Shown: piece by piece, positions 1 to 64,000 of the stretch
How the letters are laid out: every line of letters begins with the position of its first letter
Numbering within the stretch: position 1 is the first letter of the stretch
Source: a virus
IMG/VR virus record: IMGVR_UViG_3300036985_006248
Location: 1-64,000 of that record
Length of the DNA stretch: 64,000 nt
Strand: one strand, 5' to 3'
Notes under the pieces: model-generated
Told to the model about the DNA's origin: nothing
Database searches by the model: none
The model's input: only the letters and a program-made list of their open reading frames with translations
Made by a program: the position numbers and the translations under genes

Positions 1-1140
1 AGAACCATAGTTAAATAAGTTATCCCACTCTAATTCTTTTAATGACCAGCGAACGCCACGATTGATATCTTCTCCTTCTTCGATTGCAGAAGAAAGTTTC
101 TTGTTTAATTCTAAAACTTTGTTGATAATTTCATCTTCGGCTTTAAAATCTTTTAGATAATCGCGGATCAAACGCTCCTGCACCACAATATCACGAAGAT
201 TGTCTGTGTGTCCAACACTATTGATTTCGCTTTGTGAAGCCTTAGAAATTACCGCCTTATTAACAAAGGTGATACTGTCAGGTTGAAACCGTGCTTTGAC
301 AATCTCTGTGGCCTTCTTAACCTTTTCCAAGGTCACATTCTTGTCAGCCACAATACGTATACGAGCGCCTAGTTTAACATCAGTTTCTGGAAGCATGCCT
401 GAGTCGTCAAGAATTAGAGTAACAAATGGTCGAGGGTTAGGAATCGCATAGTGCTTAACGTCAAACTTGTCTTTGCTTTCTATATCCCAAATAAGAATTC
501 CTTTATCGTCAGTCTCTCCAAAGTTTTGTTGCAGAGTAGAACCTGCGTAACGCACACGTCCTTCGGTGTCCAATATCTGGTTAGACATATGTATATCGCC
601 GCACATTGCGTAGTCATGTCCTTCAAATATGTCTACAGTGAACTCTCCATGCTCCATAACATAGCCAATATCTGTCTGGACGCCAGCTACAGAACCATGT
701 AAAAGAGCAATATTGATCTTATTTGAATCAGAAGGTTTGCCCCAATTTTCTTGATCTAAGAGGCTCATCACGTTTAGAGTTATGTTTTCATTTATTACTG
801 TCTCGCCAGATGACTTAAGATAGTGGATATCTTTATGGTTAAGGGCATCGACGATTGGAGAAATGGAATCAAGGCGCTTATTGTTTTTTAAATTTGTATC
901 GTGATTGCCGGGAATAATATACAATGGCGCGATATCTGCCAATGAGCGCAAGAAATCACTAGCCATAGAAATAGCTTCTGGCGTTAATTGAATTTTAGTG
1001 TGAAACAAATCGCCAGTGTGAACGATGGCGTCAACCTTTTGCTCTTTTGCAATTGAATAGATTTGTTCAAAAACAGTTTTATAACTATCGTGTTCCTTTA
1101 ATAATTTGATATGTGTGTCCGACGCATGCAAAAATTTCAT
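1..1140 (-). CDS. SbcD/Mre11-like metallophosphoesterase nuclease fused in frame to the N-terminus of an SbcC/Rad50 (gp46-like) ATPase; partial, runs off the window
   Basis: Not in ORF track because there is no stop inside the window. ATG at 1140 gives MKFLHASDTHIK...VHTGDLFH...IPGNHD...CGDIH (phosphoesterase motifs). The same frame ends RWSLKELEWDNLFNYGS, typical of an SbcC/gp46 start. Confidence 0.85.
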   Translation of the reverse strand, partial: MKFLHASDTHIKLLKEHDSYKTVFEQIYSIAKEQKVDAIVHTGDLFHTKIQLTPEAISMASDFLRSLADIAPLYIIPGNHDTNLKNNKRLDSISPIVDALNHKDIHYLKSSGETVINENITLNVMSLLDQENWGKPSDSNKINIALLHGSVAGVQTDIGYVMEHGEFTVDIFEGHDYAMCGDIHMSNQILDTEGRVRYAGSTLQQNFGETDDKGILIWDIESKDKFDVKHYAIPNPRPFVTLILDDSGMLPETDVKLGARIRIVADKNVTLEKVKKATEIVKARFQPDSITFVNKAVISKASQSEINSVGHTDNLRDIVVQERLIRDYLKDFKAEDEIINKVLELNKKLSSAIEEGEDINRGVRWSLKELEWDNLFNYGS

Positions 1141-1170
1141 TATGTCTCCATGACCACAGTAACATGAAAC

Positions 1171-1200
1171 AAAAAACCCGTTAAAAGAGTCTTAACGGGT
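1171..1200 (-). terminator. Rho-independent terminator
   Basis: Minus strand ACCCGTTAA-loop-TTAACGGGT followed by a T tract, downstream of 1234..1611. Confidence 0.7.
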
Positions 1201-1233
1201 ATGTTACTACGTATTTTGTCTGGTGTCTACAAC

Positions 1234-1611
1234 TTACTTAGGTGGGGCGGCTGGCGCGGGGGCGGGAGCGAGTTTTTGTCGATTAATATTTGGTCTAGTT
1301 ATAGGGGCTGAACCGGCAGAAACAACATTGTTAAATACTCTGCGAAGCACTTCTGGACTTATTAGCATGCCCTCTTTTTCTGCTTGCCTTACAACGCCTG
1401 CTATATCAGCGGTTACTCCCTTTTCGTGTGCGGAGATAAGTACATATAGAGCTTCACGCAAGTTCTGTTTATCTTGTTCTGGTATCTTCAGAGGTGCTAG
1501 AATACTTTCAATTTTTTCGTCATAGTGTGAACTTATTGTTACGTCTTCTTCAATAACTTTTTGTATTTCTTCTTTAATAACTTGTTTTAAATACTCTTTT
1601 GTAATTTTCAT
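1234..1611 (-). CDS. Hypothetical protein with MKITK..LKQVIKEE N-terminal motif (possible head-associated protein)
   Basis: 125-aa ORF; N-terminal motif shared with the neighbouring gene. Confidence 0.7.
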   Translation of the reverse strand: MKITKEYLKQVIKEEIQKVIEEDVTISSHYDEKIESILAPLKIPEQDKQNLREALYVLISAHEKGVTADIAGVVRQAEKEGMLISPEVLRRVFNNVVSAGSAPITRPNINRQKLAPAPAPAAPPK

Positions 1612-1618
1612 ATTTTCC

Positions 1619-2164
1619 TTATGATTGCGTTAAAGTTTTTCTATCTTTTCTTACATCTTCTTGGTCGTATGCCTCATCATCTTTTGGAACGCGCATGAAT
1701 CCGGGATCTGAATCTTGTTTATTATAAACTTTGTACACGTTCTGTTCATCTGGGCTGATGGACATTTCATAGTTGTCAAGTTTGTCGCTTTGTGTCTTCA
1801 TATTTCTATCGCGCAGCAAAACAGTTTTTATAAAACTAAACAACTGCCGATCTATCTTTCCTTCCAGCATATCTACAATATCTTCCGGCTTCAGACCGGG
1901 GGCGACCTGTCGAATGCTTTTTTCAAAGTTTGGCAGATCGTCTTTATTGTCGGTTGGGTTTTTAGTAATGTAGTTACGATATTGGATAAAAAGATGCGTA
2001 AGCTTGCGTTCCACCCCGTTTAGAGTATCGCCTCTTGAAGCACTTTTCATTTGATCAATGCGTTTTAATGCATTATGCTTTTTAGCCTCATCTTCATTTT
2101 CATACAGGGCTTTTTTAATTTCTTCTTTTATAATTCTTGATAGGAAAGATTTGCGTACCTTCAT
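1619..2164 (-). CDS. Hypothetical protein with MKVRK..LSRIIKEE N-terminal motif
   Basis: 181-aa ORF; tandem with 1234..1611. Confidence 0.7.
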   Translation of the reverse strand: MKVRKSFLSRIIKEEIKKALYENEDEAKKHNALKRIDQMKSASRGDTLNGVERKLTHLFIQYRNYITKNPTDNKDDLPNFEKSIRQVAPGLKPEDIVDMLEGKIDRQLFSFIKTVLLRDRNMKTQSDKLDNYEMSISPDEQNVYKVYNKQDSDPGFMRVPKDDEAYDQEDVRKDRKTLTQS

Positions 2165-2297
2165 GGTCTTGGTTACTCGTTTGTAATTTAAAAAAACTTG
2201 CTAAAATTCTTGCTTGTTCTAGTTGTTCTTTTGTGAGTTTATCGCTTGTGGCACGTAAACTTTCTAATAATCTTTTTAGTTCTTCTTCATCTGACAT
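2115..2297 (-). CDS. Small hypothetical protein
   Basis: 60-aa ORF filling the gap after primase; helical composition. Confidence 0.45.
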   Translation of the reverse strand: MSDEEELKRLLESLRATSDKLTKEQLEQARILASFFKLQTSNQDHEGTQIFPIKNYKRRN

Positions 2298-2304
2298 AGA
2301 TATC

Positions 2305-3255
2305 TTACAAATTCATTATTTTACTCATAAGCATATAATCGCTATCCTTAATTAGTCTAGCCTGTTTCTTATGCTCAAGAAATTCATCATGTGACATGTC
2401 GCCAACGTCTTTTCCTATTGGAATCTGGATTTTGTATACTTCTGCACCATAACTCAACAGGTTATTAATTAATTTCTCAGCTTTTTTCTCTGCATCTGGA
2501 TCCAAGGCTACATATATTGCAGGGTCGTGACGAATTAGCTCTTTAAACAGCCTTGAATTTTCACGCAAAGAAGAACCTAGAATGGGAATAGCATTTTTTG
2601 CTTTAATTGCATCAAATGCTCCTTCTACAATGGTAATATCTTTGGACCAATCAACGAAAAGTTCATTAAAAATGATATCGCGTGGTGTCTGAGGATTCAT
2701 ATACCTCTTCCAAGCGTTTTCATATGTTCTTGCAACAAAATAGTCAACCTTACCGTCAAGATTAAAGGAGGGAATGATGATTCTTCCTGCATATTCTCCT
2801 GAATTGGCGTATCCTATCTTCCAATACAAGAGATCTTCGCGTGTTAATCCTCTATCTTTGAGATATCGACGGGCAGCGAGTGATAAGATTCCCATTTCTT
2901 TATTGCAAAGTGAATGAAACTCAGCGGGGAGATTGATTACTTCTGCTTCTTCCTCGGTTGCATCTTCTACGAAGAAGATTTTCTCATATTCTGTGATTTC
3001 AACGATGCCCGAAAGCTCGTTCCAAGTCTTTTGTTGTAGATAATTGCCGAATCTGCGTACTAAACGATGTATTGACTTACCTGAATAATCACAGGTCCAG
3101 CACTTAAACATGTTCTTTTCGATGTTACAGCTTAATTTATACTTTTCTTTATGATTATTTTCACAACGGGGACATTTAAATAATAATTCTTTCCCCTGTC
3201 TAAAAGAATTGCCTAAAATCTCATTGAGAATTTGAGCTTTTTTCGTCTCCGACAT
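2305..3255 (-). CDS. DNA primase (Zn finger + TOPRIM)
   Basis: CPRC...FKCWTC zinc finger; GRIIIP..FVAR; IVEGAFDAI and LDPDA TOPRIM motifs. Confidence 0.88.
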   Translation of the reverse strand: MSETKKAQILNEILGNSFRQGKELLFKCPRCENNHKEKYKLSCNIEKNMFKCWTCDYSGKSIHRLVRRFGNYLQQKTWNELSGIVEITEYEKIFFVEDATEEEAEVINLPAEFHSLCNKEMGILSLAARRYLKDRGLTREDLLYWKIGYANSGEYAGRIIIPSFNLDGKVDYFVARTYENAWKRYMNPQTPRDIIFNELFVDWSKDITIVEGAFDAIKAKNAIPILGSSLRENSRLFKELIRHDPAIYVALDPDAEKKAEKLINNLLSYGAEVYKIQIPIGKDVGDMSHDEFLEHKKQARLIKDSDYMLMSKIMNL

Positions 3256-4039
3256 TTATATAACCCCAAGTCTTACCGCTGGTTATTGATGCAATATTAC
3301 TTTTAGAAAGATTAAATATTTTTGCAAGTGTTCTAGTGCTATATTTTTTTGATTTGTATATTTCTCTTATTTTGAGCACAATTTCATAAGTTACTTTAGC
3401 ATTTCTTCCACGACTAGTCAAAGAAATCCTATTTTTGTGCTCTTCTGAAAATACCTTACCGCTCATAGAAATTGAAAGATTCTTCTTATGCTCGTCTGAA
3501 AACTTTCTTTTTAAGCCCTTTTGGCCCTTGCTTAGATTGTTTTTATGCGTTTCGGTAAAAATCATGCCCTTTCGCGCATCAGAAATATTTTTTTTATGTT
3601 CTTCCGTAAACTGCATGCCGAGTCGTGCTTTACTGATTTTCTTTTTTGTTTCCTCGGAGACAATTTTTCCCTTATTAGCTTGACTTATTTTTTTTCTTGC
3701 TTCTGGGCTAAACTCGTTATGGGGATTCCCTGCAATCTTAGAAATATTATAGCCGTTGAGCGGATTGTAAGACTTATATTTGTCTAACCAGAACTGTTCT
3801 CTTGCCTCTAGGCTATCCCTATTGAATACAGTTTCCAGAATTTCAAAGATAAAATTATCTTTTCCGTGCTTATTCCATGATTTTTGTAACAAATGGGAAT
3901 GATGACGGTTGTTATTTAATTGCCATAAATGGTATTTATGACGATTCCAAACGTTAACAGAAGAACCTATATAAAGTTTCCCATTGATGAGATTTTTTAT
4001 ACAGTATATTCCAGTTTCTAGCTTTTTGGCGTCTGACAA
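3221..4039 (-). CDS. Free-standing GIY-YIG homing endonuclease with NUMOD3 repeats
   Basis: GIYCIKNLINGKLYIGSS..R..H..L; REQFWLD; GYN; repeated (F/V)SEE(H/T)KKKIS units; C-terminal HTH. Confidence 0.92.
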   Translation of the reverse strand: MSDAKKLETGIYCIKNLINGKLYIGSSVNVWNRHKYHLWQLNNNRHHSHLLQKSWNKHGKDNFIFEILETVFNRDSLEAREQFWLDKYKSYNPLNGYNISKIAGNPHNEFSPEARKKISQANKGKIVSEETKKKISKARLGMQFTEEHKKNISDARKGMIFTETHKNNLSKGQKGLKRKFSDEHKKNLSISMSGKVFSEEHKNRISLTSRGRNAKVTYEIVLKIREIYKSKKYSTRTLAKIFNLSKSNIASITSGKTWGYINVGDEKSSNSQ

Positions 4040-4548
4040 GATAAGTATCCAGCCTTGGAAATAACATATGAATCAGCACGGTCATAAACACCTGCTACCG
4101 GATTTCCATGAACAGTATACTCTACCTTAAACGAAGGTTCAAGCTCTAAAACTCTTTTTAAAACAATCTCTTTGGCGTTCTCGCCGCGTTCTACTTTAAT
4201 TCCAAGAGCTTTTCGTGCTGTTGTAGCCCCAATATACTCTGGTTCGAATCCAAAAACCGTATAACAGATCCAAGATACTATACCGTTAAAGCGCCCCAAG
4301 GTCAAGATGACTTGTGCAGAGCTTAAACCGGGACGAAACGCTTGTAAACTCTGCTCAATAAAGACTTTTTCTATTTTAAATTGCTTTGTGAGGAGTGCCA
4401 GCCGCCGTTCCACCTCTTCAGCTTTACTTAAAAATGTCGTATATTTCTTTGAACGGGTGTCCACTACTTCATTCAATACTATACTTCCAGTTGAATCGAG
4501 AATGGTAATGCCGGTTAACGATGTTGAAATGTCTAAGCCAAGATACAT
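4018..4548 (-). CDS. RuvC-like Holliday junction resolvase
   Basis: YLGLDISTSLTG, VFIEQ, ARKALG, YDRADSYVI acidic catalytic motifs. Confidence 0.82.
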   Translation of the reverse strand: MYLGLDISTSLTGITILDSTGSIVLNEVVDTRSKKYTTFLSKAEEVERRLALLTKQFKIEKVFIEQSLQAFRPGLSSAQVILTLGRFNGIVSWICYTVFGFEPEYIGATTARKALGIKVERGENAKEIVLKRVLELEPSFKVEYTVHGNPVAGVYDRADSYVISKAGYLSCQTPKS

Positions 4549-5090
4549 TATAAACTTCCAGTTTGTTTATTAGCAATAATTCTATAATAATCCACGTTAG
4601 TCAGCGCAGGCGCGCTTATTATTACGTGTATCTTATCTGCTAACATATTACCAGATAGCTCTACTGATATTAAGTCATTTTTATAAGTCACAGTGCCAGA
4701 TGCTTTTGTCATAACATCAACATAAACATAATCTAGATCAGCATAGAAATAATTAGTTAGTTGGACGTTTTTCGATCCATCGGCATCAAAGCTGCCAGTG
4801 TGTAATTCACTCAATGTGGCAAGATTAGCAAACTTGGAGTCTATTGCTGAAAAAACACTAGCTATATTATGTGTAGAACCGGGGGAGTCTAAATTAATAA
4901 GAGGAGCACCAATAATATAGGCACTACCATCAATGTATAAACCGCTAGCAGTTATTGGTAAAGAGGAACTAACAGAACCTAGTGGCAAAGTACCAGAGAC
5001 AGCAAAAAGGACATTACCGCTTACATCCGTTTTAATTATTTGCTTTTGTGTCTGTACGTCCGAAATAAATTTAACTGGTTTGACTGCCAT
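4548..5090 (-). CDS. Putative virion structural protein (paralog of 5644..6702)
   Basis: Shares C-terminal DVM..Y.NDL....APA...YR.IA with 5644..6702. Confidence 0.6.
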   Translation of the reverse strand: MAVKPVKFISDVQTQKQIIKTDVSGNVLFAVSGTLPLGSVSSSLPITASGLYIDGSAYIIGAPLINLDSPGSTHNIASVFSAIDSKFANLATLSELHTGSFDADGSKNVQLTNYFYADLDYVYVDVMTKASGTVTYKNDLISVELSGNMLADKIHVIISAPALTNVDYYRIIANKQTGSL

Positions 5091-5102
5091 CGAGTATTTC
5101 CT

Positions 5103-5357
5103 TTAGTCTTCTACGCCATAATCTTTTTTAATTTGTTTTAAATTCTTTAAGAAGGCAGCATTGATGCCTTGGAGTTTCACCTTGCGATCTAATATATCTT
5201 TAACTATTAGAAGATTCTGCTTTTGTAGTTTTAATTTGGCGATTAACTGTTGCTTGTTACTTTGCTGCTTTATGTCTTCTACAGTTATTTTTCTTAAAGT
5301 ATCTTTGCAGATTAATAACCAATTAACAATTTGTAAGAAACTGAAAGTGTACTTCAT
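5103..5357 (-). CDS. Hypothetical protein
   Basis: 84-aa ORF in gene run. Confidence 0.5.
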   Translation of the reverse strand: MKYTFSFLQIVNWLLICKDTLRKITVEDIKQQSNKQQLIAKLKLQKQNLLIVKDILDRKVKLQGINAAFLKNLKQIKKDYGVED

Positions 5358-5360
5358 ATC

Positions 5361-5543
5361 TTATTCTCGTTCTAAACTTTTAATTAATTTATCATACCGC
5401 TCTACTAGTTCGTCAATCTTTTTATGTATTTTCCCCTTATTAATTAGTAGTTTCACTTCGCTATGAAAATCAACAGTGTGAGGCAGTATAAACTTGATGA
5501 GCTTATCTATATCTTTTGTAAGACTCAGGATTCGTCGTTCCAT
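5361..5543 (-). CDS. Hypothetical protein
   Basis: 60-aa ORF preceded by CTATTTAT motif. Confidence 0.5.
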   Translation of the reverse strand: MERRILSLTKDIDKLIKFILPHTVDFHSEVKLLINKGKIHKKIDELVERYDKLIKSLERE

Positions 5544-5547
5544 AGCA

Positions 5548-5555
5548 ATAAATAG
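5548..5555 (-). promoter_or_regulatory. Putative phage promoter motif CTAWTTAT
   Basis: CTATTTAT just upstream of the start at 5543; recurrent intergenic motif. Confidence 0.5.
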
Positions 5556-5561
5556 TTTTCT

Positions 5562-5595
5562 TTAAAAGAAAGGGAGGCAATAGTTTGCCTCCCTC
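5562..5595 (-). terminator. Rho-independent terminator
   Basis: AGGGAGGCAA/TTGCCTCCCT 10-bp hairpin followed by TTCTTTT on the minus strand. Confidence 0.75.
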
Positions 5596-5643
5596 AATAT
5601 TATAAACTATTTTTGAATTTATGTTAGATTATTGACTTAATTA

Positions 5644-6702
5644 TTACCCTAAGCCGCCATCTTTCTCGTTAACTGCAATTAAACGATATTTAGCAGTTGC
5701 GCTAGCTGGGGCATCAATTTGAACATTTAAGTCGGATGCGCTGACAAACATTTTGATTGCCACCAAATCATTAGTATAACCTGTGCTATCTGTATCAACC
5801 ATAATATCAAGAGCTATATTATCGATTTGGCCTACGGCAAATTGTGTTCCGCCTACCGTGCTTAGGATTACCGTACTGGTGCCAGCTACTAAGTTACCAG
5901 TTACAACAGTGCGAGTAGCGTTATAGTTGCTAATTATTGCTGCTGTTCCACCACCAGCGGTGGTCGCTACACCCGATATTGCAGTGTCTAAATAGTGGAT
6001 AGCCGTATCAACGTTATATAGACCTTGAGCGTTACGAGTAGAACCTGTAATGTACACAAAGTCACTAGATCCTGAAAGGAAGAGAGAACCAGAAGCATCT
6101 AATTCTGTTGTAACTGCTACATTTGCTATACCACCGTCGCCAACAGTTAATTTGGTACCAGACTTAGCTAATACAGTTGAACCAGAGATTTTATATGTTT
6201 GTGTATCGGTCGCTAGATTAACATCGATATTTGAGGTCCAAGCGGTATTGGCGTTATCATAACGTAATGTTATAATAGAACCGCTACCTAAATCAAGACC
6301 ACCTCCATCAACGCCAGCAGCGGTCGTAGACCCAGTACCTAAATTTAGGTTTAAGTCACCGATATTGACCGTTGTGGAATCGATAGAGGTAGTCGTACCT
6401 CTAACCGTTAAGTCGCCACCGATTACAACGTTATTTGTAACGTTCAAGCTGCTGGCGCTTACTGCTACGGCAGAAGCGTCTAAGGGAGCGCCTGTTACCG
6501 TTGCACCACCTGATAGCGCAGCATTGTTTGTTACGTTGAGTGAACTAGCGGAAACTGCAACTGCGCTAGCGTTTAAAGGTAAAGCTAATACAGTCAAACC
6601 ATTGTCTGCCGTTAGCGCACCTGATACTTCTACAGTCTCTAGAAATTTAGCAGCTTTGGAAGCTGTTAAAAATGTCAAGATTTTTAATGGATTTGTAGCC
6701 AT
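5644..6702 (-). CDS. Tail fibre-like structural protein
   Basis: G/S/T/A-rich; GDLTVRGTTTSIDSTTVNIGD..L.L and DGGGL motifs common in phage fibres; internal repeat. Confidence 0.65.
   Translation of the reverse strand: MATNPLKILTFLTASKAAKFLETVEVSGALTADNGLTVLALPLNASAVAVSASSLNVTNNAALSGGATVTGAPLDASAVAVSASSLNVTNNVVIGGDLTVRGTTTSIDSTTVNIGDLNLNLGTGSTTAAGVDGGGLDLGSGSIITLRYDNANTAWTSNIDVNLATDTQTYKISGSTVLAKSGTKLTVGDGGIANVAVTTELDASGSLFLSGSSDFVYITGSTRNAQGLYNVDTAIHYLDTAISGVATTAGGGTAAIISNYNATRTVVTGNLVAGTSTVILSTVGGTQFAVGQIDNIALDIMVDTDSTGYTNDLVAIKMFVSASDLNVQIDAPASATAKYRLIAVNEKDGGLG
6430..6579 (-). repeat. Internal protein repeat PL(N/D)ASAVAVSASSLNVTNN x2 (31-aa period)
   Basis: Seen in the translation; synonymous positions have diverged. 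Confidence 0.8.
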
Positions 6703-6768
6703 GCTATTTTTTTACCTTTCCTTTCGGAGGAATGAGACACCTCTGCCAATATAATATTGACTTTAAAT

Positions 6769-6776
6769 ATAAATAG
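6769..6776 (-). promoter_or_regulatory. Putative phage promoter motif CTAWTTAT
   Basis: CTATTTAT in the gap upstream of 6702. Confidence 0.55.
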
Positions 6777-6818
6777 TTATGAAATTTAAAAAAAGTATTT
6801 TTACATATAAAACTACTA

Positions 6819-7901
6819 TTATCCCATTAATGTCACAACAAAGGAATCAACTGGTATTGGCTCACCCGTATCAACAATTACAGTATTAATATCAGAAAAA
6901 AGGCAATAAAATTCTACTTTTTGATAAGGACTATTTTTTTCTCTCATCGTTATAAAGATGTCTTGCGTACCTAAGTCATGCACTAGCGAGTATTGTGTGT
7001 CCACTCCATTACCAATTATATATGTTTTCTTAAATGCTAAACCACCCGGTCCTTCGGTTACACCACTTACGTTTGTTCCACTTATTTCTTTACGCTTTTT
7101 CTTCTTATTAGATATATCAAGAATTACGTTTTCTCTAGGGATTTTTAAGAAACCGTTTTCATTTATTTCTGCGGTTCTACCTTCACTGTTTGTTCCTTCG
7201 CCAACTATCTGCCCCAGCACTTTAACGGTGATGACCGATTTATATTTTCTTTCTTCTTCTCCCAAATCTGAAATGGAATCTTGAGAAAAAGATTGATCCA
7301 TAAATGCTTCAAAACGATAATCATCTTTTTTAATTATAAAATAGTTTTGTGCCGTTAAAGCAATAAATGGTTGAATTATTTCGTTCATTTGGCTTTGGTA
7401 GTTAGTCAAAATGTTTATCTTGTATTCAACGGTTACATAAACAGGGATACGCAAGGCTATATGCTGATAAACAATTTTTTTATTCTTTTTAGAAGTCTGA
7501 AAGTTCATCTGCCCAGTTTTACGCAAGGTGTCAGCATTTGCAAAATTTGATGTTTTATCTTGGTTTAGAATCTTTGTTATATAATAACGATCATTCTTTG
7601 GTGATACACCGGCTTGGAAGTTACCTTTTTTGTTTGGATCTTTTGAAATAGAAGCACGTTCTATAGAGATAATAGGAGCAATAAGTGTTCCATTTTTATC
7701 TCGTAGTTGCTGATTGTCTTTTATTTGAAAAGAACGTTCAGCAGAAGACCAGATAACTGGTACTTTTATTCTTCCGCTTATTGAATCACAAAACAGATTA
7801 AGCTTTTCGACATATTCTAAAAATGCACCATCGATAGTTTCTATAGAATTGGGGACTAGTGGTAAATCTTTTGTTTCTTCTGAAGGTGTAATTGAAGACA
7901 T
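6819..7901 (-). CDS. Putative tail completion/terminator (T4 gp15-like) protein
   Basis: VPVIW...ER, P.ISIER, PVYVTVEY.INI.T.YQSQMNEII pattern; position at the end of the tail module. Confidence 0.5.
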   Translation of the reverse strand: MSSITPSEETKDLPLVPNSIETIDGAFLEYVEKLNLFCDSISGRIKVPVIWSSAERSFQIKDNQQLRDKNGTLIAPIISIERASISKDPNKKGNFQAGVSPKNDRYYITKILNQDKTSNFANADTLRKTGQMNFQTSKKNKKIVYQHIALRIPVYVTVEYKINILTNYQSQMNEIIQPFIALTAQNYFIIKKDDYRFEAFMDQSFSQDSISDLGEEERKYKSVITVKVLGQIVGEGTNSEGRTAEINENGFLKIPRENVILDISNKKKKRKEISGTNVSGVTEGPGGLAFKKTYIIGNGVDTQYSLVHDLGTQDIFITMREKNSPYQKVEFYCLFSDINTVIVDTGEPIPVDSFVVTLMG

Positions 7902-7902
7902 G

Positions 7903-8880
7903 TTAGATATCCACCTTTATTTTAAAAGTAAAGTCACGATTTTCTGTTTTCTTTATTGGTTTTGCAAGCTTCGCTATACCGATTAAATTTCTATTTTCAT
8001 CATAAATACCGATTTTAGAAATATAAGTATGCTTTTCTAAGCTACCTGTGTAATTTTCGTATGGATATTTAACAGTATTTTTTATTTCGGTATATGCATA
8101 TTCGCTATATGATATGTTATTTGTGTTTATAGAAGAAGCAGAATGTGTCATTTTTACATATGTCGGATTATTAGAATGATTTAGCTGGCCCTTGTCGGCA
8201 TGAGCAAGCATTGTTATAGTATTTATGTAATTCACACCTTCAAAATTTAAATCAAAGCTGGCCGATACAGTAGAATTAGAGGGCTGGTTTAATCCAGCGC
8301 CCCAGTTAATCCATCGAGCATAATCAGTTGACAAGGTGGGGTTATATATCAAAGTTTCTTGAAAGATATTGTCTAATTTCCAAGAGCCAGTTAATACAGC
8401 GAATCCCTCATTATATAAAACCACTCCTGCAACGCTTCCCAAACCAAGTGCGCCAGTAGTTTGTATTAGTTCGCCATTTTTATTTACATCTTGTAGTTTT
8501 GCTACAAGTGTTCCAGAGACATAATAAGCAAGTTCAACGCTTCCTTTATCGATTGCGGAGCCATAATAAATCGATGGTATGCTTATTAGATTGACTGCTT
8601 GTTCGGCTTTATTTCCTAAAGAAGAACTATAGGCATAGTGTTGGCTGTAATGAAGATAATTATTTAATACGTTCTTTAAAGCGTATATTCTTCTCTTTTC
8701 GGAGATAAATCCGCTTTGTGAATAAAAATACTCGGCAGCTATAGAAGAAGAATACGGGTAAGCGCCAGAAAGCTCCTCGCCGTATTGTGTATAGGCGAAT
8801 TCAGAAGTACCAACTGTTTTAAAAGAATCTAACGAACTACCCTTTGGTAAGAAAGGGTAGTATTTTGTTTTATCTGCCAT
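7903..8880 (-). CDS. Baseplate/tail structural protein
   Basis: C-terminal YISKIGIYDENRNLIGIAKLAKPIKK..FTFKIKVD motif, paralogous to 13574..14704. Confidence 0.6.
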   Translation of the reverse strand: MADKTKYYPFLPKGSSLDSFKTVGTSEFAYTQYGEELSGAYPYSSSIAAEYFYSQSGFISEKRRIYALKNVLNNYLHYSQHYAYSSSLGNKAEQAVNLISIPSIYYGSAIDKGSVELAYYVSGTLVAKLQDVNKNGELIQTTGALGLGSVAGVVLYNEGFAVLTGSWKLDNIFQETLIYNPTLSTDYARWINWGAGLNQPSNSTVSASFDLNFEGVNYINTITMLAHADKGQLNHSNNPTYVKMTHSASSINTNNISYSEYAYTEIKNTVKYPYENYTGSLEKHTYISKIGIYDENRNLIGIAKLAKPIKKTENRDFTFKIKVDI

Positions 8881-8915
8881 ATACTAATTATGTCATCGGA
8901 TGAAAAAACGTTAAA

Positions 8916-9080
8916 TTATAAAACTGTTGGCTTCACGGCGTGACCACTAGGACCAACAATTGGTGGCAAATACTCTGGGGCTGTTTGATAAAATAAGCCA
9001 GTGGTAGTTAAATTGCTGCTTGGTCTTTGAACGGAATATATTACCGCTTGATTAATGTCTATATTGCTTAAGTCGGCCAT
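8916..9080 (-). CDS. Small 54-aa protein (below ORF-track cutoff)
   Basis: MADLSNIDINQAVIYSVQRP...VKPTVL*, preceded by AGGAG RBS. Confidence 0.6.
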   Translation of the reverse strand: MADLSNIDINQAVIYSVQRPSSNLTTTGLFYQTAPEYLPPIVGPSGHAVKPTVL

Positions 9081-9096
9081 ATAAATCTCCTATTTT

Positions 9097-10152
9097 TTAT
9101 AATATAATTGGGGTACCAATGCATGGAATTATCAAACCCCCAGCAACCGTTCTTATTTGATTTGCTGAATCAGGAATAGATGAGCCGGGAGTAGCAGTTC
9201 CAATTTGATATATATCAGGTAAAGAACCACGTCTGCATACAGTTGGGCTATATTCCATTATTTCACATGGAAAAGAGTTGTATTGTCCACTCAATGAGTC
9301 AATGCTATGATCGACAACAAAACTAGAGTTAACATAAGGCTGCAAGATGCCGCCGCTGCTTTTTTGTGCTCCATTGGGATGTCTTGAAGCACAAAATCCA
9401 TTAGCGTTTATATAAGTGCCCCCGAGGCCAGCTCTTGTATATGTATTTCTTGAACTTAATAAAAATATGTTATAGACATTATCACTAACGTGCTGACCAG
9501 TTGATTTCCAAAGAGAAATCCAGTTAAATATAATTCCTAAACCGGCTCGACTCATTCCAAACCAAAATTCTCCTGTATCGGCACAAGTAAAATGTAAATA
9601 ATTTGTAAGACCAGTATTAGTAGTATCTAGAAATAAATTATATTGTCCACCGTCTCCGGAGGAGTACCCTGTTTGATCCAGTTGCACCGGGGCAGATGTG
9701 TTAGAAGCAGAAGGGCACGCTAAGACCGTTCCGCCGCTAAAGGTGCCAGTTATTGCCGTGCTAACAGTTAAATAACCAGCATTTTGGGACATGTTTATAA
9801 GCAATTCCTGTCCCAAAGAGGTGTTTTCCATTAATACCCAATGATGACTTGTGGAATTACTTCCGCGTGTAAAACTACCGGAAAAAGTTGCACCACCCCA
9901 TCTATCTGTACCAGCTACTCCGGGTGCTGAAATGGCCGAGCCAGTAGATGCATCTGAAGAACCACGAACAATCCATGTAGAATTTGCATGTCTCGTACCT
10001 CCAGTTGAACCAGTTGTATTCTGATTAGTTAAGCAGCTATATAAGCCCCAAGCATAATAAGATTCTTGTATTATTTGGGAAGTATTATTTGTGTCAAACG
10101 GAATGTTGACTCTGCTGTGATAGTTTCTTGTTTGTGCTGGTAATGTTGCCAT
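9097..10152 (-). CDS. Putative structural/receptor-binding protein
   Basis: 351 aa, G/S/T-rich, AGGAG RBS, within fibre cluster. Confidence 0.55.
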   Translation of the reverse strand: MATLPAQTRNYHSRVNIPFDTNNTSQIIQESYYAWGLYSCLTNQNTTGSTGGTRHANSTWIVRGSSDASTGSAISAPGVAGTDRWGGATFSGSFTRGSNSTSHHWVLMENTSLGQELLINMSQNAGYLTVSTAITGTFSGGTVLACPSASNTSAPVQLDQTGYSSGDGGQYNLFLDTTNTGLTNYLHFTCADTGEFWFGMSRAGLGIIFNWISLWKSTGQHVSDNVYNIFLLSSRNTYTRAGLGGTYINANGFCASRHPNGAQKSSGGILQPYVNSSFVVDHSIDSLSGQYNSFPCEIMEYSPTVCRRGSLPDIYQIGTATPGSSIPDSANQIRTVAGGLIIPCIGTPIIL

Positions 10153-10177
10153 TGAATTTTATCTCCTAATTTTAATA

Positions 10178-10882
10178 TTAAAACGGGTATGTTAGTGCTG
10201 CTCCACCGGCATACAATTCTTCTATCTCGGTTGTCGTTAATATCCGCGACCAGATTCCCACTTCGTCAATAGCACCGTCAAATCCAGAATAATTATCGTC
10301 TCGGTGACCGATTATTAAATCAGCAGTGGGAACGGAGAACGGGATGGGTCCAGAATGAGACGTAACCACAATTCCATTCCTATATCCGGTACAGAGCCCA
10401 GCGGTAGTACGAGTAAATACGCAGTGTACCCACGTATCACTTATTCCATCTATAGAAACAAGATATGAAGTATCGTAGCGACCATATAAAGTAAGACTTG
10501 TAGCATTTTGCAACACCGCATAGTTAATATTATCGCCCCCAGCACCAAGCATTTGAGAAATGGCTGGGCAATATCCGGCGCTCCCAAGTGCTCTATAACG
10601 ATACCAAAATGAAAGGGTCAAATCACCTACTAAATCAAGAGCCGGTGCGCGGATTTGATTGAGAGTGTTACCGCCAAATTCTGCTGCCTGACCCAAGATG
10701 CCGGTGCGCCAACCACCTACTCCAGCACTCAACGATACAGTAGTCGCATTGGCACCAACGACCTCCTCAATCCCGTTTCCATCTAGTTTATAATAACGAG
10801 CTAAATCATTAATTAAGGTGGATGGTATTGATGGTGTTGGATAGTTGACTTTCGATAACAATAAACCAGCGCCTATTATCAT
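10178..10882 (-). CDS. LamG/concanavalin A-like lectin domain protein
   Basis: TLSFWY, WVHCVFT, GYRNG, LIIG, FDGAIDEVGIWSRILTTTEIEELY. Confidence 0.85.
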   Translation of the reverse strand: MIIGAGLLLSKVNYPTPSIPSTLINDLARYYKLDGNGIEEVVGANATTVSLSAGVGGWRTGILGQAAEFGGNTLNQIRAPALDLVGDLTLSFWYRYRALGSAGYCPAISQMLGAGGDNINYAVLQNATSLTLYGRYDTSYLVSIDGISDTWVHCVFTRTTAGLCTGYRNGIVVTSHSGPIPFSVPTADLIIGHRDDNYSGFDGAIDEVGIWSRILTTTEIEELYAGGAALTYPF

Positions 10883-10883
10883 A

Positions 10884-12584
10884 TTATGTTATGTTACCCA
10901 ATAAATTGCAAATTGCGAACGATCCACTGGCTACATAATATGCCAATGCATCGATAGCTCCGTTTGTAGCTGTCAGACTTTTAACTGAACCGCTGGGGAA
11001 TTTCCAGAACGTATCATACGTTAAAGAGTAGTTTGAACCAGTTGGCTGAATAATTGTTATTATTCCTGATTGACCATTTGATGCGCTTGTAGGATTTTTT
11101 AACAATGTAGTTTCTGTAATATTGAATATAAAATTATTTGATAAACTCAAATCAACCGAGGCGGTGTTACTTACAGAGGCAAGAGTAGAGATATAGCCTA
11201 TTTGTGGTTTATTCCATATATTAGGTTGTAGGGTGTTAATTGTTCCAGAAGAGATAAGAGATCCAGAAATAACTGGATTAACGATTAGCATAGAAGATGA
11301 AACGCTACCAATAGTTATATTTCTTGTCCCGCTAGTTCCTATATTGATTGCACTTGAATGACCAGTACCACCAACATAAATTGTTCCAGAAACATTATCA
11401 GCCTCAAGAGCAACAAACTTATTTGCTGAATCTGCTTCGAAATAGTATGGATAGCTGCCACTTGCTCCTGCTTGTACAAGGGCATAGGTATTTGCTTGGG
11501 CGATGAACTGTGAGACACCTGAATCGTTTGAAACATCAATTAAAGCTTGTGTTCCACCTGCTCTGCTGCCTGTAACAATTATGTCAAGTCTTTCATCGGT
11601 TACAGTTATATTTGAACGAGCAGTGGAACTAAGCGACAACAAAGAACCAGAAGAGATTAAAGAGCCAGTGATAGCTGTTATTGTTTCGGGAATGGTTGTA
11701 TACGTGGGAGTATATGTGTTACCCTTCCATACAATATCAAAGCCCGAATCTACGATGTCTGCGCCACTATAAAAAACAAAAACGAGATTATCGTAAGCAT
11801 AAGACGCCGTGGTGCCCGTGGCAGCGGTTCCGGTATATGTATCTCTTAAAGTAAACCCCGGAGTTGTTATTTCGCCGCTGAGTGTAGTAATAACGCCTGT
11901 CAATGAACTTGTGATATCTGCGGTATAGGCTCTTAAAAAGTCAACATTATATTCTAAACTAATCTCATTTATATTTAACTCATAAGAAGTATCGGTTCCA
12001 TTATGTAGTATAAAGATATTTTCCAGATCGTTATAATAATTTCCAGTAGGACCGCCAAGATCATATAGTTTTCCATAATTTAATATAGAACTGGAGGTGA
12101 GCGCGCTGCCCATGTTGAAGAAGCTCGCGGGCGCATCAATAATTGCCTCTGATGGTATTCCCATGGACACATTTAAAGTTCGAACATTTATAGTACCCGA
12201 ACTCTCAAGGTTTATAGCACCTAGATGGCTGGCTCTCACATTAACGTCATGATAAGTCCCCGTTGTTTGGCCTATAGATATATCCTCTGCTGTATTGGTA
12301 CCTATCTCGACGGACCACCCCAAGGGAGAATCTATTTGGACACCTTCATCGCCTTCTAGTGTAAGGACGATAGCACTTACCGTTAATTCGCTACGTACAT
12401 CGAAGTACGAGGGTCTATTTGCCTCAAGAACAATACCAGCGGTATCCTCTCCGGAGGGTCGGTTTATAAAAAACCCTCGGTTATGAACTAGTTCTATAGT
12501 GTTGCCGTCGAACGCATCATATGCTGTTTGAAGTGTGACTATAGAGCTTGTGGTTGGTACAGGCAGTGGATAAATAATTGACAT
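10884..12584 (-). CDS. Tail fibre-like protein
   Basis: 566 aa; C-terminal VDLSLSNNF..NPT..GQSGII.I.Q....WKFPSG...T....DAL.YYV domain typical of phage fibres. Confidence 0.65.
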   Translation of the reverse strand: MSIIYPLPVPTTSSIVTLQTAYDAFDGNTIELVHNRGFFINRPSGEDTAGIVLEANRPSYFDVRSELTVSAIVLTLEGDEGVQIDSPLGWSVEIGTNTAEDISIGQTTGTYHDVNVRASHLGAINLESSGTINVRTLNVSMGIPSEAIIDAPASFFNMGSALTSSSILNYGKLYDLGGPTGNYYNDLENIFILHNGTDTSYELNINEISLEYNVDFLRAYTADITSSLTGVITTLSGEITTPGFTLRDTYTGTAATGTTASYAYDNLVFVFYSGADIVDSGFDIVWKGNTYTPTYTTIPETITAITGSLISSGSLLSLSSTARSNITVTDERLDIIVTGSRAGGTQALIDVSNDSGVSQFIAQANTYALVQAGASGSYPYYFEADSANKFVALEADNVSGTIYVGGTGHSSAINIGTSGTRNITIGSVSSSMLIVNPVISGSLISSGTINTLQPNIWNKPQIGYISTLASVSNTASVDLSLSNNFIFNITETTLLKNPTSASNGQSGIITIIQPTGSNYSLTYDTFWKFPSGSVKSLTATNGAIDALAYYVASGSFAICNLLGNIT

Positions 12585-12594
12585 TTTTTAGTTC

Positions 12595-13203
12595 CTAGCT
12601 TACTGCCGTGGCATAAACACCTGAAGATGAAGACCCGCTGACAAAATATCCACCATGATAGACGCCAACGGTTGTAGCGTCTGCAACATAAGTTCCCGAA
12701 GGATATAATATTAAAGAATAAGAAGTAGGTACTGAAGCAGTGTTTAAAAGGCTGAAGCCGTAAGTAGCACCACCTGCTGATGATAAACATATATATAATT
12801 GATGTGGTCCGGGGTTACTTACTAATAATCCTTTTCTTGTTGTACTATTAGCCGCTAAAGAGAATGTACCGCTGGCGGAACCGGTCCAGCTAAAAGAAGT
12901 TATTGGTAAAACTGTTGCAGTTGTAACTGCGGCATCGATTACAGTAATAGTTGAGGCTGTGTTGACTGTGATGGTGCCAGTGACATAAACCGGGTTGGCT
13001 AGAGAAGAAGTGACTGATAAAGAAGTGTTCCCCACTGTCACTGTTGAACTGGCTGTGTTGACTGTGACAGTACCAGTGACATAAACCGGGTTGGCTAGAG
13101 AAGAAGATATTTGATGAACTGGTATATAACCATAGCTGCTACTTTCAACGGCTAGCGATTGTGTACTACCGGCACCATCTTTAATGATTAAACTTTGTGT
13201 CAT
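12595..13203 (-). CDS. Putative structural protein with internal duplication
   Basis: S/T-rich; SSLANPVYVTGT.TVNTAS x2. Confidence 0.6.
   Translation of the reverse strand: MTQSLIIKDGAGSTQSLAVESSSYGYIPVHQISSSLANPVYVTGTVTVNTASSTVTVGNTSLSVTSSLANPVYVTGTITVNTASTITVIDAAVTTATVLPITSFSWTGSASGTFSLAANSTTRKGLLVSNPGPHQLYICLSSAGGATYGFSLLNTASVPTSYSLILYPSGTYVADATTVGVYHGGYFVSGSSSSGVYATAVS
12955..13106. repeat. 56-bp direct repeat, 96-bp period (12955-13010 and 13051-13106)
   Basis: 53/56 identical; period preserves the reading frame. Confidence 0.9.
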
Positions 13204-13215
13204 TTAATTAATTCC

Positions 13216-13443
13216 TTATATCACGCCAATATAGAATGAGTTATCTGGGCAAGAGAAGTCTAACTGTATATCGCATACTGATGAACCTGCCACTGGTGGT
13301 GAGGTTTGTAAGTTATTTAAGACAGCTTCTCCAACTCCAGCATTAACAACTGCCTTGCCGCCCCATATCTTGATTTCAAAGCGAGGCTTGGCTTTTATTG
13401 TGTTATAAAGTAAGTCACTGTTTTGAAATTTCTTGTATGACAT
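13216..13443 (-). CDS. Small structural-module protein (possibly the separated N-terminal part of 7903..8880)
   Basis: 75-aa ORF; CTAATTAT motif just upstream. Confidence 0.55.
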   Translation of the reverse strand: MSYKKFQNSDLLYNTIKAKPRFEIKIWGGKAVVNAGVGEAVLNNLQTSPPVAGSSVCDIQLDFSCPDNSFYIGVI

Positions 13444-13451
13444 TATCCCAG

Positions 13452-13459
13452 ATAATTAG
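13452..13459 (-). promoter_or_regulatory. Putative phage promoter motif CTAWTTAT
   Basis: CTAATTAT upstream of 13443. Confidence 0.55.
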
Positions 13460-13573
13460 TCAGCGATTATATAAAACATGCTGTTTTTTTTAAATCTTCT
13501 ATCCCGTCTTCGCACCATACATCAAAGAAAACGTCTTGAGTGTTAAGAAGGAATTTTATTCTCTTTAAAGAAT

Positions 13574-14704
13574 TTAGTAGTCCAACCGCACGCGCAATAT
13601 CATCTCTTGGGTAGGATCTTTCTTAAGAGGTTCCGACACCTTTGCTACCGCAAGTAATTCATTGTCGGGTGAATAAAGACCAATTGTTGTGAGGTAAGAA
13701 ACAGGTGCATCACTTAATTTGCTCTTAACTCTTATCTTGCTGTTTTGTAGATAAGTTGGATTTGAGCTATAATTAAATTCGTTGTGATTGATACGGCAGA
13801 AGTGTATTGATGAATTCAGTTCAGTGGTATTATTGAACGTAATGTTTTGTATTCTATTGCGAAGCGCGGCACCTGCATCGTTCATAGAACCGCTTTCAAG
13901 AAGTGTTTCAACATTTGCATATACCGAACCTGTACCGCGCATATCAACAAAATAACCGTTCTTGATTTGTCCATAAGTGCTAGCAGACATAGAAGAAGAA
14001 GGACTGTTTGAGCTAGACTGTGCAAAGATTGCCGTAGAAAGAGCTACAACGCCTGCCTGATAAAAGACGAAGCCAACTGACTGTGAAGGGGCAGTTGTCC
14101 AACCAGCAGAAGCACTAGAGAAGCTTGTAGCGTACAGGATGCCATATTCACCGGACGGTGAGTTAATCTTATAATTTGACGTTCCAGATATATCGCTAAC
14201 AAGGCATGTCGCAGCAAAAGGCGAAACGCTAGATGAATTAATCCCCAAAGTCATTTGGAAAGAGCCACGCTTTATTTCATCTTTTGTTAGCAAACGAGAA
14301 AAATTCAAGAAGAACATAGATTGGCTTTTGTCACCAGCAGTTGCCGGATCGCCGTCTCTATCAAATTGTTGGACGGAACCAGTTGTATCATAACCAACCA
14401 ATACTTGTGCCATTTGATTATAGATATTTATCTTCTTTTTGCAAAATGGGTCTATTGTTAAACTGCTGCTACCGGGAGAATTAGCGGCTTGACCAACTGT
14501 CATATCAAACAGTTGATTGGCAGAAGAACTTAAATATGGATAATCATATACGCTTTGGAACATACCGTGCGTATAAGACTTGACGCTAGAAGTTCCATAG
14601 ACAGAACTAGAAACTATTGTGCCTGTTACTGGGATATTTTCATGCAATAGCGTTCTTGTAGAAACTATATCGTCATCTAAAAACGTTTTAAAAGTTGTAG
14701 CCAT
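13574..14704 (-). CDS. Baseplate/tail structural protein
   Basis: EFNYSSNPTY...YLTTIGLYSPDNELLAVAKVSEPLKK..LRVRLDY; paralog of 7903..8880. Confidence 0.65.
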   Translation of the reverse strand: MATTFKTFLDDDIVSTRTLLHENIPVTGTIVSSSVYGTSSVKSYTHGMFQSVYDYPYLSSSANQLFDMTVGQAANSPGSSSLTIDPFCKKKINIYNQMAQVLVGYDTTGSVQQFDRDGDPATAGDKSQSMFFLNFSRLLTKDEIKRGSFQMTLGINSSSVSPFAATCLVSDISGTSNYKINSPSGEYGILYATSFSSASAGWTTAPSQSVGFVFYQAGVVALSTAIFAQSSSNSPSSSMSASTYGQIKNGYFVDMRGTGSVYANVETLLESGSMNDAGAALRNRIQNITFNNTTELNSSIHFCRINHNEFNYSSNPTYLQNSKIRVKSKLSDAPVSYLTTIGLYSPDNELLAVAKVSEPLKKDPTQEMILRVRLDY

Positions 14705-14720
14705 TTAATTCTTCCTTTTA

Positions 14721-15653
14721 TTATGGAGTTATTTTCTTAACAACCATTAGTGGTATGTCGAGTGTATTGCCAGTTGTAACACCGACAACTCTTACGTTTG
14801 TTAATATGCCGCTAGCATAAACAATTTCTGGGATGAAACCGCTGGTGATGTTTTTTCCTAATTGGGTAAACAAATAATCGCTTGTTGATACTTCATTTTG
14901 TGATATAAGTTTAAACTGTAGAAAGGTGCCTCTTGGGCCAGCGATTACGTGTCCCGTTTCATTTGGATCATTTGATAAGTCATCAACAAAAAGACCATCA
15001 ACCCCTCTAGAAAAATAATAAGTAGCTATATTATCATCATCTATATAAGATGGAGTTGCGGCTGCACCGTTAATATCAGCCAAAGCAGCAAAGCGATTAT
15101 CAATTTCAACCAAATATTGTGTCTCAACTAGGTCTGCATCTAAAGGACCGACTGGAATTTCCGTTGTATCCAATCCTTGGTTTATTCTTATATACTTACC
15201 ATTAATGGTTGAACGGCCAAAAAGCACGCCAGTAACAAGTTCTTGCTCCTCGTACTTCGCGACGCGAAAATACGTTTCTGTATCTGTATCAACTGCTAAA
15301 ACATATCCGCTATTAACCAAAGTTGTTGCTTTAGTAGTTGCGGAAGCAGAAGTATCAATCTTTACTACTGGCAAATAAAGCAAGTTGTTCTTTGCTATTG
15401 ACATTAGCTTGCTCTTTAGGCTTGAGCCATTGTTACTAAAGGCTTCAAGAACCGGTGTTTGCAAAATCTCTAAATCATAGTATGCAGAACCGCTTGCATT
15501 GCTATAATTATAAAGAGAATAATCGATTTCGTCATCACCAAGAGCGAATTTTGCTACTCTGAATGATCCGTCACCTTTAGATAGGCGCATGCGACCAGTA
15601 TCTGTGAGTACGGCATCCAATATTATGTCCCCGGAATTGTCTAAGAAAGCCAT
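14721..15653 (-). CDS. Baseplate/tail structural protein
   Basis: MAFLDNSGDIILDAVLTDTGR..L..G.F...FALGDDEIDY N-terminus; paralog of 20681..21628. Confidence 0.65.
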   Translation of the reverse strand: MAFLDNSGDIILDAVLTDTGRMRLSKGDGSFRVAKFALGDDEIDYSLYNYSNASGSAYYDLEILQTPVLEAFSNNGSSLKSKLMSIAKNNLLYLPVVKIDTSASATTKATTLVNSGYVLAVDTDTETYFRVAKYEEQELVTGVLFGRSTINGKYIRINQGLDTTEIPVGPLDADLVETQYLVEIDNRFAALADINGAAATPSYIDDDNIATYYFSRGVDGLFVDDLSNDPNETGHVIAGPRGTFLQFKLISQNEVSTSDYLFTQLGKNITSGFIPEIVYASGILTNVRVVGVTTGNTLDIPLMVVKKITP

Positions 15654-15680
15654 GTTTGTTGTCCTTTTTGATACTTTTCT

Positions 15681-15688
15681 ATAATTAG
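15681..15688 (-). promoter_or_regulatory. Putative phage promoter motif CTAWTTAT
   Basis: CTAATTAT upstream of 15653. Confidence 0.55.
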
Positions 15689-15713
15689 TACCAACTTTTT
15701 AATTATCTTGTGT

Positions 15714-17690
15714 TTATGTTGGTTTATTATACTTAAAAGTAAAGTTTACATCAATTTTTTTGCCTGTCGATTTAGATGTCAATCTAATCTTAAATCTCTT
15801 ATTCCAAGGCACTACATCGTCAGAACCTAATTGTATATTATTTTCGTTTGTCTTTTCATTATTTGTTAAACGATGTCTTACAGCCGGTTGTATTTTTAAG
15901 TATCTTTTAAACTCTTTTGAATGTTGCTTTTTATTTTCTTCTTTATCAAATTCAACGATGCTAATATATGGTAAAATAAGACCATTATCATTGATAATTT
16001 CTAATTCATAAACCGGCGTTGGATTTGAAATATTTTGATGAAAGTCGATGGCTCTTGCAACATAATAATACTTCTTATTTTCACTGATTGTATCGATATA
16101 AGAAGCGCCAGAAGAGTTTTTTGTTGATGTAATATTAATAAGTCTACCAAAGAAATCTTCATAAGATTTTGGCTTTGTCTCTGTACGATATATCTCTATA
16201 GAATCAGCCGGTTCATCAGCCTGAAAGGTCAATAATGCACTATCAGGACTTTTGTTTTGGGCCAAGCGCAATTCATCCTTGCGCGTCTCCTCAGAGGGAC
16301 TGAAGTTGATTGCGGGAACCGTTTTAAGCCCAATGGAGGTATTAAAATTTATCTTTATCTTGTTAGAAACTCCAACATAGGGGATTAATTCCACTTCTGG
16401 TTCTAAGGGTGGATAGTCCAGAAGCTTATTGGTATAAACTGCTCCAAGACCTGTATTAGAAGTTGTTTTGTCACCAAGAATATAAGCCTTAATCATTGGT
16501 TTATTGTTAAATTCCAGAGTTAACTTATTGTTTTGTAAGTCGAACTTAGTAATTTCATATTGTGTAGCAAATGTCAGCACAACTAAATCAAGTTTATAGG
16601 TATACTTCTTATCATATTTGATTTGTGTGTCTACCCAACTCATTACACCTTCACCGACATTCGGCAAAAACCATTCTTGTATTAAAGCAGTTGAACCACC
16701 TTGGTATTTTTTAAGATGATAACCGATAACCTCTGCATATTCTTCTTTATCTTCTAATATTTCTAAAAATGTTCTTGCTTTGGAATCTATTCTTTGATTA
16801 AGCTCAAAAATAATACTAAAATCGTTGTTTACAAAAGAGTCAAGCTTGCTGGTTAAGAATTGTTCGACGTTTAATTCCTTGATATTGATTTTATTAGCTA
16901 TATTTTTGTTTGTAACAGAATCAGAATATAGTAACGTTGATGAAGACGCTTGATTGACTATTGTTTCAAACATTTCCGTGAAAAGGCTTTTCTTCTGTAT
17001 AACTTCTGAAATGCTTCTTTTGCCTAATTCATGTGTATCAAATTTTATATCAGTATAAAAAGGAAATTGTTCCTTGTAAACATTAAATTTCTCTAAATAT
17101 TTATCGATTCGCAGTGGCCCCTTTTCAACAATGACCTCATAGGGAACTACGTTAGTGATTAGCTCATTTCTAAAGCTTGAACTAATCAGTGCGCGAGGAG
17201 TTTCAAAAAAAGTTGTTCCTACAAAGCCTTTATTATTCTCAGCATTTATGAATTCGGTTAAAACATCATAAAAATATGGCAATGCAGTTTCAGTTACTGT
17301 ACTGGCTGCATCCAAATAGTTTTCATAGTTTTTAACTAAAAAATTATATTCAAAAGGGCTTTTAAACCTAAAGAGGTCTAGGTTATCTGCCATAGAGCTA
17401 CTTAATTGTTTTAATTCAATCAGTTCTTCGTAATGCATATCAGCATCAAAGTTTACACTTGTCTTAATACCGCTTATTAATTGTCTCAATGCCGTATTGG
17501 AAGCTAAACCTTGTAGCGTAATAGCAGAACCAGTAAAGACTATCTTTCCTTCATAACGCGATGAAGAATTTACATATTGCTCTTGGAATTCTGCTATGCC
17601 AACGGAACCTGTATTTAAAGCACTGTTTATGCTAGTGAATTGTAAGGTCTGTTCAGACGATAGGGTATATTTTTTACCTATTTTAGACAT
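15714..17690 (-). CDS. Hypothetical structural-module protein (possible Ig/FN3-like domains)
   Basis: 658 aa; YIDT...KKYYYVARAID-type beta motifs. Confidence 0.6.
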   Translation of the reverse strand: MSKIGKKYTLSSEQTLQFTSINSALNTGSVGIAEFQEQYVNSSSRYEGKIVFTGSAITLQGLASNTALRQLISGIKTSVNFDADMHYEELIELKQLSSSMADNLDLFRFKSPFEYNFLVKNYENYLDAASTVTETALPYFYDVLTEFINAENNKGFVGTTFFETPRALISSSFRNELITNVVPYEVIVEKGPLRIDKYLEKFNVYKEQFPFYTDIKFDTHELGKRSISEVIQKKSLFTEMFETIVNQASSSTLLYSDSVTNKNIANKINIKELNVEQFLTSKLDSFVNNDFSIIFELNQRIDSKARTFLEILEDKEEYAEVIGYHLKKYQGGSTALIQEWFLPNVGEGVMSWVDTQIKYDKKYTYKLDLVVLTFATQYEITKFDLQNNKLTLEFNNKPMIKAYILGDKTTSNTGLGAVYTNKLLDYPPLEPEVELIPYVGVSNKIKINFNTSIGLKTVPAINFSPSEETRKDELRLAQNKSPDSALLTFQADEPADSIEIYRTETKPKSYEDFFGRLINITSTKNSSGASYIDTISENKKYYYVARAIDFHQNISNPTPVYELEIINDNGLILPYISIVEFDKEENKKQHSKEFKRYLKIQPAVRHRLTNNEKTNENNIQLGSDDVVPWNKRFKIRLTSKSTGKKIDVNFTFKYNKPT

Positions 17691-20681
17691 TTACTTTCTC
17701 CCATTAATATTAGTTCTGACGCGGCTGAACGGGTTTACAACCGCCGTAGGTTTAATAGCTACTGGAATTCGAGGGCCACCAGCGGCAGTTCCTAATAGTC
17801 TAGCAGAGACAGCTTCTTTGTTAAGGTTTATGGCTTTGTTAGTGTTTATGGCTTTGTTATTGTTTATGGCGACACTATCAATCTTTTTGGTTTTTTTAAC
17901 AGCAGCTAGATTTTTTGTTCTAGAAATCGCTTCTTCAAAATTGGATTGTGGATCGGAGAAGAAGAAATATTGATCATAAATTGGCAACTTGATTTGATCC
18001 ATTCCTTCTATGCCATATGCTGGATTTTTATAGTTTCTCAATCTACAAAGATAAAAACTGTTTGATGACAAAGAAGCAATCTTTTGTTTTGTTAAAAGTA
18101 TCCAACGTTCGTCAAAGGTTGAACTGTCATATTCTAGAACTTCTACGGAGTGTAATGTGTTAAAAAGAAACTGAAACTTGGAATTGGTATCAAGAGACTT
18201 TTTGTAATCGTCTGCTGCATTTAATAATATGCATTTGTCATCCAGTAAAAGGTTGACATGCAGCGGCGCTGCTCGACGGTGGCGGGCGGGGGCAGTTGAT
18301 GATTCTTTATTATACGGTTCTTTCTTTATATCGTTGTTAGTGGTTGGTGTCTCGGCAAGCAAGTCTTTACGATTAATTATAGTATTGTTAGCGGTAACGG
18401 CTTTAAAGAACGTCTTCTTAACCAAGTCATATTGTTTGGACATAGCTAGCATTAAATGAGTCTCAACGACTTTATCATTTTTAATTGCTTCTGCTATTTG
18501 CTTTATTGGGCTATCATCGGGTAATACATTATAAGAATTTTTTATTGTAGAAGAAAAGAGCTTTGTTAAAACGTTTGCATTGGCAGATATATTATATTTT
18601 CTATTGCCTTTTACATCGTTTTTAGCACTAACCGGAGGCGGTAGAGGATGAGAAAAACCAAAGTTATTTGCATTCTTGATATCTATTTCTAATTCAACAA
18701 ACTCCATATTTGAAACAGCATCAGGGTTTGTATTGAGATTTTCTAATGATAGTATCTTATTCTTAGAAAAAATAGTATTCGGAGACAAATATGAATATTG
18801 GGTATCAGTGTACTCAGTTGAATCAATGTTTGGGTTATATGAATATCTATTCTGTTCAGAATTCACACGGGTACCGTATGTTAAAAAGTCTAATACACCT
18901 ATTCCACGATATTCTGTCATATCCATGAATTTATAACCAACTTTAATTGGGCTGGTGGTGTCGGCATAGTCGTTTACAAACCAGTGCTCTATCTTAAAGT
19001 TATTGTTTATGTTGTCGTGTATTGTTTTGTTTATTTGGGCTATTAACTTTTCATAAATTCTTATGAAATAAGAAATAGTCTCTGCACTTGCCGAAACAGG
19101 ATGCAGCATAGAAGAAATAGAAGCAGTCAACTCCTCACTACTCTTTTTTAATAAACCGAGAAGGCTTAAGGTGGATGTAAAATTAGCCGCTGCGTCACTA
19201 ATGATTTTTTCATCAAAATTTTCAATAAATCTCGTCGTGAAGGAGTTTTTTCTCGGGTCGTATGAGCCATTTGCGGAATATCCATATTTGTCTTCAGAAT
19301 TGATTTTTACTATCTTATTTGTCTCTTCCAAATAATTCTTTAATTTAGTAAGGTCGCTTAATAGTGTTATGACATGAGTACCTAAGAATTGATTGATACC
19401 ATCAATAATGGCGATTTCAACACCATATTGGTATAAGCCGCTCATACCTGCGAAGACATTTTTATCTGTTATGGCAAAGGTTCTTGTTTTTAAACTTGAA
19501 TTTGTGCTCAAAACTATTTCAGTGATTGTCCCATTTGTTTCTTCTACATCAGATACGGTATTATTACCTTTTGGCTCGCCGCTAGAGACTATATTGACCT
19601 TGGATTCATGTCTTGGTATAAACTTGTTTTTTACCGTGGTTGTCACAACACGACGCATGACTTTTATTGATGATATCTTACACTTATTTATAAATTCTTC
19701 TTTGATATCTGACTTGAAGAGAAGTTTTGCGTATACGCTATTATCTTCAAGGATTTGTTGATAGTCTAAACTAAAAACAAGTCCTAGGCTTTTATTGGAA
19801 TTTCTAGAAAAATATGCATTTGAAAAATATTTAGGACGTCCACTACCAACTTCTGATAAATCTTTTATTAAATTTTGAAATTCACTTGTATTACTGGAAA
19901 CATTTTGCGATTCTGCATATCTTTTAGCGTTTAATACATTGGTATAGGCATAGTTCGAATTTATTATGTTAGATAGATTATCTAAAAAAGCATTTTCTTT
20001 GAATACAGATTTCAGTAGGCGTAAATCTTGTACTGGGGGGGCGGGGTTCATTACCAACACATTATTTTCATAAAGTTTGTAGACATTCAATTTATCAAAA
20101 AGAATACGCTCATCTATAAATCTTTCTTCAATTTTTTGATCACTTATATATTGATTTTTATCGAAATAGAAGATAGCTCCAAGAGAAAGATAGTTTATGT
20201 TTGGTCTTGGCAGAAGAAATGTAGTGTTATAGACTAGTTCTATAGCATTGTTGTAGACGCTTATTCTATGAACTTCTTGATTATTTTTATCGCCAACAAA
20301 ATCAAGACTAGGAGTGAAGTCGTAGCTTAAAGCCCCGTATTTATTGATTACACCTTCAAGCTTTCTAATAACGTCCGATCCAGAACGTTCAACAGCAGAG
20401 CAAGAAGCCAACATAGCAGAGTTAGAAATTTCAAATATCTTGAGTTTTAGATATTTTTTAGCTTGTTCATTATTAAAAACCTTGAATTCAGGTTCTTCGG
20501 TCGCTGGGTCAGAGGCTAATCCATCTTTAATAGAATAAGTTATTTTTACAGAGTTGTCTGGGTTGTCAGACCCGTAACTATTAACTGTTACCGATTTTAA
20601 AAACTCGCCTGCTACTAACTCTTGAGGATAGAATCTTGCTTTAATCTTATTAATTTGGTCGTTGTTCAAGTTATAAAACAT
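17691..20681 (-). CDS. Large hypothetical structural-module protein
   Basis: 996-aa ORF abutting both neighbours. Confidence 0.65.
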   Translation of the reverse strand: MFYNLNNDQINKIKARFYPQELVAGEFLKSVTVNSYGSDNPDNSVKITYSIKDGLASDPATEEPEFKVFNNEQAKKYLKLKIFEISNSAMLASCSAVERSGSDVIRKLEGVINKYGALSYDFTPSLDFVGDKNNQEVHRISVYNNAIELVYNTTFLLPRPNINYLSLGAIFYFDKNQYISDQKIEERFIDERILFDKLNVYKLYENNVLVMNPAPPVQDLRLLKSVFKENAFLDNLSNIINSNYAYTNVLNAKRYAESQNVSSNTSEFQNLIKDLSEVGSGRPKYFSNAYFSRNSNKSLGLVFSLDYQQILEDNSVYAKLLFKSDIKEEFINKCKISSIKVMRRVVTTTVKNKFIPRHESKVNIVSSGEPKGNNTVSDVEETNGTITEIVLSTNSSLKTRTFAITDKNVFAGMSGLYQYGVEIAIIDGINQFLGTHVITLLSDLTKLKNYLEETNKIVKINSEDKYGYSANGSYDPRKNSFTTRFIENFDEKIISDAAANFTSTLSLLGLLKKSSEELTASISSMLHPVSASAETISYFIRIYEKLIAQINKTIHDNINNNFKIEHWFVNDYADTTSPIKVGYKFMDMTEYRGIGVLDFLTYGTRVNSEQNRYSYNPNIDSTEYTDTQYSYLSPNTIFSKNKILSLENLNTNPDAVSNMEFVELEIDIKNANNFGFSHPLPPPVSAKNDVKGNRKYNISANANVLTKLFSSTIKNSYNVLPDDSPIKQIAEAIKNDKVVETHLMLAMSKQYDLVKKTFFKAVTANNTIINRKDLLAETPTTNNDIKKEPYNKESSTAPARHRRAAPLHVNLLLDDKCILLNAADDYKKSLDTNSKFQFLFNTLHSVEVLEYDSSTFDERWILLTKQKIASLSSNSFYLCRLRNYKNPAYGIEGMDQIKLPIYDQYFFFSDPQSNFEEAISRTKNLAAVKKTKKIDSVAINNNKAINTNKAINLNKEAVSARLLGTAAGGPRIPVAIKPTAVVNPFSRVRTNINGRK
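17817..17870. repeat. 18-bp tandem repeat (~3 copies; AINNNK/AINTNK/AINLNK)
   Basis: gtttatggctttgtta unit repeated at 18-bp spacing. Confidence 0.75.
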
Positions 20682-21628
20682 TAGCAGTCTACTCCAAATG
20701 GACCGGTCTTTAGACCAGTGCGGTATGCAAGGCCACCAGCGGAAGACTTTTGTTCTGGCGGGAGTTCGATTTCATCGTCAATGGTCATTTCAAAAAAATA
20801 CTCTACAAATGTGTTGTCTTCTTGAATTTCAAAAGTCATTGGCTCGTCTAATAATATACCGTCCAAAATAGCTATTGGATCTTTCTTAAAGTTTAATTGT
20901 CTTAAAGAGGTTTTTGTTTTATCGGTGCCTGCAACTACTATTTCTTCTTCAATAAACACTTCTATATCAAAATTTTTGTTTATGTCGTCAACATTCAATT
21001 CTTTCAAATCTAAAACAATGGGTTGGTCTTTCATTGAATAGTAATATTCATTGCTTCCGGTATTGTAGAGATAAATTGTACTATAATTTTCCACTACTTC
21101 GTTATTGTTTTTAGATAATTTTATATCGTAAGAACTATCTTTTAAGTTAATTTGTGGATACTTTAGATACGGTTGTAAGATTTCTATATTTCCGTCCGCA
21201 TTGTCAATAAATTGTTCCACATTCAATATATTACCGTTTAATAATGAAAAAGACCAAGCTGGGGCATAATCTGAAGTTACAGATGAGTTAGCTAGCGGTT
21301 GAGAAAGGGCATAATTCTTATCGGCACTTATCTGTGATTCTTCTTGCTTTAGTTTATTGATTTCAGATGAAAGCAACGTATTCATCTTTACGCTATTTTG
21401 CACACTGGTGTGCGTTGTTTGGGGCTTAAGGGACAACGTTTCATCTAGTATTCTTGTTTGAATGCTATTTTGTGTCTCTGTTAAACCAGCACATTCACCA
21501 TCATAGATTATGTCATCGTCAAAAAACGCATAATAGGCAGGCTTGAACTTACCACGGGATATTAAATATCTCCCATAAGTCGTTAATTCAACTTTAAGTA
21601 TCTCCTGCTTATCATCAAAAAACGACAT
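20681..21628 (-). CDS. Baseplate/tail structural protein
   Basis: MSFFDDK.E...ELT.YGR..IS.G.F...YYAFFDDDIIY; related to 14721..15653. Confidence 0.6.
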   Translation of the reverse strand: MSFFDDKQEILKVELTTYGRYLISRGKFKPAYYAFFDDDIIYDGECAGLTETQNSIQTRILDETLSLKPQTTHTSVQNSVKMNTLLSSEINKLKQEESQISADKNYALSQPLANSSVTSDYAPAWSFSLLNGNILNVEQFIDNADGNIEILQPYLKYPQINLKDSSYDIKLSKNNNEVVENYSTIYLYNTGSNEYYYSMKDQPIVLDLKELNVDDINKNFDIEVFIEEEIVVAGTDKTKTSLRQLNFKKDPIAILDGILLDEPMTFEIQEDNTFVEYFFEMTIDDEIELPPEQKSSAGGLAYRTGLKTGPFGVDC

Positions 21629-24600
21629 TATTTATTGGATCCCGATGTTTGAACTTCCAAGCTTGCTTCAATATTAACTAGTTCTACAAGCGAAAAATAA
21701 TCGTAGGGCCAATTATAAGAATATACTAAATCTTCCGATTGACCTTCTTTAAATTCAAAACGTTCATCACGTCCAGTAACTAAACTATCGTATGAATAAG
21801 CAGCACGCTTCTTCACTTTAAATACCTTCCATTGGATATCATCTGGTAGGTCTTTTCCGTGGAAGAATTCATCTCTATTTAATTCATGCTCTAGTTCTAC
21901 TGAATCTTTGCTAACACGCATTGCAGAGCGTGGCATAACACCTTGCCAAATGTCGGCTAATTCATCGCCTAATAAATCTTGTTTGAATTCAAAGATATAC
22001 ATAGCAAAAGGTTCAATTTCTCTGTTATAAATCCAATCAAGGTGTGGAGGTATGACGTATTCTGTCATGGTCTTCATAGTCTTGAGAATAGAATTACCGG
22101 ATCTAATGTTAGAAAGTGATTTCTTAATGTTGCTATAGGATATTTTCTTATCTTTAAAATCAATATCGATTTGATTATTCTTTAAGTTTTCATTAATAAT
22201 TAATGGGTCAACTCTAAAATAATATGGACCGTTTGTAGAAGAAGCAGTTGTTTTACCGTTTTCTCCTAATACTTCTTTAATGGTTAAAGCAGACTTGGTG
22301 TCTACCTTATCAGATCTGCCTATTTTATGATTCTTCTTTTTAGTAAAAGGAATCATAACAATCGCTTCGCTAATCTCTTTTTTACCTGCGATTTGTCCTA
22401 CGTACCTGCTCTCCACATTGAAACCACATAATGAAGCCAAATCTTCGGTCGTAGAGGTTTTATCACCCGGCATTATGCCAAGTGAGATACCTGAATTAGA
22501 ACCTGTTTGTGCATAACCACTCCACAAGCCGGTAAAGCCAAATTCAGTAGTAGAGCCCGTGATCATGAGCCCACCAGTAACCGCAGAAGAAGTTGTTATG
22601 TTACGAATCAAGAAATTTTTATTTGCGTCAGTATTAAAATTAAGCATTGGAGTTTCGAATTTTGTTTGTATTCTCCAATGATTCGCAGAAACATCATTCG
22701 TATTTGTAATATCTAACAATTCACCTTTTTGGCTATATCTTGTTTGATTATTTGGAACTATAATATCGTAGCGAAGACTAGAAGATAGTGGCATTCTATT
22801 CTTATATGCTGTAGTAGTATGGATAGTGTTAACTGATGCCGACCCGCCCAGATTATTTACTGAAGCAGAAAAATAATCAGCCATTTCGCTATTAGCAGAA
22901 TCACAAGTGGCGGTTATAGAATTAATAATTTCTTGATATGAATTATAAGTTTCACTTTGAGCAGTAAAAGATAATTTCATATGTTGTGGACCGTAATAAT
23001 AAGGTGGGGCATACGGAGCATATGCAGGAGCATCATAAGCTTTCTGCCCTTCGCCAGATTCTGACGCGGTAGAATGGTTGAAGAATTGGGTTGGAGGGCC
23101 AAATGTCGAAGCAGCAGAAATTTTTTGTGATCGGTCACCATAAAGATACATCTCAGAATAAATATAGCTTGGGATGTCAGTGTCCAAAATCATTTTAAAA
23201 TCTTTTTGTTTTTCAATTTTTACAAACATTTCATAACTTTTACCGGGCGTAAAGCTAATTTCTTTTATTGGTTTTGTGCTTGTAAAGTTTGTTAAAGACT
23301 GGTTTTGCAAAAAGAATTTTGGTGTTTCTGCTAGGAAATTATTTATAGCCAACTGATATCTGCTATCGGCAAATTTTCTTGTTTGATTCGTATTAGAGTT
23401 TTTATTTTCAAAACTAAACTGCGGGTTGTATCTTAAAGAAGAAGAAGGATGACCATTGTTAGGCAAAGTTCCACTAAAGCTCTCTACAGATACTCTAGTA
23501 GGATCCAAATAATATAATGTATTATTTGGTGTATATCCTCGTAAGTCAAGTAACGATTCAAACGGAACTCTAAACAAATTTTCTTCTTTTAATGTAAATA
23601 TTTTTTCAGCATAAGAAGAAGTATCAAACGAACTAGTCGAATAAAAGAACGGTATGCCAGTTTCCGCGCCGAGCACCATGGGAGCGTATGAAGGTCCACG
23701 TTTATATGTTGTGTCAAAGAAGTCTATATCGCTGCTGGCAGTATATATTGCAGGCCAATCCATAGCAATACCAGCTTTTATTGTATTAAATAAAATACCG
23801 GGAGCAAAATAGGGCTGCATCAATGTTTGCATTTGTTGTATTAACGGTGTACCAAGAACCGGAAGATCAGAAAACCCGATAGTATTGTAAGTTGGGTATC
23901 CATTTACAACATCATTCATAGAAATATTCCAAAAGGATTTTTGAAACAAACCAGCTAATTGTGCAGTTCTTTCTTGTGGATAAAAGCCCTTATATGGAAG
24001 TAATTTTTTAACTCCATTGATAGCTAACTTAATTTTTTTTGTTCCTTGATAATCTTTAAAAACAAAATTATTTATTTTATTTGTAATATTATATGCATTG
24101 TCGATGGAGTTTGTTTGGATGTCTGAACCTATAAGAGAAATATAATTTTGTGGTGGTAGACCCTTTAAATCGCCATCTTTTTCTTTTAAATAATAGTCAC
24201 TTTTTTCACTAAAATTATATTCTGGCAAAATGGTATGGTCAATAGAAAGTGGTCTTAATTGTTCAAAAAAGTCATCATAAGAATCATACCATGGGTTTTT
24301 TCCAGCCAAGGCTGGAACTTTAAATGGCATACCAAGATTAACAAAATATTGAAGTCTTACAGCTAGACCAAAAAAGTCGAGGATAGACGTACTTGGATAA
24401 TGAATTTTATTAGTGTATGAAATATTAGGTCTAACAAAATTATATGCTGTTGAATATCTAAAGTTTTCTTGTGTATATGTTCGCCCCGAAGCGGCGGTTA
24501 CCGGTTGATAAAAATAGGTTCCAGAGGGCAAAGTCAAAAATTGTCTTGCATCCACCTCATCCATTCCTGTTAAATCACCACATGTAGCTAAAAAAATATT

Positions 24601-27600
24601 ATTTATGAGCGTTGTATCAATTTCGCCTGCCCCATCAAGTATTATGCTAGCTGTGGAAAAAAGGTGAGTATCATTGTCGGATGAGAATTTTGAATCATAA
24701 ACGTTATTAAATCGCTTGTTAATTAAGATAGCTCCATGCAGACCACCCACCCACGCATTCCGTATAACTCCACTAAAACTAGATTCAGTTGTTGATGCGC
24801 TCAACTGAGCAATGTTTAGCACGTTCAAGGAGCCGGTTTTTGAAACCGCATCGAAAGCGTTTGTTCTGCGTCTGTTGTTTATATCATCGCGCCAGAAGCT
24901 TCTTATTTCACCTGAGTTTCTATCATACCCGTTTGAGCCAGTACCAGCCACTTCTGCATAGTTTGGCTTTTGACGTGTCTCTTTCATGCCAGTGTTAACC
25001 TTGGTAGGGAAGATTTGCGCGCTATAGGTAATTTTTGATACATGTGGTTTTGGTTCATATACCGCGTCGTCTTCAAGAGTCTTCAAAACATCATAAACTT
25101 GAAGTTCGGTACGTGTATTTATGCCAGTGCGGTTTGTCAAACCGTCGTTAACAAAGCGACCTTTATTATTGTCGTAAGTAGAGACAAGTTCAATAGGCTC
25201 ACTAGAACCTGACATTTCAACTGTTTGTTCCATTGGCTTATTGTAGGAAACGGGTGGTTCACGATAGGCAGTAAAAGTAGCTTCTCTAGCCGGGACATAT
25301 GTTTCTAATGCTGTCTGTCCTTCTACCTCTCTCGTCTTTTGTTTTGGTTTATCTTGAACTAGAATGTTGTTGTTTTTTCTTGACAAGATTGCTAATGGAT
25401 TTTCATTATTTCTAATTTGTTTCCAAGTCGGCCACTGGTAAGGACCGTTCAAGGAAGTGATGAAAAAGTGAGTATAGAAGGGACTATAAAGTGCTGCTTC
25501 AAACGCAGGACCAGCAGGACCGCCAAAATTTGGTATTACTTTGTGAATTGTGTTTGAAGAAGTATCATAAGTTTTATCATTAAGAATTTCATTAGTTGGT
25601 AATATATTACCAAATGGCACAGTTACGGTAGAACCAAGAAATCTATAATTTAAAATAGGGAATGAAGTACCAAAAAAATCAGAAGCACTAAGAAATTGAT
25701 ACTCAGTTGTTAAATTATCCCACTCATTGATGAACGCGCTTGAGCTTGGCTTAACTTGCAAAGAAGCCGTAATCCAAGTATACTGAGCGTCGCTTTGAGG
25801 AATCTGATGAACAACGAATCCGTTATCATAATCGGCTGAAACTTGACTGCTGGTTGCATCAACAGGTGAATAAGATGGATTCTTATTAATCTTATGGAAG
25901 GATGGATTCTCTGAATCGATACTTGAAGTCTCGCCCATCCAAAGATTTAAGTTTTTACGTACCCTTGAATTGCGATGATTTAATGAGTTGTAAGCGGAAT
26001 ATTCTTCTGCTTCTGCATCTAAATATCCACGGCTATTAACTTCTGGGCCACCGGGGGCACTAAATCTTTCAACTATTATATTCTTGTTTACTTTTCTTAC
26101 TGGTAGTGTTCTATCAGCAATACCCAAAACAGTATTAATACTTGTGGTACCAGACACATTTCCCTCTAGCTCAACAAATGATTTGTTGTTTGTTGTTCTG
26201 CCAGACATCATCACTTTTTCGTATGCGTGTTGGGAATAGCCTCCCTTGCTATACTTTTTGTATGGAGGTATGATTTGGCTATCCAAAACAGAGGCAGTGG
26301 TTGCTGTTGCAAAAACGGGAATAGAATCTTCTATGATAAGCTCTCGGTTGGTTGAGAGTTTGTATGTCTTGGAAAATAATCTGGTTATATCCTTGTGACC
26401 GTCATAAACGGTCCCGCTATCCATTTCATAGAGTTTGGGAAGAGAATCTATGTTGCGTTCATTAATAACTTGGCGTAATATTTCTCTATCAACGTCATTT
26501 TGTGGTTCTAAAGTGGTATTAACGGGCTCTTCAGAGCGTATAGCTCTTTGCTTTAACCATTGTGGGTTAAAGGTATAATATCTACTAACCTTCACTGGAG
26601 AATTTAAGTTATTATTATATGCCGCCTGTTCTGCGTAATTGTATTCCAAATGCGATACAATTGGATAAGATTTTGGTTGTCCCTTTATCTCGATAGATGG
26701 TAGTTTGTTTTCATACTTACTACGTTCCAGCATATGGCTTTCAACCATATTACGAACCTTATCAGAAGAATTGGCAGAAGCTGGAATAAGTTGATTAATC
26801 ATCATTGAAAGTGAGCTATCGATCCACTTATAAAATTCAAAGAACTTTTCAAAGCTTAGACTATTATTGACACGACTAAAGAATAGCTCACGTAAATGCG
26901 CCAACTCAGAGTATTCTTGTTTATATCTTTGAGCAGGTTCGCCAATTAAATTGTTGTATGACTTGATGGTTGCGAACCAATTCATTATCTCATCGTTAAC
27001 AACTTGAGCCATGCTCTTTTCTATAGAGATGTAATAACTTACGGCGCGACTGTCCTTTGTGCGCGTAACATCATCTGAATCAACAACCTGTACTAAATCG
27101 TTGCCATTCAAAGTTTCTGGATTTTGTTTTTTAGCAGAGAATACATACTCTTTATTTACGACTTGAGTATCGTCAGCAAGGAATTCATCGGCAAATCCCG
27201 GCATTTGATAACGAATGATATTATTCAGCCATTGTAATCCATAGATATTAGCTGATTCTACTGAGCCGGAAGACGCATCCTCTACTATAAATTGTCCGCT
27301 ACCATCTGAAGATGTTACATTGAAGAAATTCCAATGCAAGGCTAGAGTATCTATTCTTGTTAAAGGAATACTAGAACTGTTTTGTAAGCTGGCAAAGAAA
27401 GCAGGAGGCCAGTTTGGTTGTTGTCTTCCGATATTGTTTGCTTCAAAAGAATGAGCGATTAGTTCTTCGTCATTCAAATAATCTAACCAAAAACGGACAG
27501 AGCCTATTTTAACATCGGTACGATGCTCTAGTGAGACATTATTAAAATCAGTATAATGAGCGCCTGCATATATACGCTTATTAGACTTTAGTGCCTCAAG

Positions 27601-30003
27601 CATGTTGGTATATGGCACAGAAGCCGAAAGAGAAAACTGATTGTTTATTGAATCGCCCAGCGAGTTGATACCGACAAATTCTACTGAATAATCGGTGATG
27701 TTGCTTCCACTAGCTAAGTTGGTTTGCTCGTACTTTTGTGGTTTAACACGTACAGCTAGATTCCACTTTTGATTATCATAGACGTCTTTAAAATAACTTG
27801 AGGTTAATTCAACGCCGCTTCCACTGAACGAGCCAGTTAACTTGAAGTACGAGTCTACAGAACCGACTTCTCTTTTGACAGAGTATACTTGGAAATTGAA
27901 TTTGTCAGTGCCCCATGACAATATACTTTCATTGGAGTTTGCTTCGTGTACCCCGAATAGAGAGCTAGTTATGAAATCGCTAACTGCATTGTTAGTGCTT
28001 TCTATAATTGGATTTTTTGGAAAGATAACTTCAGCTTGAACCGTTAATGGGATGTAACTGGCAGAATCGATACCACCGGGAATATAGCCCTTGGTGTTTG
28101 AATCACCAGCTTTGCTCTTTTGATAAATATAACCATTATAGCGATCTGGATTATTAAAATCGACAAATTTCTTGGGGATTGAAGTATGGGTATATTTTGT
28201 CTTTAAATCATAAGTCGAGTTATTCGAATATAAATTGATTTTAACCAATTCATCATCTATGCCAAAACAACGGATAAGGTTGCGGAGTGATTTTTCAGTT
28301 CCTTTGCTCTTATAAATATATGAAAGATTGTTATAGATATTTTGGTATATAGAATTCTTAACATTATAAATTTTTTCTTTAAATTCTATTTTTTCGTTTC
28401 TAGAGAGTATATCTTCTAGGAAAGTTGTATCGTTAAAGATGTCCAGATTCTCAAAACCATTAGAACTTAATAAGTGCTTGGCAAACGGTTTTGGTTTAGC
28501 AGTTACATCATATTCAACATTCTTAGCTGTTGGCAAACTCTCTATTTGTACATGTAGGGTATCGAAATAACTGGAGATAATTTGTATTAAATTTGACAAA
28601 TCCTCATAGCCGTTCTTTTGTGCTTCTTCAGTTATCCAAGCAGGTAAAGAAGCATAGATACTAGAGACATTTGTGCTATCGTGTTGGAAGCCAAGGCTGG
28701 TGTATTCTTCTATGACGCTTATAACAGCGGGGTTACTTGAGAAGATAATTGGGTCTTTTTGCTCTAAAACTTTACCCGCTATATCGTCTATGGCAGAACC
28801 AGTATTTCTACAATTAATATCATAGTTGATGATTGCACCGTTTGATACACGTCCTGAATAGTCCAGACAAACCTTATCTAAATCGTTTATTTCAGTGTCG
28901 TTTACGATGCCTTCGTTAAATCTTAAGTATAACCCCAAGTCACGGTTTGACTCATCGGTATTAGAGCCACCGCCTACTTGGGAAGACCAGTTTCTGTAAA
29001 TCTGTTGTGATGTTCTAGCTGTCTTCCAGAAGCGCAATTCATCAAAAGAGCCGTAAGAAGCACCTAACCCAGCCGCCGAAGTATCTGCTGTCACGATATC
29101 GCTTCTTAAAACACCTACATTGGCGATATTACCATGGTTATTAGCTAAGTTAATACCGCCACCGGCAACAAACACCTGTTGAAGTACCAAGTTTCCATCA
29201 ATGAATAAGCAAACATCGAGGTCGGTTGTATTTGTATTGGCGAACGTGAAAGCATATTGGTGCCATGTAGAAGAATCAAAGGTGTAATCCAAGATTTGCG
29301 AGGTTATACCGGCAGAGCCTGAGCGATATGTGACCGAGAACTTGTTTGCTCCGTTGGTCTTTGCAATAGCCAAACGTGTATAGTTGCTAGAAGCAGTTGT
29401 CTCGCTATTCCATAAATCGAACAAAGCATAGGATTTACTATAATAAGAACTAGAGGTGGCAAGATTATCCTTAAAAATAAACTCTACAGTGTTGCCTAGA
29501 TTAGTTATTCCTAAATTTGATTCAAGATTTGCACCTAAATCATAAATATTTGCTGTTTCAAACTTACCAGTTTGCGATTGGTTTGGTCCACCTTTGATCT
29601 TGACATATTGTGGCGTAGAACCAGAACGATAAGTCCCATCGGTGCCTAATATGCCATTAGAATCTAAGTTGAGATATCCAGTTGTCTTAGGATATACATT
29701 ATCAAAAATGTATAAGTCTAGTTGTGAGGCATTGTTGCGCCATTGTTGCTTTTCTTTTTTGGAACCGTCATAAACATAATTTTGATATATGTTTTTAAAT
29801 GCATCAACATAATATCTCTCGGCGGAACCATAGCGAGCAAAATTAGATGCAGAAGAAAAGTCTACGGAAGGTAAAAACCTCTCTTTATCTTCGACTGCCT
29901 CTTCCATATATCCGGTAGATTCAGCTTGTTTATAGAGCGTGTCTAAATCTTGCTTTGTAATAATTTTTTCAGAAGTCTTACCAAAGAGGTCTTTTAATGC
30001 CAT
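21628..30003 (-). CDS. Very large virion protein with LamG-like domains (baseplate/fibre)
   Basis: 2791 aa; WHQYAFT..FIDG..GSFDELRFWKTART..I and IGSVRFW LamG motifs. Confidence 0.75.
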   Translation of the reverse strand: MALKDLFGKTSEKIITKQDLDTLYKQAESTGYMEEAVEDKERFLPSVDFSSASNFARYGSAERYYVDAFKNIYQNYVYDGSKKEKQQWRNNASQLDLYIFDNVYPKTTGYLNLDSNGILGTDGTYRSGSTPQYVKIKGGPNQSQTGKFETANIYDLGANLESNLGITNLGNTVEFIFKDNLATSSSYYSKSYALFDLWNSETTASSNYTRLAIAKTNGANKFSVTYRSGSAGITSQILDYTFDSSTWHQYAFTFANTNTTDLDVCLFIDGNLVLQQVFVAGGGINLANNHGNIANVGVLRSDIVTADTSAAGLGASYGSFDELRFWKTARTSQQIYRNWSSQVGGGSNTDESNRDLGLYLRFNEGIVNDTEINDLDKVCLDYSGRVSNGAIINYDINCRNTGSAIDDIAGKVLEQKDPIIFSSNPAVISVIEEYTSLGFQHDSTNVSSIYASLPAWITEEAQKNGYEDLSNLIQIISSYFDTLHVQIESLPTAKNVEYDVTAKPKPFAKHLLSSNGFENLDIFNDTTFLEDILSRNEKIEFKEKIYNVKNSIYQNIYNNLSYIYKSKGTEKSLRNLIRCFGIDDELVKINLYSNNSTYDLKTKYTHTSIPKKFVDFNNPDRYNGYIYQKSKAGDSNTKGYIPGGIDSASYIPLTVQAEVIFPKNPIIESTNNAVSDFITSSLFGVHEANSNESILSWGTDKFNFQVYSVKREVGSVDSYFKLTGSFSGSGVELTSSYFKDVYDNQKWNLAVRVKPQKYEQTNLASGSNITDYSVEFVGINSLGDSINNQFSLSASVPYTNMLEALKSNKRIYAGAHYTDFNNVSLEHRTDVKIGSVRFWLDYLNDEELIAHSFEANNIGRQQPNWPPAFFASLQNSSSIPLTRIDTLALHWNFFNVTSSDGSGQFIVEDASSGSVESANIYGLQWLNNIIRYQMPGFADEFLADDTQVVNKEYVFSAKKQNPETLNGNDLVQVVDSDDVTRTKDSRAVSYYISIEKSMAQVVNDEIMNWFATIKSYNNLIGEPAQRYKQEYSELAHLRELFFSRVNNSLSFEKFFEFYKWIDSSLSMMINQLIPASANSSDKVRNMVESHMLERSKYENKLPSIEIKGQPKSYPIVSHLEYNYAEQAAYNNNLNSPVKVSRYYTFNPQWLKQRAIRSEEPVNTTLEPQNDVDREILRQVINERNIDSLPKLYEMDSGTVYDGHKDITRLFSKTYKLSTNRELIIEDSIPVFATATTASVLDSQIIPPYKKYSKGGYSQHAYEKVMMSGRTTNNKSFVELEGNVSGTTSINTVLGIADRTLPVRKVNKNIIVERFSAPGGPEVNSRGYLDAEAEEYSAYNSLNHRNSRVRKNLNLWMGETSSIDSENPSFHKINKNPSYSPVDATSSQVSADYDNGFVVHQIPQSDAQYTWITASLQVKPSSSAFINEWDNLTTEYQFLSASDFFGTSFPILNYRFLGSTVTVPFGNILPTNEILNDKTYDTSSNTIHKVIPNFGGPAGPAFEAALYSPFYTHFFITSLNGPYQWPTWKQIRNNENPLAILSRKNNNILVQDKPKQKTREVEGQTALETYVPAREATFTAYREPPVSYNKPMEQTVEMSGSSEPIELVSTYDNNKGRFVNDGLTNRTGINTRTELQVYDVLKTLEDDAVYEPKPHVSKITYSAQIFPTKVNTGMKETRQKPNYAEVAGTGSNGYDRNSGEIRSFWRDDINNRRRTNAFDAVSKTGSLNVLNIAQLSASTTESSFSGVIRNAWVGGLHGAILINKRFNNVYDSKFSSDNDTHLFSTASIILDGAGEIDTTLINNIFLATCGDLTGMDEVDARQFLTLPSGTYFYQPVTAASGRTYTQENFRYSTAYNFVRPNISYTNKIHYPSTSILDFFGLAVRLQYFVNLGMPFKVPALAGKNPWYDSYDDFFEQLRPLSIDHTILPEYNFSEKSDYYLKEKDGDLKGLPPQNYISLIGSDIQTNSIDNAYNITNKINNFVFKDYQGTKKIKLAINGVKKLLPYKGFYPQERTAQLAGLFQKSFWNISMNDVVNGYPTYNTIGFSDLPVLGTPLIQQMQTLMQPYFAPGILFNTIKAGIAMDWPAIYTASSDIDFFDTTYKRGPSYAPMVLGAETGIPFFYSTSSFDTSSYAEKIFTLKEENLFRVPFESLLDLRGYTPNNTLYYLDPTRVSVESFSGTLPNNGHPSSSLRYNPQFSFENKNSNTNQTRKFADSRYQLAINNFLAETPKFFLQNQSLTNFTSTKPIKEISFTPGKSYEMFVKIEKQKDFKMILDTDIPSYIYSEMYLYGDRSQKISAASTFGPPTQFFNHSTASESGEGQKAYDAPAYAPYAPPYYYGPQHMKLSFTAQSETYNSYQEIINSITATCDSANSEMADYFSASVNNLGGSASVNTIHTTTAYKNRMPLSSSLRYDIIVPNNQTRYSQKGELLDITNTNDVSANHWRIQTKFETPMLNFNTDANKNFLIRNITTSSAVTGGLMITGSTTEFGFTGLWSGYAQTGSNSGISLGIMPGDKTSTTEDLASLCGFNVESRYVGQIAGKKEISEAIVMIPFTKKKNHKIGRSDKVDTKSALTIKEVLGENGKTTASSTNGPYYFRVDPLIINENLKNNQIDIDFKDKKISYSNIKKSLSNIRSGNSILKTMKTMTEYVIPPHLDWIYNREIEPFAMYIFEFKQDLLGDELADIWQGVMPRSAMRVSKDSVELEHELNRDEFFHGKDLPDDIQWKVFKVKKRAAYSYDSLVTGRDERFEFKEGQSEDLVYSYNWPYDYFSLVELVNIEASLEVQTSGSNK

Positions 30004-30008
30004 ATTTA

Positions 30009-31436
30009 TTAAATCCTAAATTTAAACGTATTTTTAAACTCTTTTAATTCATTCCCATCCCAAGTAGCTAATCTTATACCATATCCATAATCTTTTTCAA
30101 AAATATTCATGTCTAGTTCAAGGTAGTTGCCGTTTGAATCATACGATGTTTTTGAATATGCAAGAGAGCCGGTAGAGTAATCAACTATAGTGTAATTATC
30201 ATTGAGTCTAAATATTTTGTAATATAAATTAGGAATTGACGTATTTTCTACATTACTATATGCAACTGTATAAATCGTTGGCTGCCAATCACGCTCACGA
30301 ACGAATATATTTAAACGTGCCCTTTCGTCTTGATTGTAATAAGCCTTTAAATTGTTTATATTGAAGATATATTCTGGTACTGAACTAACTGTGTCATTTT
30401 CTCTTTGGTATACATCAAAAGAGCCAGAGAAATATTTAGTTGAGGCTGTAAGAGCATTTACCCACTTATCATATAAAACACTAGCGGTAGTGTTGACTAT
30501 CACAGAAGCTTTGTAGATGCCGGGAAGAGGGTTACTAACACTGGTAGAGGATGCCGTGACAGCGTTGGTTAGTGAAGCATCAGTATATAATTGTAAGGCT
30601 GGTACTGGATTGTTATATATATTCTTTAGTGCGCCGCCAACTTTATTATAAAAGAATAGGTTCATCGTATTGTCAGTGGGCGATAATAAATTTGTTGAAG
30701 AATAGAAGTTATTTCTATCATCGACTACTGTTGGATTCCAACGCGCTTCAATACACGGTCTGCTAAAGTAGAATTCTGATCCACGCGCAGAAAACTTCTT
30801 TGTATAAAAACTAGATAAGCTGGAGCCATCTTCATACGAAGATGATAGCTTAACAAGTAAACCATTATTATTTAGAGAGCCAGTGGCCCATTGCTCTACT
30901 ATACTTGTAATATCCAACTCTATATCTTCTAGGCCAGTTTCAAAATAGTAGGTTAGATCATAATTAGCGCCAGTCAAATAGCTTGCACCATTTTGCGTCC
31001 ATGCCGATGCACTCGCGGCGTAAATCCACGTCGTTCCATAACCGCCCGTTCCAGAGACATAGCCTTTATCGGCGTAGCTTTCCATATCTAAACCATACCC
31101 TTCTTCCCAAGATTGGCTAACTGGGTTTATGGTCATATGAAACTTTCTCGGTACGCTAAACGGATGCTTAACATTGAACAATCTTAAGAAAAATTGAACG
31201 CTTCCACTGCTTGGAAGCGTGCCCGAAGCGCGGCTTAGATTTATATCATCCACTGGGAATTGCACTAGGAGTCGGCTCTTTTCTAATGATGAAGTTCCTG
31301 CTTGTCCATACAAAGAAAATACTTCCAAAGAATCTGCTTCACCCATATTGGCATTAATACCGCGAGTTCTTAAATTTTCTTGAAACGCATCTGTTATAGT
31401 AGTGTCTTTGTTTGCTACAAATCTCTTAATAGACAT
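30009..31436 (-). CDS. Putative structural protein
   Basis: 475 aa; SRLLVQF..., LDITSIVEQW..G...NNGLLVK, P.IEARW carbohydrate-binding-like pattern. Confidence 0.6.
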   Translation of the reverse strand: MSIKRFVANKDTTITDAFQENLRTRGINANMGEADSLEVFSLYGQAGTSSLEKSRLLVQFPVDDINLSRASGTLPSSGSVQFFLRLFNVKHPFSVPRKFHMTINPVSQSWEEGYGLDMESYADKGYVSGTGGYGTTWIYAASASAWTQNGASYLTGANYDLTYYFETGLEDIELDITSIVEQWATGSLNNNGLLVKLSSSYEDGSSLSSFYTKKFSARGSEFYFSRPCIEARWNPTVVDDRNNFYSSTNLLSPTDNTMNLFFYNKVGGALKNIYNNPVPALQLYTDASLTNAVTASSTSVSNPLPGIYKASVIVNTTASVLYDKWVNALTASTKYFSGSFDVYQRENDTVSSVPEYIFNINNLKAYYNQDERARLNIFVRERDWQPTIYTVAYSNVENTSIPNLYYKIFRLNDNYTIVDYSTGSLAYSKTSYDSNGNYLELDMNIFEKDYGYGIRLATWDGNELKEFKNTFKFRI

Positions 31437-33241
31437 TAAATGATTGTTCCTTTAATATCACTGTTTGGAAATTTTAATTCCATTACGACGTTTGCTGGGA
31501 CATTTATGTATCTCCCATCAGATGAAGTATTGGCTTTAAAATTAAACTGCGAATCAGAATAATTGCCACCTATCTTTTCTTCTATAACTACAGAAACAAC
31601 ATCAATAAGACCATTAACTTTTTTCAAAGAATTATAGACATCGGAAACTGTCAACACCTCCCCGAAGTCTGCGGTCATTGAAAAGTCTTTTTTCAATTGG
31701 TTTACTGCGTCTGTAAGTATGTCATATTTTGATCGACTATTAGAGCCCACAGCAGAAAAGGTTATGCCATAATTTACTATTTTCCCATCTAATATATCGA
31801 TGGAATCGTTAATCATTTTGTTTCTTAAAAGCCAATTTTTAATATTATTTTTGACTGTTTGATTGGCCGTTGTCAAAGAGTTATTTTGGTCTTGGCATAA
31901 TATATACAAATTTAAATTTCTTTTTAAAGAATTGTCATCACGGCGTATAGCTACTCTTTTTACCGAACCATATTTATTTGGCATACAATAAATTAATGCT
32001 TTATAATCCGTTTCTGTAACCGCTCTACTTTGTGAAGAGAAAGAGTTCTCGATTCTTTTTTTCAATTCCTCAGAGTCAATCGTAGTCGTATCACCAAGCA
32101 ATGGAGTTTGGTTAATGACTTCTAAACTTTCTTTTACAGAAGTAGAAACAGCAGATGACAGATTTTCTTGATTGCCAAATTCAAAGACCGGTGAAATGAC
32201 CTTTGTTAAAATCCCAGAGGCAAAATTAACTGTATTTCCAGTATTATTATATCTATAAGTAACGATTAAGTCGGTGTTTGAAGGTGAAATGCCCATCTTG
32301 TCGCTGTTTAAAAGCTTACTTGGATCAAAGTAATCGCTCGATATATAATCTTTGCCAAAGATATCCAGTACAACATCCGTTGGTTCAGCCAACATATTAT
32401 CTCTATCAATAATAGTAACATCTGAACTAGCGCCAAACTGTATAGCGGTTGTGCGTAGGTTTTTGTCCACCACAAATCTTCTTGGTACCATAAATGGCTT
32501 AAGCACTTCTTTTGCTAATGCAGCATCGTTTAAATCACGATTTGTTACAGAGCGATAAATTATATTTTGTGAAAGATTATCTACTTCAAAGTATTGGTTA
32601 CCTTCTAAATCATACACGGAAAGAATTTCGATAATATCTTGTTGTGATAATTTCACGTTTAAGTAACGTTTATAGTCTCCAACGGAGATTCTTTCTGAGG
32701 ACACTATGCCAGAAATCACGGTTCCTTGCGCCTTAACCGCATAAAACAAAGGAGCGCCTGTGTTTGGGTCTGTGATACTCACTCTTATTTCATTTCGTGG
32801 ATTATCGAAGCGCACGTCTTCATTGAGGATAAAGCGTACACCAGATTTTGTGGAGAAAGAACTGCCTTTCTTTAAGATTGGTGCATATTCGAACATAGGA
32901 GCCAAACTTATCGAATTTGATGGAACAGATATAAAAAAGGTTGCAATACCGGTCGAAGAATTGGTATTTGCAAACTTGTAACCGACCTGCTTACCAAGCT
33001 TAATAATATTCTGAAATTCTACCGCTGTATCTAAGAAGCTTTCGTTTGCTTGATAATCCAAGTAAAAAGATAGGATATCGCCAATATATGCTGTGGTGTC
33101 AAGCATCAGGGAGCCGAACGAGGCTTCATTAAAATCCTTATATACATCAGAATAATAACGCTTCGCGTGCTCGACGAGATCGTTTTTTATGCTTTCAAAG
33201 TCTCTGCTTGTATAGTTTATTGGCACTATTTTTTTAGTCAT
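31436..33241 (-). CDS. Baseplate wedge protein (T4 gp6-like)
   Basis: INYTSRDFESIK..L, DFNEASFG, AYIGDILSFYLD.QANESFL, QSRAVT..DY. Confidence 0.88.
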   Translation of the reverse strand: MTKKIVPINYTSRDFESIKNDLVEHAKRYYSDVYKDFNEASFGSLMLDTTAYIGDILSFYLDYQANESFLDTAVEFQNIIKLGKQVGYKFANTNSSTGIATFFISVPSNSISLAPMFEYAPILKKGSSFSTKSGVRFILNEDVRFDNPRNEIRVSITDPNTGAPLFYAVKAQGTVISGIVSSERISVGDYKRYLNVKLSQQDIIEILSVYDLEGNQYFEVDNLSQNIIYRSVTNRDLNDAALAKEVLKPFMVPRRFVVDKNLRTTAIQFGASSDVTIIDRDNMLAEPTDVVLDIFGKDYISSDYFDPSKLLNSDKMGISPSNTDLIVTYRYNNTGNTVNFASGILTKVISPVFEFGNQENLSSAVSTSVKESLEVINQTPLLGDTTTIDSEELKKRIENSFSSQSRAVTETDYKALIYCMPNKYGSVKRVAIRRDDNSLKRNLNLYILCQDQNNSLTTANQTVKNNIKNWLLRNKMINDSIDILDGKIVNYGITFSAVGSNSRSKYDILTDAVNQLKKDFSMTADFGEVLTVSDVYNSLKKVNGLIDVVSVVIEEKIGGNYSDSQFNFKANTSSDGRYINVPANVVMELKFPNSDIKGTII

Positions 33242-33261
33242 TTATTTTTTCCCTCAATATT

Positions 33262-33269
33262 ATAAATAG
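33262..33269 (-). promoter_or_regulatory. Putative phage promoter motif CTAWTTAT
   Basis: CTATTTAT upstream of the gp6-like gene. Confidence 0.55.
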
Positions 33270-33270
33270 A

Positions 33271-33648
33271 CTAAGAAACGATATTTAGTTCGTCTTCTAC
33301 GCTTAATGCAGCCACTGAATATCTAATATTCAAAAACATGGTGTTTTCTTCATTACTACCGGGCTCAGAGATATTTATTTCTTCTATTGTTATATAACTT
33401 AAATATCTAGCAACCTGCGCCGCTATTCTCCCTTGCAATTCCTCTCTGGAAGGTCTATTGTCTTGTTCAAATAAAAAGCGTCGAATCCCAATACCAAATT
33501 GGGTATCCATCATTCTTTCACCCGGATTGGTCAATAGAAGCATCTTTAAGTTTTGTTTTATTGTTTCAACCAATGTTTTATTAAGACCATAAAGACCATC
33601 TTCGGTATAATCGTAAGCTAGTGGTAATTTTGGAGAATAACCTTGCAT
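33271..33648 (-). CDS. Baseplate wedge/sheath initiator (gp25-like)
   Basis: IKQNLKMLLLTNPGERMM...FG.GI..FLFEQ. Confidence 0.9.
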   Translation of the reverse strand: MQGYSPKLPLAYDYTEDGLYGLNKTLVETIKQNLKMLLLTNPGERMMDTQFGIGIRRFLFEQDNRPSREELQGRIAAQVARYLSYITIEEINISEPGSNEENTMFLNIRYSVAALSVEDELNIVS

Positions 33649-33678
33649 ATTGTGCCTTTTAATACATGTATAAAATTA

Positions 33679-36600
33679 TTAGTTAAGCCCCCCAGAAGGG
33701 TCGTCGCGTTCAGCTAAGTATATTTTAGCAGAAATAATCGATCTATTTACCGCAGTGGTATATTTTGGATCTTGTAAGCTGGTAATCTCATGATTATTTC
33801 CTGCTGAATTTACTTCAACATTAATTAGTGTCTTTAAGGATATTAATTCTGTTGCGGTACTGAACATTGCACCTATAGTGCTGCGCTCATACGTAGCCGC
33901 CTGTACTCTTACTAACACACTTTCTCTTATTTGTGCCGGTGTAAGCTCCTGTGGGGTCGGTGGTGCATTATCACTTGACACTTGGGCATTGAGTTGACTC
34001 GTTATTCTACCGCCTGCGCCGCGAGGCGTGGCTGTGTTTACGACTTCTTCTACGGTAGCTGCGGCACCGAAACCTTGTTGAGTTGTTTGTGGAGCTACGG
34101 TCAATGTATTAGTTGAAATAATTCTCGACGGCAATACCGGTAAACGCTTTTGTGAAGTAGCGTTTATTACCGCAGCATCTTCTTCTAGCTTATACTTTCC
34201 AGTTTGGATGGGGTTACTACGGTCAAGATAATACAAGTCTTGGTTAAATGTGTCTTTGCAAACAACTCCAGCGGCAGACGACATATTCTTTTCTAGATTT
34301 GAGCTAGCATCGTTTACCATATCATCCAGAGGCTTTTCATCATACCAAGCTAAAGTAGCAAAATAAGCAATTGCTAATAGCGGGTTAGTAAACGGCAATG
34401 GACAAGTGAATGGAGAAATTATTGTACCAAGTGGAATAGAAACGGCTGGTATAATAAAGGACGGCAACTTAGGCACAAAGATTCTTGCAACTTTAAATGC
34501 AGTGGAGGTGAGCGCAATATTAGGCTCTGTAATTTCTGCCATGCCCTTAATGATACCAATCGGAGTTTTAAACAAGGTCTGAACTATAAAGCCCATGATT
34601 ATTTCCATCGGGTCTACGGCCATTGATTGTGCATCATTTGGGTTTTTAGCTATTTCTTGCCCATTTGCTTGTATTACCTTGCAAGTTGTCATTATATCGT
34701 TTTTAGTACCACGGAAGACATTATTGACTAATTGTTTTCTCGTGCAGGTAGACAAGCAATTTAAAATAAAGAAATTATTAAGAGTATGAGAAATTGGAAA
34801 TAGAAATTTAAACAAGAAATCAAATTCCGGGTCACTAATAAACGCTTTCAATAAATCGTTGCCTTCTAGGAATGTTCCTCTTGCGTTTTTAGATTCATAA
34901 ATCTTTTGGTATATAAATACGTCCGGTCTGCTTCCTACCGCAACTGGGGCATATTTTAATTTCAACTTAATATAAACTCCAGTACCACTCACAGAAATAA
35001 CATCCATGTTAGCTATATCATCGTTTAGATTGATGAGGTTTATAGGATTATCTTTTGGAGTATTACCTACTAAGGCGAGGTTTGTATCCGCATTAATTCT
35101 CTTGGCAAGTTTTGGTAATACATAATTCTTTAATTCCTTTCCTACTAAGTCTCTAAATAATTGTGATTTTTTATTTTCTTCATTTACTGTCTTGGCATCT
35201 GGATTTTTATCTTTGTATGACCTGAATAAAAACTCGCTTAATAGAACAAAGAATGCATTGTCTGTTGAACGCATTTCAGACTCAACCATTTTTGCCATGA
35301 AAGATATAAAGGCTGGTTCGTCTCTTAGTGATTGTGGATCATAGTACCCAAAGATTGATATACCTCTCAGCAGAATATCATGCAAGAAGATTCTTGTTGT
35401 CAAATCATACATTCCGCGTAACATAGAATTTTGGGTAGAAGTTGTTTCTATCTCTTTTAATTCATCGGGATTTATTGGTTTGTTACCAACAACTCTGCTA
35501 TCGGCAATTTTTTCAATACAGAGATTGCTAGACTTCTCATCAGCTATGTTATTTTTTATTGAATCGATATCAAGATAATGTGGTCTTATACCACAAGCTT
35601 TTTGGTTTGCTGTCTGTTTAACAACCAGTTTTAAATATTGAGTATACGGTTGCCCAGAACCAGATTCTGTAGCCGCAGAAACTTGATCACTACTGAGATC
35701 TTTTAGGAGAAGAAATTTATTGTCTTTAGACAAAATCTTATTAGATATATTTTTATAGATTCTATCATTCAAATCTTCAAAGCAAACGTAAATATATTCT
35801 CTAGGTTCATCCACGGGTGTGCCCATTAATGTGCCTTGCTTATTTATAAAGCCATATTTTTCTTGTTTATTTTTTATATATCGAGTAAAGATATTCGCTT
35901 TGCTGTTTGGAACTAAAATTCTGCGGGAAGCTGATCCCCTTCCGGAAGCTGATCCACTTCCTACAAAGAGATCAGTGATGTACTGATTTATATCGCTTGA
36001 AACATTATTTATTTCTGTGATTTTAATAAAGTTCTTTTTATTTTTTTGTATTTTAAGCTTTTGAATATCATAAAAACGGGTTCCATCAAACATTGGTACC
36101 GATAACGTATCATTAACTTTAAGATTATCTATTCCTGTTTGGTAATCTACATCAAAATCAGGATAGTTAATTTTTACTTTAAGCATTGTTCTATAAAAAC
36201 TTTTAACATTTACGTAATTGGTTGTGATATCAAGCAATTCTTGCGGCTGAAATCCTAAGCCATTAATGATGGCGCTTCTTACGTTGACGTTGGTTAATAA
36301 CATTTCACATATAACAAGGTAAATAGCTGTGCCATTTTCTGCTGCGAAGAACCCATTTGCCTCTTGGGCATCGCCTATTCCCAATACTTTATATGCGTCT
36401 TTTAGTTTAAATCTTAGTTCTTCTGCATCAGCCACATTACTTCTTAGAAAAGAATCGATAGTGTATAATAAGCCAACTAGAGGACTTAGATCTTTAAATG
36501 CCTTAGATGAAGAAATGTCATACGCTTCATTAATCGACAAATTCTTAACAGCGTTGGAAATATCTTGCCCATGAACACGTAAAACTTCTTTCCATAATTT

Positions 36601-39600
36601 CTTCGCAAATCCTAATAGACGTATTTCTTCGGTCTGTATCTTTTCAGTAAGTTGAGTATCGATAAAGTTTAAATCTAGCTTTAATTGATCGTTACCATTT
36701 ATATTGTTAGAATATAATATGTATGATGCGTCCCCAAGGTTTTTAAACTTGACTGGCTCTGAAGCGGGGTTACTTAATAAATCTTTGAAAATAAAAGATG
36801 GTAATTTGGTTTCCTCAATACCGGTTGAAGCACTGCCAGATAATGCTTCATATTCCTTGCGTTCCGCTTCAGACGCCTTGGGAGAATTAGCTTTAAGAGA
36901 TAATGTTTGATTTTTATCAATAGTTATTTCACTAGCCGGTATAGTAACTATTTCACCCTCGTGTTGTGCGTCTCCTAAATTAAATTTTAGTATATTGGGC
37001 TTGGAAGACTTTACGGAATAGGAAGTCTTATACCATTCTTCTGCTTCTCTATCAAAGCTGTCATAAACACTTCTTAGCATTGAATTAAGCATGTTTGTAA
37101 AGCTTTGCATAGAAGGAGCAATTGTCTCCCCACTAGGAAAAATTTTGCATCCTAAATCTGGAACTTGAGAAAAATCAAATGGGTTATCTGAATTCAGTAA
37201 TTTTAATACATCTTCTAACGCTTTTATTTCATCGTTCTTTAAGGATTCTAACGCTGCGTCAATCAAATCCGGGGTCAATCCATGATCAGCAAGAATTTGT
37301 TCTCTTAATTTTTTTACTGAACCATCATCGCATAGAATATTTATTCCACTATTTGCTGAAGAAGGTGTTTCTGGGGATAAAATATCTGTGCATATTGTCA
37401 AATCTAGTTTATTACCCAATGCCCTAAAGAAACGAGCTACTTGCTCTCTTGTACCAAAAGCCTCTGAGAACGGTGAACCATATTTTCTTTTTACTAGGGA
37501 AATAATTACTTGGTAAACTTCATCGTTAACGGTTGAACCGCTATATAGGGAGCACATCTCTTTTAAGGACATACAAGCTGTTATATCTTGAATGATATTT
37601 TTAAACTTTTCCATCGCAGCTTCTTTTTCTGCGGCTGACATTACACCGGACGCTGAATTGAGCGGGCTCAACGATTCGTTGAATACATCACTTAAAGCCG
37701 TATCAGCAGCGGCGGGGGATGAACCAAAAGGGTTAGCAGGACTTCCAGATGCATTAAAATTTGCATTAGGATTGGATGTACAGGCTTTTGCTGCTGCCTC
37801 TAATGCTTTTTGTATTCCAAAAGAGATTAAGTCGTTTATTATTTTAATAAATATTGTTTCTAACTCTCGTGCTAATGTTTCGCTTGGATTATATGCTTTC
37901 AAAACAGGCAACTCAAACCCGTTAATAAATTTCAAACCATTTTTTAAATATGTGTTGTAGACAGAACCGGATAATATCTGTTCAATGAATTCTTGTGCAT
38001 CCTTATATTTATCCATTAGTTTCAACAAATCTTCTATTGGAATTGGTTGTGATAAGCACTGTGCAGCAACACCTAGAAACTTTGCCCAATCTAATGATTT
38101 TGCTATTGAAATATATTTAGCTAATTTATCTTTTGGAGATACACCCGGCATAGTATCTATACCAAATAGAATTCTCATATTTTTGTCTTTAATTAAATCT
38201 CGCTCTAGTATAGAGCGCATAAAGAGATCGCCTTCGATTTTTATTTTATTTTTTTCGTATGCCTTATTAATATTTAGCCACTTACTTCTTTCTGCCCGTT
38301 CCCGAATAGAATTCAAGTCAGCCACTCTCGTGCCAGTATCAATTATTGAGTTGAACAAATCAAGCGTTTGCTCGGTCATATCAATAATGGTAGGGTAATG
38401 CTTTGTTGTTAAAAAGTTTCTTATTTGTTTATCTATATCGGCAGACAACGTGGATAAAGAGGCGACACTGCCCGCTACAGAGCCCAACAAAGACGTGGCA
38501 TTATCTGCCACTGAGCCTAACAAAGACGTGGCATTAGCTGCCACTGAGGAGGTCGAATTAAGAGTGGAGAAGGCGTTGCTTATTATCGAAGTTGAATCAT
38601 CGGCTAGAGAAACAGTATCCGAAATTGAATTAGATAAATCTGTTGTTACCGAAGAAGATAAATTTTGAGCTTTTTCAACTATATCTTGTAAATGCAGTGG
38701 ATCAGGTGCGTCTTTTATAGGATCAAAAGACATGCAATAATTAATTGTTGTTTTATTTAAAACTTCGGGCGATCTTAAATAAGCGAGCCAGCCCGTATTT
38801 AAAGTATACTGTCTACCTTGTGAATAATATTTGACTGCTTTAAGAGTTATTGTTTTTTTATCGATAATAAAATCTAAAGAATTTTCCCATACTAATTCAG
38901 GTGGCAAAAGAAAATTTACACTAGTGCTTTTAATCTTTTGAGGCTGGTTGACAGATATCAGTTTGTTAGTTGATTCAACAAACATTTTTATGTTACCTAT
39001 TTCGGATAATAAATTAAGTCCAACATCTGGGGCGATAATCCATAATTTTGTTAATAATGCGGCTTGATACATTCCCAAGGTTAAAGTTAAATTATCAAAG
39101 AAAAACTTATATTTTTGATAATTTTCAAATTTTAGTACAAAATCGGTATCTATTACTGGGGTGTTTTGCGATATATCTGTTGCTATACTATCATCAGATA
39201 CCATATCAGGTGTAGGAATCGAGGTACCCGTTGTGTTAGTCAACCCCCGCCCGCCGACGTCGGTTTTGGCATATAAATAACGTTTTGGTATCGCCACGGC
39301 AACTCTTAGAGTAGAGCAAGGACGAACATCTATGTACCAATCTTCAGCAGTGGAAAATGAATAAAAATCATTTAGCAACTCTCGTAATTGTTGTTCATCA
39401 TATTTAAAACCGGTATGGTCTAGGATGAGTTTGGTGCCCTTTTTTCTAGCCTCATCCATATGAGCGGCGAGGGCGGTAGAATCTCCCACCACTACCGTGT
39501 CTTCTAGCTCACAATGGACAATAAAAGCACCATTACGTGTATCTTCATAAGGTATATTTGGTGTCTGTGCTTTCCAATTAATTTCTGGCGCTGTTATATC

Positions 39601-39897
39601 AGGCAGATTCTTGGCTTCGCCGTTTACAGAAAAGAAAGACTTATGTTCTGGTAGCGGTGCTATAGTGCCCAAAAACTCTATGTAGCCGATGCGTTGATCG
39701 CTTGTTTTAATCTTGCACCATTTGCCTCCTGAGCCTATACCGTGTTCGTAAACAAAGATCACTTCCCCATCTTGTAAAATAGAAGAACTCTCTTTATTAA
39801 GAAAAAATTCTTCTTCTGTAAAAAAAAATACAGGAGAAAACACAACGTGCGTTGGAAAATTCTTCAGCGGTACTTTGATAGAGTTTGGATTGAACAT
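33679..39897 (-). CDS. Large virion-associated protein (N-terminal SH3-like motif, C-terminal hydrophobic segment)
   Basis: 2072 aa between hub and wedge genes. Confidence 0.65.
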   Translation of the reverse strand: MFNPNSIKVPLKNFPTHVVFSPVFFFTEEEFFLNKESSSILQDGEVIFVYEHGIGSGGKWCKIKTSDQRIGYIEFLGTIAPLPEHKSFFSVNGEAKNLPDITAPEINWKAQTPNIPYEDTRNGAFIVHCELEDTVVVGDSTALAAHMDEARKKGTKLILDHTGFKYDEQQLRELLNDFYSFSTAEDWYIDVRPCSTLRVAVAIPKRYLYAKTDVGGRGLTNTTGTSIPTPDMVSDDSIATDISQNTPVIDTDFVLKFENYQKYKFFFDNLTLTLGMYQAALLTKLWIIAPDVGLNLLSEIGNIKMFVESTNKLISVNQPQKIKSTSVNFLLPPELVWENSLDFIIDKKTITLKAVKYYSQGRQYTLNTGWLAYLRSPEVLNKTTINYCMSFDPIKDAPDPLHLQDIVEKAQNLSSSVTTDLSNSISDTVSLADDSTSIISNAFSTLNSTSSVAANATSLLGSVADNATSLLGSVAGSVASLSTLSADIDKQIRNFLTTKHYPTIIDMTEQTLDLFNSIIDTGTRVADLNSIRERAERSKWLNINKAYEKNKIKIEGDLFMRSILERDLIKDKNMRILFGIDTMPGVSPKDKLAKYISIAKSLDWAKFLGVAAQCLSQPIPIEDLLKLMDKYKDAQEFIEQILSGSVYNTYLKNGLKFINGFELPVLKAYNPSETLARELETIFIKIINDLISFGIQKALEAAAKACTSNPNANFNASGSPANPFGSSPAAADTALSDVFNESLSPLNSASGVMSAAEKEAAMEKFKNIIQDITACMSLKEMCSLYSGSTVNDEVYQVIISLVKRKYGSPFSEAFGTREQVARFFRALGNKLDLTICTDILSPETPSSANSGINILCDDGSVKKLREQILADHGLTPDLIDAALESLKNDEIKALEDVLKLLNSDNPFDFSQVPDLGCKIFPSGETIAPSMQSFTNMLNSMLRSVYDSFDREAEEWYKTSYSVKSSKPNILKFNLGDAQHEGEIVTIPASEITIDKNQTLSLKANSPKASEAERKEYEALSGSASTGIEETKLPSFIFKDLLSNPASEPVKFKNLGDASYILYSNNINGNDQLKLDLNFIDTQLTEKIQTEEIRLLGFAKKLWKEVLRVHGQDISNAVKNLSINEAYDISSSKAFKDLSPLVGLLYTIDSFLRSNVADAEELRFKLKDAYKVLGIGDAQEANGFFAAENGTAIYLVICEMLLTNVNVRSAIINGLGFQPQELLDITTNYVNVKSFYRTMLKVKINYPDFDVDYQTGIDNLKVNDTLSVPMFDGTRFYDIQKLKIQKNKKNFIKITEINNVSSDINQYITDLFVGSGSASGRGSASRRILVPNSKANIFTRYIKNKQEKYGFINKQGTLMGTPVDEPREYIYVCFEDLNDRIYKNISNKILSKDNKFLLLKDLSSDQVSAATESGSGQPYTQYLKLVVKQTANQKACGIRPHYLDIDSIKNNIADEKSSNLCIEKIADSRVVGNKPINPDELKEIETTSTQNSMLRGMYDLTTRIFLHDILLRGISIFGYYDPQSLRDEPAFISFMAKMVESEMRSTDNAFFVLLSEFLFRSYKDKNPDAKTVNEENKKSQLFRDLVGKELKNYVLPKLAKRINADTNLALVGNTPKDNPINLINLNDDIANMDVISVSGTGVYIKLKLKYAPVAVGSRPDVFIYQKIYESKNARGTFLEGNDLLKAFISDPEFDFLFKFLFPISHTLNNFFILNCLSTCTRKQLVNNVFRGTKNDIMTTCKVIQANGQEIAKNPNDAQSMAVDPMEIIMGFIVQTLFKTPIGIIKGMAEITEPNIALTSTAFKVARIFVPKLPSFIIPAVSIPLGTIISPFTCPLPFTNPLLAIAYFATLAWYDEKPLDDMVNDASSNLEKNMSSAAGVVCKDTFNQDLYYLDRSNPIQTGKYKLEEDAAVINATSQKRLPVLPSRIISTNTLTVAPQTTQQGFGAAATVEEVVNTATPRGAGGRITSQLNAQVSSDNAPPTPQELTPAQIRESVLVRVQAATYERSTIGAMFSTATELISLKTLINVEVNSAGNNHEITSLQDPKYTTAVNRSIISAKIYLAERDDPSGGLN
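38480..38545. repeat. 33-bp tandem duplication (encodes SVA.NATSLLG units)
   Basis: Two copies, 31/33 identical. Confidence 0.9.
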
Positions 39898-39900
39898 ATT

Positions 39901-40785
39901 TTAATTTAAATAGTGGTAAGAACTGTTTATATATCGGCTGCCAGAAGATCTAACATATTTTGTCTTCCAAGCCTCAAAGTTATTAGTGTTAAACTTTAGT
40001 CCCGTCTCAGTTTGTATGAATTGTTGCAATAAAACCATTTTATGATCCACATACAAAAAAGGGTCTAGAGAAGTCTCTTGACCATAAAATGGTGAAAAGT
40101 GCGTATGGTCTGAGATTGAATCGTTGAACTTCTGTTGAGACTTTAAAAAAGACATTACGATACCATTTAATTCTTGTATATGTTCTATTAGTTCATCAAA
40201 AGCATTCACTAAATTATCACCTTTTGGAATAGGCTGCATGTCACTTGAGTCATTGTTAGCTATCATCTGTACACCATAGCCGGTATATGCTTCTTTACCA
40301 TTTGATAATTTTGAATCTGTGTTAGTTACCAATTTAAGTGAGTCTCTTGCTATAATTCTGACGGCATCGGCTTTTAGAACCGCTGCGGATAGAGCCATAG
40401 ATTGTCCTGTTAGCCCATCCGATATACTATAATATGTATCTATATCTGCCTTTTGACTTAGATATAACCGCGCAGCATCAGCACCAGTGCTTGGATTAAC
40501 CGGTCCCCTGAAGATTCTTGAATCTACTGAGGAAAGTCTGCCGGTGACTATATCAATGCATCCAGCTTTTACATGTCCCATACCGCCATATCCGCTGTTC
40601 CAACCACCGGGTCTATCACGACCAAACACTATCCAAGTATTATCTTGTCCTTCAATGACTTTTTCTGAAGTGGTAGAATTGAATTTTGGATTATTGCTAG
40701 GATCAAAAAGCGCAGAACCACGATGGCCCAGTTCTGCATTAATGCTCCCTGTATTTACATCGTTATAGTTCGTTGCTAATGGCAT
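39901..40785 (-). CDS. Putative baseplate hub/spike protein
   Basis: IVFGRDRP, DAARLYLSQ, KADAVRIIARD, C-terminal HTH (His-Thr-His) motif; next to the peptidase-bearing hub gene. Confidence 0.5.
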   Translation of the reverse strand: MPLATNYNDVNTGSINAELGHRGSALFDPSNNPKFNSTTSEKVIEGQDNTWIVFGRDRPGGWNSGYGGMGHVKAGCIDIVTGRLSSVDSRIFRGPVNPSTGADAARLYLSQKADIDTYYSISDGLTGQSMALSAAVLKADAVRIIARDSLKLVTNTDSKLSNGKEAYTGYGVQMIANNDSSDMQPIPKGDNLVNAFDELIEHIQELNGIVMSFLKSQQKFNDSISDHTHFSPFYGQETSLDPFLYVDHKMVLLQQFIQTETGLKFNTNNFEAWKTKYVRSSGSRYINSSYHYLN

Positions 40786-40790
40786 GCTTA

Positions 40791-41957
40791 TTATTTTCCT
40801 TCATCCTTTTGTTCTTGTGCGACTGTGGGATTTGCGGGAATAATGCTTTTATATACCCAGTGCCAAGGTTCATTAACACCACTTCCTTCTATGTTGTCAA
40901 ATCCAAATTTGACTGCATTTTCAACCATCCAACGATAGGCTGGATGTTTCCCCATATCTCCCTCATATCTGTTTTTTTCAGCTTTATGTACTCCAACATC
41001 AATATCTACAGCAGTGCCATTTTGATGATTGCTAAAGCCGGGGAATGCTGCAACCCCGATATTCTGACCGTTGGGAGTCAGGGGATCCACCTCGCGTTTT
41101 TTAAAATCAGCCTTCATCAAAAGATGTTGTTCATATTTCATACCGGTAAAATATTTACTTACATACCTGTCATTATAAAGGCTTATTTGTAATTGCTGGT
41201 CCCTAAAGCCACTAGATGCTACTATTCTTATATTTGTTTTGGCAGCTTCTTCACAAAGCGCATTAAATTTGTCAGCAGCTTCGACCCACATTCGCGCGCT
41301 GTGATACGAAACAATTGTTTTTAAAGGAATTCTTTTTATAAAGCTTCCTTTTATGTATTGTTCGCCTTCAACAATGTCGTCTGGTATTTTTCCTATAATC
41401 ACTGGACCTCCTAGTTTTTCCGCGCGGCCACTAATGGCAGATTTAGCGGAACTAGCTTCATTGTTTGCTATAGAAACATCTATCGTTTCAGAAAAAGTAT
41501 ATTCTATAACTTTATCTTGATAACTATTATTGGTTATCCATACAATACTTCCTACTTTTGGAGGTGTTGAGGAATAAGCGGGAGAAAGCGAATAATCATC
41601 AAGAGCATTTATTAGACGTTTATCTTCATCCAATAAATCATATGTCTTGGGCTTTTCAAATATTGAACCGGGACCGCCCATCACATAGACTTTATATTTA
41701 ATTGGAGGCAAATTTTTGTTACTAATGTTTTTTATTTCGGCTCTAGTAGAATATTCAAATTGGTTTTTTTCATTAATTTCTCTCATTACGATTCCTTGCC
41801 ATCCTTTTACGTTTTTAAACGTATCTGGGGTGTGCATGTCGGCAATGAGCCACCTAATAGAACTTTCTACTGTAGTATTTTGTACGTCTTGGGCGCGAGT
41901 TAAGGGATCTGTTTGTTCAGTATTTATTACCGGGATGTTATCTAATACGCTTGCCAT
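40791..41957 (-). CDS. Virion-associated M15 (VanY-like) peptidoglycan peptidase, gp5-like position
   Basis: SGFRD..Q, AAFPGFSNHQNGTAVD, WM.ENA.KFGF, EPWHW motifs. Confidence 0.85.
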   Translation of the reverse strand: MASVLDNIPVINTEQTDPLTRAQDVQNTTVESSIRWLIADMHTPDTFKNVKGWQGIVMREINEKNQFEYSTRAEIKNISNKNLPPIKYKVYVMGGPGSIFEKPKTYDLLDEDKRLINALDDYSLSPAYSSTPPKVGSIVWITNNSYQDKVIEYTFSETIDVSIANNEASSAKSAISGRAEKLGGPVIIGKIPDDIVEGEQYIKGSFIKRIPLKTIVSYHSARMWVEAADKFNALCEEAAKTNIRIVASSGFRDQQLQISLYNDRYVSKYFTGMKYEQHLLMKADFKKREVDPLTPNGQNIGVAAFPGFSNHQNGTAVDIDVGVHKAEKNRYEGDMGKHPAYRWMVENAVKFGFDNIEGSGVNEPWHWVYKSIIPANPTVAQEQKDEGK

Positions 41958-41962
41958 AATCG

Positions 41963-42262
41963 TTAGCTCTCCTTGATTAAGTCAAAAATATCATCCTTTT
42001 CTCTTTTGGACATACCCTCTTTGCCGCCTTCTTGTCGCTGAACAATGGCAGTAAGCTTCACTAACTGTTCATTCGAACGCTGCAAGGTTTCAAGATACAT
42101 GGCAGCGATTTCACCAAAATTCTTATGTATATATTTATCTTCAGCTTCTTTATTCATATGGTCTACTAAATCTAACAATAGTTTACTAGCCATTGAGCGG
42201 TCGTTTTGAATATTTTTTGTTGTTTCTTCGATATATTCTTGCAAATTCTTTTTAGAACTCAT
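41963..42262 (-). CDS. Conserved phage hypothetical protein
   Basis: 99 aa; YLETLQRSNEQLVKL helix; AGGAG RBS. Confidence 0.7.
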   Translation of the reverse strand: MSSKKNLQEYIEETTKNIQNDRSMASKLLLDLVDHMNKEAEDKYIHKNFGEIAAMYLETLQRSNEQLVKLTAIVQRQEGGKEGMSKREKDDIFDLIKES

Positions 42263-42287
42263 TTTTATACTCCTTCCTCTTTATTAC

Positions 42288-42295
42288 ATAATTAG
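42288..42295 (-). promoter_or_regulatory. Putative phage promoter motif CTAWTTAT
   Basis: CTAATTAT at the head of the structural operon, directly after the sigma gene. Confidence 0.55.
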
Positions 42296-42354
42296 GTAAA
42301 ATAAAGATTTATTTTATTTTTTCTATTTTTTGGAGTTGCAACGAGTGTTCTTCT

Positions 42355-43200
42355 TTAGATTTTGCCGTTGTCCCACGCCTCTTTAAAATCACGATATTTA
42401 GTTTTAAATTTCTTTAAATTATTAACAACTTGCTTTGTATTTAAATCTGTTATTTCACGCACATACAAATAGATTGCTTTTTTATTAAAGATTTCTATAT
42501 TTTCGCTTTCTTTAAAAAGAACCAATATAGCTTTATAGACCTTTATCTCGTTTTCTTTAAGACGCTTATCGAACCAACTATCCATTTCACCGTTTAAAGC
42601 TGACCAGAATTCTTCCTTTTCCCGAGAACGTAGATAAGAATCTTCGTATATCAATTCTTCTTCGTTAGAGGTGTCCTTGATATCTTCGATATAAACTTCT
42701 TTTTTAGAATTATTCTTTTTTACCTTATGGATAAACCAATTTTTCGTTATAACTGAAAAGTATGAAAACGCCTTTGAGCCTCGATTGGTGTCGTACTTAT
42801 CTAAAATAGTAGTTAAAAAGATTTTACATTCGCTTTTTAGATCTTCAATATTAGGCAAATTGTTGAATTTATAAGTATAGACTATTTTCTCCACCATTTC
42901 ATTGAATGCCGGTTGGATAAAGCTTACATACAAAAAGGTTTTACGCCCATTATCAGAAATGGACGCATATTCTAAAATAGCGTTTTCATGTACCTTGGTA
43001 AAATATTGATTCTTGCCATCTGCGCTTTTTGGTCTTATGACAGTAGACTTATGCGGTGATGAACGAGAACTATTTTTATAAGGCGTTTTAGGAAACGTTA
43101 GGGCTAACTGGTCCAATGGTAGCGGACGATTGACGGGTAGTGTCTTTTGTGGCATCTTCGTTGGTGCCTTCTTCTTTGTTTTCTTGATTTTCTTCATCAT
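42355..43200 (-). CDS. Phage RNA polymerase sigma factor (gp55/late-sigma-like); true start probably internal
   Basis: DLKSEC...ILDKYD..RGSKAFSYFSVITKNWF, resembling sigma-70 region 2. Confidence 0.7.
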   Translation of the reverse strand: MMKKIKKTKKKAPTKMPQKTLPVNRPLPLDQLALTFPKTPYKNSSRSSPHKSTVIRPKSADGKNQYFTKVHENAILEYASISDNGRKTFLYVSFIQPAFNEMVEKIVYTYKFNNLPNIEDLKSECKIFLTTILDKYDTNRGSKAFSYFSVITKNWFIHKVKKNNSKKEVYIEDIKDTSNEEELIYEDSYLRSREKEEFWSALNGEMDSWFDKRLKENEIKVYKAILVLFKESENIEIFNKKAIYLYVREITDLNTKQVVNNLKKFKTKYRDFKEAWDNGKI

Positions 43201-43471
43201 AGTCTTCGATCATGGTCTTTTTATAGACACGGCAAGCGTCAACGACTAGTTTAGTATTAGCCACAGCAGAAGTAATAGCTGGGTCGCCATAATAATTTTC
43301 CATTGTAGCTATAGGTTCTAGTAAGCTGGCGTATTCATTAAGCAATTTTTGCATTTCATCTATGTTATTAACACCATAATATAGGTTTTGGACTAACTTA
43401 CGAGTGTACCATATAAGCATCGCATTGCCTGCTAATGATAAAAGTAATAAAAATGTTAATAGTATAGTCAT
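43088..43471 (-). CDS. Membrane-anchored hypothetical protein
   Basis: N-terminal hydrophobic helix. Confidence 0.65.
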   Translation of the reverse strand: MTILLTFLLLLSLAGNAMLIWYTRKLVQNLYYGVNNIDEMQKLLNEYASLLEPIATMENYYGDPAITSAVANTKLVVDACRVYKKTMIEDYDEENQENKEEGTNEDATKDTTRQSSATIGPVSPNVS

Positions 43472-43472
43472 A

Positions 43473-43727
43473 TTATAGTTTCTTATTTGATAATTCTTGT
43501 TTATTATCCAAAAGCAGCTTACGATTGTCTTCTATGGCTTCTTTAACACGCAGCCCAGCCGCCGTTTCTTCACGGGTACGCTCTGGCAAAGAAGTTAAAA
43601 GGGTTGGTATCTTGTTAATATGACCGACCTCGTGGCATTCCATACACTCAGTCAATACATCGTTCATACCATGCTGTGTTTTAAATGTATTTTCACACTT
43701 GTCACACTTGTATATATACGTTGGCAT
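43473..43727 (-). CDS. FmdB-family zinc ribbon protein
   Basis: MPTYIYKCDKC...ECMEC. Confidence 0.85.
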   Translation of the reverse strand: MPTYIYKCDKCENTFKTQHGMNDVLTECMECHEVGHINKIPTLLTSLPERTREETAAGLRVKEAIEDNRKLLLDNKQELSNKKL

Positions 43728-43728
43728 T

Positions 43729-43911
43729 TTACTTTACCAAAGGCGGTGGTGCTGTCATACTCATACTGGATGGGGGATTATTTACCACTAGTTCCTCCCC
43801 TTCTAACACCATTTCAAATCCCTTGAGCAATGGAACAATGTCTGTCTGTTCCATTAACGACTTTTGTAGTGCTACCATTACACAGCTTAATGCTTGATCA
43901 GATAGTTTCAT
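43729..43911 (-). CDS. Small conserved phage hypothetical protein
   Basis: 60-aa ORF in operon. Confidence 0.6.
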   Translation of the reverse strand: MKLSDQALSCVMVALQKSLMEQTDIVPLLKGFEMVLEGEELVVNNPPSSMSMTAPPPLVK

Positions 43912-43920
43912 AAATTATCC

Positions 43921-44508
43921 TTATGTAAATTTAATTGCTGCGTGTTCAATATTTTCACTTTTTAAGTGCTGCCAACTATTTGGAGGAAGTAGTGAAGGAT
44001 TAACATACCAATCTTCAAAGGTTAAGCCACTCCATTTTACGTTTGATATAACTCTTTCATAACCCAACTCAGTCAATAAATTAAAAGCTTTTAATTTATA
44101 TTCATCACCGGCATAATAACAGTCATGCTCGAAGGTTATAACAGAGAACGTGTATTCTTTTAAGGGTATTTTTGTTAAACAAAAATATGTTTGGCTTGGC
44201 GGTTCTATATCTAAAGAGAGATAGTCTATTTGCTTGGGGAAATTATTTTCCTTTAAGTGTCGCTCAAAATCAAAGGTGGTGGCATCGTGGCGAAAGCACT
44301 TATTTTTTCTAACAGAATTAAATAAGTTTACCATATCTGGTAAAAATTCTACAGATATGCCGGTCCAATCATATTCACTTTCCAATAAAAATGTGTTATT
44401 GGTGTTTATTGGATGGTTGCTCCCCACCTCTAAATACCACCCATTTCTTTTTTGTTGAGTTACCGTTGAAACAAATATGTCTTGGTGAGCTTGAGAACAT
44501 GTTTTCAT
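43921..44508 (-). CDS. FkbM-like SAM-dependent methyltransferase
   Basis: SQAHQD, YLEVGS.HP...NNT..LE...W.G.SVE, IDYLSLDIE. Confidence 0.85.
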   Translation of the reverse strand: MKTCSQAHQDIFVSTVTQQKRNGWYLEVGSNHPINTNNTFLLESEYDWTGISVEFLPDMVNLFNSVRKNKCFRHDATTFDFERHLKENNFPKQIDYLSLDIEPPSQTYFCLTKIPLKEYTFSVITFEHDCYYAGDEYKLKAFNLLTELGYERVISNVKWSGLTFEDWYVNPSLLPPNSWQHLKSENIEHAAIKFT

Positions 44509-45413
44509 TAATTTATTTTCTCCATAATGGTTTCATAGTCGCGAATAAGATTTTCATTTGACCACAATTCTTTAAGCTTATTAACTCCAAATGGGCTTTT
44601 TTGTAATAATTCCTTTATTGAATACTTTTCTAAATCGAAATAATCAAAGTATGGCTCAACGTGCTTAAACATATAAGATCTACTCAACCCAACTGGCTTT
44701 CCTAAGCCGACAACATAATCAAGTACTGATGCAGGACCACGACCATTTAGCCTCTCATAAGCAAAGATATTTATGTCGTTTGTTCCAAGGAAGGCAAGTA
44801 GCTGCTCGTCGCTAAGAAAGGTATCATTTATCTTTAATTCTATCCCGAGCTTAGTTATCTGTTGCTTACACTTTTCAACTATATATTGTAGAAAGTGTTT
44901 ATTATTCCAATAGTGGCTAAATGTAATATGTAGCCTAATTTCAGCTTCATCAAATTGATTATTTACTAACCTGCATATTTCATCAAATCCCTTATGTTCA
45001 AACCCGAAACCAAAACTTCCAATTGTTATTTTATTAGTTGTTCTAATTTGCTCTATTTGGGTAGTATTTAAAATTGGTCTAACCACTTTAAAAAAGGTAT
45101 TAGTTTCCTGTGCCAGAGGATCTACTGTTATAATGTTTTTGATTTCCCCCGCCCATCCTTCGTGAAATATTGCAACCTTCTTTTGAGACAACTCTTGAGG
45201 TTTTAGCCACCCCATTGTTACTTGATGGTAATTAAACAAACAGATATCGGGTTTTTTATCAGCCACATGAGAGAGTAATTCCTGCTGTGATTCTACTTCA
45301 ACATATTGAAAATCCATTTTTTTTGATTTAACCAATATGTCAGCGGTCCTCTTACCGTACTGATAAACCCCGCAGTTAGTTACTTTATGATTTATAAACA
45401 ATATCTTTTTCAT
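44508..45413 (-). CDS. Glycosyltransferase-like protein (GT-B)
   Basis: CGVYQYG, IGSFGFGFEHKG; in glycosylation cluster. Confidence 0.65.
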   Translation of the reverse strand: MKKILFINHKVTNCGVYQYGKRTADILVKSKKMDFQYVEVESQQELLSHVADKKPDICLFNYHQVTMGWLKPQELSQKKVAIFHEGWAGEIKNIITVDPLAQETNTFFKVVRPILNTTQIEQIRTTNKITIGSFGFGFEHKGFDEICRLVNNQFDEAEIRLHITFSHYWNNKHFLQYIVEKCKQQITKLGIELKINDTFLSDEQLLAFLGTNDINIFAYERLNGRGPASVLDYVVGLGKPVGLSRSYMFKHVEPYFDYFDLEKYSIKELLQKSPFGVNKLKELWSNENLIRDYETIMEKIN

Positions 45414-45417
45414 ATAT

Positions 45418-46650
45418 TTATTTAGAAATAACTTCGAAGTTAGGACAAGGAACTATAAATTTGCCACCATCATTAAGGAAACTTTTCTCACGCTTAACGA
45501 ATTCATCGATAAAGTGCCAAGGTAATACTAAAAGATAATCTGGATTCATTTCTCTCATTTGCTGCTCAGAAACAATTGGTATATTAGAACCAACCGTTTT
45601 CAAACCAAATTTATAGGGACTTCGCTCCGCTATACAATCCATCATTGTATTATCTATGCCAAAATACTGTAGCAGAGTATTTCCCTTGGTAGAAGCACCA
45701 TATCCTGCAATGACTTTGCCCTTGCTTTTTTCTTGCATAAGGAAGTCACATGTTTGTTTTTTAAGAGCTAAGATTTTATCAAAAAAATTCAACCAAGTTT
45801 CTGGATGGTCTAGTTTAAGAGTTTCTTCATAAGCTAATAAAGACTTGACATTGAAATCGAAAATATCGCGATTTTGTTGTGTGGAGAAACTCTTTATATC
45901 AGCAGTATCTTTAATGGCTGTTACTCTGAAACTGCCGCCATTAGCGTCATTCAAAGTACAGTCTAATATCTTAAGACCGTTTCTTTCAAACAACTTTTTA
46001 ATATTAAATAATGAATAGTAATATAGATGTTCGTGGCAGATATTGTCAAAAGCCAATTGTTTGAGCATCAAAGGTGTGTACGACATTTGCACTACCCATA
46101 CGCCATTGTCATCTAAAATTTGATAGATGTCTTTAATAAAGCCGTCTGGATTCTCAATATCATAAAACATTGCAATAGTCGTTATGACTTTAGCTTTTTG
46201 ATTACCGCATGCCTTTTCATAAACCTGCTTTGAAAAGTAATCTTGAATTACGGTGTGAGCGTGCTCGCTAGATTCATGTAAAAAGGAGTTATCGGCGGGG
46301 TCAATTCCAATTCTTTTTAGTCTATTGTCTACGAAAGATAAAAGTGTTCCGTCGTTACAAGCGATATCTAACCAAATATCGTTTGGATTTAGCTTTACCA
46401 AACTAGACGTCTTCTTTACAACATCAAAAAGATGGTCTTTCATTGTTTGGTTAGTGCCGGAACGATACCAATATTTGCCCCACATCATACTTGATGGAGG
46501 CATTTTTTCAAGGCGCACGGCACCAGTATCAAGTTCAAGCATCATCTTTAACTCATGCTTTTCTCGATCAGCATAGTCTTTTTCGTCTTTGATAAAGTCA
46601 GAAACGTACAATTCACCGAGAGTGAAAAGTTCTTTTAAGTTATTGCTCAT
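45418..46650 (-). CDS. NDP-hexose C-methyltransferase
   Basis: YWYRSG, LDIACNDGTLL, FDNICHEHLYYYS, GYGASTKGNTLLQ, PDYLLVLPWHF. Confidence 0.9.
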   Translation of the reverse strand: MSNNLKELFTLGELYVSDFIKDEKDYADREKHELKMMLELDTGAVRLEKMPPSSMMWGKYWYRSGTNQTMKDHLFDVVKKTSSLVKLNPNDIWLDIACNDGTLLSFVDNRLKRIGIDPADNSFLHESSEHAHTVIQDYFSKQVYEKACGNQKAKVITTIAMFYDIENPDGFIKDIYQILDDNGVWVVQMSYTPLMLKQLAFDNICHEHLYYYSLFNIKKLFERNGLKILDCTLNDANGGSFRVTAIKDTADIKSFSTQQNRDIFDFNVKSLLAYEETLKLDHPETWLNFFDKILALKKQTCDFLMQEKSKGKVIAGYGASTKGNTLLQYFGIDNTMMDCIAERSPYKFGLKTVGSNIPIVSEQQMREMNPDYLLVLPWHFIDEFVKREKSFLNDGGKFIVPCPNFEVISK

Positions 46651-46658
46651 AGTGAATC

Positions 46659-47381
46659 CTAGGGGTCATGGACCGGAAAGACAGCTTGGTTAATGAAGAT
46701 CTTATTATATCCCATTTCTCGCAGATCTTCACACAAAACAGCGGTGTCACAATCGTATTTCTGGAATCTCTTATTATAAGCGTTGAACTTCAGTCCCTTT
46801 TGAAATGGCTCCATATTGTATAAGCAAACTCCGTTGGCTGTTGTCCAGAATTCTCTTATCGGATTGGTCTTAAAGTCTGGGAAAGCATCGCCCCATTGGT
46901 CTTGATTATCTCTACGCATTCCCCATTTATCATAGGCTACGTTACCCATAATCAATAAACCTGAATAAGCGTCAGGTTTAAAATCCAAATCGGAGCGGGT
47001 AATAATTCTCCTAATCATTTCAGGCGTATAAACAATGTCAGGCTCGATAATTAGGAGCCAATCATACTCGTTTAAATTGACACCCTCAAAAGTCTTATTG
47101 CGAGCGTTGGCATAATTAATCACTCTCTGATCGTGAATAATTGATCCATAATACTGAGTTTGAATGTCTTCGGATTTGATGTAAGACTTGACGAAATGGC
47201 TATAATCGGCGTTTTTCAATATCTGCTTCGAATCGTCGGTGGAATCATTCTCATAAATTGAAATAGAGAATTCAAAAGAATCAGACAACGCAGTTACAAA
47301 CTCTTTTATTTGTTTGAAATAATTCTCTAGTTTTAAACCCCTGTTTCTAACTATCGTACTTATTAAAACTTTCTCTTTCAT
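46659..47381 (-). CDS. Glycosyltransferase (GT-A fold)
   Basis: YENDSTDDS, A.ARNK, IIEPD; start moved to MKEKVLIS. Confidence 0.7.
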   Translation of the reverse strand: MKEKVLISTIVRNRGLKLENYFKQIKEFVTALSDSFEFSISIYENDSTDDSKQILKNADYSHFVKSYIKSEDIQTQYYGSIIHDQRVINYANARNKTFEGVNLNEYDWLLIIEPDIVYTPEMIRRIITRSDLDFKPDAYSGLLIMGNVAYDKWGMRRDNQDQWGDAFPDFKTNPIREFWTTANGVCLYNMEPFQKGLKFNAYNKRFQKYDCDTAVLCEDLREMGYNKIFINQAVFPVHDP

Positions 47382-47388
47382 AATTTTC

Positions 47389-48558
47389 CTATTCGAAGTA
47401 TTTGACCAACTTATCAAAGATGCTCTTATCATTTAAGTATTTTTGTGTGAAAAGTTTATTTCTCTCACCCATTTCAATTAATTTTAGAGGAGACTCCTTC
47501 CACATATTGTAGGCTGAACGCAAATGGCGTCGTAAATCATATATATCGGTTTCGATAAAGTTCATGTCAACGGAAGAGTAGAAAGGAAAAGACATGTTTT
47601 CCACTGGCTTATATGACGTCTTAACCATAAAAGAAGACTGCTTGTCCAATAAGTCCGCATGACCTCCTGTGTCGGGGGCAATACATGGTATACCGTATAA
47701 AGCCGCATCAGCCATGGTTAGCCCAAAACCCTCACCTCTAGTGGCTAAACAGAATACGTCAGCTCGTTTGTAACACTCTAATAATTCTTCTTCAGAAACT
47801 ATCCCAGTTAAAATCTCTAATTTACATTTTGGGGATTGGTTATAATGTCCAACACTATTTTTATAGCTAACTGCCTCAGACACAATTAAATTTCTTTGTT
47901 CCACTTCATCCGAACCCGCTTGTGCTTCTGCTCTGTATGTTTTAATGAATAACTTGACGTCTTCTTGATTAAAAAACTCTTGATAAAAAGCCTTAATCAA
48001 TATATCAAAACCTTTACGATATTGCCACTGAGACATTGAAAATATCGTAAAGATTGAATTGATATTTTTCTTTATATTTTGATTATATTTTGGAACTGGT
48101 ATTACTACACTAGGAGACATGCTGTCTTTATCGTAAGTTTTTTTGTTCCAATTACATGCAAGAATTAATTGGTCGTATACTCCAGAAGAAAAGATTTCTC
48201 TCCATTCAGCAGGAAGCCTGTCTGATTCCCAGTATGATAAATTGATTCTCTTCTTAGCATTATTATAGAGGGGGGCTATGGAAGCATGACGATAAAAGGA
48301 TGGGATTAAATGCAATAATATAATATAATCTTTATCTTCTATAAATGCATTTAGTTTTTCGTCATCAATGAGATATTTGCTTAATAACTCATTTTCTTCT
48401 TTAGAAGCATAATTTTGTTTTTCATAAGATATCCAAGCGGCTTTTAAATCATATTTTGAATGATCTAAATATTTGTCCAGCGTACTTAGATACTTTCTAG
48501 CGGCATTACCATATCCGCTAGCATCAGTAAACAAACCCGCATAAAGAATCTTTTTCAT
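47389..48558 (-). CDS. Glycosyltransferase family 4
   Basis: SGYG, RKGFDILIKAF, RGEGFGL..ADA. Confidence 0.9.
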   Translation of the reverse strand: MKKILYAGLFTDASGYGNAARKYLSTLDKYLDHSKYDLKAAWISYEKQNYASKEENELLSKYLIDDEKLNAFIEDKDYIILLHLIPSFYRHASIAPLYNNAKKRINLSYWESDRLPAEWREIFSSGVYDQLILACNWNKKTYDKDSMSPSVVIPVPKYNQNIKKNINSIFTIFSMSQWQYRKGFDILIKAFYQEFFNQEDVKLFIKTYRAEAQAGSDEVEQRNLIVSEAVSYKNSVGHYNQSPKCKLEILTGIVSEEELLECYKRADVFCLATRGEGFGLTMADAALYGIPCIAPDTGGHADLLDKQSSFMVKTSYKPVENMSFPFYSSVDMNFIETDIYDLRRHLRSAYNMWKESPLKLIEMGERNKLFTQKYLNDKSIFDKLVKYFE

Positions 48559-48559
48559 A

Positions 48560-49759
48560 TTAGATTATAATCAGATTTCCGTGTCCGTTTTTTAATAAAT
48601 CAGCAGCTTCTATAAAAGAGGTTAATAGACTTTGTTCATTCATCATTTTCTTAACATGCGGAGCTAACTTCTTTGCTTGTGACTTAAAACGCCCATAATC
48701 CTTATATACTTCACGAAGCTTTTCCTTGTAGCTGTTCATTAACGGATAAGCCCAACTGGTGCCTTCTTCTAATACACCCTTCCAAACATGTTCTTTGGCG
48801 ATAGGTTTTAATTCATAGTCAATCTTGCCAAACATACGCTTGCCATCCATATAGAGGAAATCAACGTGTCCGCTCCAATCGGTGGCAACAACAGGCAATT
48901 CATTTGCAGCAGCTTCCATTAACGGGAGCCCATAACCCTCTCCATGTGTCGTAGAAACGATTGCTTTAATCTTTGGGTGAACGTATAGGGATTCTATTTC
49001 CCCTTCGCTCATATGCCCGTGCAGAAGGGTTACACTGCATTTTCTATTAGGGAAGTTACTCAATAAACCCTCTAGACGCTTTTTAGTGAAGGTTCTATCC
49101 ATAATAGAATCGTTTGCAGTATTAATTTTTAATAAAAGCCCAACTTCTTCACTACGGAATTCTTCTAAAAACCCAATAATTGTTTGGTCTAGATTCTTTC
49201 TCGGACCCCATTGGCATATAGCTAGAAAGTTAAAATCGTGTTTTAGCGATAACTCTAAAGACTTTTTTTCAACATTCTTGTATGGTAAATGTACTACCTC
49301 AACAGGTACCGTCACCTTGAACTGCTTTCCTTCATTATTTCCAAAAACTGTATTCACAAAACTATTTTTTGCATGTTCACTGATAACAATAATTTTATCC
49401 ATTTGTTGGCTAGGCTCAAGCCACGCTGGGCTGATAAAATTTGTTTCTATGCCCGCCGTATAGCCAATATTTATTGGTGCCATCTTCTTCCATTCGTTTG
49501 GAATAGATATTTGTATTGCTACATCAAATTGTGGATTATTACCAGAACTTTGAGCATATGTTTGTGTCTTCGCGGCTAGATTATCGATAAGAGTACGTTC
49601 TTCATTAACTTCAAATAGGTTACCGGTGTTACCCCAAGCAGTTGGCAAAAGATACAAGTCTATGTCTTGTTTATCTTTTAATGAGCGTAATGCAAAACGT
49701 GCCATTTCTCCATACCCGCTGCGGCTTAATAATGGACCACTGATCAAGATTTTTTTCAT
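48560..49759 (-). CDS. Glycosyltransferase family 4
   Basis: SRSGYG, RKN, HGEGYGLPLMEAA, WSGHVDFL. Confidence 0.9.
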   Translation of the reverse strand: MKKILISGPLLSRSGYGEMARFALRSLKDKQDIDLYLLPTAWGNTGNLFEVNEERTLIDNLAAKTQTYAQSSGNNPQFDVAIQISIPNEWKKMAPINIGYTAGIETNFISPAWLEPSQQMDKIIVISEHAKNSFVNTVFGNNEGKQFKVTVPVEVVHLPYKNVEKKSLELSLKHDFNFLAICQWGPRKNLDQTIIGFLEEFRSEEVGLLLKINTANDSIMDRTFTKKRLEGLLSNFPNRKCSVTLLHGHMSEGEIESLYVHPKIKAIVSTTHGEGYGLPLMEAAANELPVVATDWSGHVDFLYMDGKRMFGKIDYELKPIAKEHVWKGVLEEGTSWAYPLMNSYKEKLREVYKDYGRFKSQAKKLAPHVKKMMNEQSLLTSFIEAADLLKNGHGNLIII

Positions 49760-49760
49760 T

Positions 49761-51252
49761 TTAGTATTCCTTTACTTCCCAATTCTTATATTTTTTTCGT
49801 GTCTCCCAAGAGCCGTACTTCTCATGGAATTCAGTAAAGATTGTAACCCAAGACTTCTGGAATTGTTCAAAGCCAAAGTTCTTTTGAACATTGTCATATC
49901 CTTTACGACCAACAGCCTTACGTTCTGTTCTTGTCATATTATGTATCTTTTCAAGAGCAGCTATGAAATCTTCCTTTGAAATACGGTCTTCATAGATATA
50001 TGGTACTTCTTGTGAACCAATTATTGCTCGGCTAGCAGGCTCAATTAAGACACCATATGTATCAACCCCATCGGTTAGTTGGTCTTGCATACCGCCTGTC
50101 TTTGTGGCAATAACTGGCGTTCCGCAAGCTAGGCTCTCCAATACCGAGAGTCCGAAGCCTTCTGCATCGCTGATATTTATCGTGCAGTCAGCGGCGTTAT
50201 AAAATTTAGCCATTTCTGCTGCTGGTACTTTTCCTGCTGAAATAGCAAAGTTTTCTTTAGTTAAACCAAGTTCTTCCGCGATGGCAATTAGATCTTGACC
50301 ATTTTGATCTTTTGGGTCAGTATGCATTAGGAGAAGCGCCTTGTCATGTCCTACCTTGTCCAAGAATTCTTTATACCACCACATGACAGTTCCGCTCATC
50401 TTACGGCGTGCATTACGGTTTGTCCAAAAAAACATTGTTTTATCTTTTGGTTGTAAGTGCGTGAACTGACTTTCATCAAGAATCTTAAATAAGTCTGGGC
50501 TGACCGCGTGTGGAACATACTGTTCTTCGACTTCTGGGGCTACAGTTTGCACAATGTCGCTTGTAAGCTTTGAAATAGAACATATCTTATCATTTGAAAG
50601 ATAGAATTGACGATTGAACTTTGGATAAGGATAGTTATCCCATACGTGATAATATAGAATAGGAACATTAGGACGAATCTCTTGCTCCATCTGCCATAGC
50701 CAAGTATAAAAACGAGGATCTGTCATCATCCAGATGATATCGGGCTTCTCTTTCACCAATAGATTTCTGATTAGCTCCGGTGTACCATACCCATCAACTG
50801 GAATGATAATAAAGTCGTCACCATACTCTTGGAATTTAATTGGTCTGTAGTCTTGATGCTTAATAGCACCACCCAAAGAAATTATTTTAAAATTACCAGT
50901 TTTCATCAGGGCTTGAAAGATGTAGTTACACTGAGTACCTACGCCGCTCGGTGATACTTTGATGGACTATATCATCACTTTAAAAGTGTTGGGCGCTGTC
51001 GGATCATTGCCATACAATATTATTGTTTAGGCTAACCGTAGTCTCTGAACCTTCGCCATCTTTTCAGAACAGGCGCTAGGCTGCTGATTGTTCTTAACTA
51101 CTCTTTTTTAACATTCGCGTTTGTCGTTTCCAACTGCGCTGTAGTGAGTAGTTTTACAGAAGTTTCCAGCAATTCACCCAATTTTATATCCGCTATTACC
51201 GAGTGGTTAACGGATGGTCACCTAGAGTTAATATTTTTATCTTTTTCTTCAT
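49761..51252 (-). CDS. Glycosyltransferase family 4, two exons: 51252..51210 and 50956..49761
   Basis: Splicing restores MKKKIKILTLGDHPL-SPSGVGTQCNYIFQALMKTG...; AAGGAG RBS before 51252; RNARRK and EGFGLSVLESLACGTP motifs. Confidence 0.9.
50957..51209 (-). ncRNA. Group I intron (253 nt, no internal ORF)
   Basis: 5' exon ends in U, with P1 AUCCGU/GCGGAU; core GAAUUGCUGGAAAC, AAUCAGCAGCC, GUUCAGAGACUA, GAUAUAGUCC; terminal G; P10 CUCGGUAAUA pairs 9/10 with exon 2 UAUCACCGAG. Confidence 0.93.
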
Positions 51253-51454
51253 TTAACAGCTCCTTTAGTATCGCTTCTTTGTCTTGATTATAGTCGAATT
51301 CCCAAACTATTTTAATATGAAAATTCTGTGTTCTTAAAAAGTCTATTCTTTGCTTGTCTTGTTCCCAAACCTGTTTAGCTAATAATTTCTTCTTTTTATT
51401 GAGCGAATCTTCTTTATAAAATCTGGGATCTGCATGCCAATATGTACCATTAAT
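51218..51454 (-). pseudogene. C-terminal remnant of a Vsr-like/EDxHD-type homing endonuclease
   Basis: INGTYWHADPRFY...VWEQDKQRIDFL...IVWEFD; no start codon, TAA just upstream. Confidence 0.75.
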
Positions 51455-51478
51455 CAGCGGTTAGCGGGTGAAGACCCT

Positions 51479-52468
51479 CTATCTGACATTTAAAGTTTCC
51501 TTTTGTAAATCCGAGTTATACATTATGGTTGCTAATTCTTTGGCGTCTATCTTTGCTTCCCAGCCTAAGATTCGCTTTGCCTTAGAAGCATCAGCTAATA
51601 GTAATGGCACGTCACTGGGGCGTTTAAAGCTGTCATCAATGACAACGTGCTGGAATAGATCAAACCCGGCTGCTTCAGAAACAAATGTAATAAAATCTCT
51701 TATTGTATTTGTCTTACCAGTTCCTAAAACATAATCATCGGGTATTCTATGTTGCATCATCATCCACATTCCTTCGACGTATTCTTTCGCATATCCCCAA
51801 TCCCGGCATGCATCTAGGTTTCCAAGACGCAATTCTTTTTCAAGTCCTAACTTAATTCTTGCAGCAGTTTTGGTAATCTTTCTAGTAACAAATTGCTCTC
51901 CTCTTCTCGGAGATTCGTGATTAAAGAGAATACCAGAACATAGAAAGAGATTATAAGCTTTACGATAGTTTATTACCAAGTTGTGTGCAGCTACTTTGGC
52001 GCACCCATAAGGCGAAACAGGAGAGAGAATCGTTTGTTCGTTTTGTGGTGCGTTACCATTATCTCCGAACATTTCACTAGTAGATGCTTGATAAAACTTT
52101 GTTTCTGGAGACAGGTTTCTAATCGCTTCTAAGCAATTCAAAACTCCAGCAGCGTTTATTTCCAGCGTGCTTTCTGGAGTGGTAAAAGAAGCTCCAACGT
52201 GGCTTTGTGCTCCGAGGTTATAGAATTCATCGGGCTTGTGCGTCTTTACAAGTCTCCATATAGAGGATGCATCTGTCAAATCTGCATTTTCTAAAACTAG
52301 ATTTTTGTTGGTTAGTAAGTGTTCAATGTTGAAATACTTCTTATCTTCCATCGAACTTCGTCTTACCATACCTATAACTTTATAGCCTTTTTCTAATAGA
52401 AATTCAGCAAGAAAACTTCCATCCTGCCCCGTAATTCCCGATATGATACTATTTTTTTGCTTAACCAT
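51479..52468 (-). CDS. gmd: GDP-mannose 4,6-dehydratase
   Basis: ISGITGQDGSFLAEFLL, YNLGAQSHV, YQASTSEMFG, SPYGCAK, LFNHESPRRG, GNLDACRDWG. Confidence 0.96.
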   Translation of the reverse strand: MVKQKNSIISGITGQDGSFLAEFLLEKGYKVIGMVRRSSMEDKKYFNIEHLLTNKNLVLENADLTDASSIWRLVKTHKPDEFYNLGAQSHVGASFTTPESTLEINAAGVLNCLEAIRNLSPETKFYQASTSEMFGDNGNAPQNEQTILSPVSPYGCAKVAAHNLVINYRKAYNLFLCSGILFNHESPRRGEQFVTRKITKTAARIKLGLEKELRLGNLDACRDWGYAKEYVEGMWMMMQHRIPDDYVLGTGKTNTIRDFITFVSEAAGFDLFQHVVIDDSFKRPSDVPLLLADASKAKRILGWEAKIDAKELATIMYNSDLQKETLNVR

Positions 52469-52515
52469 AAATTTTCTCTTTCTCAGTATTAAAAAAAGCC
52501 ATCCAAGTGTCTCTA

Positions 52516-52725
52516 TTAAAATTTGTTTTTGCCTGTATTTCTTTCACTTAAATTTTGTTTGAATTCTTCAGAACGTTTTCTTCCTTTGTTATTAATACCA
52601 GTATAGGAGGACGAACAAGCCTGATTACAGAATCTTTTTGCAAAATCGCGCTTATTTGTTTGTTTGACAGTAAAATCTTTGTTACAGAATTCACATATTT
52701 TTGTAGAATAAATGGCTTTTCTCAT
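52516..52725 (-). pseudogene. N-terminal remnant of a homing endonuclease (Zn finger + NUMOD3)
   Basis: CEFC.K.F...RFCNQAC; KGRKRSEEFKQNLS; truncated at 69 aa. Confidence 0.7.
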
Positions 52726-52773
52726 TTTATTTTCTTATATTATATCGATAATAAATGTAGTGACCGTCCAGTT

Positions 52774-52811
52774 TCCTGCCCCGTAATTCCTGATATGACG
52801 GCTGTCTTCAT
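52774..52811 (-). pseudogene. Orphaned original gmd 5' end (MKTAVISGITGQ)
   Basis: ATG overlaps the upstream stop (ATGA); 52774-52798 repeats 52422-52446 with 24/25 identity. Confidence 0.85.
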
Positions 52812-53575
52812 GGACAATCCTTGGTTTTATTAAATTCGCAATATTTACAGCTTAATCGATTCTTAGGGAAGAAATTTTTATCGATATTGTATAACGCTTT
52901 TGTCATAAGGTTAAGCGCATTCTGCGTTTTCTTGTCACCGCTAGTTACGCGGAAAATCTCTACATTATCTTTTTTAGCAGTACGCTTAAGCAAGGCAAAA
53001 TGTGTTTCAATAGTGTCAGGATTTATACTGTGCTTTTGAGCGTAAAAGTATTTGTAGAACGTTAGTTGATAAGTCGTCATCGCATCGCTCTTCTTTTTTG
53101 CATCCCAACCCCAAGCACAACTTTTCCAATCAAGAATATGAATTTTTCCATCATCGGTCTTAATAACTAAGTCGATAAAACCTTTGAAGCTCCACTCAGG
53201 AATGGCTCCAATCTTTTCATAGATGTCTTCCTCGGCTGCAAGTATGGTGAAGTTACCAAAAATGTTCTTAAGGGCAGGCAGGGCCATTGGAGCCAGTGTT
53301 TTACCTTGCTCCTTCATCTCAGTAATCATCTTTTGGTTAACTGATACTTCGGCAGGAATTTTTCCAAGTTCCAAATCAAAACATTCAGAAAAAATCTTTA
53401 CTTCATCTTCAGAGTTATTTAAGAGCTTTTTCTCACACGCCTCATGGAGCGCGGAGCCAAATGCTGTGTATTCATTACCTGTAAACTTTTTAATATTATC
53501 CACATAAGACAGTTTATATCTATAGGGACAATCATTCCACAACTTTAATGCAGAAAAAGAAATATGCTTAGACAT
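52808..53575 (-). CDS. PD-(D/E)XK (RecB/Cas4-like) nuclease
   Basis: ISFSAL..W..CP, FGSALHE, FKGFIDLV..ILDWKS, QL.FY, C..C.F...CP. Confidence 0.88.
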   Translation of the reverse strand: MSKHISFSALKLWNDCPYRYKLSYVDNIKKFTGNEYTAFGSALHEACEKKLLNNSEDEVKIFSECFDLELGKIPAEVSVNQKMITEMKEQGKTLAPMALPALKNIFGNFTILAAEEDIYEKIGAIPEWSFKGFIDLVIKTDDGKIHILDWKSCAWGWDAKKKSDAMTTYQLTFYKYFYAQKHSINPDTIETHFALLKRTAKKDNVEIFRVTSGDKKTQNALNLMTKALYNIDKNFFPKNRLSCKYCEFNKTKDCP

Positions 53576-53608
53576 GTTTATACCTTCACTTTCTACATGA
53601 ATTATAAA

Positions 53609-54295
53609 CTAGTCTTCCATTTTTGTCAAGGAGTTTATTTTAAAGTAAAGTCTAGGAGATATAGACCTTAAATATTTTGGATTTTCATCTACAAAATAAT
53701 GTTCAAATCCATTAGCGAAGTATTCTTTTATTGAGGTTGCGGCATAAGACGATATGAATAACTTTGAGGTTAATTGAGCTAATACGTCGTAGCCTACCGT
53801 TTTATATAAAAAATCATCAAACGTTTTGTTGTAATCAAGTTGGACATATAAGCGTGGATCACAATATAATTTCTGCTGTTCTAAAATATCTCTTAGCAAC
53901 TTACGCTTTGATATGAATTCCTCTATAATTTCTTGATCGCCATACACTTCTCTGCCATAGGAGTTTTCTACGCTATGCGCCAACTCATGAATTATAGAAT
54001 TCAAAACTGCATCTTCATCAACTATTAAGCTTGAGAGGAAGATAGCCCCGTTCATATATGCTGATTCGACATTTCTAGATTTAAGTTGTGGAAACTCACC
54101 AATATAGATAATGTCTAGTTCTTTTGCTAAGTTTTGTGGAATTCTATTCTCTATAGTTCTAAAAACTTTGTCTAGGTCTATTTCTTGTTGTAACTTGTCT
54201 TTAATAACAACTTGGACTTCGCCAAAGAGAGTGTGTTCTTTTAACGCACTTTGTGCTTTTTTAACAGATTGCTTTATATGATTTTGACTACCCAT
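53609..54295 (-). CDS. Putative zinc metallopeptidase-like protein
   Basis: IIHELAH and EYFANGFE (HExxH...E). Confidence 0.6.
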   Translation of the reverse strand: MGSQNHIKQSVKKAQSALKEHTLFGEVQVVIKDKLQQEIDLDKVFRTIENRIPQNLAKELDIIYIGEFPQLKSRNVESAYMNGAIFLSSLIVDEDAVLNSIIHELAHSVENSYGREVYGDQEIIEEFISKRKLLRDILEQQKLYCDPRLYVQLDYNKTFDDFLYKTVGYDVLAQLTSKLFISSYAATSIKEYFANGFEHYFVDENPKYLRSISPRLYFKINSLTKMED

Positions 54296-54297
54296 TT

Positions 54298-54546
54298 TTA
54301 TTTTTTTGTTTGTGGAGAAGATTCTAAATCTGTTACTGCTTGTTGATACCCACGCATAAAATTCTCTTCTGCAATTAACATAAGAAATTCTGGGAATTCT
54401 TTTAACATCTGTTCCACAATCAGAAGCACAGTTACATTACCATCTTTTGGTTGTCGGGTTTCCCCAACATAATTAACTAACCATTCCTTCATCGGGTTAT
54501 CTTTAGATACTACTTCTGATTGTGGACTTTCCATTTTTGTCATCAT
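54298..54546 (-). CDS. Conserved phage hypothetical protein
   Basis: 82 aa; EFPEFL..IAEENF.RGYQQA. Confidence 0.7.
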   Translation of the reverse strand: MMTKMESPQSEVVSKDNPMKEWLVNYVGETRQPKDGNVTVLLIVEQMLKEFPEFLMLIAEENFMRGYQQAVTDLESSPQTKK

Positions 54547-57083
54547 TATAAAATATCGGCTGCTAATGTAGCGACAGAACTTCTTTCGCCGCGTTTTAAT
54601 GCCACATGCCCCACCAATTCATAAGGTTTCATTTTTTCTATCACGTATGTCAGCCCGTTGGTAGTTGCATCAACATATTGATTATCGATCTGATAAATAT
54701 CCCCCGTTAGTACAATCTTCGTTCCTTCACCAACGCGAGTGATTATAGTCTTTAATTCATGAGAGGTTAAATTTTGTGATTCGTCAATGATAATATATGC
54801 GTTTGAAATTGAACGACCGCGAATATAGGTTAATGCTTCCATTTCGATTGTGCCAGCTTCCATCATCATTCTCATGTGCTCTTTATTACTTCCTAACAGG
54901 AATTCCAAGTTATCTTGCACGGGAGCTAACCACGGAGTCATCTTTTCTTCTAGGGTATTGTGAGTTACGATAAAATCATTGGTTACGTAAAGATGTTCTT
55001 TATTTTCCACAAGAATACATTGTGCTTCTTTTTTTCCAACAAGCTCAATGCTTTTGATACCAACTCCTTGAATATACTTTGTAGAATGTCGTGAAGCTTT
55101 TCTTGAAATGTAGAAAGGATTAATATTTTGTGGTAATGAGACAGTAAACTCATATGATATTCTACGAGAATTTATCTCTCTTCCATCGATATATGACTTC
55201 TTTCCAACTCTATTTCTTTCTTTAATGACAGCTCTTCCACCGAGCGAACGAACCAACTCTTGCATATCTTTAGCGAGTTGCAAAGAGGTTGTAGTAAAAG
55301 ATGATTCTCCGTTTGTTTTTACGGTACCATCTGTATCCATCAATCCTTTTAATAAATTAATTCGGTCTTGCACGCACGAAAACTTATAGATCTCTGGGAT
55401 AAATTTTTCCCACGCTTTTTTATTAGATAAATGTAAGTTATCAAGTATATTTTTTATAGGATTTTGCCAACGGTTTGAACGTTCGGTAAACTCATATTTG
55501 ATTCCATCAATTATTGTGTTGTTATCGCAGCGAGATTGCAGGGTACTTCTGTTAATATTTAATACTTCTAAAGATTTTCCAATACTAGGAAAAGTTGTTT
55601 TTTCTAATGTTTTAACATTAGTTATAGTAACTTGTCTAGCGGGCTTATTATTGTAGAGATCAGTTCTAATGTTGTAAGTAATTGTCTTTCCATCGTTTGT
55701 TAATCTACAGCCTAATGATTTAATTTCATTTTCTACTCTTTTTATCAGTTCATGGTCGGTATTACAAACACTTATATTATTTTTAATACACCCGTCACCC
55801 AATAATACTCCAAGAGTGTATGCAGGAAGAGGCAATTCTTTATCGGTATACTGTACTGGCGAAACTCTAGGTAAAAAGTGATTTAATTTGCCGTTGGTGG
55901 TTTTAAAAGTATCGATAATCTGTTTAGTTGTTCTAACTTGACCATGCTTATTACGCTTTTTTTCTTCAAATGTCCTAGTTAACCACAAGTGGTCTTCACA
56001 ACATTCCGTAGAAGAATCATCGGTAGTTGTAACTTTATAAATTAGTTTCTTCCCCTTCGGAAACACACCTAAAACTCTAGTTGGACTGCCGTCTCGCCCA
56101 ATGACATTATCTCCAACTTTGATAGAGCCCATTTCAACCCAACCAGTAGGAGTAGCCAATTTTGCATCCAGTGGTTGTGGTCCCGGAAGGAAACCGATGT
56201 CTTTTCCCATTGGCTGCACTGGACGGGAGACAATAAGTTTTGTATATATCTTATCTTCAAGGATTTGTTGTAGCCCAGCCGCCAGAGCAATCAAAGTCTT
56301 GCCGCTACCAGCCTTGCCGATAAGAGAAACAATCTTCACTTCTGGATCCATTAGTGAATCAAGAGCAAATTGTTGCTCTTTGTTCTTAGCGTGAACTCCA
56401 AATATGCCACCCTTGAACTCCTTTACTTTAACTAATGATTGGCTGTAGGACTTGAATCTAGCTAAGGCAGACTTTTTCTCATTGGTGTTAGAAACCAACA
56501 TAACATATTCGTTAGCAAAAAGATTAATCTCTTTTTCGAGCAAATAAATCTTATCATTTTTGTGGAATCGATCAATGACAGCATCATCGACTACATGTTG
56601 TTTATAACCAATAAAGACTTCTTCGGCTCGTTCTACTACTTGGTTTGGAACATAGTCTTCAGTTAGGATGCCCAGTGAGTCGCATTTAACTCTCATGTTA
56701 ATATCTTGGGATACTAACACGACGTTCTTATTATCCCCGAGTTTACGTATGAGCGTTAAAGTTGAGGCTATGATTTGATTATCCGGGACGCTCTTTTCAA
56801 AACTGTCTGGTAGTAAAGATAAATCGCAGGGAAGTACCGAGACGCTACCCTTGCCCTTACCAAGCTTAATCTCGTCTTGTAGACTGCCTTTTTCTCGTAA
56901 TCCATCAAGAGTACGAATAAATTGTCTTGCATTAACACCAACACCGTCTTGACGCTTTTTGTGCTTATCAACTTCTTCCAACACCTTAAGAGGAATCCCA
57001 ACATCGTTGTTCTTATAGGCAAAGATAGCATCACAATCGCTTAAATAAACGTTTGTGTCCAAGACATAGTATTTTTTAGACAT
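54546..57083 (-). CDS. phoH: PIN-PhoH family ATPase containing an intein
   Basis: YVLDTNV PIN domain; GKAGSGKT Walker A; GFLPG|intein|TLEEKM; YIRGRS, IIDESQN, GD..QID. Confidence 0.93.
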   Translation of the reverse strand: MSKKYYVLDTNVYLSDCDAIFAYKNNDVGIPLKVLEEVDKHKKRQDGVGVNARQFIRTLDGLREKGSLQDEIKLGKGKGSVSVLPCDLSLLPDSFEKSVPDNQIIASTLTLIRKLGDNKNVVLVSQDINMRVKCDSLGILTEDYVPNQVVERAEEVFIGYKQHVVDDAVIDRFHKNDKIYLLEKEINLFANEYVMLVSNTNEKKSALARFKSYSQSLVKVKEFKGGIFGVHAKNKEQQFALDSLMDPEVKIVSLIGKAGSGKTLIALAAGLQQILEDKIYTKLIVSRPVQPMGKDIGFLPGPQPLDAKLATPTGWVEMGSIKVGDNVIGRDGSPTRVLGVFPKGKKLIYKVTTTDDSSTECCEDHLWLTRTFEEKKRNKHGQVRTTKQIIDTFKTTNGKLNHFLPRVSPVQYTDKELPLPAYTLGVLLGDGCIKNNISVCNTDHELIKRVENEIKSLGCRLTNDGKTITYNIRTDLYNNKPARQVTITNVKTLEKTTFPSIGKSLEVLNINRSTLQSRCDNNTIIDGIKYEFTERSNRWQNPIKNILDNLHLSNKKAWEKFIPEIYKFSCVQDRINLLKGLMDTDGTVKTNGESSFTTTSLQLAKDMQELVRSLGGRAVIKERNRVGKKSYIDGREINSRRISYEFTVSLPQNINPFYISRKASRHSTKYIQGVGIKSIELVGKKEAQCILVENKEHLYVTNDFIVTHNTLEEKMTPWLAPVQDNLEFLLGSNKEHMRMMMEAGTIEMEALTYIRGRSISNAYIIIDESQNLTSHELKTIITRVGEGTKIVLTGDIYQIDNQYVDATTNGLTYVIEKMKPYELVGHVALKRGERSSVATLAADIL
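54957..56180 (-). mobile_element. Class 3 intein with LAGLIDADG endonuclease (408 aa)
   Basis: Starts PQPLDAK..TPTGW; block B DHLW; LGVLLGDG and LKGLMDTDG; AQCI...VTHN|T. Confidence 0.9.
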
Positions 57084-57115
57084 TATTTGTTCCTTCGTAG
57101 AGAGAGGCTTACGAT

Positions 57116-57123
57116 ATAAATAG
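57116..57123 (-). promoter_or_regulatory. Putative phage promoter motif CTAWTTAT
   Basis: CTATTTAT upstream of phoH. Confidence 0.5.
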
Positions 57124-57127
57124 CATT

Positions 57128-57694
57128 CTACAGTATATTCTTAAGATTTTTAATGTGCTTTGTTATAAAATCATTCATCGCAATGCTTCCAGCCACGGCG
57201 GCGTTCAAACTTCTTACCGAACCATATTGGTTGATGTACATATATCTGTCACAAAGAGACAGAGTTTCAGGAGTAATTCCAACTCCTTCTTCACCGATAA
57301 TAATAAGAGGATTTTCAGGCCAAACGAAATCATAAATCGATTCTGCTTGTGGTACTGAATTTTCTAATGCGACAAAGGTATAACGTTCCTTTAGCTTTAA
57401 AAGCTCCTCACGGGTCTTTACGTTAATGATGTCGGTATAGTGGTGGGTTCCAACGGTTCCACGACGGTCGAATTGTTTACGACCCAAATAGAACATTTCG
57501 CGGCCATTCATGGCATTACATGAACGAAGAACACTAGAAAGATTAAAATCTCCAACAAAGTTCTCCATCATTACAGCAAACGGAAAACTATTATTTTGGA
57601 GATCTTTCTTGATTAATTCTGTAGTCCACTTAGTAAAACGGTCTTGCTTATACTTATCGAGAATATTTCTATTATCAACGGGGCTAGCGTCCAT
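57128..57694 (-). CDS. SpoU/TrmH-family (SPOUT) RNA 2'-O-methyltransferase
   Basis: NLSSVLRS, IIGEEGVG, YINQYGSVRSLNAAVAGSIAM; GGAGG RBS before 57694. Confidence 0.9.
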   Translation of the reverse strand: MDASPVDNRNILDKYKQDRFTKWTTELIKKDLQNNSFPFAVMMENFVGDFNLSSVLRSCNAMNGREMFYLGRKQFDRRGTVGTHHYTDIINVKTREELLKLKERYTFVALENSVPQAESIYDFVWPENPLIIIGEEGVGITPETLSLCDRYMYINQYGSVRSLNAAVAGSIAMNDFITKHIKNLKNIL

Positions 57695-57893
57695 CGTTTT
57701 CCTCCAAGGAATCTGCATAATTTATCAGTGCATCGTGAACAAATTTATTAAACTTCTCTTGACTCCAACAGTCCCATCCCATTGCATGTACTAGACTTTC
57801 TTTAAACTCATCGCTAATTTCAAATACTATTGTTGCCGACCCATCATCATTGTCATTGATTTCTGACACTTTGATAGTACCAATTGATTTCAT
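57684..57893 (-). CDS. Hypothetical protein
   Basis: MKSIGTIKV...DNDDGSATIVF; AGGAG RBS; start trimmed relative to ORF track. Confidence 0.65.
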   Translation of the reverse strand: MKSIGTIKVSEINDNDDGSATIVFEISDEFKESLVHAMGWDCWSQEKFNKFVHDALINYADSLEENDGR

Positions 57894-58084
57894 TTTGTTT
57901 CTCCTGTGGAGATTTCTACTGGTACGGTGGGTTCTAAATGCGCCAAGCGACCAATACGAATACATTGATTATAAGCAGCTTTATTGGCAAAGACAGTCGC
58001 ATCAACTATATTCAGTGTCCAACTGCTCTTGTGACCATTCAAGCGGAAATACAAACCATCTAGTCTACGCGCAACAAAGTTCAT
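57890..58084 (-). CDS. Hypothetical protein
   Basis: 64 aa; ATGA overlap with the next gene. Confidence 0.55.
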   Translation of the reverse strand: MNFVARRLDGLYFRLNGHKSSWTLNIVDATVFANKAAYNQCIRIGRLAHLEPTVPVEISTGETK

Positions 58085-58106
58085 TTGTTCTCTTTCTGTA
58101 ATTTGT

Positions 58107-58670
58107 TCAAGTCCACATATACTTTCTAACTTTAATCAATCTCAAGAGCATTTTTTCGTGCTTGATTTTAATTGCCGCGCTTCTCTTTTTATACTCTTCA
58201 TATTTCACAGGATCTTTTGTGGTAGTATTCATAGTATACAACTTCTGGTTCTTTGGAGAGGTTTTCGTTTCACTAACCTCATCCATTGTATAAGACCATT
58301 CGGACTCTTCAAAAAGAATATTAATAGCCGCTTCTTCTTGTTTTTTTCCTTTAGTCCACCATTCATAAATGGAGAGGATTTCATCACGAACCTTGCGAAT
58401 TTTGTAATTACAGTCCCAATTAACGTGACCCGGATATTCTGTCTCAACGAAGGTGGTCAAGATCTTAAAACAGGCAAGCTCCATCTGATAATCAGAATCA
58501 ATCCACCCCCATTTATAACAATCTTGACCGGAGATATCAATAATATGGTAGCGATTAAATGTATGTGCTCTGAGCCAATACATGGGCATTAAACGTTTTC
58601 TAAAAACAGTAGAAAACAAATTATCAACCAATTCTTCAAACCTTCTGTAAGAATATTTAATAGATTCCAT
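58107..58670 (-). CDS. Hypothetical protein
   Basis: 187-aa ORF ending RLIKVRKYMWT. Confidence 0.7.
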   Translation of the reverse strand: MESIKYSYRRFEELVDNLFSTVFRKRLMPMYWLRAHTFNRYHIIDISGQDCYKWGWIDSDYQMELACFKILTTFVETEYPGHVNWDCNYKIRKVRDEILSIYEWWTKGKKQEEAAINILFEESEWSYTMDEVSETKTSPKNQKLYTMNTTTKDPVKYEEYKKRSAAIKIKHEKMLLRLIKVRKYMWT

Positions 58671-58694
58671 AATTTATTTTCCTTGAATTGAAAA

Positions 58695-58928
58695 CTAGTC
58701 TATAATATTAAAAAATGGTTTTATACATTCAAAGATTTCTGAATCAGATTCGGGGAGCCCGGTCCATCCAGACGCCCATTCACGTTCACTGTACATTTCC
58801 CATAAACGCATGCATTGATAGCTGTCGGCATAAAAGCCGTTATCAATTAATATATTTTGAATTCGGTTTGTGTCCTTATCAAAATCTCTATGGGATTGTT
58901 TAATTTTAATTGTTTTTAGGTGGCTCAT
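58695..58928 (-). CDS. Hypothetical protein
   Basis: 77-aa ORF; LWE.YS....SGW..LP. Confidence 0.65.
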   Translation of the reverse strand: MSHLKTIKIKQSHRDFDKDTNRIQNILIDNGFYADSYQCMRLWEMYSEREWASGWTGLPESDSEIFECIKPFFNIID

Positions 58929-59009
58929 TGATCTACCTTTACAAGAATAGTATACAAGATCACACCTACATAGGCAAGTAGTTTAAAATATTTAAAAAAA
59001 TATTACATA

Positions 59010-59198
59010 TTATCGCTTTAGGCACTTAACAGCAACAAGATTTGTGTCCGAGTCTACACCGAGTATCTGGCATACTAATTCCATTTCTTGTGATCCACCG
59101 GCAAGATACTTTTGCCATTCATTGTATCCTATGTACCCGGCTAAAACGGCTACGTTTAACGCAAAACCAAGCTTTAATAATAGAATATCTTTTTTCAT
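59010..59198 (-). CDS. Small membrane protein
   Basis: MKKDILLLKLGFALNVAVLAGYIG hydrophobic N-terminus; AAGGA RBS; start trimmed relative to ORF track. Confidence 0.55.
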   Translation of the reverse strand: MKKDILLLKLGFALNVAVLAGYIGYNEWQKYLAGGSQEMELVCQILGVDSDTNLVAVKCLKR

Positions 59199-59345
59199 AT
59201 AAAATCCTTTAAATAAATTATGGTCCATCGAAAAGGTGAAGTTGTCTATCGCCAGCGGCAGTGAGCGATAAATTAAGTGGCCTACTAATCATCACACAAC
59301 CTCATAAAAAGTGCAAACCCAAATCTGTTCGCTCATCGACTGTTA

Positions 59346-59416
59346 TGGACCGACAGGGAATCGAACCCTGAATCACGCCTTGCAAAGGCGTTGTTATACC
59401 GTTTAACTATCAGCCC
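59346..59416 (-). tRNA. trnA: tRNA-Ala(UGC)
   Basis: Cloverleaf GGGCUGA/UCGGUCC-A with G3:U70; anticodon arm ACGCC-UUUGCAA-GGCGU; GGUUCGAUUCC T arm; CCA not encoded. Confidence 0.93.
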
Positions 59417-59485
59417 GAAACGACATCTATTTGTTTGTTTTTACTTACAAACTCCCCATGCCGTTACCTGTGGGATTATATTTCT

Positions 59486-60109
59486 TTATTCAATTATATC
59501 GTCTACTAAACCATATTTTAAGCATTGCTTTGCATCAAAATAAATATCTTTTTTAAGAACTTCTTTTAAGATATTAGGTGGAATCTTTGTCTTTTCTAAA
59601 TAAATATTCTGAATCACTTTCATTAGTGACTTATTATTTTCCATGTCATCTACAAGTTCTTCGAATTTACCAAAAAGTCCAGATGACAATTGATGAATCA
59701 TAATATATGAATGCTTATTAATTGAGCGTCGGTGAGCCATTACACTTATTAGTGTTGCCGCTGATGCTGCGGCACCTTCTACTATTGAATGAACCGGAGC
59801 CTTGCTTCTGCGAACGTAATCTACCGCAGCCAGCCCATCAAAAAGACTGCCACCGGGACTATTAATATGTAACTTAATATCTGGTACTGGAATGTCTAGC
59901 ATATTAGCTGCATGCATTAAATCAGCACCAATTAACTTAATTCCTCTATTCAACTCTAAAACAGAATTTTTATTTACTTCTGAATAAAAGTAAATGTGAT
60001 TCTCGTCTGATTGAACCTCAGAAATATCTTCGTCTTTTCCAAGAAACTTTGGCTTAATATCTTCTTTTTCTTTTTCGACTTTTTCACTTAGACGTTTGCC
60101 AAACAACAT
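59486..60109 (-). CDS. ClpP-like serine protease
   Basis: LHINSPGGS, EGAAASAA, IMIHQ, KYGLVD. Confidence 0.88.
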   Translation of the reverse strand: MLFGKRLSEKVEKEKEDIKPKFLGKDEDISEVQSDENHIYFYSEVNKNSVLELNRGIKLIGADLMHAANMLDIPVPDIKLHINSPGGSLFDGLAAVDYVRRSKAPVHSIVEGAAASAATLISVMAHRRSINKHSYIMIHQLSSGLFGKFEELVDDMENNKSLMKVIQNIYLEKTKIPPNILKEVLKKDIYFDAKQCLKYGLVDDIIE

Positions 60110-60112
60110 TTA

Positions 60113-60340
60113 TTACCTCTTTGTTTTAGAAAGTTTTTCTTCAATTTCTTTTTCAGCGGCGACTAACGAAGGTTCGGTACGACTCTTTACAGCAAAAAGC
60201 TCTTTTCCATCTTTCGGTTCATATCTAGAAATCTTAAATTGTAAGATTGCTCCTCTAGTAGATTCTTGCAAAGTGCTTTTCAATTGAGCTGCTTCTTGAT
60301 ATGTAGAAAACCACCTTTCAACTTTCCATGATTGGCTCAT
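60113..60340 (-). CDS. Hypothetical protein
   Basis: 75-aa ORF with AAGGA RBS. Confidence 0.6.
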   Translation of the reverse strand: MSQSWKVERWFSTYQEAAQLKSTLQESTRGAILQFKISRYEPKDGKELFAVKSRTEPSLVAAEKEIEEKLSKTKR

Positions 60341-60400
60341 TTATTTTTTCCTTTATCTTAAAATAATAACATGTTTTTTTTTATACGTATAGCTATTTTT

Positions 60401-60631
60401 TTATTTAAATAAATCGTTATCTGATAATGCTGGCAATCTTGTTGCCTTTAACATTTCACTTAAGAGCAACTTAAGATTTAATTCAGAATTATCAAATGGA
60501 GTTACATGGTCAGAGTGGCATACTATTTTTCCTTTAGAATCATAATATACTTTTATAATAGAATAGCTATCAGATTGATAGCTATTTTTATACATTCTAT
60601 ATTCCCATTTTTTAAAATGTTTTTTTGTCAT
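60401..60631 (-). CDS. Hypothetical protein
   Basis: 76 aa; W.YR...Y.I..VYYD..G. Confidence 0.6.
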   Translation of the reverse strand: MTKKHFKKWEYRMYKNSYQSDSYSIIKVYYDSKGKIVCHSDHVTPFDNSELNLKLLLSEMLKATRLPALSDNDLFK

Positions 60632-60640
60632 AAGAAAAAA

Positions 60641-60944
60641 ATAGTAGGCGTGTTATCACACTAAAGAGATACCGGTAGTTTTCTGAATCAAAACACAAGG
60701 TTACTTTCCAATTACCCAACCAATATTGACTAATGATATATAGACGCTTACCCCCTTAAGCTAATTGCCATATTATAAAAATCAGGTTTCATATGGCAAC
60801 GTTTGGGCAACTTCGCATAACGTCCCGCTGTGAACGGATTTATATCTGCAACTTTGGATTTTGTCTCACTCATTAAAGCGTGATTATTAAGTCTAGATAA
60901 TCACGTCCTTTCGGATGGCTACTTCAAAGCCTACTACCTACTAT
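60641..60944 (-). ncRNA. Structured ncRNA with a 23S rRNA H43-H44 (uL11-binding/GAC)-like core
   Basis: Closing helix AUAGUAGGU/GCCUACUAU; GGCUUUGAAGUAGCCAUC, UUUAAUGAG and GUGUGAUAACAC in rRNA order; multiple internal hairpins. Confidence 0.75.
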
Positions 60945-60949
60945 CACAC

Positions 60950-61507
60950 TTACCAATTCTTAGGAATCTTTGTTTGCAAGCAGGTTATTGTATTGTTACC
61001 CCAATATAACCACGAAGGAAGTACAGTCTTTGGCTCTCCTTCTTCTATAGGCCACGAAGCTGCGGTATGTGGCATTCTTGTATGCAGACCACCTTGTAAC
61101 AAACCAACAATACGAGTATGCCCAGCAATTATACAATTCAAAGAGTTCGCCAAATTTTCTGAAAACCGTTGTCCTTGAGCATTTTGAAATGTACTGCACG
61201 TTCTAAACCATATCACAGATTGTGGCTGTAGTTTCGATAATACCACATCAAAGATATTTTTTGGTATCGGCTTAGAATTTAACCATACTGTACCGGGACT
61301 ACCGTGGCCCCAATATTGAATTGAAGAAAAAGAAGAAGTGTTTCTAGTTTGAAGCCAAAGAGCAGCTTCGGTCCAAGAACTAGCACCATAATATTCATCT
61401 ACGGCACCAAATAGTTTTTGTAAGCGGCTACCAATTGCCCAACTCAGCATAAGAAACCATTGCTGAATTCCAGCTCCCGGCTTACTATCATATATAACTA
61501 CTCTCAT
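60950..61507 (-). CDS. Hypothetical protein
   Basis: 185 aa; IQYWGHGSPG...WFRTC motif (DUF4347-like pattern). Confidence 0.6.
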   Translation of the reverse strand: MRVVIYDSKPGAGIQQWFLMLSWAIGSRLQKLFGAVDEYYGASSWTEAALWLQTRNTSSFSSIQYWGHGSPGTVWLNSKPIPKNIFDVVLSKLQPQSVIWFRTCSTFQNAQGQRFSENLANSLNCIIAGHTRIVGLLQGGLHTRMPHTAASWPIEEGEPKTVLPSWLYWGNNTITCLQTKIPKNW

Positions 61508-61989
61508 AATGTGTTCTCCTTTTTTTGTTTAGAAACAATGATGCAGTAAAATTCTTTGTTTCTATTCGCCCAACGTTCAACTAAATCAGAAACAGTAACT
61601 AATTGTATACCGCTTTCTAGTTTATTATATTTTGCTCCGTCAGAATCAAAAACAATATACTTTTTGCCTAAAGTACCAACTAGTACACACCAGTGATTAT
61701 CGTTATCAACAGAAATTATGACGGGATTACTATTTTCTAATTCTTCATTTATTTTTTTCAATGCACAAGTTTTATAAAAAAACTTAAAATCATCAGCATT
61801 GAAATTATTGTTCTTTAAGGCTCTAATAATACCTTTTTCAGAAGTACCATTTTTTCTTGTTGTATTAGAATACCTAACAACATCTTTTTTTGTTAAATGA
61901 ATATCAAAACACTTAGCCGCATTTATTATAGCGTAAATACCACAAGAAAAGGAATCGTTCTGAAGTTTCATAAAGGAATTTATAATCAA
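61504..61989 (-). CDS. C39-like cysteine peptidase
   Basis: Q.....CG..A, GT....I, PVII, HWCVLVG, VFDS. Confidence 0.8.
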   Translation of the reverse strand: MIINSFMKLQNDSFSCGIYAIINAAKCFDIHLTKKDVVRYSNTTRKNGTSEKGIIRALKNNNFNADDFKFFYKTCALKKINEELENSNPVIISVDNDNHWCVLVGTLGKKYIVFDSDGAKYNKLESGIQLVTVSDLVERWANRNKEFYCIIVSKQKKENTL

Positions 61990-62558
61990 CTTAAAACTTT
62001 TAAAGCTCTTTCGCTGTATACTACACGTTGGGAGTGATGTAACTTAGCCTTGCCATTAACTTTTTCAGTTATCTTATCTAAATCCCATCTATCTGCCAAT
62101 TCTAACAAGCCACGTTCTTTAAAATACTCACAAGCAATTTTTGTGCTAATGACTGGATCACAAGCTAATTCTGGGTTTGTTTCTAAATTGATACCAAGCT
62201 TCTTAGACATATTAACATAATTTGCTCTGCCCGTCAGTTGTAATATACCGCGACCAATAAATTTAGGACCGTCACCGGGTTTCTTATTTCCTAATGCTAG
62301 TCTTCCTTCATATAAAGTCCCAGTGGGCTCCAATGGATCACTAGGAATCTTTTTATTATACTTCGAAGGTAATTCTTTATCATATTTTAGTTCTCCACTC
62401 TCAACAGCTATTTGTCCAAGAAACGCAGCCATTCGATTAATGGTATCCATAGAATATGTTGGTAATACTTCGTTAAAAGCTTTTGTATATAAAATGCACT
62501 TGTCGCTTCGGATGTTAGGAAAAATAGTCTTTAATTGTACTTCAGTTATCTTGATCAT
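61986..62558 (-). CDS. Glycoside hydrolase family 19 endolysin
   Basis: R.AAFLGQIAVESG, GN...GDG.KF.GRG.LQLTGRANY, ITEKVNG. Confidence 0.92.
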   Translation of the reverse strand: MIKITEVQLKTIFPNIRSDKCILYTKAFNEVLPTYSMDTINRMAAFLGQIAVESGELKYDKELPSKYNKKIPSDPLEPTGTLYEGRLALGNKKPGDGPKFIGRGILQLTGRANYVNMSKKLGINLETNPELACDPVISTKIACEYFKERGLLELADRWDLDKITEKVNGKAKLHHSQRVVYSERALKVLS

Positions 62559-62910
62559 TATTCTCCTCCTTGATATAATATTTATTTATATTATACTTTT
62601 TAAGTAATCTAAAAAACTTAATAGAGTCTAAACCCAAAAGTCTCATTGCGTCACTTTTAGTTTTAGATGCTGAAACCGCATATTTCAGCAAAGCATCTTT
62701 AGTTATATAGTTGATACTTTTCCAGATAGGAAAACCATGAAGCGGAAAACCAATGGCTTTATAAGCTAGCTCTAACTTAAGAGCAATGATTTCTTCTAAA
62801 GATAAACTGCTAAGTAATATCTCAAAGTAATCATTGCTCTTATTTTGATTTCTTAGAACTTTACTAATACTATAATCTTCACAAGTATTTTTACTATTTC
62901 TTCTTTTCAT
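62542..62910 (-). CDS. Hypothetical protein with C-terminal HTH
   Basis: LSLEEIIALKLEL; KSDAMRLLGL...LLKKY Fis-like HTH. Confidence 0.6.
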   Translation of the reverse strand: MKRRNSKNTCEDYSISKVLRNQNKSNDYFEILLSSLSLEEIIALKLELAYKAIGFPLHGFPIWKSINYITKDALLKYAVSASKTKSDAMRLLGLDSIKFFRLLKKYNINKYYIKEENNDQDN

Positions 62911-62998
62911 ATTATTTACTTTTATATTAAGAAGTATTTAGTTTAAATATTATTCTTGAAAAGCAGTATAACAACAGTACCACACTGATTTTTTTTCG

Positions 62999-63220
62999 TT
63001 AAACTTTCTTTTTCTTGCGAGTGTCAACTGGTACAGCCACCGTAACAACTGGTTCTGTTGATGTTTCTTCAACAGCTACTACCTGTTCTACTGGCTTTGG
63101 CATTTCTTGTAATCCCAGCTTCATTTCTGTCTTCTCAGCTACAACTGGTTGCTCGACAGAAGCTGAATTTTCTTTTGCTAACTGCATTCTAAAAAGCTTT
63201 TTACGTTTTGCTGGATTCAT
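62999..63220 (-). CDS. Hypothetical protein
   Basis: 73 aa; AAGGA RBS. Confidence 0.55.
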   Translation of the reverse strand: MNPAKRKKLFRMQLAKENSASVEQPVVAEKTEMKLGLQEMPKPVEQVVAVEETSTEPVVTVAVPVDTRKKKKV

Positions 63221-63301
63221 TTGTTTATATTCCTTTACAATATATAGATTTAACTACAGATTTTCACTAGTGTAAGTTGTACAGTATGTTTGCTGACTTA
63301 G

Positions 63302-64000
63302 TTATGCTGCTGGAACTTCTGGCGGTACTTCTGCTCCAACTTCCTCGCTGCCTACTGGCGGTACCTCTGCCGTTGCTACTGGCGCAGCCCCTTGAAGTGC
63401 TGCGTCTTTCTTTGCTTTCTCAGCCTCATATTCTGGAGTTGTGGGTTCCTCCGGGGTAGCCTGTAGCTCTGTTTCAAACTTATCAAAATATAATTTAGTG
63501 TTTGTTAATAGATAATCGTAGAATGTTTCGCGGTCTTGTTCATTTGACAATAAAGAATAAGTTTCAAGAATTTGCTTTTGAATCTTCTTAAAGGTTTCAA
63601 GAGCAAAGTTTCTTCCTGTAAGGTCTTCAGTCTCGATTGCTTGGAAGGCATTAACTGGGTTTGGCTTCTCTACTTTCTTTGGTTTCTTAACGTCAATGAA
63701 ATTAGGATCTGCCTCTGGAGTGCCGGGAACAGGTTCTTCTCCCTGCTCTTTTAACTCACCAGTTGGCTGCGCTGCTGCTGGAGCCGCCACCGGGGCTGGG
63801 GCTTTTCCACCGGCATTCTTCTTATCCACAGCAAAGTATACAGAAGCCGTAGATAAGAGATTTTGAATAGCACGAAGAATATGCGCTTTGAAAGACTTAC
63901 GTTGTGCTTCGTCGGTCTTTAAATCCTTATAACCAGACTCTAAGATTGGAACAATGCTACTAAGTAGTTTTTCAAGTGCATTGATACCAGTAGATTCATG
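63302..64000 (-). CDS. Conserved phage hypothetical protein, 5'-partial
   Basis: Frame stays open upstream of 63829 to the edge (HESTGINALEKLL...QRKSFKAHI...); DLTGRNFA, FYDYLLTN.KLYFDKFE. Confidence 0.75.
   Translation of the reverse strand, partial: HESTGINALEKLLSSIVPILESGYKDLKTDEAQRKSFKAHILRAIQNLLSTASVYFAVDKKNAGGKAPAPVAAPAAAQPTGELKEQGEEPVPGTPEADPNFIDVKKPKKVEKPNPVNAFQAIETEDLTGRNFALETFKKIQKQILETYSLLSNEQDRETFYDYLLTNTKLYFDKFETELQATPEEPTTPEYEAEKAKKDAALQGAAPVATAEVPPVGSEEVGAEVPPEVPAA

Follow-up and report, generated by a model that had tools for sequence, protein, structure and literature searches.

Phage RNA family with ends resembling the GTPase-associated centre of 23S rRNA

What occupies a 309-nt gap between two genes of an uncultured phage, and why do the two ends of this gap read like a piece of the large ribosomal RNA? 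The gap is located in a DNA stretch of 64,000 nt (hereafter the window), which corresponds to positions 1-64,000 of a 174-kb IMG/VR virus record. It extends from the stop of a minus-strand gene encoding a 185-aa protein (60950-61507) to the start of a minus-strand gene encoding a 76-aa protein. The element discussed here spans 60641-60944 on the minus strand (~304 nt) and is present in a single copy, according to a search of the whole 174-kb genome. A first-pass annotation of the sequence described a closing helix, several hairpins, rRNA-like blocks and a U run, and all these features are found where it placed them, on the minus strand (Table 1). It also reported a large insert of ~190 nt. The insert does exist, but its length is 202 nt and it possesses its own closing helix, GAG/CUC. 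In the RNAfold prediction for the whole element, the closing helix is accompanied by the GGCU-UUGAAGU-AGCC hairpin, two more hairpins and a small terminal hairpin (z = -2.0).

Table 1. Layout of the RNA element and the adjoining small gene, in window coordinates
Feature	Position	Strand	Remark
P1, 5' strand AUAGUAGGU	60936..60944	-	equivalent of the top of 23S H42; pairs with 60641-60649
AGUA, equivalents of 23S 1058-1061	60932..60935	-	family profile aligns here to 23S
G, equivalent of G1059	60934	-	
U, equivalent of U1060	60933	-	
H43-like hairpin GGCUUUGAAGUAGCC, 23S 1062-1076	60917..60931	-	1067 and 1072 equivalents are both U
Two-hairpin expansion at ~1079/1080	60879..60914	-	both hairpins predicted by RNAfold
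Expansion hairpin 1, CCGAAAGG	60907-60914	-	
Expansion hairpin 2, CGUGAUUAU...AUAAUCACG	60879-60905	-	9 bp
CUUUAAUGAGU, equivalent of 23S 1079-1090	60868..60878	-	bacterial consensus C-c-UUUAAAGAGU; aligned by nhmmer and by the Rfam LSU model
Middle domain	60666..60867	-	202 nt, between U1090 and G1091 equivalents
P2 (middle domain), GAG/CUC	60865-60867/60666-60668	-	
P3 (middle domain)	60854-60857/60720-60723	-	
P4 hairpin (middle domain)	60833-60837/60825-60829	-	
P5 (middle domain)	60821-60824/60743-60746	-	
P6 hairpin (middle domain)	60791-60799/60765-60773	-	
Pseudoknot (middle domain)	60784-60787 with 60714-60717	-	
UUUA linker 5' of the H44-like hairpin	60662..60665	-	a UUU(U)R linker occupies the same site across the wider phage family
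H44-like hairpin GU-GUGAUA-AC plus AC, 23S 1091-1102	60650..60661	-	1092:1099 is U:A; 1095 is G
H44-like core GUGUGAUAAC	60661-60652	-	
P1, 3' strand GCCUACUAU	60641..60649	-	pairs with 60936-60944; 9-bp closing helix
U run, six U, after P1	60635..60640	-	likely 3' end or terminator; terminator-like site predicted
Gene of the 76-aa 'WxYR...EVYYD' family	60401..60631	-	neighbour of the RNA; synteny in 12 of 13 relatives, alignment A4

Is the element a gene in its own right? Relatives were found via the flanking 185-aa protein, the nearer ones (60-65% identity) being fetched through the protein database. In two of these, L014 and L015, a gap of the same size follows the 185-aa homologue and aligns with that of the window. 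Conserved blocks of the alignment of these three sequences were converted into DNA patterns, which retrieved more members from IMG/VR and JGI metagenomes. There are 13 distinct homologues in related uncultured phages, with nhmmer E values from 5e-18 to 5e-93. The element is absent from distant relatives in which the 185-aa protein shares 51-56% identity (L005-L011), and in two further loci (L012, L013) a gap of equal size contains unrelated sequence. The element and its surrounding 10 kb gave no match to GenBank phages by blastn or megablast, and a 20-mer typical of the family was not found in GTDB genomes. A search of IMG/VR with an exact 18-mer was discarded as a source of relatives; it returned three matches, all of them chance occurrences in unrelated coding DNA.

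A structure was derived by hand from the alignment of the 14 sequences (A3, 407 columns), and base pairs were counted on the same alignment. Across the 14 sequences, 96.3% of the cells are paired, compared to 42-50% in slid controls. Cells in which both partners change number 51 against a mean of 17.3 in shuffles, and none of 500 shuffles reaches 51. Collection of homologues followed by examination of covariation had been proposed together with the first description, and its outcome favours a structured RNA. The closing helix P1 is 95% paired and four of its nine pairs change on both sides. P2 covaries as G-A-R with Y-U-C (9 GC : 5 AU), P3 and P5 covary as well, and in the pseudoknot the hairpin loop RCCY changes in concert with GGGK (8 AU : 6 CG). 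The register originally assigned to P2, AAUGAG/CUCUUU, was wrong; the G-A-R/Y-U-C register covaries instead. The junction strands of the middle domain, GAGACAAAAUCC, UCCGUUAACAGCGGG and GGUUGGGKAAUNGGAAA, show little or no variation in this group of phages, which we call the sub-family. Region 60641-60944 is a conserved, structured RNA gene.

One could still imagine that the similarity to rRNA is accidental, or that a captured scrap of rRNA is decaying here without function of its own. The first 18-mer match (16/18) is indeed expected by chance somewhere when all rRNA serves as target, and the exact 18-mer turned up by chance in unrelated coding DNA. Covariation in P1, P2, P3, P5 and the pseudoknot nevertheless takes chance out of consideration. 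Conservation among the 14 homologues, at least 120 further copies whose closing helices differ and still are complementary, lack of any other rRNA sequence nearby and adherence to a base-triple rule (see below) make the whole explanation extremely improbable.

The next question is which part of rRNA the ends correspond to. When a profile of the 14 members was compared with the whole rrn operon of E. coli MG1655, the top match was 23S 1053-1087 (E = 3.9e-4), and the runner-up, the L1 stalk, was not significant (E = 1.7). We rejected the resemblance to the L1 stalk (23S 2116-2186); the matching letters stand in a different structural context there. For one relative, L054, comparison with 4227 Rfam families puts the bacterial LSU model first, at the same site (model positions 1095-1146, E = 0.035). 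This relative reads GGCUUAGAAGUAGCCAUC-UUUAAAGAGUG, which equals the rRNA consensus except for U at 1072 and one absent base. The 3' H44-like block (GU-GUGAUA-AC) lies in the right place, but its match to 23S is not significant alone; its rRNA register is supported by topology and by covariation between 1072 and 1092:1099 in a wider family. Together, the two ends match 23S 1053-1104, that is, the top of H42, H43, the junction and H44, in rRNA order. This agrees with the original reading of the element as a free-standing one, with no other rRNA sequence and with an H42-like helix, H43, a UUUAA(A/U)GAGU junction and an H44 hexaloop following each other as in the ribosome. We consider it highly probable that this conserved RNA gene copies the fold of the GTPase-associated centre (GAC).

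Searched against Rfam, the window element itself gave no match, either at gathering thresholds or at E values up to 10. Together with the local LSU match of L054, this is the result that the first-pass annotation anticipated, a partial LSU match or none. No description of a GAC-like phage RNA was found in Rfam or in the full-text literature, whose coverage leaves out most subscription journals, so the annotation's claim that no described family corresponds to the element stands within these limits. Phage tRNAs and tmRNAs are already known; a phage gene copying a functional centre from inside rRNA has, to our knowledge, not been reported.

Might a known type of RNA have been missed, such as a group I intron, RNase P RNA, a piece of tmRNA, a T-box, a ribosomal-protein leader or the RNA of a mobile element? 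The window harbors a genuine group I intron of comparable length (50947-51248, RF00028), the RNA belongs to a tRNA/tmRNA neighbourhood, and it contains short motifs of familiar appearance (GAUAUAAUUCC, GGAAAGU). However, the local LSU match aside, no Rfam family reaches E <= 0.1 on the element, no ribosomal-protein gene lies downstream and a repeat at the element ends is not conserved, so we regard a missed known type as very improbable. Several candidates were rejected individually. RF00028 matches only the intron at 50947-51248, and the upstream 185-aa protein is full length in comparison with 84 homologues; it ends where they end, hence there is no exon split. RNase P, T-box, tmRNA, SRP and Y RNA have no Rfam support, and the apparent likeness of short motifs to them did not stand up. 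A ribosomal-protein leader was dismissed too, as there is no L10, L11 or L12 gene in the genome, the downstream gene encodes an uncharacterised phage protein and no Rfam match exists. Finally, a 9-nt direct repeat, AGTGTGATA, is present at both ends of the element. Insertion with target-site duplication was rejected on the grounds that the repeat is not conserved in the 14-sequence alignment; we take it as a coincidence, since relatives do not share it.

The covarying register of P2 has consequences for the ends. It shows that a helix belonging to the 202-nt domain closes this domain immediately 3' of GAGU, at the junction of the U1090 and G1091 equivalents. The counterparts of 1082-1090 and 1091-1104 are thereby left free to form an rRNA-like H44 with a hexaloop and the pairs G1087:C1102, U1090:A1101, G1091:C1100 and U1092:A1099. 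These pairs are compatible with all 14 sequences, and so are the equivalents of G1059:C1079 and U1060:A1088, which are invariant. Because the H43-like and H44-like pairs do not vary in the sub-family, covariation is lacking there and the sub-family alone cannot prove them; judged from it alone, a local 4-bp hairpin register of the H44-like block is equally possible. The H43 loop is variable at 1066-1070 and has the same G1071, U1072 and A1073 in every member. The CUUUAAUGAGU block is invariant except for U/A at the 1086 equivalent (L054) and A at the third position (L044). The two-hairpin expansion at ~1079/1080 occurs in 5 of the 14 members, including the window, and is missing from the others.

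More informative is a wider family of phage RNAs. We scanned IMG/VR with the degenerate motif GGCUNNNAAGYAGCCAUC(N)UUUAA, in which most H43 positions are fixed, so that only the free positions carry information. The motif is present, free-standing, in at least 120 further IMG/VR phage contigs, many of which are related to one another. Among the matches listed, none of 118 loci shows any other 23S similarity, and BLAST matches stop at ~1052-1096. At 87 of 119 sites among these matches an H44-like hairpin follows 32-363 nt downstream, and right after it comes a strand complementary to the 5' flank. Among the matches listed, a closing helix of at least 7 uninterrupted pairs is formed in 60%, versus 8% when flanks are swapped between sequences. 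The closing helices of phage copies differ in sequence yet remain complementary.

Among the matches listed are 75 unique RNAs, between 87 and 424 nt long. By middle domain they form ~64 clusters with no 8-mer in common between clusters, and in the smallest members (87-105 nt, such as L097 and L080) a middle domain is almost absent. The order of elements is the same as in the sub-family: GAGU is followed by the insert, and the insert by UUU(U)R. GAGU (1087-1090), whose position was left free in the search, is kept in 68 of the 75 RNAs. A1095 is kept in 74 of them and A1098 in all; at 1067, A is found in 55 and G in 18. A tRNA gene lies within 500 nt at 87 of 119 sites among the matches listed, the RNA and its nearest tRNA always sharing a strand. 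Some members reside in cultured phages, including Pseudomonas phage pf16 (NC_041881.1, ~29420-29600), Cronobacter phage GAP32 (JN882285.1, ~289500-289760) and Aeromonas phage 4_4572, without being annotated; that of pf16 sits between tRNA-Asn and tRNA-Pro. The RNA of the window is best placed as a sub-family of this large phage RNA family, marked by a 202-nt insert with a predicted pseudoknot, by an additional expansion site and by an altered cleft.

The wider family also bears on the tertiary structure. Conn, Gutell and Draper are said to have described in 1998 that residue 1072 forms a triple with the pair 1092:1099, covarying as C/(C:G) or U/(U:A). In our search patterns all three positions were left free. 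Over ~87 phage copies among the matches listed, C1072 is accompanied by C:G in 57 sequences, and U1072 by U:A in 22 and by U.G in 6. Two sequences are exceptions, combining C1072 with U:A, and not a single one combines U1072 with C:G. At the level of middle-domain clusters, the counts are 38, 22, 2 and 3 exceptions. Genuine 23S rRNAs with U1072 (from Patescibacteria and some archaea) behave likewise, all having U1092:A1099 except one with U.G. The window carries U/(U:A), and the suggestion that this is a compensatory triple is borne out by both the phage copies and the genuine rRNAs. Covariation of 1072 with 1092:1099 supports selection for a conserved tertiary fold, not just for sequence, and among the available arguments the triple counts are the strongest support for it. 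The same fold is presumably adopted by the window copy.

How literal is the copy? In comparison with bacterial 23S GAC (E. coli 1051-1108, containing the 58-nt uL11/thiostrepton domain), the order of elements is the same and identity to the bacterial consensus over 1053-1091 amounts to ~85%. The position of the closing helix, the GAGU junction and the hexaloop hairpin directly before the closing strand are shared, as is the 1072/(1092:1099) rule; the pairs U1060:A1088, G1087:C1102 and 1090:1101 are compatible. Unlike its ribosomal counterpart, the phage RNA is free-standing, split between 1090 and 1091 by 202 nt and expanded for the second time at ~1079/1080. The window copy further differs by one nucleotide absent at 1080, by U1086, U1067 and G1095, and by a closing helix of unrelated sequence.

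Two of these differences concern the cleft in which translation factors and thiostrepton are accommodated. U at the 1067 equivalent was recognized from the beginning and is confirmed here; in addition, the 1095 equivalent is G, so that both cleft adenines are replaced in the window copy. Taken with the drifting loop and the extra hairpins, U1067 and G1095 are more in keeping with conservation of the fold than of a surface for factor binding. They also lower our confidence that the window copy binds the same ligand as typical members. In L11-RNA crystal structures, uL11 contacts the lower stem of H43, and this is where the two-hairpin insertion falls. The case for ligand mimicry by the window copy is weakened on two counts, by the replaced adenines and by the two hairpins in the lower H43 stem.

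From the sequence, structure and genomic context of the family we infer a possible function. The two ends (~65 nt without the 36-nt hairpin expansion) would meet as a self-closed copy of the GAC, composed of the H42-like helix, the H43 hairpin, the 1082-1090 junction, the H44 hexaloop hairpin and the U1072/(U1092:A1099) triple. The lineage-specific 202-nt pseudoknotted domain would branch off between the U1090 and G1091 equivalents, and the two hairpins at ~1079/1080. The RNA is probably co-transcribed with neighbouring genes (tRNAs or tmRNA in relatives), would end at the U run and might accumulate as a discrete molecule. U runs or small terminator hairpins are also found 3' of the element in L015, L043, L042 and L048. 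Accumulated RNA would act in trans, off the ribosome, capturing whatever recognises the folded uL11-binding domain. Both the stability of the RNA and the identity of any binding partner are deduced from sequence. We give roughly an even chance to the explanation as a whole, namely a stable ~304-nt RNA gene, a copy of the GAC, whose product works as a discrete off-ribosome imitation. The specific claim that the imitation binds a ligand of the GAC is more tentative, and we put it a little below even.

There are two candidates for such a ligand. The first choice, and in our ranking the likeliest, is uL11, which recognises exactly this fold; its capture would produce uL11-poor ribosomes unable to activate RelA. 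The second is a toxin or defence enzyme of the host that acts on the GAC site of rRNA. A natural toxin for this site exists, as Tre23 ADP-ribosylates H44 at 1095-1098 (PMC8661411). One may go further and imagine that the tRNA-cluster RNA of large phages is a GAC decoy which protects or reprograms translation, either by soaking up a Tre23-like toxin or by titrating uL11 against the RelA response, with a swappable middle domain adding a lineage-specific second function. In this extended form the idea is speculative and rather unlikely to hold in full.

The main rival is that the GAC-like ends represent a scaffold only, a very stable and compact clamp which would hold the 5' and 3' termini together and protect the RNA while the middle domain does the work; the ends might in addition guide how the RNA is released from tRNA precursors. 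In favour of this explanation, middle domains are of considerable length, structured and, inside a lineage, well conserved, with a covarying pseudoknot in the window's sub-family; ~64 different middle domains occur on the same ends, and the factor-contacting loop 1066-1070 drifts in this sub-family. A simple clamp, however, needs neither the strict A1095 and GAGU nor the base-triple rule, and the smallest members are left nearly without a domain to be clamped. We consider the scaffold unlikely as a full explanation, albeit the most serious of the alternatives. Scaffold and imitation are not mutually exclusive.

The off-ribosome imitation acts in trans, and gene order raises the opposite possibility. 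In all members of the sub-family the order is common: an endolysin; tRNAs, tmRNA or a C39-peptidase-like gene along with the 185-aa gene; the RNA; small proteins; a 75-82-aa protein; and a ClpP-like protease. The slot after the RNA is occupied by one or two 'WxYR...EVYYD' proteins, to which the 76-aa protein of the window belongs. The RNA could be a cis-acting leader of this gene, or could form a particle with the lysine-tailed protein. Such a gene begins 4-40 nt downstream of the element in 12 of 13 relatives. In the window its ATG at 60631 follows 9 nt past P1 and has no Shine-Dalgarno sequence, as was already noticed in the first description, and the protein family is conserved (A4), with Lys-rich tails in many members. 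On the other hand, one gene order is common to all these phages, and the adjacency may reflect shared descent and not function. In several members a U run or terminator hairpin lies between RNA and gene, and the genes of L042 and L054 have Shine-Dalgarno sequences of their own. Since members of the wider family, such as that of pf16, sit between tRNA genes without any such gene, cis action is disfavoured. For the sub-family itself, with its constant small-gene neighbour, the cis alternative raised by the first-pass annotation keeps a low probability. The AlphaFold model of the 76-aa protein (pLDDT 89) has a beta-beta-beta-alpha fold with no match in PDB and none to a ribosomal-protein or other known RNA-binding fold, and among 15 members of the family Pfam gave no significant match (best E = 0.0015, in one of the 15). 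We estimate a leader or particle to be distinctly improbable.

Further details of the neighbourhood connect the RNA with translation genes. In the sub-family it directly follows tRNA-Gly in L021, L023, L030, L031 and L048 and a phage tmRNA in L042, and a tmRNA is encoded one gene upstream of it in L014 and L015. In the window, the tRNA gene closest to the element is that of tRNA-Ala (59346-59416), at a distance of 1.2 kb and on the same strand; most tRNA genes cluster at 80-83 kb of the 174-kb genome, which contains 15 of them, and no tmRNA was found in it. The genome of the window phage also has no uL10, uL11 or bL12 gene, an observation that was counted against reading the RNA as a uL11 or GTPase mimic.

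If the RNA does imitate the uL11-binding centre, phages would possess a new way to interfere with translation, with the stringent response or with toxins directed at rRNA, and the family would lead to host factors by which the GAC site is attacked or read. With at least 120 IMG/VR contigs the family is a large one, and its unannotated members in cultured pf16 and GAP32 make the proposal directly testable at the bench. For structural work, its members from 87 nt upward would also provide naturally occurring GAC domains that are minimal and self-folding.

Off-ribosome imitation of this very region has a bacterial precedent. The L10 leader (RF00557, bound by L10(L12)4) is likewise an RNA that imitates the same part of 23S for a ribosomal protein. 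L10-type leaders act in cis upstream of bacterial ribosomal-protein genes, whereas the phage RNA has no such gene and no Rfam match, occurs in tRNA arrays of phage genomes and is a far more literal copy of rRNA. With phage tRNAs and tmRNAs it shares neighbourhood, strand and probably transcripts, all of them being translation RNAs of large phages. These, however, are working copies of free RNAs, and the RNA described here copies an internal domain of rRNA that could not be swapped into the ribosome.

The proposed mechanism has a parallel in phage PhiTE, whose pseudo-ToxI RNA is a phage-made imitation of a host RNA that neutralises the protein recognising it (PMC3475682). The parallel concerns the mechanism only; the RNA imitated is another one, there is no sequence relation and the decoy role of the GAC-like RNA is putative. 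Further company is provided by GOLLD and ROOL, ornate conserved phage RNAs of unclear function, to which the GAC-like RNA has no Rfam match and which, unlike it, are not copies of rRNA. GOLLD and ROOL, too, often adjoin tRNA genes.

Free-standing GAC-like RNAs of the wider family are present, unannotated, in cultured phages, and these phages can therefore be used for experiments. Besides pf16 and GAP32 (see table), we found them in Aeromonas phage 4_4572, Pseudomonas phages Astolliot and UNO-G1W1, Xanthomonas phage XacN1, Serratia phage BF and Erwinia phage pEa_SNUABM_12. The middle domains of L065, L068, L073, L100, L120, L132 (which is pf16), L135 and L149 form a sub-family with a common 3´ module, CACCCCGNAANNGGUAAGGNUGAA...CYUUUG. 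Because GGUAAG occurs both in this sub-family and, as UAGGUAAGC, in the sub-family of the window, some of the middle domains may be distantly related.

Coordinates of features in the window, its relatives, cultured phages and a cyanobacterial genome
Feature	Location	Strand	Remarks
GAC-like RNA, wider family	pf16, NC_041881.1 about 29420-29600		unannotated
GAC-like RNA, wider family	GAP32, JN882285.1 about 289500-289760		unannotated
Phage tmRNA gene	L014 1380-1728
Phage tmRNA gene	L015 488-837
Phage tmRNA gene	L042 1163-1508
Phage tmRNA gene	L012 1029-1421
Gene-free gap 3´ of 185-aa gene	L012 2757-3065		size equal to window's
Gene-free gap 3´ of 185-aa gene	L013 1774-2082		size equal to window's
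Uninterrupted 62-nt GAC copy	L193 5583-5644	-	Calothrix brevissima NIES-22; Rfam archaeal LSU model, 54 bits
Group I intron	window 50947-51248	-	Rfam RF00028, 58.6 bits
PhoH-like ORF, 845 aa	window 54546-57083	-
SpoU-family RNA 2'-O-methyltransferase	window 57128-57718	-	Pfam E = 2e-23
'WxYR...EVYYD' small protein	window 60401-60631	-	protein family phrog_21321

Among relatives of the window, L012 and L013 keep the 185-aa gene, followed by an AT-rich gap of unrelated sequence. Either the RNA has been replaced there, or these gaps are mere terminators and promoters. Relatives also carry tmRNA genes with the tag ANDNVELSNYALAA, except that L012 encodes a longer tag; the window's own phage genome has no tmRNA gene.

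The SpoU-family methyltransferase gene lies on the same strand as the GAC-like RNA, 2-4.5 kb downstream, and retains 83-87% identity in relatives L029, L031, L048, L054 and L042, far above the conservation of neighbouring genes. Its substrate may be the GAC-like RNA, tRNA or host rRNA. The adjoining PhoH-like ORF appears to contain a large insertion in its middle. Members of the 'WxYR...EVYYD' family, encoded directly downstream of the RNA, frequently have Lys-rich tails and are frequently duplicated in tandem, with paralogous pairs in L021, L023, L054 and L048; no known fold was found to match the confident beta-beta-beta-alpha model of this protein.

Outside phages, about 17 GAC copies similar to that of Calothrix occur among loci L182-L221, which come from filamentous cyanobacteria such as Microcoleus, Moorena and Oscillatoria. 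Like the Calothrix copy, they are uninterrupted and free-standing, being located outside any 23S gene and not adjoined by ribosomal-protein genes, and are followed on the 3´ side by a conserved tail, GGCGGAGUCCCUCUAGUAACUGAG.

Since the group I intron of the window sits between a 381-aa glycosyltransferase ORF and a GDP-mannose dehydratase gene, the glycosyltransferase probably possesses a short upstream exon.
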